From an uncultured Candidatus Saccharibacteria bacterium (GTDB taxonomy: Bacteria > Patescibacteriota > Minisyncoccia > Phycocordibacterales > Zambryskibacteraceae), in contig CAZAZG010000002.1 in the NCBI GenBank assembly GCA_964489565.1, positions 1-31,983 of the forward strand: a DNA stretch of 31,983 nucleotides. Direction: 5' to 3'. How positions within the stretch are numbered: the first letter of the stretch is position 1; every line of letters starts with the position of its first letter. Positions 1 through 31,983 of the stretch are shown piece by piece. The translations under genes and the position numbers were made by a program. The notes under the pieces are model-generated. The model was not told the DNA's origin. It made no database searches and saw only the letters and a program-made list of their open reading frames with translations.

Positions 1-93
1 GCAAGGAAATTTTTTGGTTTTTGCACACGCGAGTCCGCGAGCGTGTCCGAGGCGCGCATCATTCCGCATCAGGGTTCAATTCAAAATACATTA

Positions 94-116
94 GGGTCGG
101 CGCTTCGCGCCGACCC
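94..116. repeat. Perfect GC-rich hairpin with GC-TTC-GC core (GCGAAGC on minus strand)
   Basis: GGGTCGGCGC (94-103) and GCGCCGACCC (107-116) are exact reverse complements around TTC. Confidence 0.8.
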
Positions 117-147
117 CATTTCGGCTTCCAATTCTGATTTCCAATTT

Positions 148-171
148 TGGCGGAGGGTAAGAGATTCGAAC
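148..171 (-). repeat. Duplicated 3' end of tRNA-Ser (att-like direct repeat, ends in CCA)
   Basis: 150-171 is identical to 306-327 (22 nt). In tRNA sense the copy reads GTTCGAATCTCTTACCCTCCGCCA. Confidence 0.9.
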
Positions 172-305
172 CTTACAGGTTCTGTCCCCTGTTTGGATTT
201 TTCTGTCGCTTTTTTAAAGCTCAGAAAAATACTCAAACAGGCTTCGAATCTCACACGCAGATGTCAAACACCTGCTCCACCCGAAAAACCCGAAATGGGT
301 TTTTT
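150..305 (-). mobile_element. tRNA-associated ~156-bp hairpin element, copy A (putative miniature integrative element)
   Basis: Lies between tRNA-Ser and its 3' duplicate. Inverted T-arm copy at 243-252; stems 188-195/234-241 and 197-205/222-230; CTGTAAG motif at 172-178 on minus strand. Confidence 0.6.
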
Positions 306-306
306 G

Positions 307-391
307 CGGAGGGTAAGAGATTCGAACTCTTGGTGGGTTTCCCCACACCACGTTTCCAACGTGGCGCACTAGACCGCTATGCGAACCCTCC
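307..391 (-). tRNA. tRNA-Ser(GGA)
   Basis: Acceptor GGAGGGT/ACCCTCC, anticodon arm CCACG-TTGGAAA-CGTGG, long variable arm, T-loop TTCGAAT; CCA not encoded. Confidence 0.95.
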
Positions 392-438
392 ATACTTTTT
401 GAAAGCTGTATACCTTCTCTTCTGCAATTAAATCTATA

Positions 439-1161
439 TTATTTTTCTTCCGCTCTTATTTCAAAATTTGATAGGTATGGCTCATCGTCTGCCGTGTGCA
501 TTAGATCGGCTAATACCACCCTATTTCTTCCCTCCGTTTTTGCGTCGTACATTGCCAAATCAGCGTTATGAACAATTTGGTTATATCCCCAGCCATTCTG
601 AAGTTCTGCAACCCCAATGCTCGCAGTCACATTGAGATCGGGCAGGCCATCGAATACAATGCCTTCAATCGAAGTGCGGATTTCTTCTGCAATCTGACCT
701 GCACTTAGCCTATCAGAACCAAATAAGATGACCGCAATTTCTTCACCACCAATTCGGGCCACAACATCAGTGGCTCGCACTGTGTTTGAAATGGCCAGAG
801 AGGCCTTCTGTAAAGCAAGATCTCCGATTGCATGCCCATGGTCGTCATTAATTTTTTTAAACCGATCAAGGTCGATCATCAGAATTGAGGTGTGCTTTTC
901 ACGATGATCCGGATGTCTTTCAAGTGCCTCAAGTTTTTGTACAAAAAAATCTCTATTTCGAAGTCCCGTCAAATGATCTCTTCCGGTTTTTTCTAATAAT
1001 TCTTCAATTTTGTCACTCTGTTCTATAATTTTCTCGCCCTGCTGTTTTGCAAGCTTAATAAGCTCATCGCGGGACATGGATTCATAACTTGGTTCACCCA
1101 CGTTAGGAGATTCAATTTGTGGAGAAGGCTCACCCTCCCACCCCTTTGGTCCTTCGTTCAT
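439..1161 (-). CDS. Diguanylate cyclase (GGDEF domain) with N-terminal coiled coil
   Basis: DHLTGLRNR, IDLDRFKKINDDHGHAIGD, RATD I-site 5 residues before GGEEI. Start placed at 1161 (7 nt after TATAAT); ORF track start is 1170. Confidence 0.9.
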   Translation of the reverse strand: MNEGPKGWEGEPSPQIESPNVGEPSYESMSRDELIKLAKQQGEKIIEQSDKIEELLEKTGRDHLTGLRNRDFFVQKLEALERHPDHREKHTSILMIDLDRFKKINDDHGHAIGDLALQKASLAISNTVRATDVVARIGGEEIAVILFGSDRLSAGQIAEEIRTSIEGIVFDGLPDLNVTASIGVAELQNGWGYNQIVHNADLAMYDAKTEGRNRVVLADLMHTADDEPYLSNFEIRAEEK

Positions 1162-1197
1162 ATTCGCCATTATAATACATGGCTAAAGAATTACGAA

Positions 1198-2091
1198 CTA
1201 GACAGCTTCTTTTCCAAGTAGTGCTACGATACGTTCCTCTACGGGAGGATGGGTCATAAATAGCCGGGAAACCTTTTTTCCCTTAAATGGATTTGAGATA
1301 AATAGATGAGCCGTTGCACTACTCGCCCGCTGAAGTGGAGCAGGTGAGGCGCTTATTTTTCGCAGTGCACCTGCCAAGCCTTCTGGATATCGAGTGAGAA
1401 GAGCTGCGGAGCTGTCTGCAAGAAATTCGCGCTTTCGAGAAATAGCGAGCTGAATAACAACCGCTACTAATGGAGTGAGGATGGAGAGTGCGATTGCAAG
1501 AATAAGAACTAGGACTCCCCCTTTATTATTGTCGTTACTGCGACCACCACCCCACATTGCACTCCGGAGAAAGAAGTCTGAAGCAAGTGAAATGAATCCG
1601 ACGAGCACCACTACTACAGTCGCAAGGAGAATGTCTCTATTGCCAATATGAGAAAGCTCGTGAGCAATGACTCCTTCAAGCTCTTGACGATTCAACATCG
1701 AAAGGAGCCCTGTTGTAACACACACCACTCCGTGCTCTTTATTTCTTCCTGTGGCAAACGCGTTCGGAGAATTATCATCGATGACGTAGAGCGCAGGCAA
1801 TGGAAGGCCCGCAGTGATGGCCAAGTTTTCAGTAACAGTATAGAGATCAAAAAACTCTTCTCTTGTTGCGGGGCGCGCCTTGTAGAGTGACAAGACAATT
1901 TTGTCTGAATACCAGTACGAGGTGATGTTCATCGCTATGGAAAAAATGACGGCAAAGAGAAGGATGCTCGGGTTGTTATAGTACAGAGAAATTACCCATC
2001 CAAAGCTTATGATGAGAACAAAAAACGAAAGCATAAGGAGCCAGGTTTTCCAGATATTTTCCGACTGATGAGTATAAAAATTTTCTGACAT
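1198..2091 (-). CDS. htpX: M48 zinc metalloprotease HtpX
   Basis: PNAFATGR, AHELSH (HExxH), SRKREFLAD, THPPVEERI, several TM segments. Confidence 0.93.
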   Translation of the reverse strand: MSENFYTHQSENIWKTWLLMLSFFVLIISFGWVISLYYNNPSILLFAVIFSIAMNITSYWYSDKIVLSLYKARPATREEFFDLYTVTENLAITAGLPLPALYVIDDNSPNAFATGRNKEHGVVCVTTGLLSMLNRQELEGVIAHELSHIGNRDILLATVVVVLVGFISLASDFFLRSAMWGGGRSNDNNKGGVLVLILAIALSILTPLVAVVIQLAISRKREFLADSSAALLTRYPEGLAGALRKISASPAPLQRASSATAHLFISNPFKGKKVSRLFMTHPPVEERIVALLGKEAV

Positions 2092-2122
2092 AGCAAAAAG
2101 ATTGATAAGGAGAGGAGTTACA

Positions 2123-2683
2123 TCAAAACTTCACTTCTATAGGATTTTTCTCGGCAGAAGTAGCGTCGAGTTCGAAAAATTCTCTGCGATTTATATTGAA
2201 GATTTTTGCAATACTATTTCCTGGGAACGATTCGATACCAATATTGAGATCTCTTACATTGCCATTGTAAAATCTTCGAGCAGCCTGGATTTTGTCTTCA
2301 GTATCTGAAAGTTCACTCTGAAGGGACAGAAAATTTTCATTCGCTTTTAGGTCAGGGTAAGCTTCCGCAAGGGCAAATACTGACTTGAGTGCTCCAGTGA
2401 GCATGTTTTCGGCCTGTGCGTGTCCGGTGGTTGGACCCTGAGCTCCCATTGCCGCATTTCGTGCTTTGGTGACATTCTCAAATACTGATGATTCATGAGT
2501 TGCATATCCTTTTACCGCATTCACGAGGTTTGGAATGAGATCATAGCGACGCTTCAGCTGTACGTCGATATCTGCCCAGGCTTCTTTTGAACGGTTTACT
2601 AAACGAACAAAACCGTTGTAACTAAAAATAATGTAGAGAACGAGAGCGATCGCAATAATGGGTAATACCGTAAATAGTGTCAT
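2123..2683 (-). CDS. lemA: LemA family protein
   Basis: N-terminal TM, WADIDVQLKRRYDLIPNLV, EAYPDLKA, ARRFYN; usual lemA-htpX pairing. Start uncertain (2683 or 2725). Confidence 0.93.
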   Translation of the reverse strand: MTLFTVLPIIAIALVLYIIFSYNGFVRLVNRSKEAWADIDVQLKRRYDLIPNLVNAVKGYATHESSVFENVTKARNAAMGAQGPTTGHAQAENMLTGALKSVFALAEAYPDLKANENFLSLQSELSDTEDKIQAARRFYNGNVRDLNIGIESFPGNSIAKIFNINRREFFELDATSAEKNPIEVKF

Positions 2684-2873
2684 AGTCGTAAAAATTAAAA
2701 ATAATAAGCTTTGAAACGTCATCAAAAACCTTTATGCACATATTATACCATATCTCCAAGATTTGCACGGTATGCATTATTATTTTTTCGGTATAGAATA
2801 ATGGTAGAACTTTTTCTCAACTCTGGTCAGCGTTGTCAAAGTCGTTGGTTCCTTTCACAACGAGGTATGCAAC

Positions 2874-3005
2874 ATGCTTGCCGAACTCTGGGAAAAGCAT
2901 CCGTACATTGTGGGAGGTGCAGGGATTGTCCTGTACTTTATGCTAATGATAATGCTGTTGGCACTAGTCTCAGCATCGAGGAAATACCCCGCTCAAGTCG
3001 GGTAG
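2874..3005 (+). CDS. Putative 43-aa single-pass membrane microprotein
   Basis: Manual translation MLAELWEKHPYIVGGAGIVLYFMLMIMLLALVSASRKYPAQVG; GAGGT 7 nt upstream of ATG. Confidence 0.6.
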   Translation: MLAELWEKHPYIVGGAGIVLYFMLMIMLLALVSASRKYPAQVG

Positions 3006-3041
3006 TAAAGCGGCCCCCGTATTATCAAGAATGGAGACGCT

Positions 3042-3161
3042 GTGAATTACCTCACATTAGCAGGGCTCGTAGGGCTCGTCCTCATCGCAGCTATAGTTTT
3101 CCTAAAAATGACAAACAGGAAAGCTCACGATGGGTGGGATCGGAATATCAGCTCACAGTAA
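3042..3161 (+). CDS. Putative 39-aa single-pass membrane microprotein
   Basis: Manual translation MNYLTLAGLVGLVLIAAIVFLKMTNRKAHDGWDRNISSQ; GTG start, GGAG 5 nt upstream. Confidence 0.55.
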   Translation: MNYLTLAGLVGLVLIAAIVFLKMTNRKAHDGWDRNISSQ

Positions 3162-3186
3162 AGCTGAACCTACTAGCTAAAAACAC

Positions 3187-3219
3187 AACTCCCCCGCAGG
3201 CACAGCCTGCGGGGGAGTT
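3187..3219 (+). terminator. Intrinsic terminator-like hairpin after the microprotein pair
   Basis: 14-bp perfect stem AACTCCCCCGCAGG/CCTGCGGGGGAGTT, 5-nt loop. Confidence 0.65.
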
Positions 3220-3252
3220 TCACATGGCTTTAGATTAGGAACATAAAGCTTT

Positions 3253-3301
3253 TATAAAACTATTCCCCTTATTCGCGCGAATGGGGGGGAATAGTTTTAT
3301 A
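3253..3301. terminator. Long hairpin, probable groEL-side terminator
   Basis: TATAAAACTATTCCCC/GGGGAATAGTTTTATA 16-bp stem, between convergent units. Confidence 0.55.
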
Positions 3302-3420
3302 TAGCACTTAGTTAATGTTAATGGTTGCCTTTATTCACTCATTCACCATTCCGTTCAATTCTTTTTTGAACCTAACCTCTCTTTCGCATTCATTAAAAAC
3401 TAACAACTTAAAAATCCCCC

Positions 3421-5067
<1,647 letters not shown>

Positions 5068-5082
5068 TTAGTGTAAATAAAA

Positions 5083-5412
5083 CTAACCGAGAATTTTTGC
5101 TGAGATTTCAGATTCTTTGAGAATATAATATTCCTCTCCATCGAAAGTTACCGGTTCACCCCACTGAAAAAGCACAGTGTCGCCAATAGCAATATCAATC
5201 GGTACATGTTTTCCGTGGTCAATTTTTCCAGGACCTACCGCCACTACCACCGCACGCTTTGCCCCTTTTTCTTCTTTGACGCTGTCAGGAATATAGATAC
5301 CAGAATCAGTCTTCTTTCCGTCGCTCGTCTTTTTCTCCCGCACAATAATACGATCGCCGAGAGGCACGAGTCCAAACGACACCTTATTTACAGAATTTTT
5401 TTGTTTTTTCAT
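5083..5412 (-). CDS. groES: Co-chaperonin GroES
   Basis: PLGDRIIV, SGIYIPD, VVAVGPG, GDTVLF, LKESEI; directly upstream of groEL. Confidence 0.96.
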   Translation of the reverse strand: MKKQKNSVNKVSFGLVPLGDRIIVREKKTSDGKKTDSGIYIPDSVKEEKGAKRAVVVAVGPGKIDHGKHVPIDIAIGDTVLFQWGEPVTFDGEEYYILKESEISAKILG

Positions 5413-5512
5413 AAGAAGAAAATTAGTCTGTTAATACGACTCTATACGATATATAGAGTAATTCGGCTTCTATTATAGGTACCGTTTGCGAGCCGTCAAT
5501 TATACCGCAAAA

Positions 5513-5630
5513 GACCCCGAACGCTTCGCGTTCGGGGTCCCACTCTATATAAAGACAAACAAAAAGGGCCAGACTGTGTAAGTCTGACCCCCGTTACCCA
5601 AGTGGCACCGCGTGCGGTGTTCACTTGGGC
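5513..5630. terminator. Three stacked hairpins downstream of the GC-rich orphan gene
   Basis: GACCCCGAACGC-TTC-GCGTTCGGGGTC (5513-5539), CAGACT/AGTCTG (~5570-5587), CCCAAGTG...CACTTGGG (~5597-5630). Confidence 0.55.
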
Positions 5631-5633
5631 CTT

Positions 5634-6302
5634 TTACCCCCGTGCCTTTTGGCCCTTGGGCTGCTTCATCGCAGCCCGGAGCTGTCGATCCTGCTCGCGC
5701 TTTTCAGCGCTGCGACCAGTGCGGTGCGTGACCACAGTGGTCCCAGTGGTCAAGATCACCGCACGGACACGTTCCCGTGCAGTAGCGACACGCACCGACG
5801 ATTCAATTCTCGCCGAATTCTCGATATACTGCACGACGCCGTCCATGACCGCGTAGGCCTTGATGGCCTTATCTGAGCTAACGTTCTCCGGGGAAAGCTT
5901 GTCCCGAAAGAACTTCAACTCGACACCGAAGCGCTTGGCGAGCGAGTTGTACGCGTTCGTACCCCGAAGGGCATCGAACCGCGCCACGAACTTCGCCGGC
6001 GTCTCGTCGATGAACTCGACGATCTCCACGCCGACGTCGTGCTCGGCGTCCTTCACGTTCTGAAGGATTTCCTCCAGGCGACTCAGACTCGAGCCACGGT
6101 GCTCGTAGTTCTCGTCGAGACTCCGCTCGATGGAAACCTTGACGGTCTCCATCTCAGCGAGATCCTGCTTGATCTCACCAGAGAGCGTGAATCCGCTCTG
6201 GACCATGAACTCGGCGTGAGCACCCTTGCCCGCGATGAACGCAAGCAGAGTGTTGATCTTGCCGATGATGTTGGCTGCGATGCGTGAGTTTTGGTCAAGC
6301 AT
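5634..6302 (-). CDS. Hypothetical protein, GC-rich orphan with basic C-terminal tail
   Basis: Open frame visibly richer in G/C-ending codons than its neighbours; AGGAG before ATG at 6302 (ORF track start 6326); no motif recognised. Confidence 0.7.
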   Translation of the reverse strand: MLDQNSRIAANIIGKINTLLAFIAGKGAHAEFMVQSGFTLSGEIKQDLAEMETVKVSIERSLDENYEHRGSSLSRLEEILQNVKDAEHDVGVEIVEFIDETPAKFVARFDALRGTNAYNSLAKRFGVELKFFRDKLSPENVSSDKAIKAYAVMDGVVQYIENSARIESSVRVATARERVRAVILTTGTTVVTHRTGRSAEKREQDRQLRAAMKQPKGQKARG

Positions 6303-6561
6303 GTCAAGCTCCTGGCCTTTGGCCAATGGAATTTTTTCCTGCTGATTACTGCTAGAGAACTACTGGTATATATAATAGCATAATTAAAATAAAAGTCAAG
6401 CAATTCAAGGAGAATTTTTGGAAATAGTCATATTATTAGCCATTAAATTAACTATTTTCTTCTGTTCGCCATCTTATATTCTTACTATCTATTATCCTGT
6501 TGGCAGATGCTACCCCGATTTCTATCAATATTTTCAAAATATAGCCTGTAAACACTCCGGC

Positions 6562-6589
6562 TTGAAAAAAAAACCAAACGGGGTATACT
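6562..6589 (+). promoter_or_regulatory. sigma70-type promoter of secG
   Basis: TTGAAA-16 nt-TATACT, ATG 8 nt downstream. Confidence 0.6.
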
Positions 6590-6597
6590 AGTCCCTA

Positions 6598-6828
6598 ATG
6601 AGTATTTCTGTGGCATTACCCTACATTCAGATTATCCTTTCAGTTCTGCTTATCGGCGGAATCCTTTTACAGAGATCAGAAGCTGGACTTGGCGGAGCCT
6701 TTGGTGGCGACGCGTTTAGCTCTACTCAGTATGAAAGACGAGGTGCTGAAAAGACACTATTCCGACTTACATTAGTCATCGGAGTTCTTTTTGCCCTCTC
6801 TGCGTTTGTCGCGTTGTTGCTCCAATAA
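6598..6828 (+). CDS. secG: Preprotein translocase subunit SecG
   Basis: Two TM helices, ILLQRSEAGLGGAFGG, RRGAEKTLFRLT. Confidence 0.93.
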   Translation: MSISVALPYIQIILSVLLIGGILLQRSEAGLGGAFGGDAFSSTQYERRGAEKTLFRLTLVIGVLFALSAFVALLLQ

Positions 6829-6908
6829 CAAGAGAAATTTGCGCGTAGTAACCCTATGAGCATTTCTTTGTTTGAAATATTCGGACCAGTTCTTAAACAC
6901 ATACTTCC

Positions 6909-8657
6909 GTGAACACACGACTCCAAATGCTCCTCAAAACGGGCTTTCAGGTTCCGAAATCAGAATCTCTCCAGAAGGCAGTTCGTTCATTTTCTTTCAC
7001 AGAGAAAATAATCTTTTGGTGTGCCACGGCAGTCTTTATGCTAACTACCACACTCTTGCTTATGGGGGTGAACAAAGCCTTCCTCGTCTCAGTACCAGTC
7101 CATGGCGGAGAGCTCATAGAAGGAGTTGTCGGTTCACCACGATTTGTAAATCCGCTTCTGGCACTTTCTGACGCAGACAAGGATCTCGTATCCCTCGTGT
7201 ATTCAGGACTCATGAAAGCAACCCCTGACGGGACTCTCGTGCCCAATCTTGCAGAAAGCTATTCTATAAGCAGTGACGGACGGACGTACGCTTTTATCTT
7301 AAAGCCAAACGTGACCTTCCACGATGGAGTCGCAATCACCGCTAGTGATGTAGAGTTCACCGTGCAAAAAGCGCAGGATCCGTCACTGAAGAGTCCTCGA
7401 AGAGCAAACTGGGATGGGGTTAGCATTGAAAAAATCAGTGATCGTGAAATTCATTTTGTTTTGAAGCAGGCGTATGCACCGTTTCTTGAAAACACTACGC
7501 TCGGAATTTTACCAAAGCATATTTGGAAAAACGCATCACCGGATGAATTTGCATTTAGCGAATACAATGTCACCGCAATCGGCTCAGGGCCATACATGGT
7601 CAAGAATGTTCTTCGCAACAACGCAGGAATCCCAAACCAGTACACACTCAAAGCGTTCACTGATTTTGAAAGCGGTGAGCCATACATCACCACACTCACC
7701 ATGCGCTTCTATCAAAACGGGAGCGACCTCGCGGCTGCGCTTGATCAAGGTGACGTAGAGAGTGCCAACAGCTTGTCTGCTGACACAGTACGCAAACTTG
7801 TGGGGCAAGGTAAACAGGTTGAAGAGTCCACTCTTCCCCGCATCTTTGGAGTATTCTTCAATCAAAGCCATGCTCCGATTTTCACCAGAAAAGAAGTGCG
7901 TCAAGCACTCAGCATGTCCGTCGACAAAACTGCCATCGTGCAGGATGTACTTTCTGGATACGCAACTGCAATTGATAGTCCGATTCCTCCAAAAAAATTA
8001 GGAATGGATGTAAAAAATGCTTCAAGTACAGAAGAAAATGTTGCGAGTGCAAAAGCGCTACTTGAGAAAAATGGTTGGGCGATGAACAGTGCTACGGGTG
8101 TATATGAAAAGAAAGAAAAGAAAGAAGTCACCACCCTGACCTTTTCACTTGCAACAGGTGACGCTCCGGAGCTCAAGGCAATTGCTGAGAAAGTAAAAAA
8201 TGATTGGGCGAAAATCGGCGCTAAGGTCGAAGTTACTATTTTTGAAACCGGAAACTTGAACCAAAATATCATCCGCCCTCGAAAATATGATGCACTGTTA
8301 TTTGGAGAAATCGTAGGGCGTGACCATGATCTGTATCCGTTCTGGCATTCAAGTCAGCGCAATGATCCAGGCCTAAACATCGCTCTGTATGTAAATAGCA
8401 AAGTGGACAAACTACTTGAAGACGCGAGAACGACAACTGAAAGTACTGCGAGAGATGCTAAGCATATCGAGTTTGATACAGAGATAAAGAATGATGTACC
8501 TGTCGTGTTCCTCTATTCCCCAAGCTTTTTGTATGTAGTACCGAATACCGTAGAGAATGTTCATATTGGAAACCTGACCACAACCGGTGACCGATTTCTA
8601 ACTGTAAACGAATGGTACATAGAAAAAAACAACGTATGGAAATTATTTACCAAATAA
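6909..8657 (+). CDS. Family-5 (OppA/DppA-like) ABC substrate-binding protein, N-terminally membrane anchored
   Basis: LVYSGLMK, PNLAES, FHDGVAITASDVEFT, GSGPY, LYPFWHSSQ; no permease genes adjacent. Confidence 0.88.
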   Translation: MNTRLQMLLKTGFQVPKSESLQKAVRSFSFTEKIIFWCATAVFMLTTTLLLMGVNKAFLVSVPVHGGELIEGVVGSPRFVNPLLALSDADKDLVSLVYSGLMKATPDGTLVPNLAESYSISSDGRTYAFILKPNVTFHDGVAITASDVEFTVQKAQDPSLKSPRRANWDGVSIEKISDREIHFVLKQAYAPFLENTTLGILPKHIWKNASPDEFAFSEYNVTAIGSGPYMVKNVLRNNAGIPNQYTLKAFTDFESGEPYITTLTMRFYQNGSDLAAALDQGDVESANSLSADTVRKLVGQGKQVEESTLPRIFGVFFNQSHAPIFTRKEVRQALSMSVDKTAIVQDVLSGYATAIDSPIPPKKLGMDVKNASSTEENVASAKALLEKNGWAMNSATGVYEKKEKKEVTTLTFSLATGDAPELKAIAEKVKNDWAKIGAKVEVTIFETGNLNQNIIRPRKYDALLFGEIVGRDHDLYPFWHSSQRNDPGLNIALYVNSKVDKLLEDARTTTESTARDAKHIEFDTEIKNDVPVVFLYSPSFLYVVPNTVENVHIGNLTTTGDRFLTVNEWYIEKNNVWKLFTK

Positions 8658-8684
8658 TCATTATTATTAACTACTCACAATCGA

Positions 8685-10607
8685 ATGAACGAAGATACAC
8701 AGAAACCAAACGAAGCTCCCGTGGCGGCAACACCCATTGCCCCTTCGAGTGAAATTAGCGAGACATTGAGAGCAACAGCGCCGAGTACCCATCGAACACC
8801 ACGGAAAAGTGGTGGCGGTAACTCTCGCATGGGCGGAAGTTTTGGAAACAGCAAACGCATGATGCCACGTCGAGGCTTGCCCGCTCCACGTCCCCGCTCA
8901 AACAATGACTCCATGGTCATCCCGCCCATTGGAGACAGCATCCGCATTATTCCACTCGGGGGAGTAGAGGAGGTTGGAAAGAACATGAGTGCGATTGAAT
9001 ATGGCAATGACATCATTGTCATGGATGCAGGGTTCCAATTCCGCGAAGATGACACTCCAGGAATCGACTACATCTTGCCGAACACCAAATACCTCGAAGA
9101 AAGAAAAGATCGCATCCGCGCAATCATTATTACCCATGGACACCTAGATCACATCGGCGGTATTCCTTATATCATGGACCGCATCGGCAATCCCCCACTT
9201 TATACTCGCGAGCTCACCAGCATCATGATTAAGAAGCGACAAGAGGAGTTTCCTCATCTCGCACCGCTTGATATTCGCATCGTTGAAAATAACGAGCGAA
9301 TCACCCTCGGAAACCTCAAGGCTCGGTTCTTTGCCGTGAGTCACACCATTCCAGACTCGATGGGTATCGTCATTGAAACTCCGTACGGATGGATCGTAAA
9401 CCCAGGAGACATCAAACTCGATCACAATGATGGAGTGGTGACCGCAGCGGAAGAAAAAGAATACTCAATCTTTAAAGACGCGAACGTCTTAGCTCTTATG
9501 ATGGACTCAACAAACGTTGAGAACCCTGGCTTCTCTACTCCAGAGCGCGTCGTGAGAGAAAACCTTGATGAGATCATCAAGAACACTAAACGTCGCATGA
9601 TTATCGGCACATTCGCCTCTCAGCTTGAGCGCGTGATTAGCATCATCGAGAGTGCAGAAAAGTACGGAAAAAAAGTTGTCGTTGAAGGACGCAGTATGAA
9701 AACGAACGTGGAAATAGCGATGCTCGTGAACAAGCTTACAGTCAAGAAAGGGACTATCATCACGTCAGAAGAGATGGAAAGCCTTCCGCCAGATAAGATC
9801 ATTATTCTTGCAACTGGAGCTCAAGGAGACGAATTTGCAGCGCTCATGCGTATGTCAAACAAGAGTCACAAGTACATCAAGATCACACCGCGCGATACCA
9901 TACTACTCTCTTCTTCTATCATTCCAGGAAATGAAAAGTCTGTTCAAAAACTAAAAGACAACCTCGCACGACAAGGTGCGAAGATTATTCACTACCGAAC
10001 TTCTGATGTGTACATCCACTCAACAGGTCACGGAAACCGTGGTGAGCTCGAATGGCTCCATCGCAATATTAAGCCAAAATTTTTTATTCCGATTCATGGA
10101 AACCATTACATGCTCCGCGTGCACGAAGAGGTAGCGCAAGCACTCGGCATGGCTCCAGAAAATATCATTGTCCCTGACAATGGCATGTTGATTGAAATTC
10201 AGGATGAGGGTAAGAAAATTGTTAAGCTCAAAGAGACCGCGCCAAACGGCATGGTCATGGTAGACGGTTTCTCTATCGGAAATGTGCAGGAAGTGGTCAT
10301 GCGTGACCGCAAAATGCTCGCGGAAGACGGCTTCCTCGTTATTGTGGCGAGTATCAACGTGAAAACTGGAAAGCTCCGAAAGTCCCCTGATATCATTTCT
10401 CGTGGATTCGTATACCTAAGGGAATCGCAGGACCTGCTCCAGCACACTCGTGTCATTATTAAAAAGACGATTGAAAAGAGCACTGCCGGCATGAATCCGA
10501 TAAACTTCGATTTTGTAAAAGCTAATGTCGCAGATGAAATTGGAAAATTCCTCTATCAAAAGACTGCAAAACGTCCGATTGTCATCCCTGTTGTTCTTGG
10601 AGTATAA
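8685..10607 (+). CDS. rnj: Ribonuclease J with ~85-aa low-complexity N-terminal extension
   Basis: IPLGGVEEVGKNM, THGHLDHIGG, HSTGHG, FIPIHG, IISRGFVY, RPIVIPV. Confidence 0.96.
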   Translation: MNEDTQKPNEAPVAATPIAPSSEISETLRATAPSTHRTPRKSGGGNSRMGGSFGNSKRMMPRRGLPAPRPRSNNDSMVIPPIGDSIRIIPLGGVEEVGKNMSAIEYGNDIIVMDAGFQFREDDTPGIDYILPNTKYLEERKDRIRAIIITHGHLDHIGGIPYIMDRIGNPPLYTRELTSIMIKKRQEEFPHLAPLDIRIVENNERITLGNLKARFFAVSHTIPDSMGIVIETPYGWIVNPGDIKLDHNDGVVTAAEEKEYSIFKDANVLALMMDSTNVENPGFSTPERVVRENLDEIIKNTKRRMIIGTFASQLERVISIIESAEKYGKKVVVEGRSMKTNVEIAMLVNKLTVKKGTIITSEEMESLPPDKIIILATGAQGDEFAALMRMSNKSHKYIKITPRDTILLSSSIIPGNEKSVQKLKDNLARQGAKIIHYRTSDVYIHSTGHGNRGELEWLHRNIKPKFFIPIHGNHYMLRVHEEVAQALGMAPENIIVPDNGMLIEIQDEGKKIVKLKETAPNGMVMVDGFSIGNVQEVVMRDRKMLAEDGFLVIVASINVKTGKLRKSPDIISRGFVYLRESQDLLQHTRVIIKKTIEKSTAGMNPINFDFVKANVADEIGKFLYQKTAKRPIVIPVVLGV

Positions 10608-10616
10608 CTACTTTAC

Positions 10617-10656
10617 AAACAAAAACACCGAAGCAGAGCTTCGGTGTTTTTGTTTG
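10617..10656 (+). terminator. Intrinsic terminator after rnj
   Basis: AAACAAAAACACCGAAGC-AGA-GCTTCGGTGTTTTTGTTT. Confidence 0.8.
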
Positions 10657-10709
10657 TTTGTAAAAAGTTTTGCGTTGATTTGTTGAGTATTTCTGATACG
10701 CTCACTCGT

Positions 10710-11468
10710 ATGAAACACTTTTTAGGCGCAATGATTCTTTTCTTTTCTACCCCCTCCTCTTTCCTTTTCGCATCGGATATTATCACACTCAACTTTCCCT
10801 ACACGACAATCGCAAAAGGTCAGACGATTTCAATGACTTGGACTGAACAAGATTCTGACGCTACCGCCTACACTGTGCACCTTCTTGGTGGCAGTCTCGG
10901 ACAAAACAAACGAACTATTGGATTGCTCGACACAGATACGGTAGATTCGTTTAGCTGGGCTGTACCAAGCGATCTTGAAATTGGAAGTGGCTATCAAATA
11001 CAATTTGTGGGTGCGGGTACCGCAGGAGACACGACGAATCTATTTTCAATCACTGGCCCAAGCACCCAAACTCAAACAACTCAATCAACCACTACCCCAC
11101 CGACCACAACGATGCTCAGTAATACTGATTTGCAGAAAAATACTCCCGCCCAAACAACTGTCGTACAAAAAACAATTGCTCCAAGCACTGCAACTATCAC
11201 GAGCAGTATGTCGAGCATAGTGAGCACGTGTGTGGCCATCACAAAAGATTTATCTTTTCGCTCAAAAGATACTGCCACTTCTAAATCCGTATATCAGCTC
11301 CAACGCTTTCTTGAAACAAACGGGTATTTACGCATTAAACCGACTGGATACTATGGTCTCTTCACAAAAGAAGCAACAAAAGCATTTCAAAATGAATATT
11401 TTATTAATCCAACGGGAAAAACAGGTCCAATAACACGAGCGAAGATACGAGCCCTGACCTGTAAGTAA
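10710..11468 (+). CDS. Secreted protein: Ig-like beta domain, Thr/Ser-rich linker, C-terminal peptidoglycan-binding domain
   Basis: Signal-like N-terminus; WT...FSWAVP...YQIQF beta pattern; VYQLQRFL...TGYYGLFTKEATKAFQ...PTGKTGPITRA resembles PG_binding_1. Confidence 0.75.
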   Translation: MKHFLGAMILFFSTPSSFLFASDIITLNFPYTTIAKGQTISMTWTEQDSDATAYTVHLLGGSLGQNKRTIGLLDTDTVDSFSWAVPSDLEIGSGYQIQFVGAGTAGDTTNLFSITGPSTQTQTTQSTTTPPTTTMLSNTDLQKNTPAQTTVVQKTIAPSTATITSSMSSIVSTCVAITKDLSFRSKDTATSKSVYQLQRFLETNGYLRIKPTGYYGLFTKEATKAFQNEYFINPTGKTGPITRAKIRALTCK

Positions 11469-11492
11469 TAGTTTTTTGTTATACTATCTTCC

Positions 11493-12671
11493 ATGGATAA
11501 AATCTTTGCGTATGCAAAAAAAAGAGAAGCGTTAGGACATGTCTATGGCGCAAACATCATTCTCTCAATCCACTTCTTTTTAATTATTTATATCAACTCC
11601 TCAGCACTCGGGCGTTACTTTTCAGCGGGCACTGTGGGTCTGCTCTACGGAGTAGGATCATTTCTTGGATTATTCCTGTTTATCACAGCTCCGATTCTCA
11701 TACGAAAGCATAGCGCTTACTCATACCTGTTTACGGTCGCTATTCTTGAATGCGCAGTTGTGATTGGAATTGCGCAGACTGCGGTCCCCTTTTTCATTGC
11801 TTTCTTTTTTATTCTTCACTGCGCACTTGTGCCGATGATCCTCTACTGTCTTGATGTCTACCTCGAAGATGCCACGAAAGTTGAAAATGAGACAGGAAGT
11901 ATCCGTGGAGTATATCTAACAATCACGAATGTCATCCTCGTGTTGTCCCCCCTCTGTATGGGATTTCTTATGAAACAGTTTTCCTTTGAAAGTGTGTATT
12001 TCTTTTCTGGACTTGCGTTGCTCCCCCTCATTCTTCTTATTCAAATGTATCTTAAAGACCGAGAACCAGAGGCACCAAAAAGGACATCGATTGGAAAGAG
12101 TATTTCCCTCGCACTCAAACATCCTGATATCAAGTACAGCATTCTCGCGCAATTTATCTTGCAGTTTTTTTATGCATGGGTGGTTATCTATCTTCCCCTC
12201 TACCTCATCAATGAAGTAGGGTTTGACTGGAACACACTCGGATACCTCTTTACTATTATGCTTCTGCCATTTATGCTTTTTGAAATTCCTGTGGGATGGC
12301 TTGCTGATAGAAAATTTGGGGAAAAAGAATTTATGATATTTGGATTTTTGTCTATGGCAATTGCTGCGGCATCACTTACCATTCCCTTTGAAAAACACTT
12401 TATTACCTGGGCGATACTCCTCTTCTTCTCTCGCTTTGGCGCAAGCTTTGCCGAGATCACCACAGAAAGTTATTTCTTTAAACATGTAAAGTCAGACGAC
12501 AGCGACCTCATTAGCCTCTTTCGAATGACAAGGCCTGCTGCATATATTCTTGCACCACTTATTGCCACCATAGCACTTTCGATTGTACCCTTTAGAGCAA
12601 CGTTTTGGATCCTTGGATGCATTATTCTATTCGGCGCAGTCTTTGCATTTCAGATCAAGGACACGAAGTAG
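11493..12671 (+). CDS. MFS transporter
   Basis: About 12 hydrophobic segments, GWLADRKFGEK motif-A-like loop. Confidence 0.88.
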   Translation: MDKIFAYAKKREALGHVYGANIILSIHFFLIIYINSSALGRYFSAGTVGLLYGVGSFLGLFLFITAPILIRKHSAYSYLFTVAILECAVVIGIAQTAVPFFIAFFFILHCALVPMILYCLDVYLEDATKVENETGSIRGVYLTITNVILVLSPLCMGFLMKQFSFESVYFFSGLALLPLILLIQMYLKDREPEAPKRTSIGKSISLALKHPDIKYSILAQFILQFFYAWVVIYLPLYLINEVGFDWNTLGYLFTIMLLPFMLFEIPVGWLADRKFGEKEFMIFGFLSMAIAAASLTIPFEKHFITWAILLFFSRFGASFAEITTESYFFKHVKSDDSDLISLFRMTRPAAYILAPLIATIALSIVPFRATFWILGCIILFGAVFAFQIKDTK

Positions 12672-12707
12672 TAGAGTTTAAAGTTGTCAGTAAAATACCA
12701 TTAAAAA

Positions 12708-12745
12708 AACAAAACAAAAACGGCGCAAGCCGTTTTTGTTTTGTT
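12708..12745. terminator. Bidirectional terminator between convergent genes
   Basis: AACAAAACAAAAACGGC-GCAA-GCCGTTTTTGTTTTGTT. Confidence 0.85.
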
Positions 12746-12788
12746 GAGATCACCAACAACTTAAAACTGTATTACTTGAGACTTCTCT

Positions 12789-13142
12789 TTACGCCTTTTT
12801 AACCTTCTTGATTTCAGCCTGGAACGCTCTCCAGTGTTTCTTCAGATCTTTACCGAGTGAATCAACTTCAGCAAGGTCAACGTTTTTGAGCGCTTTGTAT
12901 TTTCCGAGTACAGAATCGACAGTGGTTTCATATTGTGCCTGTGATGCGTGCTCAACTTTCTCGAGTTTTTCGAGTATCTCTCCCTTTGCTTTTACTGTCC
13001 AACCCTTTATCTTCTTGCGATTCTTTACAGCGTCTTTTGAGCCATAGAGAAAATATACACCGGCGATAGCTGCAACAATTCCTGCGGTCGCGGCAACCTT
13101 AGCTCCGGTATTATCTTTTTTTGCTGATGGGGTTTTTTTCAT
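12789..13142 (-). CDS. Hypothetical protein, YtxH-like architecture (one TM, Lys-rich helical tail)
   Basis: AGIVAAIAGVYFLY followed by KNRKKIK; ATG at 13142. Confidence 0.7.
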   Translation of the reverse strand: MKKTPSAKKDNTGAKVAATAGIVAAIAGVYFLYGSKDAVKNRKKIKGWTVKAKGEILEKLEKVEHASQAQYETTVDSVLGKYKALKNVDLAEVDSLGKDLKKHWRAFQAEIKKVKKA

Positions 13143-13169
13143 ACATGAATGCAAATAACATGAATAATA

Positions 13170-13436
13170 CTATTTTGCTTTTTTACTCTTTTTGCGAGAA
13201 AAAAAAGACTGTATGACAGCGAGAAACCCGAATCCTTTCTTTTTTGCTTCCTCCCGAATATCTCCGATATCATCGAGGATTGCCGTCCCTTCTGCTCGCG
13301 CTCTTGTGGAAAGCTCTTTTGCATCTTTCAAAATCGAAATGACATAGAACATGGCAACCACAAGTACGACCGAGACCGCAACAACTGCAATCGTGGTCGC
13401 AAAAAAGAACACTTCAGATTTCATGATTTCAGTCAT
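13170..13436 (-). CDS. Small membrane protein, DUF948/YtxG-like architecture
   Basis: One TM then amphipathic helix; ATG at 13436 lies 6 nt after TATACT. Confidence 0.65.
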   Translation of the reverse strand: MTEIMKSEVFFFATTIAVVAVSVVLVVAMFYVISILKDAKELSTRARAEGTAILDDIGDIREEAKKKGFGFLAVIQSFFSRKKSKKAK

Positions 13437-13455
13437 ACCTATAGTATACACGCTG

Positions 13456-13938
13456 TTACTGAGTAAATGAAACGGGGATAGTGAAGGATTTATCGCGGCT
13501 CTCTTCACCTGATGGATTATCGTTATGGAACACAATAGAACCAGTTCGGGCACTTTTCGTAAAAAAAATATCGACTACAAATGGCACAGGGGTTTCTGTC
13601 ATCCATGAACCCTGCGCTTCTGCAATGCCATAGCCCACATCTTCCCCTTTGTTGTCACGCACATATACAGGAAATGATCCTTCAAAATACCATGACCCTT
13701 TCGCTTTGCCAGTGACACGGAGTGGGATTTTTACTGTACTACCCGCCTTTAGTCCATCAACACTGATTTGACTACTGTCACTATTTTGATAACTCTCTTT
13801 AGATATTTGTTTTGTATCACTGATCACGTTACCCGCTATATTCGTAGGCGCATCTGCACTGTGACTCGCAAAATAAAAATGAGAAATACCAAAATAAGAA
13901 ATAATAAACAAGAAAATAAAAAGAATAAGTTTAGCCAT
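13456..13938 (-). CDS. Gmad2 immunoglobulin-like domain protein
   Basis: N-terminal TM; VTGKAKGSWYFEGSFPV, WMTETPVPF, NDNPSGE. Confidence 0.8.
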   Translation of the reverse strand: MAKLILFIFLFIISYFGISHFYFASHSADAPTNIAGNVISDTKQISKESYQNSDSSQISVDGLKAGSTVKIPLRVTGKAKGSWYFEGSFPVYVRDNKGEDVGYGIAEAQGSWMTETPVPFVVDIFFTKSARTGSIVFHNDNPSGEESRDKSFTIPVSFTQ

Positions 13939-13940
13939 GA

Positions 13941-14570
13941 TTATTTCAAAAGCTTATTTAACACTGGATATACTCTCTGTGCAATTTTAGCATATCCCGC
14001 ATCGTTTGGATGAATCGCATCTGACATGAGATTGCTATTCCCATACAGGCCTGAGAGGACATTGGAGACGTACCCTACCTGCATTTCAGATGCGAGTTTT
14101 TCAAACGAACTCTCAAACTGGTCGGTTAGTGGTCCACCCCGCACACCAAGCAGTATCACCACGGCTCCTGTATTTTGAATCTCTGTGATAATAGTACGGA
14201 GGTTTGCGAATGTTTGCACTTTGGGCACTTTTCTTAAATAATCATTACCTCCAAGGAGGACCAGTACTACTTTGGGGTGGGGATTTTCTGCGAGCATTTG
14301 TGGGAGGCGTGCTAATCCATCTGCAGTTGTGTCACCAGAGCGACCGTAATTTTTAATTGGCTCACGGGTGAGCGCCGAGAGTTGCCCGAAAAATCCAGTG
14401 CCAGAGCTTGATCCAACTCCTACGACCAGACTATCACCGAAAACAATAATACCGTCTCCCTGTGAAGGGTAATTTTTTACCGCGGGTTTTTTCATACCAA
14501 AAAATACAAAAACGATCACGACGACTCCGACAATGCACACTCCCAAAATTATTTTTATATTTGGTTGCAT
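13941..14570 (-). CDS. GDSL/SGNH hydrolase (TesA-like), membrane anchored
   Basis: FGDSL, GRSGDTT, LGGND, DAIHPN. Confidence 0.92.
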   Translation of the reverse strand: MQPNIKIILGVCIVGVVVIVFVFFGMKKPAVKNYPSQGDGIIVFGDSLVVGVGSSSGTGFFGQLSALTREPIKNYGRSGDTTADGLARLPQMLAENPHPKVVLVLLGGNDYLRKVPKVQTFANLRTIITEIQNTGAVVILLGVRGGPLTDQFESSFEKLASEMQVGYVSNVLSGLYGNSNLMSDAIHPNDAGYAKIAQRVYPVLNKLLK

Positions 14571-14577
14571 CGTGCTT

Positions 14578-15717
14578 TTATCTCACCTCGATAAATTTAT
14601 CCACAAGTACTTGGTAGATACCTCCGAGTGCGAGAAGGATAAGTCCGTACCAGAGCACTCCACCAATGTAGGGAATGTAATCAAGCAGTGTCGCCAGACA
14701 GACACCAAGGAGAATGGTTTTCCATGAGACAACAATTGATTCAGCTGGATGAAACACTTTGTAGACAACACTTCCTAAAACAATTGGTGCATAGACAAGT
14801 GATAGCAGTAGTCCAATACCAAACAAGACAAGTGCAAACAGTGAAAATGGAATAGCAATAAATGTCAGTGTGGCAACGAGCGCAGCTACCGGAACGCCGA
14901 GCACAAGAAGGAATCCGCGAAGCAGGCTCTTCCAATGTTCAGTAATTGAAACTACCACGAAACGAGTAGACACTTTTCGCAGTATGCCATGCGCAACGAG
15001 CGCTGAGAGGAGAAAGATTGCAAATTTAATAATAGCCAGTGTGCCCCAGAGAGTCGGGAGGAACTGCTCCGCACGAGTGCGAGTATTGATTTGAGTGTAA
15101 TTTGTTTGCCCGATTATTCTTCCTCCCGATTGAATAGTAATCGGCTCCGATGCGGAGTAGGAGAGATTGCCTTTGATTATACCGAGAGGCCCGAGGGTAA
15201 TATGGTTTGCCAAAATCTTTGCGTCACCTTCTATCTCGCCATTTATATACAAGTCTCCCACTGCAACATGTGCATCACGAAGCACTTTTCCTTGAAAATC
15301 CACATTGCCCGCTGCGATAAGCAGATCTCCATTGATGGTAGCCTTTGGAAGAATATCTACGTTCCATCCAGCAATCGCTGCATCCTTTCCAATTCCACTT
15401 GAAAGATAAACCTGTCGAGCAAAAACTCGAAGTGATCTCTTAACAGCGCTTAGCACATGGACAGTATTACCCACCACAAGAGCATCTTCAGAAATCGTAT
15501 CACCACCTAAAAAGACTGAGTACCCAGCCGTTACCAGGTCTCCAAACACATTTCCCGCTATGGTCGTATTCCCACCGAGCGCATATAAATCCCCAGTTGT
15601 GGTCGCATTTTTACCGAGGGTATAGTCTTCTCCATATTGAAATGTGGCAGCCGAAACTGGAGCAAAAACCGCTAATATGCTGAGAATAAGGGCTATTTTC
15701 GTCATTTTTGCTTTCAT
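14578..15717 (-). CDS. Bactofilin-like beta-helix repeat protein with multi-pass C-terminal membrane domain
   Basis: Signal peptide; repeated GDL.A.G..V.I.G.V units; about 6 C-terminal TM segments. Confidence 0.75.
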   Translation of the reverse strand: MKAKMTKIALILSILAVFAPVSAATFQYGEDYTLGKNATTTGDLYALGGNTTIAGNVFGDLVTAGYSVFLGGDTISEDALVVGNTVHVLSAVKRSLRVFARQVYLSSGIGKDAAIAGWNVDILPKATINGDLLIAAGNVDFQGKVLRDAHVAVGDLYINGEIEGDAKILANHITLGPLGIIKGNLSYSASEPITIQSGGRIIGQTNYTQINTRTRAEQFLPTLWGTLAIIKFAIFLLSALVAHGILRKVSTRFVVVSITEHWKSLLRGFLLVLGVPVAALVATLTFIAIPFSLFALVLFGIGLLLSLVYAPIVLGSVVYKVFHPAESIVVSWKTILLGVCLATLLDYIPYIGGVLWYGLILLALGGIYQVLVDKFIEVR

Positions 15718-15973
15718 GGTGCTTAGTATACTCCCGCGCTCGAAAAAGCTCTAGTAGAAGGATTTTAAGTAATTAGTGTTAAGTGAAATGCAAAAAAATA
15801 AAGAGTAAGCACCCCCACTGAATTCCGATTCCAGTATGTTTTCGTTTTATCAACTCAAAACTTCCCAATTACATCACTAGGATAAATACTTTTTTTAAAT
15901 AATTACCCCATTACAAAGAACAGGCACACATCTATAATGTTGGCGTGCAATTTGATACACTTAGAGGAGAAAC

Positions 15974-16237
15974 ATGTTCCTTAACCACGGGGGGTCTATG
16001 CAACACCAGTCGCACGAAATTATCTGGTCTGTTGATGGGAACCCCGTATCAGCAACAATCAAAACACCTTTTGGCACATACGAAAACCTGCTGACAACTG
16101 ATGACATCCTAACGGCATTCATCACGATTTGTGAAACCATTACCTGCTCTATAGCTGAAGTTCAAGCAACAATTCAGCAGATTGAGAGAGCTCTAGCGCA
16201 GGAACAGTACAACACATTAAACTCTATTCCTCACTAA
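15974..16237 (+). CDS. Hypothetical orphan protein (87 aa)
   Basis: GAGGAG SD before ATG; upstream TATAAT; downstream hairpin at 16251-16280. Confidence 0.6.
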   Translation: MFLNHGGSMQHQSHEIIWSVDGNPVSATIKTPFGTYENLLTTDDILTAFITICETITCSIAEVQATIQQIERALAQEQYNTLNSIPH

Positions 16238-16368
16238 TATCAATCAGTAAAAGCCCTACGCTAAACATCGTGCAGGGCTTGCTTTTTTATAATAAAGTGA
16301 TATAAAGCTTTAAGAAGTGAGAGCAATTTTATAAAAGCGAGACGCACTTTTTACCGGAGCAATTTGAG

Positions 16369-16725
16369 ATGAAAGAATTTGAGCCAGACTACCCGGTTCT
16401 TAGGGTACAAACCAATCTTGAAAAACCTTCCGGACACATCATGACTAGTCCGAAAGTTCGAACAAAAGAGTTTTTCTGCATTTTCCAAGGGACGCTTTTT
16501 GCTCTCGTTGAATTCAAGGAAAAAAGAATCGACGGAATGGGTCTTCGTAGGGTACTTCGAGCCCTTACGAATTGCAAGTTGCCTGAGATTATTGATCAAA
16601 CGTATGAGACGCTCGATCGAGCCATTCGGGATTGCGACCGACAAATAATCGTGGTTGTCTCTGGAAATGAGAATACGGAACGTAGGTCAATAATTCCAAT
16701 GACTGGTAACATAATGGTTTCATGA
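16369..16725 (+). CDS. Hypothetical orphan protein (118 aa)
   Basis: GGAG upstream; downstream hairpin at 16730-16762. Confidence 0.6.
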   Translation: MKEFEPDYPVLRVQTNLEKPSGHIMTSPKVRTKEFFCIFQGTLFALVEFKEKRIDGMGLRRVLRALTNCKLPEIIDQTYETLDRAIRDCDRQIIVVVSGNENTERRSIIPMTGNIMVS

Positions 16726-16830
16726 GAAAAAGACCTCTTCGCTGCATCTGCGTTGAGGTCTTGCTTTTTTATTTAAATACGATATAATAGGTAGTGAACT
16801 GAACATTCGACCCAAGAAGTGAGGCAACAA

Positions 16831-16995
16831 ATGCACAGATGGGAAGATGAGGAGAGGGATAAGATCAAACTCGTAAGAGACAGGCCCATTAACCAACTCC
16901 CAAAGAAGGAAGCTTGGTACCACAGAATGATGAGCTGGATAAAGAACGTCTTCTTTCCAGATCCACCAGCAGGTGGAGGAAATATCTGGAAGTAA
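16831..16995 (+). CDS. Hypothetical 54-aa orphan protein (not in ORF track)
   Basis: MHRWEDEERDKIKLVRDRPINQLPKKEAWYHRMMSWIKNVFFPDPPAGGGNIWK; TTGCTT-16-TATAAT promoter (16761-16788), GAGG SD, hairpin at 17011-17040. Confidence 0.6.
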   Translation: MHRWEDEERDKIKLVRDRPINQLPKKEAWYHRMMSWIKNVFFPDPPAGGGNIWK

Positions 16996-17133
16996 TACAG
17001 AAGAACAATTGCCCCTACGCTAAGTATCGCGTTGGGGGTGTTTTTTATACTTGAATTAAATGTGTTTTTTCAGTATGGTGTCAGGGCTAGTTTTAAGTTG
17101 TTATCGGTAGGTTATTAGGAGTTACCAACACAT

Positions 17134-17204
17134 TGCGGGATCGTCTAATGGTAGGACATTTGCCTCTGAAGCAGAGTATCTTGGTTCGAGCCCAAGTCCC
17201 GCAG
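17134..17204 (+). tRNA. tRNA-Gln(CTG)
   Basis: Acceptor TGCGGGA/TCCCGCA, anticodon loop CTCTGAA, T-arm CTTGG-TTCGAGC-CCAAG; CCA not encoded. Confidence 0.95.
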
Positions 17205-17351
17205 CAAAAAAATCGCGAAGCTATTTTTCGCAGGAAGAGGTGCTGGGAGCACTTCGCCTTGGGCTCGAAAAGCTTTTGAGGCTAAAATTGATTTTATAAA
17301 TTTTAGCCAAAAGGTATACTGATTCTGTAAGAACCGAGACCCCAAGTCCCG
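17205..17351 (+). mobile_element. tRNA-associated ~150-bp hairpin element, copy C
   Basis: 17258-17269 is the exact reverse complement of tRNA 17185-17196; stem 17280-17289/17299-17308; CTGTAAG at 17325-17331; 17341-17351 repeats tRNA 17191-17201. Confidence 0.6.
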
Positions 17352-17433
17352 AATCAATTGACTTTCTAAATATTTAATATAGTTTTCATTGCAGAATGCA
17401 ATTTAGCTAAAAACTTCTAACGGAGAAACTTGC

Positions 17434-17892
17434 ATGTCGAAAAATAAGGCAGTGCCCTCCGTCTTTCTCATTTTTCTAGAGAGAGACGGCACGATTACGT
17501 TGCTTCGTCGAAACAACACAGGGCATATGGATGGGAAGCTTGGCTTACCATCAGGAAAAATTGAGGAAGGTGAGTTGCCAGAAGAAGCGGCAGTCCGAGA
17601 AGGACTAGAAGAGGTTGGCGTGGTGATTCAACAAAACAACCTTGAACTTGTTCATTTGCAGTATCACTCACAAACGCCCAATCTTGGCGGCGACTATGTC
17701 AACTTCTACTTTTTGGTTCGACATTGGGTAGGTAAGTTGATAAATAACGAGCCAGGTATGTGTAGTGAGTTGATTAAAGTTAACCTCAATTTCAATAATC
17801 TTCCTTTAGACATGATTCCATACGTCGCAAAGGCATTACCTCATTGCAAGTCGGACACGATTGTTTACAGCACCCACATCACCCGATTGTAA
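17434..17892 (+). CDS. NUDIX hydrolase
   Basis: Nudix box GKIEEGELPEEAAVREGLEEVG; NNEPGMCSEL. Confidence 0.92.
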   Translation: MSKNKAVPSVFLIFLERDGTITLLRRNNTGHMDGKLGLPSGKIEEGELPEEAAVREGLEEVGVVIQQNNLELVHLQYHSQTPNLGGDYVNFYFLVRHWVGKLINNEPGMCSELIKVNLNFNNLPLDMIPYVAKALPHCKSDTIVYSTHITRL

Positions 17893-17935
17893 TCGGGTGG
17901 TGTTTTTTTAAAAAAACGTTTCAACTCTATACCAC

Positions 17936-18100
17936 ACAGCCAGCGAAAAATACCGTAGGTAGTTTTTCTGTGGAAAAAAGCAAATGATTTTGCTTATAGA
18001 TTGAACTCAAAGCCCGGTTGAGCATTTTCTGAGCTTTGAAAAGGTGTAAGGAAAATCCAAACAGGCTACTGGTTCTGTAAGAACCGAGATCCCAAGCCTG
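17936..18100 (+). mobile_element. tRNA-associated hairpin element, degenerate copy B
   Basis: Shares TTTTCTGAGCTTT (18025-18037) and AAAATCCAAACAGG (18052-18065) with copy A (minus strand), and TTCTGTAAGAACCGAGA (18073-18089) with copy C. Confidence 0.55.
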
Positions 18101-18170
18101 GAAAGTCCGAAAGAGCAGGTTTAACTGGTCCAGAATTTATAGTCAGATAATTATATTTTATCCACTGAAA

Positions 18171-18848
18171 ATGAGAGCACAAGATCTTGAATCGATAAAT
18201 ATTACATTAGAAGAATTATCTAAACAAAAAGCGGATATTGCTCATATTCAGAATGTTTTTACGATTTTAAGGTATAAAAAAGGGACGAGTGATTTTATAA
18301 AAGAGATTGGGCATTTTATTAATCATCAAGATAAGAATCAAGGGCAAATATATGATATTGCTTTGGATTTTATAAGAAACATAGTTAATTTAAAAAATGG
18401 AAACGGCGGTGTAATATGTTCAATACCATTACTTATTACTCAAACAGAACTACTTAGACAATTTATAGCCAGCCTGCTACACCTTCATTTTGAAAAAACA
18501 GTAATTTCAAAAATTGATAATTCTAGTTACCTGCTTATGAAAAGTGTTATAGAAATATTGTGTGATAGAACTTTATTAATTAATAGATCTCTATTGATTT
18601 ATAAAGATGACATTGAGAGGTGCGAACTTAAGTTATTAAATGAAGGGGTAGTAAAATTGAGAATTAAATTTTTCTTTAAACAAAACAGTAACGAAACTTC
18701 TTTTGGTGGTCCTAATGGAATCACTTATGGTCCCCATTTTTTTGTTGAAGCCGATTTAATCAGAGCTATACCTGATGGGTTAGAAAATAATTATTTAAAT
18801 TCAATTGTCTTTGGTCATGAAAATAACCTTCATGACACATCGATTTGA
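18171..18848 (+). CDS. Hypothetical AT-rich orphan protein (225 aa)
   Basis: Long open frame, visibly more AT-rich than the core genes; no motif recognised. Confidence 0.7.
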   Translation: MRAQDLESINITLEELSKQKADIAHIQNVFTILRYKKGTSDFIKEIGHFINHQDKNQGQIYDIALDFIRNIVNLKNGNGGVICSIPLLITQTELLRQFIASLLHLHFEKTVISKIDNSSYLLMKSVIEILCDRTLLINRSLLIYKDDIERCELKLLNEGVVKLRIKFFFKQNSNETSFGGPNGITYGPHFFVEADLIRAIPDGLENNYLNSIVFGHENNLHDTSI

Positions 18849-19088
18849 TGTCAGGATATAAACGGGGCAGCGACAATAAAACGATGCTGTGGTTGCTACT
18901 TTTAAACTTATGCTTGCCATCCGAGTTTCGGCACGCTCGGGAAATTGATTAATTGTCCCCCTACTCTTTCCCCCCCCCAATTATTTAACTTGGTCCCATG
19001 ATATAGCCCTGAACAACAAAATCAGTAAATTCCTCAAAAACTCAGAAATAGGTTACAATTGCGTGAGACCTTTCATAAGGAGAAACAA

Positions 19089-19442
19089 ATGTCCTTACCA
19101 ATACCAAAAACTGTGCCCGAGTTAGGCTTCTACTACCACTACAAGCATAACCCGACAGGTGCTGTAAACAATTACGCTTATGAGGTGCTCGGCGTCGGCT
19201 TTCACACTGAGGACGATGTGCGCCCCGGTGAGGAGCATTTTCTCGTGTATCGTCCTTTATATGAATCTTCGGTATACAAGGCTTCAAAAGAGCTTGGTAT
19301 CGCCTGCTTTGACAATCGTCCGCTTACAATGTGGATGGAAGATGTAGAGAAGGATGGAAAAAAGTTCCCCCGTTTCAAGAAAATCACAGATCTCGCAATT
19401 ATCACGGAGCTCCAGAATATCAGTAGAAATATGTATGCTTAG
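19089..19442 (+). CDS. DUF1653-like protein
   Basis: YYHYK...YEVLGVGFHTE...VYRPLY...RPLTMWME...PRF pattern; AAGGAG SD before ATG at 19089. Confidence 0.75.
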   Translation: MSLPIPKTVPELGFYYHYKHNPTGAVNNYAYEVLGVGFHTEDDVRPGEEHFLVYRPLYESSVYKASKELGIACFDNRPLTMWMEDVEKDGKKFPRFKKITDLAIITELQNISRNMYA

Positions 19443-19563
19443 TCACCGAGGGCAAGAACCGAAGAATGTGAGACCGTGAGTTCGACTTCCCCGAACCAAA
19501 CCACCCCGGAGGGGTGGTTTTACTTTTGTGGTATAATTTTTCTCTACCAGTTAAGTGTAATAT

Positions 19564-20097
19564 ATGAAAAAGATTCAGAACAGTGCGGCTTTGTTTTTTA
19601 TCGCAGGTGTATTTGTAATCGGGATTATTTCAATTCTTGGCATCTGGGATGTATTTGGAACTGATGTAATCAATAAATCATTTCAAACGATTGGACTCCT
19701 TGCGGTGGTATCAATCGTTGCGATGGTTGCAGGGAAATTCGTTGACTCTAGCGCTAGCGCTGACGCGGAGCCCGTAAATCCAATTTTTAACACCGTCCGC
19801 CACATGAGCATCACCTTGCTCATTATTTCTGTCGTGGTGCTCGCACTCCTTGGTGTTATGGCAATCTGGGAGGTACTCTCAAGTGATGTCATCCAGAAAG
19901 CAATCGCCTCTATCGCCGTTGTCGCCTTCACCTCATTTGTTACCGTCATTACCTGTCTCGACCGAGAAAACCACAAGTTACTCCAGAAAAAAGATGGAAC
20001 GACACGCTCCGGAGGCACTTTTTTCTTCTATTTCCTTATCCTTGGATGGGCTATCTGGGCATTTTTAAGTAGTCTTCTGAATGCAGGAAATTGGTAA
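19564..20097 (+). CDS. Hypothetical multi-pass membrane protein with internal duplication
   Basis: ILGIWDVFGTDVINKSF versus VMAIWEVLSSDVIQKAI. Confidence 0.8.
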   Translation: MKKIQNSAALFFIAGVFVIGIISILGIWDVFGTDVINKSFQTIGLLAVVSIVAMVAGKFVDSSASADAEPVNPIFNTVRHMSITLLIISVVVLALLGVMAIWEVLSSDVIQKAIASIAVVAFTSFVTVITCLDRENHKLLQKKDGTTRSGGTFFFYFLILGWAIWAFLSSLLNAGNW

Positions 20098-20182
20098 TAC
20101 GTTGACAACACCCCTGACAAAGTAATTGCCCTATGGTATACTGTTTCTCATATAAGATAGTTAAGAATATAATACAAAAATT

Positions 20183-20434
20183 ATGGCAAAACCTAATTCA
20201 GCATTCATGAAACCTATGACCCTCAGTCCTGAGCTCGAGGCAGTAGTTGGGAAAGGACCGATCCCTCGATCTGAGGTGGTCAAAAAGCTTTGGGAATACA
20301 TCAAGAAGCATGATCTTCAAGACCCAAAGAACAAGCGTGACATTATTGCTGATGAGAAACTTACCGCGGTATTTAAGAAGCCAAAGGTAAACATGTTTGA
20401 AATGACCAAGATCGTATCAGGTCACCTCTCATAA
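20183..20434 (+). CDS. Stand-alone SWIB/MDM2 domain protein
   Basis: LSPELEAVVG, RSEVVKKLWEYIKKHDLQDPKNKRDIIADEKL, VNMFEM; promoter CTGACA-17-TATACT upstream. Confidence 0.9.
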   Translation: MAKPNSAFMKPMTLSPELEAVVGKGPIPRSEVVKKLWEYIKKHDLQDPKNKRDIIADEKLTAVFKKPKVNMFEMTKIVSGHLS

Positions 20435-20529
20435 CTTCTTCTCCTCTAAAAAACAAAAACGCCTCATTGGGCGTTTTTGTTTTATGTGAATTGAATATCA
20501 TACAGACTCCGCGCTATACTACAGTAGGT

Positions 20530-21090
20530 ATGAACCCGAACAGCGACTTGAAAAAACATCTCTCCAGGGATCTCTTTTGGTTTATCGTCAGCATTCTTGT
20601 TGCGATCCTTATTGTACGCAGTGGCATTATCACCCATGTCTTGGCGGGAAGTGCCCAAGGCAGACTCCTCGGAAGTTTCATTGCGGGACTTTTCTTCACC
20701 TCACTCTTCAGTATTGCGCCAGCGAGCATTGCGCTCGTCACACTTGCAAAAACCACTTCGATTGTCGACGTAGCACTTGCGGGAGCACTTGGGGCAATGC
20801 TGGGCGACCTACTTATCTTTCAATTTATTAAAAGCAATCTAACCGATGACCTCAATGAAATAGCGTTGCTCCCCCGTTACAGAAAAATGAAGCGACTATT
20901 TTCTATTCGTCTGCTTCGCATCCTCCGACCGTTTATTGGTGCGATTGTCATCATCTCTCCGCTTCCCGATGAAATCGGACTTGCACTTCTTGGATTTTCA
21001 AAAATCCCCACCATCATCATGCTCCCCTTGACGTTTATTCTCAACTTCTTTGGTATCCTCCTCATTTGTTATACTGCAGGGCTTCTCTAA
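20530..21090 (+). CDS. Hypothetical membrane protein, possibly distant DedA/VTT-like
   Basis: About 5 hydrophobic segments, GAMLGD and SPLPDE; ATG 9 nt after TATACT. Confidence 0.7.
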   Translation: MNPNSDLKKHLSRDLFWFIVSILVAILIVRSGIITHVLAGSAQGRLLGSFIAGLFFTSLFSIAPASIALVTLAKTTSIVDVALAGALGAMLGDLLIFQFIKSNLTDDLNEIALLPRYRKMKRLFSIRLLRILRPFIGAIVIISPLPDEIGLALLGFSKIPTIIMLPLTFILNFFGILLICYTAGLL

Positions 21091-21145
21091 CGCAAGATCA
21101 TTGTTCTCGCATTTTTTTCTTTCTTCGACTACAATAGAGCACTGG

Positions 21146-22027
21146 ATGGTCGCCTATTCGAAGGAAAACCTAATAGCTGACGTAGCCGAGGCAAAACTTC
21201 TCCAAAAGAAGCACGGTACAAGTTATTATTTCGCCACCGCGTTCATGCCTGCACGTCTCCGTGACGCCACCTATACCCTCTATGCATTCTTCCGTGTCCC
21301 CGACGAGATTGTGGACAGTAGTGCGGGGAAAACTCTTTTCGAAGTTACCGAGAAGCTCAATGCATGGGATCGTGACTGGAAACTCGCCTACGATGGTGCG
21401 CAATCTACTGACCCGATTCTTCGTGCTGCTGCATATGTATTTCACACGTACAAAATCCCATTCAGCCTGAGTGAGGATTTCCTTTCTGCAATGATGCAGG
21501 ATACCAAGAAAGCAGGGTATGCACACTATGCTGAGCTCGAGCAATATATGTATGGATCAGCGGGGGTTGTGGGGATCATGATGTCGTACATTATTGGATT
21601 TAAAAATGAGCATACGCTCATCTATGCGAAGAAACTTGGCGAAGCAATGCAAATGACAAACTTCCTTCGAGATATTGGAGAGGACTATCGAGACAGAGGA
21701 AGAATCTATATGCCACAAGACGAACTAGCGAGGTTTGGCATCACTGATGAGATACAAACAGGAATAGCAACAAATAAGTGGAAAGAGTTTATGAAATTTC
21801 AAATCGCACGTACACGAAAACTCTATAAAGAATCTGAGCCTGGTATCAAAGAGCTTGATCGTGGAGGACAGCTCGCGGTGAAGCTCGCGTCAGTACTCTA
21901 TTGCAGAATCCTCAATAAAATTGAAGAAGCGGGGTACGATTGTCTAAATCAGAGAGTCCGCACGAGCTTCCCTGAGAAGCTCCAGATTGCATTACCAACC
22001 AGCATTCGTCACATCACCACACTATGA
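21146..22027 (+). CDS. crtB: Phytoene synthase
   Basis: GTSYYFA, YAFFRVPDEIVD, AMQMTNFLRDIGED, GRIYMP. Confidence 0.9.
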   Translation: MVAYSKENLIADVAEAKLLQKKHGTSYYFATAFMPARLRDATYTLYAFFRVPDEIVDSSAGKTLFEVTEKLNAWDRDWKLAYDGAQSTDPILRAAAYVFHTYKIPFSLSEDFLSAMMQDTKKAGYAHYAELEQYMYGSAGVVGIMMSYIIGFKNEHTLIYAKKLGEAMQMTNFLRDIGEDYRDRGRIYMPQDELARFGITDEIQTGIATNKWKEFMKFQIARTRKLYKESEPGIKELDRGGQLAVKLASVLYCRILNKIEEAGYDCLNQRVRTSFPEKLQIALPTSIRHITTL

Positions 22028-23529
22028 GTAAAAAAATTATCATTATCGGCGGAGGTATTGGAGGACTGGGGACTGCAATGCTTTTTAGTAAAAAGGGATA
22101 TGACGTCACCATCATAGAAAAAAATGCTCATCTCGGGGGAAGGGCAAACATTTTTAGCGAGAAAGGCTTTACTTTCGATATGGGACCGTCCTGGTATATG
22201 ATGCCGGATATTTTTGCAGATTTTTTCAAGCTCGTTGGCGAAGATATTTCGCAGCACCTCACTCTCGAAAGACTCTCCCCTTCCTATCGCGTATTCCTCC
22301 AGAGTGAAGCTGGAAAGCATTATGACTTCTACTCTGACATGGAGAAAAATAAAGCGACATTCGAGTCACTCGAGCCTGGCTCTGGCAAAAAACTCGAGGA
22401 GCATCTAGCCCGCGGCGGGTTTCAATACGAAATTTCAAAAAAAGAGTTTATGTACAAAAACTATGACTCTATCTTTGACTTCATCAATAAGCGCGTAATG
22501 ACGGAAGGTAGGAAGCTTCCAATATTCAAAAGCATGAGCAGTATTGTAAATGGTACATTTAATAATGAGCTCCTTCAAAAAGTCCTTCAATATCAAACCG
22601 TACTTCTTGGCACCTCTCCGTACAATACTCCTGGTATATATTCACTCATGAACTATGTCGACTTCGTCGATGGTGTCTGGTACCCAAAAGGCGGTATTTA
22701 TGAGCTCATCAAAGCGCTCGTGAAGATTGCAGAAAAAAACAGAGTGAAGTTTATGACAAATAGCCCTGTATCAAGCATTATCGTGGAAAACGGAAATGCA
22801 GTGGGAATAACACTTGCGGATGGTACAGAAATGCGCGCTGATTACGTCATTTCAAACGCGGACTATGAGCACACAGAAATGAAACTCCTCGAGCCAAAAT
22901 ATCGCGAGCACTCAGCACAGTACTGGGACAAGCGAATACTCGCACCATCTGCATTTATTATGTACCTTGGTGTCGATGGAAAAGCACCGAGCCTGACCCA
23001 TCACAACCTTCTCTTTTCAGCTGACTGGAAAAAGAACTTTTATGAAATATTCGATGAGGTACAATGGCCATCATCCCCTTCTATTTACGTATCAAAGCCA
23101 TCAGAAACTGATTCTACAGTTGCCCCACTAGGTACTGAAAATATGTTTGTCCTGGTACCTATCGGATCCGGACTTACTTACACCGATGAAGAAATGAAAA
23201 ACTATGGAGATAAAGTGCTTGATATTATTGAAAAGACTATGATGGTAGGAGGCTTGAAGAGTCGTATTCTGTATCGACGCGACTACTGCGTAAAAGATTT
23301 TCAAAAAGATTACAACAGCTTCAAAGGCACCGCATTAGGTCCTGCCCATACCTTAATGCAGACTGCGTTTTTCCGTCCGAATAATATTAGTAAAAAAGTA
23401 AAGAATCTTTATTTTGTGGGTGCATACACAAACCCTGGCATTGGTATGCCAGTGTGCCTAATCTCAGCTGAGCTTGTGTATAAGCGCATTGAAGGTATTA
23501 CTGACCCCGGACCACTTACAACTCTATAG
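22024..23529 (+). CDS. crtI: Phytoene desaturase (CrtI family)
   Basis: IIIGGGIGG, GGRA, FTFDMGPSW, WYPKGG, LYFVGAYTNPGIGMP; ATGA overlap with crtB. Confidence 0.9.
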   Translation: MSKKIIIIGGGIGGLGTAMLFSKKGYDVTIIEKNAHLGGRANIFSEKGFTFDMGPSWYMMPDIFADFFKLVGEDISQHLTLERLSPSYRVFLQSEAGKHYDFYSDMEKNKATFESLEPGSGKKLEEHLARGGFQYEISKKEFMYKNYDSIFDFINKRVMTEGRKLPIFKSMSSIVNGTFNNELLQKVLQYQTVLLGTSPYNTPGIYSLMNYVDFVDGVWYPKGGIYELIKALVKIAEKNRVKFMTNSPVSSIIVENGNAVGITLADGTEMRADYVISNADYEHTEMKLLEPKYREHSAQYWDKRILAPSAFIMYLGVDGKAPSLTHHNLLFSADWKKNFYEIFDEVQWPSSPSIYVSKPSETDSTVAPLGTENMFVLVPIGSGLTYTDEEMKNYGDKVLDIIEKTMMVGGLKSRILYRRDYCVKDFQKDYNSFKGTALGPAHTLMQTAFFRPNNISKKVKNLYFVGAYTNPGIGMPVCLISAELVYKRIEGITDPGPLTTL

Positions 23530-23530
23530 A

Positions 23531-23569
23531 AAAAATAGCCTGGTCGACTGCGTCGTCCAGGCTATTTTT
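23531..23569. terminator. Bidirectional terminator between crtI and the prenyltransferase gene
   Basis: AAAAATAGCCTGG...CCAGGCTATTTTT 13-bp outer stem. Confidence 0.8.
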
Positions 23570-23604
23570 CTCTATGTTTGAAGGTAAACTGCGTCAAATA
23601 AAAA

Positions 23605-24453
23605 TTACCAGTAGTTTGTGTAGCGGAGAATTGTGAAAAATATAATCATTCCTGCAAAGCCATTGAGGTAGGGGAAATAGGTATATAGTTTGAGGAGAGC
23701 CTCATCTGTCTTAGTACGGAGTGATACAAGCATGAGTGAGACATATACGAGACCGAGGACGAGTGATACTACTCCAAAATACTGGAACGTGAGAATTGCA
23801 GACAAGGCGTAGAGTGCAAGGCACAGCAAAATGGTATATTTTTTTCCAAACATTGTTGCTATCGTTTTGAGCCCTGCACCGCTATCTGCACTGATGTCGG
23901 GGACCGCAGAATATGCATGCATGGCAATTGCCCAAGACATCCCCGCAAGAAGTGGCAGAAGAGGAAATCCCACTCCCCCAACGAGGTAGTAGCCAAATGC
24001 TCCGGTGGCTACATAGTGACCCGCACTAAACACACTATCGAAAAATGGCCTCGCTTTTGCGCGAATCGGTTTAGCAGAATAAAATCCTGCAAAGAAAAGG
24101 AATGCGAACATCGAAAGGATTGCCCCAGTATTTCGAAGTGGAAGGAATAGAAGAAATGGAACCACGGAACAAATGATCCAGATCCACAAAGTGTTCCATT
24201 CCTCGGGACGCACAAGCGCCTCGTACTCTACCTTTCGAGGATTCTGCAAATCGGTCTCATAGTCGAACATATCATTGATGCCGTAAATGTAGAGATTAGC
24301 AGAGAAAAGGAAGAAGAGGGCAAACACAAATACACGGATATCAAGGAGCGATACAAGTGACGCCGCTCCAGCAAAAACACCATACGCAAAAGGACCTAGT
24401 TCGTACACCCAGAAACGGTATCTACTAATCGTTATAATTCTTTGCAGTGTCAT
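23605..24453 (-). CDS. UbiA-family prenyltransferase, lycopene elongase (CrtEb/LyeJ)-like
   Basis: SRYRFWVYELGP and YGINDMFDYETDLQNPRK resemble LyeJ/CrtEb motifs as recalled; YSAKPIRAK, PDISAD; adjacent to crtBI. Confidence 0.75.
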   Translation of the reverse strand: MTLQRIITISRYRFWVYELGPFAYGVFAGAASLVSLLDIRVFVFALFFLFSANLYIYGINDMFDYETDLQNPRKVEYEALVRPEEWNTLWIWIICSVVPFLLFLPLRNTGAILSMFAFLFFAGFYSAKPIRAKARPFFDSVFSAGHYVATGAFGYYLVGGVGFPLLPLLAGMSWAIAMHAYSAVPDISADSGAGLKTIATMFGKKYTILLCLALYALSAILTFQYFGVVSLVLGLVYVSLMLVSLRTKTDEALLKLYTYFPYLNGFAGMIIFFTILRYTNYW

Positions 24454-24524
24454 CTTTTAAGTATACCTATCGTTTTACTTAAATCTAGATTGCCATTCAA
24501 GTCTAAATTTTCTACAATTACTCC

Positions 24525-24860
24525 ATGAATATTACCCATTGGATCATATCGGCATTATCAATCATGGTTGCAGCGTATCTTGTGCCCGGCGTCCACGTTA
24601 CCTTTATTGGCTCCCTTGTCTTGGCAGTTGTGTGGGCGCTTATCAATGTGTTTATTAAGCCAGTCATTAGCATCCTGACATTCCCGATTACTATCGTGAC
24701 ACTCGGACTCTTCTCTCTCGTCATTAATGCCCTCCTTATTATTCTCGCAGGGAAAATTGTTCCTGATTTTGCTGTCTCGGGATTTTGGCCAGCGTTCTTA
24801 TTTGCTATCGTACTCTCGATTATCAACGCACTCTTTGGTGTGAGATACAAGAAGGACTAG
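24525..24860 (+). CDS. Phage holin family / YvlD-like 4-TM membrane protein
   Basis: INVFIKPVISILTFPITIVTLGLFSLVINA, VPDFAVSGFW; TTGCCA-17-TACAAT promoter. Confidence 0.85.
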   Translation: MNITHWIISALSIMVAAYLVPGVHVTFIGSLVLAVVWALINVFIKPVISILTFPITIVTLGLFSLVINALLIILAGKIVPDFAVSGFWPAFLFAIVLSIINALFGVRYKKD

Positions 24861-24879
24861 CATTTTCACTGTTTCACTT

Positions 24880-24918
24880 TCAAAAAACACCGACAACCAT
24901 GTGGTCGGTGTTTTTTGA
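24880..24918 (+). terminator. Intrinsic terminator
   Basis: TCAAAAAACACCGAC/GTCGGTGTTTTTTGA 15-bp stem. Confidence 0.8.
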
Positions 24919-25015
24919 ATTTTGCTTGCCATAAATTGCTAGATTATTTAATGGTTAACCTTTGTCACTCCAGCCCATCAAGAATGTCGTCTCGTATGGT
25001 TAGCTGTGCAATTTG

Positions 25016-25044
25016 TTGACAAAATAATTAATTAATACTATACT
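25016..25044 (+). promoter_or_regulatory. Consensus sigma70 promoter of the DEAD-box helicase
   Basis: TTGACA-17 nt-TATACT. Confidence 0.8.
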
Positions 25045-25162
25045 AGTATCTCAAATATTCTCATGCTTTCGTTTTTGAAACTAACCATTTAAAAACTCTT
25101 TCGGAAACGACGAAGGCCAAAAGAGCCTCTCTGCGCGCGGGAAAGATTTGCACAAACCCTAT

Positions 25163-26590
25163 ATGTATCAAAAACGATCATTTGGCGCGTCACCACGAAG
25201 TGGAGCCCCGTCACGACCAGGCTTTTCAAGATCTGGCGGAACAAGCAGTAGTAGACCGGCAAGAGCTCCTTATACTGCAGGAACAGCATCACGAGCGCCG
25301 TATAAAGCAGGATCTGCACAAAGCAGGCCTGCAAGACCAAGCTTTGGAGCAGGAAGCACTGGAAGCCGTTTTTCACCTTCCCGCCCACCGTTTCGTGGTG
25401 GACGCTCTAGTGGTGGATCACGTCCATTTTCAGGTGGGAGCCGTCCCCCATTTCGCCGAAGTAGCGGTAATCGAGGAAATAGTCAGAAACTCGATATAAG
25501 CACCTTCATCAATAAGGCCGTTGTTGTCGAGGAAACAGAACAGCGCTTTATGCCTGAGCACAATTTCGCAGACTTTGCGATTGATGAACGTCTCAAGGCA
25601 AACATTATCAAGAAAGGATATGTAGCTCCAACCCCGATTCAAGACCGCATTATTCCTCATATCTTGCATGGTAAAGATGTCGTAGGTATTGCAAACACCG
25701 GTACCGGGAAAACTGCAGCTTTTCTCATTCCACTTATTCACAAAATTTTACTAAACCCAAAAGAGAACGTACTCATCGTAGTACCGACTCGTGAGCTCGC
25801 AATCCAGATTGAGCAAGAGCTCAAAGGATTTACGCCACTTCTCGGAATGTTTTCAGTCTGCTGTGTGGGAGGAACACCGATTGGTCCACAAATGAGACAG
25901 CTCAAGTACCGAAATCAATTCGTGATTGGAACCCCAGGCCGAATCAAAGACCTTATTGAGCGCCGTAGCCTCGATCTTTCTACCACAAAGACTGTGGTGC
26001 TCGATGAAGCTGATCGAATGCTCGATATGGGATTCATTGCTGACATGCGATACCTCATGTCAAAAATGTCATCTGATCGTCATACCCTCTTTTTCTCTGC
26101 GACTATGTCAAAGGAAATCGAGCTCCTCATCAACGACTTCCTCAAAGAGCCAGTGTCTATATCAGTAAAGACCCGTGACACATCCAAAAATATTGACCAA
26201 GATATTGTAAAAATGAAAGCCGGCCAAGACAAGCTCATGGCTCTTCGCGACCTCCTTGCAACTCCTGATTTCGACAAAGTGCTCATCTTTGGACGCACAA
26301 AGCACGGTGTTGAAAAACTTTCTCAAAACTTAGTGAAGATGGGGTTTAAAGCTGAGTCTATTCATGGAAACAAAAGTCATGGACAACGTCAGCGTGCATT
26401 AAATGCGTTTAAAGATGGTAAGGTCCAAGTACTTGTTGCGACAGACGTTGCAGCTCGCGGACTCGACATTGCAAACGTATCTCACGTGATCAACTATGAC
26501 ATTCCTGCTACCTACGAAGACTACGTACATCGCATCGGACGAACAGGCCGTGGAAACGCATCCGGAAGGGCGCTGACGTTTGTAGACTAG
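25163..26590 (+). CDS. DEAD-box RNA helicase with Arg/Ser/Gly/Pro-rich N-terminal extension
   Basis: PTPIQ, ANTGTGKT, PTRELA, TPGR, DEAD, SAT, HGNKS, TDVAARGLD, HRIGRTGR. Confidence 0.96.
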   Translation: MYQKRSFGASPRSGAPSRPGFSRSGGTSSSRPARAPYTAGTASRAPYKAGSAQSRPARPSFGAGSTGSRFSPSRPPFRGGRSSGGSRPFSGGSRPPFRRSSGNRGNSQKLDISTFINKAVVVEETEQRFMPEHNFADFAIDERLKANIIKKGYVAPTPIQDRIIPHILHGKDVVGIANTGTGKTAAFLIPLIHKILLNPKENVLIVVPTRELAIQIEQELKGFTPLLGMFSVCCVGGTPIGPQMRQLKYRNQFVIGTPGRIKDLIERRSLDLSTTKTVVLDEADRMLDMGFIADMRYLMSKMSSDRHTLFFSATMSKEIELLINDFLKEPVSISVKTRDTSKNIDQDIVKMKAGQDKLMALRDLLATPDFDKVLIFGRTKHGVEKLSQNLVKMGFKAESIHGNKSHGQRQRALNAFKDGKVQVLVATDVAARGLDIANVSHVINYDIPATYEDYVHRIGRTGRGNASGRALTFVD

Positions 26591-26641
26591 GGAAAACAGT
26601 GTTAAGTTGTGAGCTTTAAGTTTTAAGTGGAACTCAGAAAT

Positions 26642-26695
26642 AAAAACAATCAAAAAACATCTCGCCTTACGGCGAGATGTTTTTTGATTGTTTTT
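26642..26695. terminator. 25-bp perfect inverted repeat, bidirectional terminator; pyrG stop codon lies in its loop
   Basis: 26642-26666 is the reverse complement of 26671-26695. Confidence 0.85.
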
Positions 26696-28382
26696 CTATT
26701 TCCTGTTTCCTTTTACCTATTTTTTTTCGAGCCATCCATTTCCCCCGTCCCCTATCCTTCGATGCTTTGATAAAAGCAGTAAAGAGTGGATGAGGTGAAA
26801 GTGGACGAGCTTTAAACTCTGGGTGAAATAGCGTGGCAAGAAAAAATGGATGAACTTTTTTTGGCAATTCTACGATTTCACAAAGCAGTCCGTCTGCTGA
26901 TTTCCCAGAGAACACTAAACCGCTGGATTCAAACTTCTGGATAAATAGTGGATTTACTTCATAGCGATGCCGGTGACGTTCAGATACTACTTCTTTTTCG
27001 TATGCAGAGCGGGCAATACTTCCTTTCGTCAAATATGCTGGGTATGCGCCAAGACGCATCGTACCTCCATAATTATTACTGTGGAGGAGATGTTTTTGAT
27101 CAGGCATGATATTAATCACCGGATATTTTGTTTTTGGATTCACCTCAACAGTATGCGCGTCCGCAAGCCTGAGCACATTTCTCGCATATTCGATGATCGC
27201 AAGTTGCATACCGTAACACAAGCCAAAATATGGAATCTTCCTTGTCCGAACATGTGAAATAGCCGAAATAATCCCCTCAGCTCCTGAGGTTCCAAATCCA
27301 CCTGGGACAATCACTCCGTCAAACTCTGACAGGAAGGAAGGCGACAATTTTTTTGTCTCAAAATCTTTTGCATTTACACACGTAAGCTTTGGTTTAACTC
27401 CAAGTTGGTATGATGAAAACTTGAGCGCCTCAAGCACCGAAATGTAAACATCAGATAGGACAAAATCTCCTGAATCAAAATATTTACCTACAATAGCTAT
27501 ATTTATCAACCTCTTAGCCCGCCTGGTCTTGGCGACAAATGCAGACCATGCTTTTAAGTTCGTAGATTTTTTGTTTTTTATGCAGAGCACTTTACATAAA
27601 ATCTCACCGAGCTTGTCTTTCTCAAAATTGATTGGTACATCATAAATACTTTCAACATCTGGCGCAGAAATAACATGCCCGTGGGGAAGGTTGCAGAAGA
27701 TTGCAATCTTTTCTTTACGTTTTTCGTCGAGGGCTCGTTCACTACGAGCGATAATGACATCGGCTTGCACACCAGCGCTATTTAACGTGCGTGACGCATA
27801 CTGTGTCGGCTTTGTTTTCATTTCTCCAATCTTAGATGGTATAGGCACATAAGAAACCATGACAATAGCCACATCGCCTGGATGTTTACTCTTCAGCATT
27901 CTCGCAGCTTCAAGAAAAATAATATTTTGATACTCCCCCACTGTTCCGCCTATCTCAACCACGGTGACATCCGCATTCGCTTCCTCTGCGGCAGCTTTTA
28001 TCCTGCGTATGACTTCAAGGGGAATATCGGGAACTACCTCCACATTCTTCCCCTTATATTCTAAATTTCGCTCCTTTCGAATGACCTCTTCGTACACTCG
28101 ACCTGTGGTCATATAATTAACCCTCGATAAATCTGTATTAAGGAAGCGTTCATAATTGCCCATGTCCTGATCTGTCTCGTCTCCGTCATCAAGCACAAAA
28201 ACCTCACCATGCTCCGTAGGATTCATAGTGCCAGCATCGATATTAATATATGGATCAATCTTGAGGGCAGTAACTCTGAGGGATTTTGCTTCGAGAATTT
28301 TTGCGATTGAAGAGGACGCGATACCTTTGCCAACACCTGACATTACTCCACCGACGACAAAGATATATTTCCTTCTCTTCAT
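26667..28382 (-). CDS. pyrG: CTP synthase
   Basis: GGVMSGVGKG, KIDPYINIDAGTMNPTEHGEV, KTKPTQ, GLCYG, GTMRLG, ERHRHRYE, HPE. Confidence 0.98.
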   Translation of the reverse strand: MKRRKYIFVVGGVMSGVGKGIASSSIAKILEAKSLRVTALKIDPYINIDAGTMNPTEHGEVFVLDDGDETDQDMGNYERFLNTDLSRVNYMTTGRVYEEVIRKERNLEYKGKNVEVVPDIPLEVIRRIKAAAEEANADVTVVEIGGTVGEYQNIIFLEAARMLKSKHPGDVAIVMVSYVPIPSKIGEMKTKPTQYASRTLNSAGVQADVIIARSERALDEKRKEKIAIFCNLPHGHVISAPDVESIYDVPINFEKDKLGEILCKVLCIKNKKSTNLKAWSAFVAKTRRAKRLINIAIVGKYFDSGDFVLSDVYISVLEALKFSSYQLGVKPKLTCVNAKDFETKKLSPSFLSEFDGVIVPGGFGTSGAEGIISAISHVRTRKIPYFGLCYGMQLAIIEYARNVLRLADAHTVEVNPKTKYPVINIMPDQKHLLHSNNYGGTMRLGAYPAYLTKGSIARSAYEKEVVSERHRHRYEVNPLFIQKFESSGLVFSGKSADGLLCEIVELPKKVHPFFLATLFHPEFKARPLSPHPLFTAFIKASKDRGRGKWMARKKIGKRKQEIEKQSKNISP

Positions 28383-28415
28383 ATTAGCAGTCTCTGAGGC
28401 ACCAATTCATAATAC

Positions 28416-29342
28416 TTATACTGTAAGGTATTTTCGGACCGCAAGATAGCTTGACACTGCGCCAATAACAACGCCTGAAGCCATAATGACTAAGAATATT
28501 TGACCAAAGTTGTGAACGTAATAGTCAAAAATATTTATACCGATAAAAAAGTTTCGAGTCACTCCTCCAAGCCAATAGGTCACCGGATAGAAAACGATAA
28601 GCGTAAAAATGCCTGCCACTACACCATACATAGTACCTACCACCACAAACGGACCTCTTATGTAAAATGAACTTGCCCCTACGAGTCGCATAATAGAAAT
28701 TTCCTCTCTCGATACGTAGATTGCTAAGCGAATAGTGTTGAGAGTGATAACAATTGAAAGGACGACAAGAATTGCGGTCAGAATAGAGCCGAGCTTCTTT
28801 GCTGAATTGATAATCTGGGTTAGCTTATCAATTGCTACTTTGTTTTGGTAGTAATTGACCTTGTCGACGATTGAGATACCTTCTTTTGAAAGGAGCTCGT
28901 TCCCTTGGAGGAACTGTGCGATACCTTCGTACTGGGAAGGGTCTTTGGCTTTAATATTTAAGGTTGCACCAAGGGGATTGTCCCTAAGCTCATCGAGTGC
29001 TTGTAAAGTAAGCTCATCGTTCTCACGAAGTTTTTTGAAATTTTCGAGCGCTTTCTCTCGAGATGTGTAGCTGACTGTCTCAACTTCTGGCAGACTCTTT
29101 AGAGTTTTTTCGACAGCGAGCACGTCTTCTTCTGAGGCCTTAGTGACGAAGTACACATTAATATCTACCTTGCTGCGAATCTCAGCGAGAGAAGCATTGA
29201 GAATTGCAGATACGAAAATGATTGAAGCAATAACTGAGAGTGTGATGATCATCACGAGCACGGACGAAAGTGACACGAATGCATTTCGTGAAAAGTTAAA
29301 GAAACCACTTCGTATTATTCTTTTAATGTTTACCCAGAGCAT
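28416..29342 (-). CDS. ftsX: Cell division permease FtsX
   Basis: TM1, periplasmic domain (NPLGATL), NTIRLAI...REEISIMRLVGAS...IRGPF. Confidence 0.93.
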   Translation of the reverse strand: MLWVNIKRIIRSGFFNFSRNAFVSLSSVLVMIITLSVIASIIFVSAILNASLAEIRSKVDINVYFVTKASEEDVLAVEKTLKSLPEVETVSYTSREKALENFKKLRENDELTLQALDELRDNPLGATLNIKAKDPSQYEGIAQFLQGNELLSKEGISIVDKVNYYQNKVAIDKLTQIINSAKKLGSILTAILVVLSIVITLNTIRLAIYVSREEISIMRLVGASSFYIRGPFVVVGTMYGVVAGIFTLIVFYPVTYWLGGVTRNFFIGINIFDYYVHNFGQIFLVIMASGVVIGAVSSYLAVRKYLTV

Positions 29343-29394
29343 GATTGATTTTTACTGAACGAAGTGATTATAAAAATCATCACCCCGCCTTCAT

Positions 29395-29608
29395 TTATTG
29401 TAATTGCTTCTTTAAACCAGACCACGAGGAGCGACACTTTTTAAATTTAGCTCACACGCAATAGCAAGTTTTTTGCTGTATAGGCTTCATAATACATTAA
29501 CCCACAATTAATATCTATTTTTTTGTGCTCAGCCAACCTCCTTCGAAAATCATCAGTTGAGCCTACAAAAAACCTGTTATTGGGCGTGAGTCTATAAACA
29601 TAATGCAT
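29395..29608 (-). pseudogene. Degenerate small GIY-YIG nuclease gene (frameshifted)
   Basis: First frame MHYVYRLTPNNRFFVGSTDDFRRRLAEHKK...LMYYEAY (stop at 29447); continuation LAIACELNLK and SSWSGLKKQL in other frames. Confidence 0.75.
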
Positions 29609-29651
29609 TAAAGCGGGGCCATTAAAATTATAGTCATTTCACTCCTTAATT

Positions 29652-30332
29652 TTATATGATATACCTCCCCTCTTTATCATCACGCACCACCCTTCCATTT
29701 TCCATAGTGATAACCCTGCGCCCGAGTGAGTCGATAACCCCTTTGTTGTGAGTCGTTAAGATAACTGTAGTCCCTAAATCATTAATTTTTTTTAAAATCT
29801 GCACGATTTCATAGGTATTCACAGGATCCAGGTTCCCTGTCGGCTCATCAGCAATGATGATGTCAGGCTGATTGACGATAGCGCGGGCAATAGCGACACG
29901 CTGCTTTTCTCCCCCTGAAAGCTCGTGGGGGAAATTCCAAATCTTTTTCCCGAGACCTACGAGCTCAAGTACATGAGGCACGTCTGACTCAATCTCTGTG
30001 TCACCTCGCCCTGCAGCTTCCATACTAAAGGCGATGTTTTCATACACATTCTTATCTGAGAGGAGTCTGAAATCTTGAAACACAACTCCGATACGACGGC
30101 GATATTCTGGGACCTGATTGTGACGGAGTTTATGAATGTCAGTGGAGCCGAAGAATACCTTTCCTTCAGTAGGTTTATCCTCGCCGAGGATAAGCTTAAT
30201 AAGGGTCGTTTTTCCTGCGCCAGAGTGGCCAACAATAGAAACAAACTCTTGGGGGTCAACAGCAAAGCTCACATTTTCGAGAGCAATTGATTCATCGGGA
30301 TATACCTTTGAAACTTTATCAAAATAAATCAT
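29652..30332 (-). CDS. ftsE: Cell division ATP-binding protein FtsE
   Basis: GHSGAGKT, IGVVFQDFRLL, LSGGEKQRVAIARA, IADEPTGNLD. Confidence 0.95.
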   Translation of the reverse strand: MIYFDKVSKVYPDESIALENVSFAVDPQEFVSIVGHSGAGKTTLIKLILGEDKPTEGKVFFGSTDIHKLRHNQVPEYRRRIGVVFQDFRLLSDKNVYENIAFSMEAAGRGDTEIESDVPHVLELVGLGKKIWNFPHELSGGEKQRVAIARAIVNQPDIIIADEPTGNLDPVNTYEIVQILKKINDLGTTVILTTHNKGVIDSLGRRVITMENGRVVRDDKEGRYII

Positions 30333-30433
30333 AAGGATGTTTGTGACAAAAAAGAATGACCGATATATCAGGACATTACCAATATGCTTTGAAGTATACC
30401 ACAGTACACAGAACCCCTGTGAGTAGCTTTATA

Positions 30434-31312
30434 CTACGATAGCATCTGCTCAGCCTCTATAAATTCCTCAATCTCACCCTCGAGGACCGCATCGATATTT
30501 GCAGTTTCCACATTGGTGCGATGGTCTTTGACCATCTTGTATGGGTGCATGACATAGGAACGGATCTGGTTGCCCCATTCAATTTGAGTGCTCTTTGAAA
30601 TATACATACCCTTTTCTTTTGCAATCCGATCTTCTTCCATTCTCTTATAAATTTTACCGGTCAGAATTGCGAGAGCCTTTTCTTTATTCTGTGCCTGAGA
30701 ACGCTCTGACGTGACATGTGCTGAAAGATTTGTGGGTATGTGCACTATGCGCACTGCAGTCTCGCGCTTGTTTACGTTTTGCCCACCCGGACCTCCCGAG
30801 CGCGAGAGCTCTACGCGGAGGTCAGTTTCGAGGATATCAATCACTCCCGTTTTTTCAAACTTTGGTATCACCTCGACGAGTGAAAATGAGGTGTGGCGGA
30901 GCTGTTTTGCATTAAATGGTGAGATGCGAACAAGGCGGTGAACTCCGGACTCATTTTTGAGTGTACCGTATACTCTCTTGCCGTGAATTTCAATGGTGAC
31001 ATTTCGGTATCCCCCATGATCATTCGTGTGCTCGTGAATGAGCGAGAATGACCAGTTTTTATTCTCGATGTATTTGATGTACATAGTGAGCAAGATGCTC
31101 GAAAAATCTTCCGCATCATCTCCTCCGGCACCAGAGAAAATCGTCATAATAGCATCTCCTTTGTCGTACTCTCCAACTCCACTTTGCTCATCTTTCAGTC
31201 TTTGGATTTCTCTGATGGTTGCCTGTGCTTTATCTTTGTCTTGCCAAAAATCCGCAGACATCATATCCGATTCAAGCTCTTCTATTTTCTTTTGCTTAGC
31301 TTCTTTGTCCAT
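30434..31312 (-). CDS. prfB: Peptide chain release factor 2, shortened N-terminal domain
   Basis: ESGVHRLVRISPF (SPF), GGPGGQNVNK (GGQ), WGNQIRSY; ATG at 31312 lies 8 nt after TATAAT. Confidence 0.93.
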   Translation of the reverse strand: MDKEAKQKKIEELESDMMSADFWQDKDKAQATIREIQRLKDEQSGVGEYDKGDAIMTIFSGAGGDDAEDFSSILLTMYIKYIENKNWSFSLIHEHTNDHGGYRNVTIEIHGKRVYGTLKNESGVHRLVRISPFNAKQLRHTSFSLVEVIPKFEKTGVIDILETDLRVELSRSGGPGGQNVNKRETAVRIVHIPTNLSAHVTSERSQAQNKEKALAILTGKIYKRMEEDRIAKEKGMYISKSTQIEWGNQIRSYVMHPYKMVKDHRTNVETANIDAVLEGEIEEFIEAEQMLS

Positions 31313-31345
31313 GTGGTGCAATTATAGTCTATTAGCCCATTCGGG

Positions 31346-31385
31346 CAAAAGGAAAGGCGTTCAGACAAAAATCTGCCTGAACGCC
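31346..31385 (-). terminator. Intrinsic terminator upstream of the prfB promoter
   Basis: GGCGTTCAG/CTGAACGCC stem (31356-31385) followed by TTTCCTTTT on the minus strand. Confidence 0.7.
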
Positions 31386-31880
31386 CTACTGTAGGAGACT
31401 GCGAGGTATCGGGTTGCAGACACCTCCTCAAACAGTGATTCCCTTTGTTTAGAGCGGAACCTACTCCATCTGTTTGAAACTGCATGGTGTAAGAGGCAAA
31501 GCCGACGTATACACCATCAGTATGCCCGCTGTACCTTGCGGTGTTTTGCAAGGCATGAGTCAGTTGCATACCCAAACAGTAACTCCTTGTCTGATGGAGC
31601 GTGATTTTCAACCTTTCGGTCGTTATCACCGGCAATTTCGAATGTAGTCGATAGTGGTAGAGGGTGTCTAATCCTCACATAGCGACCATGCGATGTGCTT
31701 CGCACGAAACAACCTCAGACAAGAGCCCTGCACTGTAGATCGCGGATCTACATGAAAGGCGGGGCAACTCCTTTCCCAATCGCACCCGTCATAGCCAGGC
31801 TACGGGGTATGTACTATCACCCTATTGCCTATAGCTGGTAGGTGTGGAGCACGAGGGTCAATCCTCACACTCCACGACTG
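31346..31880 (-). ncRNA. Candidate large structured ncRNA (~530 nt), family not recognised
   Basis: TTGACT-16-TAATCT promoter-like site (31890-31917), many local and long-range helices, terminal terminator, no credible ORF. Confidence 0.55.
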
Positions 31881-31923
31881 GTACTTTTGAGATTACTCCT
31901 TAAAATTTTTAAGTCAAATGATG

Positions 31924-31983
31924 AGCCACCTCGCAGGATCGAACTGCGGACCCCGTCTTTACGAAAGACGTGCTCTGCCAACT
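31924..31983 (-). tRNA. tRNA-Thr(CGT), 5' end cut by window edge
   Basis: Anticodon arm CGTCT-TTCGTAA-AGACG, T-arm CGCAG-TTCGATC-CTGCG, acceptor 3' strand AGGTGGC. Confidence 0.9.

Follow-up and report, generated by a model that had tools for sequence, protein, structure and literature searches.

The 156 bp that lie between two copies of the 3′ end of a tRNA-Ser(GGA) gene in a Candidatus Saccharibacteria genome are probably a member of a family of insertion elements, devoid of genes and spread across the Patescibacteria, that moves as DNA and is serviced in trans. The site is empty in relatives, and the family joins a conserved core to arms that are matched to whichever gene end serves as target. 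It is large and widespread and apparently undescribed, a full-text search of the literature having found no description of it. In its logic (the order of its sites, a folded DNA form, no enzyme of its own) the element is attC-like, as a preliminary description made from the sequence had proposed, but it is not an attC.

An insert behind tRNA-Ser(GGA)

The window, by which is meant the whole stretch of 31,983 nucleotides that was analysed, is contig C2 of an assembly (G000) of 681,564 bp in 88 contigs whose size, GC content (43%), completeness (95%) and possession of tmRNA mark it as a small bacterial genome. It begins ~150 bp from the displaced end of tRNA-Ser. The parts of the locus are as follows.

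464-436, promoter-like TTGAAA-17-TAATAT of tRNA-Ser(GGA)
307-391, minus strand, intact tRNA-Ser(GGA) (ARAGORN; Rfam RF00005, 54.2 bits, E 1.7e-10)
306-327, minus strand, A1, the proximal copy of a 22-nt block from T-loop G53 to C74, being the working tRNA 3′ end (direct repeat D1)
284-305, minus strand, new 3′ trailer of an A run, a hairpin with three G-C and five A-T pairs, and a T run (paired in both DNA and RNA folds)
275-282, minus strand, left arm part 1, GGGTGGAG in tRNA sense (RNA fold)
258-274, minus strand, hp1, a small 7-bp hairpin dividing the inverted arm (both folds; homologous hairpins elsewhere in the family)
243-252, minus strand, left arm part 2 (anti-T), TTCGAATCTC (inverted repeats I6/I7)
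168-247, minus strand, conserved core, comprising P1 and a long imperfect hairpin (188-241), GACAG (183-187) and the TGTAA hairpin (168-182)
150-171, minus strand, A2, the distal copy of the 22-nt block, running on into the native CCA (148-150) and native flank
92-118, minus strand, native terminator of the locus, a GC-rich hairpin of 12 bp that the insert leaves 190 bp away from the tRNA (terminator scan)

A repeat search bore out the duplication that the preliminary description had reported, with CCA on the displaced copy alone: the 22-nt block GTTCGAATCTCTTACCCTCCGC (tRNA sense) is exact at 306-327 and 150-171 with a spacing of 156, and the whole direct repeat around it is 27 nt with one mismatch. 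The proximal copy continues into CAAAAAACCCATTTCGGGTTTTT, that is AAAAAA and then the hairpin with its T run, and the distal copy into CCAAAATTGG, where the CA after the block gives the CCA that the proximal copy lacks. As an argument for insertion, the position of CCA holds at the Ser locus but not in general, because most tRNA genes in this genome have no encoded CCA, whether an element is present or not. The parts earlier listed between the repeats (A run, hairpin and T run; small hairpin; inverted T-arm; long hairpin; CTGTAAG) were all located. There is no ORF in the 156 bp and no recombinase anywhere in the window, in keeping with the earlier proposal of a gene-less unit serviced in trans.

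The trailer is terminator-like, bidirectional in shape, and precedes the arm; a promoter-like site is absent within the element. In the first arm segment, GGGTGGAG pairs in the RNA fold with CTCCGCC of the acceptor 3′ strand plus CC, and the likeness of this segment to a generic family motif, GGTGAG, explains why that pairing is imperfect and shifted in register. The second, the anti-T 10-mer GAGATTCGAA, is the exact reverse complement of the T loop and T-stem 3′ strand. The hp1 between them is a TTG-loop variant of a family hairpin that has a YGGGR loop, and the GACAG of the core stands where the family consensus is TACWG. GA-rich apical motifs are seen in the long hairpin of the core.

Folded as DNA the region gives −44.5 kcal/mol (z = −8.4) and as RNA −67.3 kcal/mol (z = −7.2), with none of 200 shuffles as good. 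In the predicted RNA fold, pairing of the inverted with the direct T-arm copy closes a three-way junction. Thus the closure of a stem of ~90 nt by these copies, as first described, stands, while the asymmetric bulge that was to hold CTGTAAG does not: that motif (172-178) is the TGTAA loop and closing pair of the 5-bp hairpin at 168-182, which is one arm of the junction.

Empty sites in relatives

In G002, a genome of the same genus, CCAagattggaaatcggaattagaag adjoins the 3′ end of the orthologous tRNA directly; in the window the matching flank, CCAaaattggaaatcagaattggaag, follows the distal copy. The site is also empty in G021, which shares the GC-rich native terminator, and the hairpin of that terminator is kept in the flanks of both relatives. 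The new trailer is missing from both empty sites. The empty sites consist of tRNA-CCA and equal flank, so the ancestral state appears to have been tRNA-CCA-flank, with the 156 bp and the loss of CCA from the working gene derived, though the polarity at any single locus is unproven, since an empty site could also come back through deletion between the 22-nt repeats. Had the same 156 bp been fixed in all relatives and lacked other copies, insertion would have been the wrong notion. Empty alleles and many further copies are what was found, and the insertion reading survives. Cores within G000 are ~75–87% identical to each other, so no recent burst is visible there.

Copy number and distribution

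The core of the Ser copy and 81 others (82 in all) were aligned to build a covariance model, R1, whose best match is the Ser copy itself (74.9 bits, E 4e-15). In G000 the model finds ~24 copies at E up to 1 and 16–18 at stricter thresholds, and by BLAST the core is present on further contigs of this genome and in relatives. Thirteen of the 24 cores lie 59–278 nt behind a tRNA on the same strand, and 12 of the 31 tRNA genes are covered. Across 41 genomes of the order the core count ranges from 0 to 22, with 12 genomes having none. Within one genus it is 18 in G000, 22 in G001 and 0 in G002; elsewhere G037 has 20 copies, and G005 and G029 have 10–11. Under stricter filters an even draw of 150 genomes from across the phylum gave no core.

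An exact-motif scan with ATCCAANNNGKKTACWGNNNNTGTAA over 185,579 species genomes gave at least 119 stretches. Among the matches listed, and leaving aside unlabelled MAGs and one Microbulbifer match that looks like chance, the sources are Patescibacteria MAGs (Saccharibacteria, Paceibacterota, Kaiser-, Taylor- and Nomurabacteria). Of 84 instances, again among the matches listed, 48 have a tRNA 75–140 nt before them (a few up to ~260 nt) and, after them, that tRNA's sequence from T loop to 3′ end, a copy often identical over 20 nt or more. Several other listed instances are at contig ends. With Rfam 15 at a permissive threshold, the window copy and six canonical loci matched tRNA families only.

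Architecture and targets

An element is ~130–160 bp long, of which the conserved core takes up 75–80 nt, and in every copy the layout is the same: behind the gene end come a loop or terminator, that gene end inverted, the conserved core, and the gene end again in direct orientation. For copies linked to tRNA genes the order in full is this.

First, the tRNA 3′ third (A1), then an A run, hairpin and T run
Second, the complement of the acceptor 3′ strand, then hp1 (consensus GAAAGYGYTGGGGAGCRCTTTC, YGGGR loop)
Third, the complement of the T-stem 3′ strand and T loop, then GAAGCC, then P1 and the long hairpin (TTGAG...ATCCAA)
Fourth, GG(G/T)TACWG, a 4–5-bp stem with a TGTAA loop, (C)GA, and the T-loop 3′ part to the 3′ end (A2)

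Behind many tRNAs of G000 the inverse of their own T loop and T stem is found at +32 to +74 (besides Ser, behind eight others), followed at about +135 to +200 by their own 3′ end in direct orientation. The tRNAs with both inverse and direct copies are Ser(GGA), Gln(CTG), Arg(CCT), Arg(GCG), Val(TAC), His, Arg(TCG), Gly(TCC), Trp, Glu(TTC) and Glu(CTC). At the tRNA-Gln locus in the window a NUDIX gene lies between two elements. The tRNA-based view of the preliminary description therefore carries over to about 12 other tRNA genes of this genome, but it was too narrow, because an equal core is also found at the ends of rplK (L098, L158), ftsZ (L112) and 5S rRNA (L135). There the last 16–33 nt of the gene stand upstream, are inverted inside the element and come again in direct orientation after the TGTAA hairpin. 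In all, the family uses at least 15 different tRNAs as well as protein-gene and 5S ends. In copies for which no duplicated target is obvious, GGTGAG-hp1-GCAAGACC replaces the two target-matched segments.

The identity block stops at the functional end of its target, whether tRNA position 73/74, the stop codon (within it or 1 nt past) or the 5S end, which makes a crossover at the left edge of the block, with the remainder restoring the gene, easier to envisage than random staggered nicks. In ftsZ the boundary falls within the stop codon, where the gene copy has TGA and the displaced one TAG. At the left of the repeat no motif is common to the targets, the boundary being in the T loop for tRNAs, between GCC and GTTCC in ftsZ and between GGG and GAGAG in 5S. 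The outer inverted arms likewise differ from copy to copy and derive from the target, with no box common to tRNA, rplK, ftsZ and 5S arms.

How well are the arms matched? Averaged over 43 elements behind tRNAs, agreement of the inverse T segment with the working tRNA is 80%, often reaching 10–11 of 12 positions, and it persists where the distal copy has decayed or is that of another tRNA (L091, L101, L117, L125, L133, L160 and L163). Pairing between arm and gene end is therefore maintained, either by selection or by palindrome correction, and the distal copy has the behaviour of a relic. At L160 a unit of Leu 3′ end, trailer, anti-Leu arm and core is nested exactly at the end of the TGTAA hairpin of a Pro-type element. 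Such nesting would be expected if a small circle had integrated at the hairpin foot, though recombination between cores would give an equal result.

Probable pairing as DNA

P1 (8 bp) and the TGTAA hairpin have, taken together, double changes at 9 of 13 pairs, and among 1,066 pair cells there are 2 G.U and 6 unpaired. In 172 TGTAA hairpins the four inner pairs take every Watson-Crick type, with 4 T.G and 8 A.C or C.A. RNA helices normally tolerate G.U, and covariation confined to Watson-Crick pairs thus points to a structure that pairs as DNA, on one or both strands, in line with the folded DNA that the preliminary description had in mind. The support is indirect, and it is with moderate confidence that the core structure is considered to act at the level of DNA rather than RNA.

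The helices of the arms have G.T 6 times and A.C 20 times, and so no G.T enrichment, in counts that are few and dependent on the alignment. An attempt to name the active strand from these same figures was abandoned, as they are too few and too alignment-dependent for that purpose. Hammerhead-, T-box-, tmRNA- and Y-RNA-like readings of the core were also rejected, their defining motifs being absent and Rfam offering no support.

A possible mode of movement

If the 156 bp are a trans-serviced DNA element, as we think probable, entry into tRNA-Ser(GGA) would have been somewhere within the 22-nt block, between the T loop and C74. With the block on either side of the insert the tRNA gene would stay whole, and its former 3′ end would end up downstream together with CCA, flank and native terminator. 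With the insert would come a terminator-like trailer, the hp1-split arm complementary to the tRNA's own 3′ third, and a core predicted to fold into a three-way junction of the long hairpin, TACWG and the hairpin with the TGTAA loop. The second gene-end copy could arise by duplication or be brought as cargo.

The active form is envisaged as single-stranded DNA. In it the inverted arm would pair with a copy of the gene end and rebuild a duplex image of the target beside the conserved hairpins, where a structure-specific enzyme encoded elsewhere would cut and join at the foot of the TGTAA hairpin. Base pairing or identity with the arm would then decide the target, in place of a fixed recognition site. 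The integrating form could be a circle made up of gene end, trailer, arm and core, at whose own junction the TGTAA hairpin would be followed by the 22-nt block and then by AAAAAACCC. One may speculate that the targets are all highly expressed and that their sense strand, exposed at the ends of transcription or as lagging-strand template, could pair with the arm.

One could go further and regard such enzyme-less mini-elements as a new class of mobile DNA with arm-programmed integration that involves no guide RNA. This is put forward tentatively and with considerable doubt. The arm would pair with the exposed sense strand of tRNA, rRNA, rplK or ftsZ ends, its match either arising at insertion, with the target as template, or being preserved through palindrome correction, and a housekeeping or other structure-specific enzyme would act at the conserved three-way DNA junction.

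Enzymes and alternative explanations

Which enzyme might serve the element in trans was approached by profiling seven enzyme families over 41 genomes. Y1 HUH genes (PF01797, Pfam Y1_Tnp; ~220–250 aa, with HUH and YxxxNP motifs) are represented in G000 by two intact copies (C41, 4948-5616, and C15, 1401-2063) and a broken one, are present in G001, G037 and G027, and are absent from the element-free G002. In IS200/IS605 transposition the target is chosen by base pairing between guide and target beside a hairpin, and excision is precise. The element might be REPIN- or PATE-like and be moved on single-stranded DNA by a Y1 HUH transposase of RAYT or IS200/IS605 type, with the TACWG tag and TGTAA hairpin as recognition end and the inverted arm as a lengthened form of the short guide that in IS200/IS605 pairs with the cleavage or target site. 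Variable stems, a conserved loop and 5′ tag, and Watson-Crick-only covariation would all fit recognition of single-stranded DNA, and 10 of 12 genomes with eight or more copies have Y1. Overall, however, 20 of 29 element-positive and 6 of 12 element-free genomes have it, which is no significant association (Fisher p = 0.30; 41 genomes), with G005 and G029 having their 10–11 copies and no Y1, and G034 having four Y1 genes and no copy. Presence of REP and of RAYT is known to correlate poorly (PMC3733652), so the weak association leaves room for HUH involvement. Against it further, the Y1 genes of G000 are flanked by REP-like hairpins of their own, CTTGGCGGTTTAACCGCCAAG and ACTAGGTCTTGCCTAGT, which are unlike those of the element, the 1.5 kb around each of 15 Y1 genes contain no core, and HUH transposition makes no target duplication of 16–33 nt. 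An agent of this type seems unlikely, without being far-fetched.

For a folded att site, attC- or CTXphi-like, recombined by an Xer-type or a phage or plasmid tyrosine recombinase with the spare gene end carried along, several features speak. The identity block ends at the functional end of the target, as is typical of gene-restoring attP/attB identity; the parts are ordered as in an integron cassette (direct site, cargo, inverse site, loop, direct site); the nested unit at L160 resembles the integration of a circle; and the NUDIX gene between two tRNA-Gln elements would also suit. The sole tyrosine recombinase of G000 (PF00589) is, though, on another contig (C16, 9877-10416) and unlinked, and its orthologues occur equally in element-free genomes. 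No IntI and no linked integrase was found. With a left repeat boundary that has no conserved sequence across targets, a core site read by a protein is hard to see, and the core is on no viral contig: a scan of IMG/VR with the core motif gave 12 hits, all of them chance matches in phage coding regions without the hairpin. We judge this kind of recombination to be a minor possibility.

Other enzymes fared no better. Serine recombinase, IS110 and TnpB (PF00239, PF01548 and PF07282) are absent from these genomes, and PF01541 has no clean association with the element. Subtraction of the genes shared by G000 and G037 and missing in G002 gave mostly housekeeping genes (e.g. dnaX, adk, map, dut, murD-like) along with two Y1 genes, one GIY-YIG, an rve fragment, a Pif1/HTH_40 helicase and a PaaX/Cas2-like protein; none of these, the GIY-YIG, helicase and PaaX/Cas2-like proteins included, is convincing as a partner that tracks the element. 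The genes around the 119 listed cores are housekeeping (e.g. LepA, YraN, Mur ligase, CCA-adding enzyme, RbfA), and there is neither an integrase nor an island next to the core in any of these listed neighbourhoods.

Could the arms and repeats be the work of a polymerase? A nick or staggered cut followed by target-primed or snap-back copying would make the repeat a long target-site duplication of variable length and the arm a product of fold-back. Repeat length does vary, from 16 to 33 nt; at the protein-gene targets L098 and L112 a simple snap-back palindrome, with 4–13 nt in its loop and lacking hp1, is built from the gene end and its inverse; the two ftsZ copies, A1 and A2, are identical over 34 nt; and new and unique targets such as ftsZ, rplK and 5S require arms that are templated by the target. 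At tRNA targets, however, a conserved hp1 sits inside the inverted arm, where fold-back could not make it, and the arm of the fresh Ser copy is not a perfect complement. The repeats end at gene ends, unlike random nicks, and reverse transcriptase (PF00078), of which G000 has a 26-bit fragment, is absent from G037 with its 20 copies. Copying of this sort is improbable as the source of the element.

Equally, there is little likelihood that the insert is an immobile structured RNA or a cis-acting tRNA 3′ trailer, be it a terminator, a processing module or a minihelix RNA. The terminator-like hairpin directly after the tRNA, the strong fold and the continuing complementarity of the arm to the working tRNA end would suit such a role, and the GA-rich apical motifs could be a protein-binding RNA motif. 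On the other side are a copy number that varies from 0 to 22 in close relatives, with none in G002, the existence of empty sites, the occurrence behind protein genes and 5S rRNA, the near absence of G.U, and the lack of a promoter in the element or of an Rfam match.

That the insert is the scar of a larger island or prophage, deleted so as to leave attL and attR close together, is suggested by the classical att signature of a tRNA 3′ duplication but is already largely refuted: the complete small unit, with its size of ~130–160 bp and internal order, recurs at dozens of loci in many genomes, the core is conserved and not random residue, and the 119 listed neighbourhoods have no island or integrase.

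Significance and relation to known systems

The reading as a trans-serviced DNA element has consequences beyond the tRNA-Ser locus. Genomes of the CPR/Patescibacteria are among the most streamlined, yet G000 holds ~20 copies of the core, and most elements sit on the ends of essential genes that are left intact. One scaffold with interchangeable, target-matched arms suggests that targets are recognised by complementarity, and should the enzyme be found, a compact programmable DNA-insertion system with a new mechanism of gene-end targeting would be at hand. On a more practical level the repeats explain frequent contig breaks at tRNA genes in such genomes, and the elements confound island prediction based on att sites and serve as fast-evolving strain markers.

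A MITE derived from a DDE element needs shared terminal inverted repeats and a short fixed duplication, whereas here the arms differ and the repeats are of 16–33 nt. With the omega or reRNA of TnpB and the bridge RNA of IS110 the element shares a conserved scaffold beside a segment that matches the insertion site, but neither gene is in these genomes and the covariation pattern argues against an RNA scaffold.

To REP/REPIN-RAYT and the PATEs of IS200/IS605 there are more likenesses: small non-coding hairpin repeats, a conserved tag beside a variable stem, copy number that is variable in relatives, DNA-type covariation, Y1 in many hosts, and a guide beside a hairpin that pairs with the target. 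REPs are by definition short palindromes tagged GTAG (or CGTC) that flank a RAYT gene, the REPtron (PMC3733652); the tag of the present element is TACWG, it does not flank Y1 genes and its association with Y1 is weak. A PATE makes no target duplication, uses a fixed tetra- or pentanucleotide and has a guide of 4 nt, as against a repeat of 16–33 nt with no common motif at its left and an arm with 10–20 complementary nt. CTXphi-type IMEX also have an inverted, target-like pair that folds into a mimic of a duplex, and they use a host enzyme with no recombinase of their own; here, though, the target is not dif, the arms mimic many gene ends and no phage genome is attached.

Elements that enter tRNA and tmRNA genes (at the T-loop sublocation) by means of a tyrosine integrase, and derivatives of them that have lost the integrase, duplicate the stretch from T loop to 3′ end, keep the gene functional with an intact tRNA at the junction, take conserved-gene ends as targets and form tandem or nested arrays, all of which applies here. 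The present family differs in having no integrase in or near any copy, a size of ~150 bp, no autonomous relative that could be found, an extra inverted target copy inside, and a single core for at least 15 tRNAs and other ends. Integron cassettes with their attC sites offer the remaining parallel. They too are gene-less or single-gene units with direct site, cargo, inverse site, variable loop and direct site, in which the structure of the stem is conserved over its sequence and which are probably serviced in trans as folded single strands. The membership in integron attC sites that was at first suggested is nevertheless at odds with an element that has no IntI, no attI, no Pc context, no R′′ (RYYYAAC) or R′ (GTTRRRY) and no L′′ or L′ boxes. 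Here it is the arms, copied from target gene ends, that vary and the ‘loop’, the core, that is conserved: attC reversed.

Cassette-like and nested arrangements

At the tRNA-Gln(CTG) locus of the window, two of the gene-less inserts (elements) bracket a gene, and the arrangement is cassette-like:

17134-18100, tRNA-Gln(CTG) locus with two elements
17265-17335, conserved core of the first element, which is complete, lies 3' of tRNA-Gln(CTG) and has arms matching tRNA-Gln
17434-17892, NUDIX-like ORF of 152 aa with its own terminator, between both elements
18007-18085, core of the second element, also complete, with a decayed 3' end of tRNA-Gln as its terminus

Evidence for circle-like integration, or for recombination from core to core, comes from a Paceibacterota MAG (L160; JBBDJV010000010.1, positions 6358-6760), where an element 3' of tRNA-Pro has a second unit nested in it, consisting of a tRNA-Leu-type 3' end, a trailer, an anti-Leu arm and a core, with the nesting point exactly at the end of the TGTAA hairpin of the tRNA-Pro element.

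Other tRNA-linked and target-end modules

The genome of the window (G000) also has a second kind of tRNA-linked module, on the 5' side. Outside the window, at C19:8250-9045, 242-bp tandem repeats stand upstream of tRNA-Glu(CTC), each of them copying the 5' half of that tRNA as far as the anticodon stem. Each also has a TACAG-type TGTAA hairpin, located ~40 nt ahead of the tRNA gene, as well as a different repeat module. A further recurrent non-coding module, GAGCCGGAGCG...GAGGCGGGGTCGC...AAAATTCAGNAGAATTTT...TGTGACC, is interspersed with cores 3' of tRNA-Ile, Asp and Val and of rplK, and, as with the elements, is flanked on both sides by target-end copies. Its sites, on G000 contigs except for L158, are:

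C12:14600-15050
C7:100-340
C39
C52:3500-3600
L158, an rplK locus with the core

Assembly effects and gene content

Because many contigs of the G000 assembly start or stop at tRNA-linked elements, the repeats probably fragment it; the window itself starts ~150 bp past the displaced end of tRNA-Ser(GGA), with 1-147 as the part beyond that end. For dnaX, adk and map, the homologues of G000 and of the element-rich G037 gave no tblastn match in the 674,745 bp (20 contigs) searched of the same-genus, element-free G002, more probably because the assembly has a gap there than because the genes were lost. A 23S-rRNA-intervening-sequence protein (PF05635, Avd-like four-helix bundle) is present twice in G000 (C1:25182-25532 and C4:11734-12078), and G002 has no homologue of it. 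Besides uvrC, stand-alone GIY-YIG genes of 80-130 aa number 0-12 per genome (41 genomes, order-wide), and a GIY-YIG remnant lies between ftsE and ftsX (window ~29519-29608).

A separate small-repeat system

Two RAYT-like Y1 HUH transposase genes of G000 have REP-like hairpins of their own, CTTGGCGGTTTAACCGCCAAG standing upstream of the C15 gene, inside it and at its end, and ACTAGGTCTTGCCTAGT flanking the gene on C41. The Y1 and hairpin sites are:

C15:1370-2060
C6, near 11450-11500
C41:4900-5640

These REP-like hairpins are a small-repeat system separate from the elements, within the same genome.

Follow-up and report, generated by a model that had tools for sequence, protein, structure and literature searches.

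The unit behind tRNA-Gln

What kind of element places both an inverted and a direct copy of a tRNA 3′ end directly behind the tRNA gene, and does the same layout recur at other tRNA genes? The question is raised by a window of 31,983 nucleotides from an uncultured Candidatus Saccharibacteria bacterium (contig CAZAZG010000002.1). The genome of the window, a 681-kb assembly (0.68 Mb), is referred to as G000, and was compared with two genomes of the same genus, G001 and G002. ARAGORN predicts two tRNA genes in the window, tRNA-Ser(GGA) at 306–391 on the minus strand and tRNA-Gln(CTG) at 17134–17205, and an Rfam scan of the whole window at the gathering threshold confirms both and yields no other match. 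We read the segment from 17206 to 17353 as a non-autonomous, modular and structured insertion cassette of ~150 bp that lodges in tRNA 3′ ends, a reading with about an even chance of being right. The parts of this unit, and the related features of the window, are as follows.

17134–17205, plus strand: tRNA-Gln(CTG), the host gene (ARAGORN; Rfam RF00005, 57.9 bits)
17185–17204: segment S, the last 20 nt of tRNA-Gln, copied by the element
17206–17232, no strand assigned: hp1, an A-run and, after it, a small hairpin with GCGAAGC
~17229–17236: A′, a degenerate complement of the acceptor 3′ strand, overlapping the 3′ side of hp1
17237–17255, plus strand: hp2, an 8-bp hairpin with a GGG loop; a short linker and T′ follow
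17258–17269, plus strand: T′, CTTGGGCTCGAA, reverse complement of the host T-loop and 3′ T-stem (12/12)
17271–17315, plus strand: P3, a long hairpin whose base holds a conserved TTGAG bulge region
17316–17335, plus strand: conserved TACTG junction and P4 hairpin, near-invariant columns in alignment A1
17321–17335: P4 itself, with CTGTAAG in its loop at 17325–17331
17336–17353, plus strand: DR, the distal copy of the tRNA tail, exact at 17341–17351
17434–17892, plus strand: NUDIX hydrolase gene (Pfam NUDIX, 4e-16), between the Gln unit and element B
17965–18106, plus strand: element B, a further unit of mosaic make-up without a tRNA next to it (covariance-model match, 88.6 bits)
150–305, minus strand: copy A, a 156-bp insertion behind tRNA-Ser(GGA) (306–391), with T′ at 243–252 (10-nt inverted match), CTGTAAG at 172–178 and a 22-nt DR at 150–171

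Segment S comprises the T-loop, the 3′ T-stem, the 3′ acceptor strand and the discriminator, of which the T-loop and 3′ T-stem read directly as TTCGAGCCCAAG (17185–17196). The preliminary description of this locus had taken the arm at 17258–17269 for an exact reverse complement of the tRNA-Gln T-arm and the segment at 17341–17351 for a copy of its 3′ end. Both observations hold: the arm matches the T-loop and 3′ T-stem at every one of its 12 positions, and the segment, CCCAAGTCCCG, repeats 17191–17201 at a 150-nt offset. The order of parts is identical in copy A, as had also been described, with T′, CTGTAAG and DR located in both units, and the constant position of CTGTAAG is explained by its lying in the loop of the conserved, covarying P4 hairpin.

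The individual parts have different relationships within the family. The A′ segment matches its host at five of eight positions, and an orthologous copy is present in G001. The hp2 hairpin is one of at least three exchangeable types, and the P3 subtype is common to the Glu, Arg(CCT) and Gly copies, as seen in alignment A1 and its consensus fold. The T-loop part of DR is altered (CGAG-A-C), as is typical of the class I copies described below; the orthologous copy in G001 has the same altered DR, so the alteration is inherited. The hp1 region includes a terminator-like site on the minus strand (17232–17214) and forms a hairpin in both RNA and DNA folds.

Two small motifs are also of note. The GCGAAGC heptamer (17213–17219), an unusually stable DNA mini-hairpin, is found in 10 of 78 units, 2–9 nt past the end of the tRNA, and its recurrence may hint at single-stranded DNA biology. 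A promoter-like TTGACT ... TATAGT pair (17358–17383) is located between DR and the NUDIX gene; it is absent from the consensus promoter scan because its spacer is short.

Size and distribution of the family

The same layout is found behind about 10 of the 31 tRNAs in the 681-kb assembly, and the family as a whole lies behind about a third of the tRNA genes across one CPR order. Searches were made with an nhmmer profile and then with a covariance model, R1, built from 13 copies. A covariance model had been suggested as a check in the preliminary description, and R1 finds 15–19 copies in G000 and at least one in 42 of the 61 sampled genomes of the same order, with at most 19 per genome. Copies are present in 26 of 36 genomes of the same family and also in many other families of the order; among 150 genomes from the rest of the phylum R1 finds none. 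When copies were collected with their flanks, 89 of 115 had a same-strand tRNA within 340 nt upstream, and in 73 of these the tRNA lay within 57 nt of the model start. The tRNA hosts of the 89 copies cover 33 anticodon types.

No named element with such a layout had been recognized in the preliminary description, and none has emerged here. A cmscan of 17100–18150 at E-values up to 10, together with the whole-window scan, gives no Rfam match to the units, and no small self-cleaving ribozyme family (hammerhead and others) is listed for 17100–18150 at E-values up to 10; a known RNA family or ribozyme is rejected on these grounds. Carriage by phages is likewise rejected, viral contigs scanned with two core patterns giving no true match to either, and no description of elements of this kind was found in the literature searched. 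Judged against Rfam and that literature, this is an undescribed element family; it resembles several known kinds but has the defining features of none.

One of these is RtT (rttR, RF00391), from the E. coli tyrT-tyrV locus. RtT consists of repeated non-coding units directly behind a tRNA gene that end in a copy of the tRNA 3′ end and can be tandem; it is tied to tRNA-Tyr, and its function is poorly understood. The likeness lies in repeated units of ~150–180 nt behind a tRNA and in the tail copy, whereas the family described here serves 33 tRNA types and has an inverted complement of the tail, and 17100–18150 gives no RF00391 match at E-values up to 10.

Whichever reading of the units holds, the covariance model provides an annotation handle for the entire order. 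These ultra-small genomes (0.5–0.9 Mb) devote up to ~3 kb to a repeat that shadows their tRNA genes and that fragments assemblies at tRNA loci.

Matching of the element segments to the host tRNA

The match between unit and host was compared for 78 tRNA-adjacent copies, with each segment set against the tail of its own host and against the tails of other hosts. T′ matches at 11 or more of 12 positions in 63% of comparisons with the own host and in 7% with mismatched hosts; the corresponding values are 27% and 0% for DR (at least 19 of 20) and 36% and 5% for A′ (at least 7 of 8). With this preference and with hosts of 33 anticodon types, the earlier proposal of a family of tRNA-anchored elements, conserved in structure and with segments that covary with the host, is borne out.

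The same is seen when the trailers of G000 are compared irrespective of the model, a comparison that had been proposed with the original observation. Eight of 28 tRNAs have an inverted match of at least 10 nt in their own trailer, against 2.6% with the trailers of other tRNAs and 0.1% with shuffled trailers. Direct repeats of at least 10 nt are also found for 8 of 28 (2.2% cross-paired, 0.3% shuffled), and the host-tail direct repeats are 10–22 nt long and lie at +125 to +160. A chance origin of the matches is ruled out by the cross-paired and shuffled controls.

The G.U pairs of the tRNA stems distinguish the two possible sources of the inverted segments. At G.U positions of the T-stem, T′ follows the complement of the 3′ strand at 12 of 14 informative positions and the 5′ strand at two, and A′ follows the 3′-strand complement at all four informative acceptor positions (rows with a one-base-offset tRNA start discounted). 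A′ and T′ are therefore true antisense copies of the tail, and a duplicated tRNA 5′ half is ruled out as their source. Among the mismatches to the host, G.U and A.C stand at 20:9 in T′ and 2:7 in A′, an asymmetry that is not decisive.

The copies fall into two classes that differ in how DR and T′ relate to the T-arm. In class I, which includes the Gln unit, DR begins inside the T-loop after a short linker, and T′ is host-specific, matching all three distal stem positions in 25 of 31 copies, compared with 3% in controls. Copy A at tRNA-Ser belongs to class II, where DR is 18–22 nt long and near-perfect, covers the whole T-loop and there overlaps the 3′ strand of P4; T′ matches the host in the T-loop plus 1–2 nt only. 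The distal stem positions in class II are matched at 1.44 of 3, against 1.01 in controls, and with so weak a match the inverted arm cannot carry tRNA specificity there. The suggestion that the inverted arm sets or records specificity thus fails for class II. A lag of T′ behind a retargeted unit was also considered and set aside: T′ of the Ser(GGA) unit fits tRNA-Ser(TGA) at 12 of 12 positions, but this is weak evidence, since the start of that T′ overlaps the conserved CGTG linker.

A stronger version of the specificity proposal is a retargetable insertion system, which we consider rather unlikely. A′ and T′ would base-pair with the exposed sense strand of a tRNA 3′ end and so choose the target, each insertion would write or select the matched segments, and the work would be done by a housekeeping Xer, by a RAYT-like HUH protein or by an enzyme of external origin. 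If this is true, a single 150-nt core colonizes at least 33 tRNA genes without a dedicated host recombinase, and if the matched complement directs insertion it represents a naturally reprogrammable, nucleic-acid-guided targeting principle.

Insertion, loss and exchange of modules

Evidence for insertion comes from tRNA-Ser(GGA), the host of copy A. In G002 this gene is an empty site, adjoining directly the flank that in G000 follows the 22-nt distal repeat. The filled site is 156 bp longer than the empty one, the insert lying inside a duplicated 22-nt stretch of the tRNA tail, and the distal tail copy retains the encoded CCA. As the unit lies inside the duplicated tail, from the T-loop to the discriminator, the tRNA is left whole, and its original flank now follows the distal copy. 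A unit is either there in full or missing altogether, and near relatives that lack a unit show no visible replacement. Loss would be expected to be easy and scarless, through recombination between the two tail copies. G002 has no R1 match, and its 41 tRNAs are in compact clusters.

The inner parts are exchangeable. Comparison of the tRNA-Gln loci of G000 and G001 shows hp1, hp2, T′ and the altered DR to be shared and P3–P4 to be swapped, and the several types each of hp2 and P3 are freely combined. At tRNA-Met in G002 another inner module is found between a matched T′ and DR, which indicates that the clamp is generic and the inner module exchangeable. At the tRNA-Gln locus, Logan contigs of mat metagenomes are low-depth, and are either fragments or represent tRNA-Gln of other organisms; no excision junction or circle was seen among these contigs, which are uninformative on the point.

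Copies within G000 are only 85–90% alike, over parts only, and no recent donor copy was found; this partial likeness gives no sign of a recent burst.

The duplicated tail also invites the view that the units are unrelated attL/attR scars, left by separate integrase-driven insertions of prophages or islands at tRNA genes. Such an origin would fit the tail duplication, the classic use of tRNA 3′ ends as integration sites and the variability between relatives of the region 3′ of tRNA-Gln. It is contradicted by a single conserved, covarying core that keeps a fixed distance from tRNAs of 33 types in over 40 genomes; moreover, the units are 130–160 bp long without coding remnants, the genomes hold only a housekeeping-type tyrosine recombinase, and classical att sites have no internal inverted target copy. 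We regard it as highly improbable. tRNA-targeting islands and their derivatives without an integrase (CIMEs and att-flanked MITE-like remnants) do resemble the element in that they insert from the T-loop to the 3′ end, duplicate the tail and leave the gene intact, but the element differs from them in using one small core for dozens of tRNAs, in its internal inverted target copy and in having no cognate integrase.

Folding and covariation

The insertion cassette, our preferred reading, would act as a folded single-stranded nucleic acid. Folded alone as RNA, the Gln unit pairs T′ with DR, which closes a three-way junction; when the tRNA tail is added and the whole is folded as DNA, the partner of T′ is the T-loop and stem of the tRNA itself (z = -5.7, reached by none of 200 shuffles). 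Either pairing, with DR or with the tRNA's own tail, would reproduce the target duplex. By analogy, the principle of a folded site is that of attC sites and the attP of CTX phage, and the IS200/IS605 guide likewise stands beside a hairpin.

Pairing was evaluated over 112 aligned copies and three modelled helices, in an alignment that is fitted to the model. Paired cells make up 94.9% and there are 512 double changes, values reached by none of 500 shuffles and nowhere near approached by slid controls. The constant modules are hp2, P3 and P4, together with the conserved TACTG junction and TGTAA loop. The hp2 helix is 88% paired over the 112 copies, with compensatory changes identified by RNAalifold and a G.U:A.C ratio of 46:14; the P3 base helix is 97.7% paired with both-side changes in all six pairs, and P4 is 98% paired with compensatory changes in all five. 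P3 and P4 are almost purely Watson-Crick, and the overall excess of G.U over A.C on the tRNA-sense strand (69:28) comes mostly from hp2, in a covariance-model alignment that is biased towards G.U.

In the closing helix, T′:DR pairing is stronger than in cross-paired controls (-10.9 vs -7.5 kcal/mol), and where DR has diverged from the tRNA, T′ compensates at 0 of 31 positions. Selection for a T′:DR helix was rejected, as compensatory changes are absent at the 31 diverged positions; simple decay of DR would have the same outcome.

The conserved unpaired nucleotides and covarying stems fit a functional RNA equally well, and a structured RNA derived from the tRNA trailer, like RtT of E. coli tyrT or the leuZ 3′ETS sponge, is a serious rival that is itself compatible with mobility; we hold it as a tentative possibility. 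The ends of such an RNA would mimic the acceptor/T minihelix of the host, its release would proceed by RNase P, 3′ trimming and CCA addition, and the tail duplication would be a by-product of the multiplication of units by unequal crossing-over between tail copies. Consistent with this, three helices covary strongly around a constant TACTG junction and TGTAA loop, G.U exceeds A.C on the tRNA-sense strand, the RNA fold closes T′ on DR, and the succession of A′, hairpin, T′, module and S has the topology of an acceptor stem and an extended T stem. Several features are harder to reconcile with it. The terminator-like hp1 usually separates the unit from its tRNA, only 15 of 78 copies retain an intact acceptor-like closure, T′ never compensates a mutated DR, and near relatives lack whole units with no visible replacement; the near-pure Watson-Crick pairing of P3 and P4 and the G.U bias of the alignment also count against it. 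If the units are RNAs, they constitute a large uncatalogued family of tRNA-linked structured RNAs.

Search for a mobilizing enzyme

Co-occurrence with a particular recombinase family had been proposed as a further check, and here the expectation was disappointed: no family among those searched co-occurs with the element. G000 encodes one tyrosine recombinase, an Xer-like protein on contig C16, and only a weak reverse-transcriptase fragment. Nearly all of the 61 genomes have exactly one Xer-like tyrosine recombinase (PF00589), whatever their element count, and this gene is housekeeping-like and lies away from the arrays. IS110 transposases (PF01548) are absent from G000 and from five element-rich genomes, while control genomes give matches, and no serine recombinase was found in the five element-rich genomes. 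Across the 61 genomes reverse transcriptase occurs in 21 and TnpB in two, and RAYT-like Y1 (HUH) genes in 38. Neither reverse transcriptase, TnpB, Y1 nor extra integrases are co-distributed with the element among the 61 genomes. Each of the known helper enzymes considered (tyrosine integrase, IS110, serine recombinase, reverse transcriptase, TnpB and Y1) was thus searched for, and rejected. For the insertion cassette we infer that the inserting enzyme acts in trans, and is possibly encoded outside these genomes.

The Y1 genes deserve closer attention, as the element might be a guide-directed single-stranded DNA element of the IS200/IS605-REP kind moved by a trans-acting HUH Y1 enzyme such as a RAYT-like protein. 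The guides would be A′, on the 5′ side of the hp2 foot, and T′, on that of the P3 foot; pairing with the tRNA tail in single-stranded DNA, they would direct cleavage and insertion immediately 3′ of it, and DR would be the right-end cleavage site, with no target duplication. The arrangement is suggestive, with target complements directly 5′ of hairpin feet and the target on the left flank; the empty site is compatible with insertion exactly after the tail, the GCGAAGC mini-hairpin recurs behind the tRNA in 10 of 78 copies, and Y1_Tnp/RAYT-like genes are present in G000 (C41 and C15) and in 38 of the 61 genomes. However, Y1 genes and element counts show no significant association across the 61 genomes (Spearman 0.18, Fisher p = 0.39), and four genomes with 5–10 copies have no Y1 match. 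Both RAYT-like genes of G000 (C15:1401–2063 on L143, and C41:4954–5616 on L142) are flanked by their own, unrelated REP hairpins. Known guides of the IS200/IS605 family (IS608) are 4–5 nt long, against a complementarity of 10–20 nt here, the class II T′ has no host specificity, and a chimeric unit on contig C8 combines T′ of one tRNA with DR of another. This explanation appears improbable.

We note that the hairpin at the C15 RAYT gene, CTTGGCGG TTTAA CCGCCAAG, has copies on at least nine contigs, which amounts to a classical REP-RAYT system in a genome of only 0.68 Mb.

Other mobile systems share parts of the design. IS200/IS605 and REP/RAYT elements are similarly non-autonomous hairpin elements with a target complement just 5′ of a hairpin foot, and differ from the element in the 10–20 nt of its complementarity, which for class II copies is generic, in its duplication of the tRNA tail and in the lack of co-occurrence with Y1 genes. 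The bridge (seek) RNA of IS110/IS1111 is reminiscent of the element in that a folded non-coding part matches both target strands, but no DEDD recombinase is present in G000 or in five element-rich genomes. The attC sites of integrons and the attP of CTX phage have a conserved structure with variable sequence, and are used in the form of one folded strand, with a stem that mimics a duplex, as the fold of the element would. In two cases in G000 units bracket small or promoter-less accessory genes, as attC sites do in arrays, and units are gained and lost as wholes; unlike integrons, the genomes with the element lack an IntI-type integrase and attI and have only the one Xer-like recombinase. The attC stem is formed by R and L boxes (RYYYAAC...GTTRRRY) with extrahelical bases, whereas the element has TACTG, the TGTAA loop, a tRNA-derived closing stem and a tRNA anchor.

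Accessory genes and related units

G000 and G001 differ in the region that follows tRNA-Gln. Element B, the second unit there, resembles the Gln unit in P4 and DR (93% identity over 30 nt). The NUDIX hydrolase gene that lies between the two units was found in neither G001 nor G002, and is a probable cargo. A second gene between units is present on contig C19 of G000 (C19:9278–10270; L016:1711–2703), where a 330-aa Fic/DOC-domain gene with the motif HPFADGNGRTSR is flanked by two nearly identical Glu-matched units, and was probably acquired as cargo at tRNA-Glu(CTC). These are the two gene-between-units arrays in G000; most units have no gene, and tandem units are present at locus L017. If the units are mobile, they permit harmless insertion of DNA at essential genes without an obvious recombinase, and would provide landing pads for accessory genes such as NUDIX and Fic, by which genes may flow into and out of CPR genomes.

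One unit of G000 is chimeric (C8:740–974), with A′ and T′ of tRNA-Leu(GAG) and DR of tRNA-His; it is either a recombinant of neighbouring units or an assembly mis-join. Contig C24 ends within the His unit (C24:10315–10445), at a shared nested module. An identical 53-nt sequence at C41:5731–5784 and at the ends of contigs C7, C8, C36, C50, C51, C57 and C61 is a high-copy repeat that breaks the assembly.

Two further inner modules were observed. The second module, GCCGGAGCG ... GAGGCGGGGT ... GTGACC, follows other tRNAs and occupies the P3–P4 slot at tRNA-Met of G002; it is found in G000 on contigs C7, C12, C39, C52 and C24 (trailers of Asp, Ile, Val-GAC, Cys and Arg-TCT), and also at locus L047 of G001. 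The third, GAGAAGCGAA..GGAGCTTCGC..GAC, occurs as a nested part of the long units behind tRNA-Trp, tRNA-His and tRNA-Ile. At L047 (~1590–1800; contig C84 of G001) the first 15–18 nt of tRNA-Ser(GGA), GGAGGGTTCGCATAG, are duplicated upstream of the tRNA, and the duplication flanks a type-2 module and a P4-like hairpin, which suggests that units may lodge also at tRNA 5′ ends. In G002 the tRNAs of L108–L137 are tightly clustered, with spacers of 1–20 nt, and a tRNA with a CTA anticodon (labelled Pyl by ARAGORN) is a possible UAG-reading tRNA.

Follow-up and report, generated by a model that had tools for sequence, protein, structure and literature searches.

Small target-copying elements and species-specific genes stacked at the 3' end of a tRNA-Gln gene in a Candidatus Saccharibacteria genome

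Introduction

CPR bacteria have very small genomes with few recognised mobile elements, and little is understood of the way in which they acquire accessory genes. The region behind a tRNA-Gln gene in an uncultured Candidatus Saccharibacteria bacterium raises this question in a concrete form: what has placed a NUDIX hydrolase gene and an AT-rich orphan reading frame, together with tiny hairpin-built elements that copy the end of the tRNA, at this one site? The locus lies on contig C2 of a 681-kb genome (88 contigs, 43% GC, 30 tRNAs), and "the window" hereafter means the whole stretch of DNA that was analysed, 31,983 nucleotides long. A preliminary description of the window had read positions 17205-19520 as an integron-like gene-capture array anchored at tRNAs. 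We argue that this stretch is, on balance, better read as an accretion island produced by serial insertions at the tRNA-Gln 3' end, in which older insertions have been displaced outward and are decaying.

The locus matters because acquired genes (NUDIX and the orphan here, a Fic gene at a second locus) are stacked at tRNA ends with tiny elements that copy their targets. If one machinery moves both the genes and the elements, it would constitute a new route of gene gain across a large part of the bacterial tree and, in addition, a new mode of target choice. Even on a plain reading, the elements explain many breaks in CPR assemblies and many "tRNA-like" fragments.

Results

Organization of the tRNA-Gln locus

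The features of the locus are collected in Table 1. We use X for the 3' end of tRNA-Gln from the T-loop onward, which is the target that undergoes duplication. The gene order first proposed for the region (tRNA-Gln, element C, the NUDIX gene with its terminator, ACAGCCA, element B, the orphan and a DUF1653 gene) is correct, and every part was located where it had been placed. NUDIX, the orphan and DUF1653 are the only open reading frames within 17206-19442, and none of the reading frames of this island is an integrase gene. A tRNA-end copy lies behind every module: X1 behind element C, X3 behind the NUDIX gene and X4 behind element B. This regularity fits serial insertion into one tRNA end.

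Table 1. Coordinates of the features discussed, as positions in the window
Feature	Position	Strand	Basis or remark
Element A, behind tRNA-Ser(GGA)	145-305	-	
tRNA-Gln(CTG), anchor	17134-17205	+	ARAGORN; Rfam tRNA model, 57.9 bits
Element C, intact	17206-17351	+	Coordinates; closed-rod fold
Element C, palindromic terminator	17213-17231		
Element C, hairpin 1	17237-17255		
Element C, inverted T-arm copy	17257-17269		CCTTGGGCTCGAA
Element C, long hairpin	17270-17315		
Element C, small hairpin	17321-17335		TGTAA loop
Element C, direct tRNA-end copy X1	17336-17351		
NUDIX hydrolase gene	17434-17892	+	Intact NUDIX box; Pfam PF00293, E 4e-16
Intrinsic terminator of the NUDIX gene	17876-17903	+	
X3, decayed tRNA-3'-end-like piece	17918-17942	+	Ends CAGCCA; ungapped match to tRNA-Gln end + CCA
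ACAGCCA	17936-17942		Inside X3
Element B, older and chimeric copy	17943-18109	+	
Element B, long hairpin	18010-18066		
Element B, TGTAA-loop hairpin	18071-18085		
X4, right end of element B	18086-18109		Starts CGAGATCCCAAG; resembles tRNA-Gln end
AT-rich orphan ORF	18171-18848	+	225 aa
Possible fifth tRNA-end copy	18989-19014		
DUF1653 gene	19089-19442	+	Pfam E 3e-10
56-nt insert	19443-19498	+	DUF1653 stop codon to its terminator
DUF1653 terminator	19498-19520		

The elements carry direct and inverted copies of their target

Many tRNAs of the source genome carry the same element architecture 3' of them. Five parts follow one another: a palindromic terminator, the stem of which often extends into the acceptor strand; an inverted copy of the 3' end of the tRNA concerned, usually interrupted by a small hairpin; a long hairpin that comes in a few sequence types; a TACTG junction with a 5-bp hairpin, which has a TGTAA loop and a stem that varies by compensatory pairs; and the tRNA sequence from the T-loop through the 3' end, repeated in direct orientation. 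The stem of the element rebuilds a double-stranded copy of its target. Folded as closed rods, element A, the copy in the sister species G001 and element C gave z-scores of -6.7, -4.6 and -2.7. Element B (z = -1.4) has lost the closed rod, which agrees with the earlier view that the distal copy is decayed.

The end of tRNA-Gln and X1 form a direct repeat (X0/X1) that is exact over 11 nt and extends to 14 nt with one mismatch in a local alignment. By this measure X1 is the sole significant tRNA-end copy; X3, X4 and a possible fifth copy (13 of 26 positions) are too decayed for significance. Element A is flanked by a tRNA-end duplication of 22 exact nucleotides, or 27 nt with one mismatch, and its inverted arm is a better match to tRNA-Ser(TGA) than to tRNA-Ser(GGA), behind which it lies. 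Because the arm fits the other tRNA-Ser and the direct repeat is perfect over 22 nt, these data suggest that an element brings its inverted arm with it and that insertion creates the direct repeat.

Two known structures were considered for parts of the element and rejected. A retrovirus-like primer-binding site does not account for the inverted arm, which has TGG only where the gene encodes CCA; the arm follows the sequence of the gene and not that of the mature tRNA. A hammerhead-like core was discarded because its would-be fixed bases co-vary, as judged by eye.

The elements are insertions and occur across Patescibacteria

The element family consists of ORF-less elements of about 150 nt and is not confined to the tRNA-Gln locus. 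Individual genomes of a single bacterial family had from 0 to 17 core matches, with values of 2, 13 and 17 inside the genus; reversed-pattern controls gave 0-5 per strand. The family acts like a mobile repeat, as this range of copy numbers shows. In a scan of one genome per species, the core was almost confined to Patescibacteria, where it occurs in Saccharibacteria and many Parcubacteria lineages. Nearly two-fifths of the core matches (31/83) lie 90-250 nt 3' of a tRNA on the same strand, with direct and inverted repeats present. Other core matches have this layout at the end of rplK or of another protein gene. In several genomes rplK has its last codons duplicated, with an inverted copy behind the stop codon, and in one protein-gene case 35 nt are duplicated; overall, the length of the duplicated target varies between 11 and 35 nt. 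Since protein genes, too, have the core at their ends, the arms reproduce whichever gene end is occupied, and the core is not tRNA-derived. The term "tRNA-derived", under which the elements had been introduced, is therefore apt for the arms, which are tRNA-end copies, but not for the conserved core.

Occupied and unoccupied tRNA-Gln sites can be compared directly. In relatives free of the element, the tRNA-Gln gene ends in CCA, behind which comes a native hairpin. Filled sites, which carry a second core type, have a tRNA without CCA, and it is the distal copy that has CCA and the same native hairpin. Because empty and filled sites differ in this way in the position of the CCA and the native hairpin, the elements are insertions.

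These observations bear on a reading in which the elements are immobile, being structured trailers of tRNA transcripts (RtT-like RNAs or terminators) that multiplied by local tandem duplication. Such trailers would be expected 3' of tRNAs and on the same strand, where many of the elements are, and would account for hairpins with compensatory changes. There is also a precedent in RtT RNA (RF00391), the repeats of about 170 nt behind E. coli tyrT, each of which has a copy of the tRNA 3' end, much as the repeats described here contain a tRNA 3'-end copy behind a tRNA gene. Unlike RtT, however, the elements are found at many different tRNAs and protein genes and contain an inverted copy too. The existence of empty and filled orthologous sites, the patchy copy numbers and the presence of the same core at protein-gene ends all argue against immobility. 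Only tRNA passed the gathering score in Rfam, and nothing relevant, RtT included, appeared up to E = 5. We consider it very improbable that the elements are trailers of this kind. A search of the literature, sequence-motif queries included, returned no description of the element family, which is apparently undescribed.

The cargo beside tRNA-Gln is variable

The sister species G001 has the same locus, with a tRNA, terminator, inverted arm and small hairpin that are 97% identical to ours. Between these conserved flanks the long hairpin has been replaced, and the TGTAA hairpin has co-varied. The exchange of element sequence that had been suspected from mosaic copies is thus seen in an orthologous pair.

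Homology to G001 stops precisely where X1, and with it element C, ends on the right. At the position of the NUDIX gene, G001 has a different ORF of 99 aa, followed by DUF1653. The latter is conserved (81% DNA identity) and bounds the variable stretch on the right. Near 19028, where the two sequences become homologous again, this one informative sister genome reveals no element and only a non-significant X-like stretch; nor was any element found after the orphan. Breakpoints had been expected to fall at element boundaries; in this single comparison the left one does, and the right one is at best near a faint tRNA-end-like sequence.

The closest homolog of the NUDIX protein in the protein collection is 58% identical, and 30 genomes of the family contain one homolog only, with 36% identity. 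Among the genomes searched, the gene is specific to this species, and it has been acquired. The orphan was not found in the 30 family genomes and is without a Pfam, PHROG or PADLOC match. Windows inside it have 28% GC, compared to 43% for the genome, and it was probably acquired as well. Gene content 3' of tRNA-Gln had been predicted to be unstable, and it is: apart from the 36% homolog, neither gene was found in the family genomes, and G001 has another ORF in their place. Look-ups of the exact proteins for strain variants returned the identical arrangement or nothing, and scans of metagenomes for the junctions gave 0 hits. Identical NUDIX contigs are present in the samples SRR6448206, SRR6448207, SRR6448209 and JGI 3300020203. 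With two elements and two species-specific genes stacked at it, the tRNA-Gln site is a hotspot for DNA uptake into the genome.

Element B is chimeric

Exact matches of 14 nt and 13 nt between elements B and A, and of 17 nt between B and C, had been reported; all three are correct. In 1000 shuffles of B, the longest match to A was 13 nt, reached once, and the longest match to C was 12 nt. The two arms of the long hairpin of B are of different types and do not pair with each other: the 5' arm resembles the G001 type, and the 3' arm is of the A type. The TGTAA-loop hairpin is intact. Moreover, the inverted arm of B matches X3 and not tRNA-Gln, the first 12 nt of X4 are the first 12 nt of the distal copy in G001, and the two ends of B mismatch each other. 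Element B is chimeric in three ways (inverted arm, 5' arm and 3' arm of the long hairpin), and its characterization as a mosaic was well founded. A search of 120 genomes of the order found no relatives of its left half.

X3 agrees with the tRNA-Gln end plus CCA at 15 of 25 ungapped positions, including the discriminator base and CCA, a level reached at 17 of 63916 window positions. Read directly, the arms CTGTGG and TATAGATTGAACTC of B are complementary to X3, the 10-nt run TCTATACCAC included. This complementarity has been kept though X3 is only 60% like the tRNA-Gln end, which calls for an explanation by selection on the hairpin or by a foreign origin.

The chimeric structure of B raises the possibility that the elements serve as portable homology, with recombination between cores (for example, after DNA uptake) moving or swapping in genes that have a copy on each side, or that they form the outer ends of a unit resembling a composite transposon. 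Orthologous elements do swap cores while their flanks persist, and both B and a copy elsewhere in this genome (G000:C8) are chimeric with junctions inside the long hairpin. The outer ends of the presumptive composite unit, namely the left half of C and the small hairpin of B, are the best preserved in the window. However, the cores held in common are only 40-60 nt long and 80-90% alike and would make a poor RecA substrate. We also found no second site with the same gene between elements, and the left half of B lacks a relative in the 120 genomes. Recombination between elements is therefore an unlikely origin of the locus, though one to be taken seriously.

The layout recurs at other tRNAs

A second locus in the same genome (G000:C19) consists of tRNA-Glu(CTC), an element (E1), a Fic gene, a short remnant of a tRNA end, a second element (E2, 88% identical to E1) and a partial third, E3. 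A third example of the layout occurs at tRNA-Leu in another genome (L093). In each of these three arrays, both copies have the same small hairpin. The arrangement is rare: of 33 element-bearing tRNA loci, 3 have another element more than 500 nt downstream, and within the family such spacing was seen in our genome only. Most elements are solitary or form tandems without an intervening gene, and these gene-less tandems are commoner than the element-gene-element layout.

The Fic gene was not found in the 30 family genomes. Two metagenomic contigs have homologs with 51-64% identity directly 3' of tRNA-Glu(TTC). In four loci (G000, L170, L176 and L177) the Fic end has a conserved motif, AGTTCNGAAAKCCA, then about 8 nt and a heptamer. 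Three of the four have GGGT(T)CAC here, the bases with which tRNA-Glu ends, and L177 has GTGCACC. The elements beside Fic are of type 1 in G000, of type 2 in L170 and L171 and matched to tRNA-Leu in L177, and there is none in L176. Because Fic homologs are accompanied by different elements or by none, gene and element are separate units and not one cassette. Judging from its end motif and the tRNA-end heptamer, the Fic gene has the look of a small cargo unit that favours tRNA ends. As a separate observation, the heptamer GTGCACC of L177 looks like the end of a tRNA-Leu.

Gene capture and candidate enzymes

The recurrent layout could be the product of an integron-like system, with the folded element acting as an attC-like site and a cassette of gene plus element being inserted at a tRNA end or an element by a recombinase. 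The rebuilding of a double-stranded target copy in the element stem, which recalls folded attC and the attP of CTX phage, is in keeping with this scheme, as are the element-gene-element grammar of three arrays, the left breakpoint exactly at an element end and the small hairpin that both copies of each array have in common. The details of the arrays are less accommodating. The elements are mostly solitary or in gene-less tandem, Fic homologs keep their own end motif beside unrelated element types, and the NUDIX gene has its own terminator. There is no element after the orphan or at the right breakpoint. One NUDIX homolog elsewhere is convergent with tRNA-Tyr and another follows tRNA-Ala, and neither context contains an element or a repeat; the expectation that such homologs would be flanked by the same element was disappointed. 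Of the cassette array as first proposed, the variable cargo, the decay and mosaic make-up of the distal copy B and the exchange of element sequence stand, but the predominance of solitary elements and the lack of linkage between Fic and element do not fit it. We inspected the copies for the attC consensus boxes (R''/L''...L'/R', GTTRRRY) and saw no box common to all of them. The outer arms are copies of local gene ends and differ from copy to copy.

A recombinase suited to the task was also sought. The genome encodes one PF00589 tyrosine recombinase, which is on another contig (C16) and has XerC and XerD as its best models; the integron-integrase model TIGR02249 gave this Xer-like protein 103 bits against a cut-off of 265. 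No integron integrase was found in the genome, which is 95% complete, so that a gene could have been missed. The integron-like system of the preliminary description thus finds no enzyme here, and we regard capture by such a system as doubtful. Equally doubtful is a wider version in which Patescibacteria capture genes in integron-like fashion without an integron integrase, one machinery acting in trans on both cassettes (Fic, perhaps NUDIX) and elements at tRNA 3' ends and recognising its target through the folded stem.

Searches of the genome revealed no TnpB, IS110 enzyme or serine recombinase, and a weak fragment was the only trace of a reverse transcriptase. Two RAYT-like Y1 genes are present, with scores below the curated cut-off, and are flanked by hairpins of their own that are unlike the elements. 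Y1 genes and elements do not go together across genomes: G005 and G018 have 11 and 7 elements and no Y1 match, and G013 has two Y1 genes and no elements. Both observations, the absence of a link to element number and the separate flanking hairpins, count against Y1/RAYT as the mobiliser. A motif that seemed to link the two, GCAAGACC, occurs 33 times in the genome where about 21 copies are expected and is probably shared by chance.

Discussion

A model of serial insertion

The accretion island that we favour would arise as follows. Independent pieces of DNA would enter one target successively, whether the live tRNA end or a copy displaced from it, and each insertion would shift the earlier ones outward, where they would decay. 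An element enters a conserved gene (a tRNA, rplK or another) within the final 11-35 nt and leaves the gene end on both of its own sides, such that the gene remains whole. The inverted gene-end copy, beside the conserved core of three hairpins, may be read as an address. On this model, the elements would bracket genes because both use the same site, not because elements capture genes. For the tRNA-Gln locus, we infer that B arrived first, then NUDIX and then C. The enzyme would presumably act in trans. It could be the one Xer-like recombinase of the genome, a RAYT-like Y1 protein or a helper that the assembly missed; homologous recombination following uptake of DNA is a further candidate.

Two observations sit awkwardly with this model. 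The left halves of element C in our genome and in G001 are 97% identical, which suits an old shared element better than a latest arrival. The apparent age of C and the complementarity between X3 and the arms of B both fit serial insertion poorly, and we therefore keep gene capture and recombination between element pairs as rivals.

Comparison with known systems

Tandem accretion at tRNA genes is known from CIMEs and ICEs in streptococci and from tycheposons and integrase-less satellites in Prochlorococcus. As in those islands, insertion here is at the tRNA 3' end, the gene is restored, partial tRNA copies lie between modules, and the modules are stacked with the older ones distal and carry small, variable cargo. 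In contrast to them, there is no integrase in or near the island, and two of the modules are ORF-less and about 150 nt long. The elements also carry an inverted target copy and target the ends of protein genes as well.

Integron cassettes and their attC sites share with this locus a row of single-gene modules and structured, imperfect palindromes that vary in sequence and keep their fold. Integrons differ in having IntI, attI and a Pc promoter, none of which is present here, and in having R and L boxes where the arms described here copy the local target. The genes here have their own terminators, and gene and element do not move together.

The elements are also reminiscent of MITEs, REP/REPIN-RAYT systems and the PATEs of IS200/IS605, which are likewise ORF-less, built of hairpins, multicopy and patchy, with nested and chimeric copies. 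The likeness to REP/REPIN-RAYT is increased by the RAYT-like Y1 genes in the source genome. In contrast to MITEs, REPs and PATEs, the target duplication here is long, variable (11-35 nt) and a gene end, and it is accompanied by an inverted address. The REP/RAYT pairing is further distinguished by the presence of Y1 genes here without regard to element number and by the different hairpins that flank them.

A minor observation concerns the DUF1653 gene at the right edge of the island. The 56-nt insert behind its stop codon, absent in G001, holds the sequence AAGAACCGA, which appears similar to an element end, together with GTGAGTTCGACTTCCCC, which may resemble a T-arm.

Second core type

Besides the type-1 core, with its long hairpin and small TGTAA-loop hairpin, a second core type was found throughout the source genome and at two further loci (L034 and L036). 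It reads GCCGGAGYG...CGAGGCGGGGTCGC, followed by a hairpin and then TGTGACC, and takes the same place as the type-1 core, with the inverted copy of the tRNA end on one side and the direct copy on the other. Its GAG[GCT][CT]GGGGT motif occurs 25 times in the source genome, and the second core is also present in genomes that lack type-1 elements, such as genome G004.

Arms and arrangement of element copies

Element A follows tRNA-Ser(GGA), yet its inverted arm, GTGTGAGATTCGAA, is a better fit to tRNA-Ser(TGA). CCA follows the distal tRNA-end copy only. The arms disagree in a chimeric, nested copy on contig C8 of the source genome, where the direct copy is a tRNA-His end, the inverted arm fits tRNA-Leu(GAG), and the long hairpin houses a third small module. 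Elements of type 1 and type 2 lie in tandem 3' of a Saccharibacteria tRNA-Phe gene, and a 30-nt exact duplication of the tRNA-Phe end brackets the first of the pair.

In the source genome, a 242-nt unit stands in approximately 2.5 tandem copies upstream of tRNA-Glu(CTC); the sister species has a single one. The unit consists of the 5' half of tRNA-Glu as far as the anticodon loop, then element-like modules that include the TGTAA hairpin; it looks like an element that has gone into the middle of a tRNA copy.

In several distant CPR genomes the same element core was also found at the rplK (ribosomal protein L11) stop codon, in one case in a tandem arrangement. There the final codons occur twice, and the coding sequence stays intact (AAG versus AAA, lysine in both).

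Neighboring insert and transposase-like genes

A 56-nt insert separates the DUF1653 stop codon from its terminator; it is missing from the sister species and includes a T-arm-like stretch similar to tRNA-Leu(TAA). Genes for products of approximately 220 aa with distant likeness to REP-associated tyrosine transposases were found in 20 of 31 family genomes, each bracketed by its own matching hairpin pair, for example CTAGGTCTTGCCTAG or CTTGGCGGTTTAACCGCCAAG.

Locations of the elements and associated features (C, contigs of the source genome; L, individual loci)
Feature	Location	Strand	Remark
Element A	window 145-305	-	behind tRNA-Ser(GGA)
Second core type	C12:14989-15407; C52:914-949		example sites
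Chimeric, nested copy	C8:740-960		
Tandem type-1 and type-2 elements	L044:2733-3040		
Tandem 242-nt units	C19:8400-8966		= L160:1401-1967
242-nt unit, second location	L162:1100-1260		
Core at rplK 3' ends	L055, L073, L094, L030		further loci, L074, L102
56-nt insert	window 19443-19498		
Transposase-like genes	C41:4948-5616; C15:1401-2063		further loci, L189-L198

Follow-up and report, generated by a model that had tools for sequence, protein, structure and literature searches.

The stretch of DNA analysed here (the window, 31,983 nucleotides) belongs to the genome G000, of 0.68 Mb in 88 contigs; other G-numbers designate the related genomes with which it was compared. The minus strand of its last part carries a tRNA-Thr(CGT) gene, of which the window holds the 3' two-thirds, and prfB, whose true start is the ATG at 31312 and which in G000 is one ORF with no frameshift. 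The identical metagenome contig L077 shows the upstream tRNA-Thr(GGT) and tRNA-Thr(CGT), both complete. Between tRNA-Thr(CGT) and prfB, positions 31346-31917 of the minus strand contain no credible gene, and the longest ORF of this gap (117 aa) gave no Pfam match. The region encoding the RNA described below had no phage match either and is present in one copy in the genome. The gene order tRNA-Thr, RNA, prfB, ftsE is the same in G001, a genome of the same genus. Features and coordinates are collected in Table 1.

A previous reading of this DNA, made from the sequence alone, had proposed that the gap encodes a structured minus-strand RNA. This was borne out by the absence of ORFs, by the presence of a terminator and by folding, as the minimum free energy (MFE) of the minus strand was -214 kcal/mol and that of dinucleotide shuffles -168 +/- 6 (z = -7.4); in the same shuffle test the plus strand gave z = -5.3. 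All the helices that it had listed are found on the minus strand (31586-94/31715-23, 31484-91/31510-17, 31734-41/31745-52, 31534-39/31548-53 and 31403-10/31419-26), together with the GAAA hairpin at about 31615 and the compound hairpin at 31844-75. A conserved protein frame was looked for as the finding that would speak against an RNA, and none was detected; indels between the G000 and G001 sequences are of 1, 2, 3, 4, 9, 12 and 78 nt and, as a consequence, any reading frame is broken. A small ORF of 20 codons that follows a GGAGG of the 3' domain is not conserved, being interrupted in G001 by a stop after 5 codons.

Table 1. Features of the tRNA-Thr(CGT)-prfB region of G000, with their positions in the window.
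Feature	Position	Strand	Evidence
tRNA-Thr(CGT), 3' two-thirds, cut by the window end	31924..31983	-	Rfam tRNA, 30.6 bits, 5'-truncated
Promoter-like site TTGACT-16-TAATCT	31890..31917	-	Read from the sequence; identical in G001
Candidate ncRNA (mini-16S RNA), ~535 nt	31346..31884	-	Folding z-score, no Rfam match, G001 alignment
5' hairpin GUGGAGUGUGAGG-AUUGAC-CCUCGUGCUCCAC	31844..31875	-	MFE and alifold structures
Helix-11-like element CACCUACCAGCUA...GGCUAUGACGGGUG	31783..31844	-	Homology to the G001 and G002 segments matching 16S 237-283
Conserved hairpin UGUAGAUC-CGC-GAUCUACA	31734..31752	-	Preserved in G001, with compatible changes on one side of the stem
Helix-24-like arm, outer helix GGUCG/CGACU around GAGG-AUUAGACAC-CCUC	31646..31688 (hairpin 31660-31676)	-	Model R1 and covariation
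Helix-27-like hairpin GGUGAUAACG-ACC-GAAA-GGU-UGAAAAUCACG	31600..31630	-	16S similarity and covariation
Lineage-specific variable region, mostly missing in G001	31468..31598	-	12-nt and 78-nt gaps
Highly conserved 3' domain with helix GAGGAGGUGUC/GAUACCUC	31388..31467	-	G001 alignment
Intrinsic terminator, 15-bp stem, 4-nt loop, U-tract	31346..31387 (stem-loop 31354-31387)	-	Scan; identical in G001
prfB promoter TTGCCC-16-TATAAT and ATG	31310..31348 (promoter 31348-31321)	-	Scan, 10/12 matches

The promoter-like site that the sequence-only reading had placed upstream of the RNA is present and identical in G001, but its -10 hexamer, TAATCT, is weak (3/6 matches) and the consensus promoter scan did not list the site. 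Sites of the type TTGATT-16-TATAAT or TAAAAT occupy the equivalent position in other members of the group described below. The terminator claimed in that reading was recovered by the scan at 31387-31354, with its U-tract. Beyond it, prfB has a promoter of its own, and the ATG starts 8 nt past the -10; the 30 relatives inspected conserve at prfB either this disposition (TATAAT-N6-8-ATG) or an ATG directly adjoined by the 3' end of tRNA-Thr. As this promoter ends 8 nt before the ATG, the prfB message would be of leaderless type and the RNA a separate unit rather than a leader. A cis-acting leader of the ribosomal-protein type was discarded for the same reason, because the terminator and then the promoter of prfB separate the RNA from the gene. 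The RNA of G000 is thus predicted to be an independently transcribed, terminator-bounded non-coding RNA of the minus strand (31884 to 31346), although it could alternatively be co-transcribed with the upstream tRNAs.

When the window was searched with cmscan at the gathering threshold, and positions 31200-31983 at E <= 10, the matches obtained were the tRNA and, by chance, drz-agam-1 (E 1.3), and no others; no Rfam family at the gathering threshold removes the novelty of the RNA. GOLLD (RF01998), ROOL (RF03087) and the other large Rfam RNAs did not reach the threshold, and the suggested membership in a GOLLD/ROOL-type class finds no support, since neither model matches even at E <= 10. That the gap holds neither RNase P RNA nor tmRNA, as had been stated, agrees with the location of both genes elsewhere in the genome (RF00010 at C20:7527-7917, 103 bits, and RF00023 at C37:5316-5723, 84 bits). 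SRP RNA and 6S RNA (RF00169, RF01854, RF00013) were considered and gave no match in the region. SRP RNA was not detected in any of 41 related genomes, and such an identity is excluded because SRP RNA is essential and the RNA studied here occurs in only about 12% of the genomes of the family; with the 6S model RF00013 nothing was found in the whole G000 genome. The Rfam scan of seventeen related loci yielded only tRNAs and one SSU fragment.

A search for homologues of the G000 RNA with BLAST and nhmmer in 60 relatives found the syntenic locus of G001, and only that one. The 5' part of the RNA is 65% identical between both genomes over 317 aligned nt, and the 3' domain with the terminator 96.6% over 118 aligned nt. 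At the fourfold-degenerate sites of the adjacent prfB gene identity is 39%, that is, these sites are saturated, and the comparison points to strong purifying selection on the RNA. The extreme identity of the 3' domain, which includes the loop of the terminator, could alternatively come from a recent recombination instead of constraint. RNAalifold predicted 125 pairs for the G000/G001 alignment, 13 of them compensatory and none broken, a result that with two sequences is supportive and not conclusive. With no Rfam family, a syntenic homologue, compensatory pairs and signs of purifying selection, the proposal of an undescribed CPR non-coding RNA is supported.

The individual elements are preserved to different degrees. 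Hairpins with GGGGAGUGACCCUC, akin to the 5' hairpin of G000, are present in G001 and G024, and nhmmer places that of G001 on the 16S rRNA immediately 5' of helix 11. Within the helix-11-like element of G000 the 10-mer GGCTATGACG is identical to the 16S rRNA of the family, and the apical part has been replaced. The outer helix of the helix-24-like arm covaries between G000 and G001. So does the stem of the helix-27-like hairpin, where an A-U pair becomes U-A and the loop remains GNRA; 14 nt of this hairpin have 93% identity to positions 839-852 of the family 16S. The variable region, 51% identical to G001 between its 12-nt and 78-nt gaps, contains two of the listed helices, 31484/31510 and 31534/31548, as well as one strand of the 9-bp long-range helix. 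This long-range helix (31586/31715) and the 31484/31510 helix fall in a segment with no counterpart in G001 and are consequently lineage-specific and not conserved.

The likeness to 16S rRNA, which the sequence-only reading had overlooked (a copy of the 790-loop hairpin plus the helix-11- and helix-27-like modules), emerged from the extraction of the tRNA-Thr-to-prfB gap from 30 relatives. In most of them the 3' end of tRNA-Thr(CGT) abuts or overlaps the start codon of prfB. ORF-poor, GC-rich inserts were found at this site in G001, G002, G006, G024 and G015, and later in G014, G025 and G027. The inserts share with G000, in the order of the 16S rRNA, AGCUAGUUGGUGAGGUAAUGGCUUACCAAGGCGAUGACGG (helix 11), GGAUUAGAUACCC (790 loop of helix 24) and GUACGUCCGCAAGGUCGAAACU (helix 27), and these three short universal 16S segments are their sole likeness to G000. 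Using Infernal and the RF00177 model, the G001 locus gave local matches at model positions 237-283 (E 2e-7), 773-789 and 881-899, and the G002 locus a match at 237-283 (E 3e-9). An nhmmer profile built from four 16S genes of the family detected G002 (3e-13), G001 (7e-9), G014 (6e-5) and G006 (1.5e-3, in helix 27); the helix 27 versions of G001 and G006 match positions 881-899 of RF00177 or the helix 27 region of the nhmmer profile. G001 moreover shares an 18-nt identity with its own 16S. In G160, a genome of a different family within the order, the 790 hairpin comes after about 240 nt that correspond to the 5' domain of 16S (nhmmer 7e-11; Rfam SSU 62 bits).

The RNA of G000 itself had no significant match to the 16S models, either with Infernal (RF00177) or with nhmmer. 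Significant colinear similarity to helices 11, 24 and 27 is therefore a property of the family, and the assignment of G000 follows from its alignment to G001, from the short matches (GGCTATGACG, and the 14 nt of helix 27 at 93%) and from the score of its hairpin with the covariance model R1 described below. Weak look-alikes in G000, namely GUCUGCAAC to helix 42, GGUGUAUACGU to the 1370 region and GAUACCUC to the anti-Shine-Dalgarno, were rejected for being out of order or not significant. A bona fide 16S gene was also discarded, given the lack of a RF00177 match in G000, the short local matches of the homologues and the full 16S genes elsewhere: these are complete on other contigs in G001, G002 and G006, and the real 16S of G000 has its first 48 nt at the end of contig C29 and its last 33 nt on C12, its interior being unassembled. 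Judged from these comparisons, the mini-16S RNA is the descendant of a 16S rRNA gene copy that has lost most of its length. It retains, in 16S order, a helix-10/11-like element, the helix 24 arm capped by the 790 loop and a GNRA hairpin resembling helix 27, and lineage-specific domains have been added to these 16S-derived modules.

Such a descent raises the question of whether the locus is simply a second 16S gene in decay, without function, whose motifs survive by chance or by gene conversion. The colinearity of the modules with 16S, the 18-nt identity in G001 and the different subsets that each lineage retains (helices 5-12 and the 790 hairpin in G160; 790, h27 and h28 in G006; only 790 in G234) would be expected of it. 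However, the RNA is 65-97% identical where neutral sites are saturated (39%), with helices kept by compensatory changes, and the stems of the hairpins differ from 16S and covary. All the mimics have GACGG and the real 16S of the family GACGT, which suggests no ongoing gene conversion. The mimics lack other segments of 16S that are equally universal (the 530 loop, the 1400 region) and maintain their promoters and terminators, and genomes of about 0.6 Mb seldom carry junk. A decaying remnant is, in view of these data, hardly credible.

The element that best characterizes these loci is the 790-loop hairpin. An ungapped alignment of seven of them had 93% of its cells paired and compensatory changes in 4/6 pairs, a score that 0/500 shuffles reached; the stem differs in every one of the seven genomes, the two closing G-C pairs are invariant and the loop reads AUUAGAYAC (in the seven-sequence set, A(U/G)UAGA(U/C)AC). 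The covariance model R1 was built from this alignment and then used for searching. Over 86 genomes of the family it gave 27.7-32 bits for the training loci, with G000 at 27.7 bits (E 7e-4 per genome), and about 21 for the real 16S genes, and it identified three new non-rRNA loci, two at the tRNA-Thr/prfB site (G027 and G025) and one elsewhere (G102). In a sample of 150 genomes of the order it detected eight more non-rRNA loci. These include hairpin RNAs upstream of prfB in two other families (G048 and G177), one between two tRNA-Thr genes (G123) and a predicted small RNA of about 60 nt whose hairpin doubles as terminator (G234). Across a sample of 150 genomes from the rest of the phylum, R1 yielded one real 16S, one match inside an ORF and two intergenic ones, which is near the chance expectation.

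Altogether the hairpin was found at 18 loci, in 10 of the 86 family genomes and eight times in the order sample, with R1 scores of 24-32 bits. In the 18 hairpins all eight stem pairs show compensatory changes and 83% of the cells are paired, against 40-53% in slid controls and with 0/500 shuffles reaching the score; since 11 of the 18 owe their detection to a model in which pairing raises the score, selection bias inflates these pairing figures somewhat. Because several of the pairs are G-U, the fold is specific to the strand of 16S sense, an indication of structure at the RNA level. Independent support came from an exact 12-mer search in the 86 family genomes, in which nearly all the occurrences outside 16S and ORFs fold into the hairpin and those inside ORFs do not. 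Additional GGATTAGACACC matches in G001 (contig C35), G018, G004 and G091 lie within long ORFs and were dismissed as chance; the exception is G073, with a match outside ORFs and no hairpin. The hairpin, with its invariant loop and freely covarying stem, is the part held constant by selection across the family.

Scanning of the collection with a combined 790 and helix 27 pattern recovered as RNA loci only G001, G006 and the twin contig of G000, Ga0163144_10051342, the others being real 16S genes. The matches in L052 and L068 were attributed to chance, L070 is a true, if divergent, SSU rRNA, and the partial 16S sequences of G049 and G129 are real genes cut at contig ends. Apart from the 16S-like modules, the members cannot be aligned and nothing shared was found among them; the motif GGCNAUGACGG of the helix 11 3' strand appears in about 8 of the 18. 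The members may have arisen by recurrent capture instead of forming a single family. Members range from 60 to 540 nt, the G000 version being the largest, and their distribution is patchy (about 5-12% of genomes), which indicates that the RNA is dispensable.

With respect to position, 11 of the 18 members, belonging to three families (f1, f13 and f93), immediately precede prfB, and for a twelfth (G014) a single gene intervenes. Together with the strong terminator before prfB and the single ORF without frameshift of this gene, this location would suit a cis-acting leader or attenuator in which a factor bound to the 16S-like leader controls termination at 31354-31387 and hence RF2 synthesis, replacing the missing +1 frameshift autoregulation. 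We regard such an attenuator as very unlikely, because the leaderless-type promoter of prfB is present with or without the RNA, most relatives have no leader at all and the 3' end of their tRNA-Thr is fused to the prfB ATG, and other members adjoin NUDIX, trmD-like or glyS-like genes or are located between two tRNAs. Furthermore, we know of no contact between RF2 and the 790 loop.

In the order, the 790 loop is also the place of insertions of 0.6-1.2 kb (after U788 or U793) in at least nine real 16S genes, several of them with LAGLIDADG ORFs. CPR rRNA introns with homing endonucleases, and their ectopic transposition, are documented (PMC11270868). A link with introns can thus be conceived, either because the RNA exposes a copy of the ligated-exon junction and serves as a sink or target for the excised group I intron, through pairing with its IGS and reverse splicing, or because it is the trace of an ectopic transposition; the enrichment of hairpin RNAs in the order with respect to the rest of the phylum would fit with it. 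Against this link, 790 introns are absent from all seven genomes that have both the hairpin RNA and an assembled 16S (a small count and not significant), no LAGLIDADG gene was found in the G000 assembly and the inter-module sequences of the RNAs have no similarity to the 790-loop introns. An endonuclease site at the DNA level is itself improbable because the stem sequences vary. We consider the connection with introns quite unlikely.

The RNA might, on the other hand, be a structured non-coding RNA with a scaffold or catalytic role, in which the 16S modules are leftover folding units and nothing is mimicked. No likeness to 16S exists over most of its 535 nt (the 3' domain, 97% conserved, the 31734-52 hairpin and the variable region), and large RNAs adjoining tRNAs are a known pattern. 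Nevertheless, the hairpin with the invariant loop is the sole element common to the 18 loci, and the small members G234, G102 and G123 (about 60-150 nt) consist of little beyond it, so a role of this kind seems unlikely.

In the ribosome, IF3, P/E-site tRNA and platform proteins contact the 790 loop, and so does the 50S subunit through bridge B2b (helix 27 takes part in B2c). A decoy is understood here as a selected structural copy of an rRNA site, and what was found at the 18 loci, an invariant loop on a covarying stem, corresponds to such a copy. The candidate function that we propose is therefore that of a trans-acting mimic or decoy of the ribosomal 790 loop, which this analysis leaves evenly balanced between being right and wrong. 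As a mimic of the 30S platform, the candidate RNA would display the 790 loop off the ribosome, accompanied in the larger members by helices 27 and 11. Its ligands could be IF3, the H67-H69 surface of the 50S subunit (bridges B2b/B2c), or a platform ribosomal protein or assembly factor, and their binding would result in the titration or the docking of that factor. It counts against a mimic that IF3 and the 50S subunit normally contact a composite surface and not an isolated loop.

Among these ligands the most attractive target, although speculative, would be the tuning of IF3 or subunit joining and, hence, of leaderless initiation. The real 16S rRNA of the family ends in ...GUGGAGUAAUUCAAUU, without the CCUCC of the anti-Shine-Dalgarno, and the genes of the family look leaderless. 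That the RNA titrates IF3 or caps the B2b/B2c surface of the 50S subunit, regulating subunit joining or leaderless initiation in Paceibacteria devoid of an anti-Shine-Dalgarno tail, is nonetheless a doubtful proposal, to be held tentatively. The phyletic pattern of bS21 consisted of weak Pfam matches only, in 20 of the 86 genomes and in none of the RNA-bearing genera, and was set aside as too faint to be informative. No enrichment of targets complementary to GUAUCUAAU was detected in G000.

Compared with 16S rRNA, the likeness resides in three modules, colinear with those of the 16S. The loop AUUAGAUAC and the GG/CC closing pairs of the mimics match the 790 hairpin of E. coli, CAGGAUUAGAUACCCUG (PMC4613259). 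Their helix 27 counterpart has the form UACG-NCC-GNRA-GGN-NGAAA, and the 3' strand of helix 11 reads GGCNAUGACGG. In contrast to 16S, the mimic is a separate gene of 60-540 nt that lacks about 1000 nt of the rRNA, with neither decoding centre nor 530 loop nor 3' end; its stems are longer and lineage-specific, and real 16S genes coexist with it.

Mimicry of rRNA by non-coding RNAs has a precedent in OLE RNA, whose stem P6 imitates the duplex between Shine-Dalgarno and anti-Shine-Dalgarno and binds bS21 (PMC12054373). Both are large (about 600 nt in OLE), structured and lineage-restricted RNAs, and in OLE a substructure copies a piece of the 16S and recruits a ribosome component (PMC12054373). 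However, they have no relation in sequence or in Rfam, OLE mimics the 3' tail duplex and the mini-16S RNA the 790 loop, helix 27 and helix 11, and OLE is not 16S-derived as a whole and occurs in Bacillota, not in CPR. According to the citation of Meyer 2018 in PMC8058203, autoregulatory mRNA leaders of ribosomal proteins use rRNA mimicry as well. Within what that citation covers, the likeness is that a copy of a protein-binding site of rRNA binds a ribosomal component off the ribosome, which for the mini-16S RNA is a proposal; those leaders are short cis elements of 5' UTRs, whereas the mini-16S RNA is a predicted stand-alone transcript with its own terminator, located beside prfB or tRNA genes in genomes whose mRNAs are apparently leaderless.

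GOLLD, ROOL and raiA resemble the G000 RNA in being large, densely structured and often encoded beside tRNA genes, but none of these Rfam models matches it even at E <= 10 and, to our knowledge, none of them is rRNA-derived. With 6S RNA there is a functional analogy only, in that the principle would be the same: a stable RNA imitates the nucleic acid that a core machine normally binds, and titrates that machine. Target and fold are different, as 6S RNA is a mimic of the open promoter that sequesters RNA polymerase.

No description of a free-standing RNA made of eroded 16S was found in Rfam 15 or in the literature searched. So far, mimicry of rRNA is known in short mRNA leaders that act in cis and in a single stem of OLE, and the new element with respect to it is a stand-alone gene that is itself eroded 16S rRNA. 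In practical terms, annotators and primer designers should consider that the sites of 806R-type 16S primers (GGATTAGATACCC) exist outside rRNA genes in these lineages. The defined hairpin of 17 nt and its natural carriers of 60-540 nt are usable as bait for ligands. If the decoy function is true, duplication and erosion of an rRNA gene would be a new route for the origin of regulatory RNAs, and these bacteria of minimal genome would have a new control of translation initiation or subunit association. If, in particular, IF3 and subunit joining are what the mini-16S RNA acts on, it would represent a new class of rRNA-derived regulatory RNA.

The release factor 2 gene, prfB, looks leaderless, judging by the sequence around its start in the window and at the corresponding loci of relatives (L013-L042). 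In many of these relatives the ATG of prfB is abutted or overlapped by the 3' end of tRNA-Thr(CGT), so the 5' end of the mRNA would arise by tRNA processing, and at the remaining loci TATAAT lies 6-8 nt upstream of the start codon. The TTG listed as the start of prfB in the window is probably wrong, an ATG nearby fitting instead. RF2 is encoded here by one ORF of about 292 aa, and this single-ORF prfB has no +1 frameshift site.

The interval between tRNA-Thr and prfB, occupied in the window by the predicted 16S-derived mini-16S RNA, varied among relatives. In G015, a partial second tRNA-Thr(CGT), retaining the anticodon arm, the T arm and the 3' strand of the acceptor, directly follows the complete copy and precedes the mini-16S RNA. 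A duplication or an integration here may have left this partial copy behind. In genus g5 the interval additionally contains a small ORF, conserved and about 90-100 aa long, without an obvious family (L016 of G024, L015 of G020). The G024 interval also carries a copy of the strands of 16S helix 11 (h11) in rearranged order, with GGCUAUGACGG ahead of CUACCAGCUA, and in the G020 interval the 790 hairpin is absent and the small ORF is present.

Coordinates of the features discussed
Feature	Sequence	Position	Remark
prfB start region	window	31310-31348	minus strand
Listed prfB start	window	31321	TTG
Fitting prfB start	window	31312	ATG
Mini-16S RNA 3' domain	window	31388-31467	contains GGAGGUG / (GAU)ACCUC helix
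Partial tRNA-Thr(CGT)	L032 (G015)	1022-1110	
Rearranged h11 strands	L016 (G024)	989-1050	
Real 16S, first 48 nt	C29 (G000)	7594-7641	partial gene on contigs
Real 16S, last 33 nt	C12 (G000)	15980-16012	partial gene on contigs

The 3' domain of the mini-16S RNA is 97% identical to that of the same-genus homologue G001. Its helix looks like an SD/anti-SD duplex, although the 16S of this lineage is without anti-SD: the real 16S rRNA of the family ends in ...GGUAGCGGAAGCUGCUCGUGGAGUAAUUCAAUU, and the canonical CCUCC is missing from the 3' ends in four genomes of three genera (L043-L046, from G002, G001, G007 and G006). The likeness may be mimicry or else coincidence.

SRP RNA was detected by RF00169 in none of 41 genomes (the source genome G000 and 40 relatives), nor by an RF01854 search of G000, and 6S RNA was not detected in the whole G000 genome. 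Divergence of the order's SRP RNA may have put it beyond the reach of the Rfam models.

The real 16S gene of G000 is present yet unassembled, just its two ends lying on contigs. In nine genomes of the order (L098-L105, L110), real 16S genes carry insertions of 0.6-1.2 kb within the 790 loop, the tip of helix 24, placed after U788 or U793. The last nucleotide of the insertions is G and that of the 5' exon is U, features by which they appear group-I-like, and several contain LAGLIDADG homing-endonuclease ORFs. Such insertions belong to an already known class of CPR rRNA introns (PMC11270868); that this order has a multi-site hotspot in the 790 loop may merit separate study.
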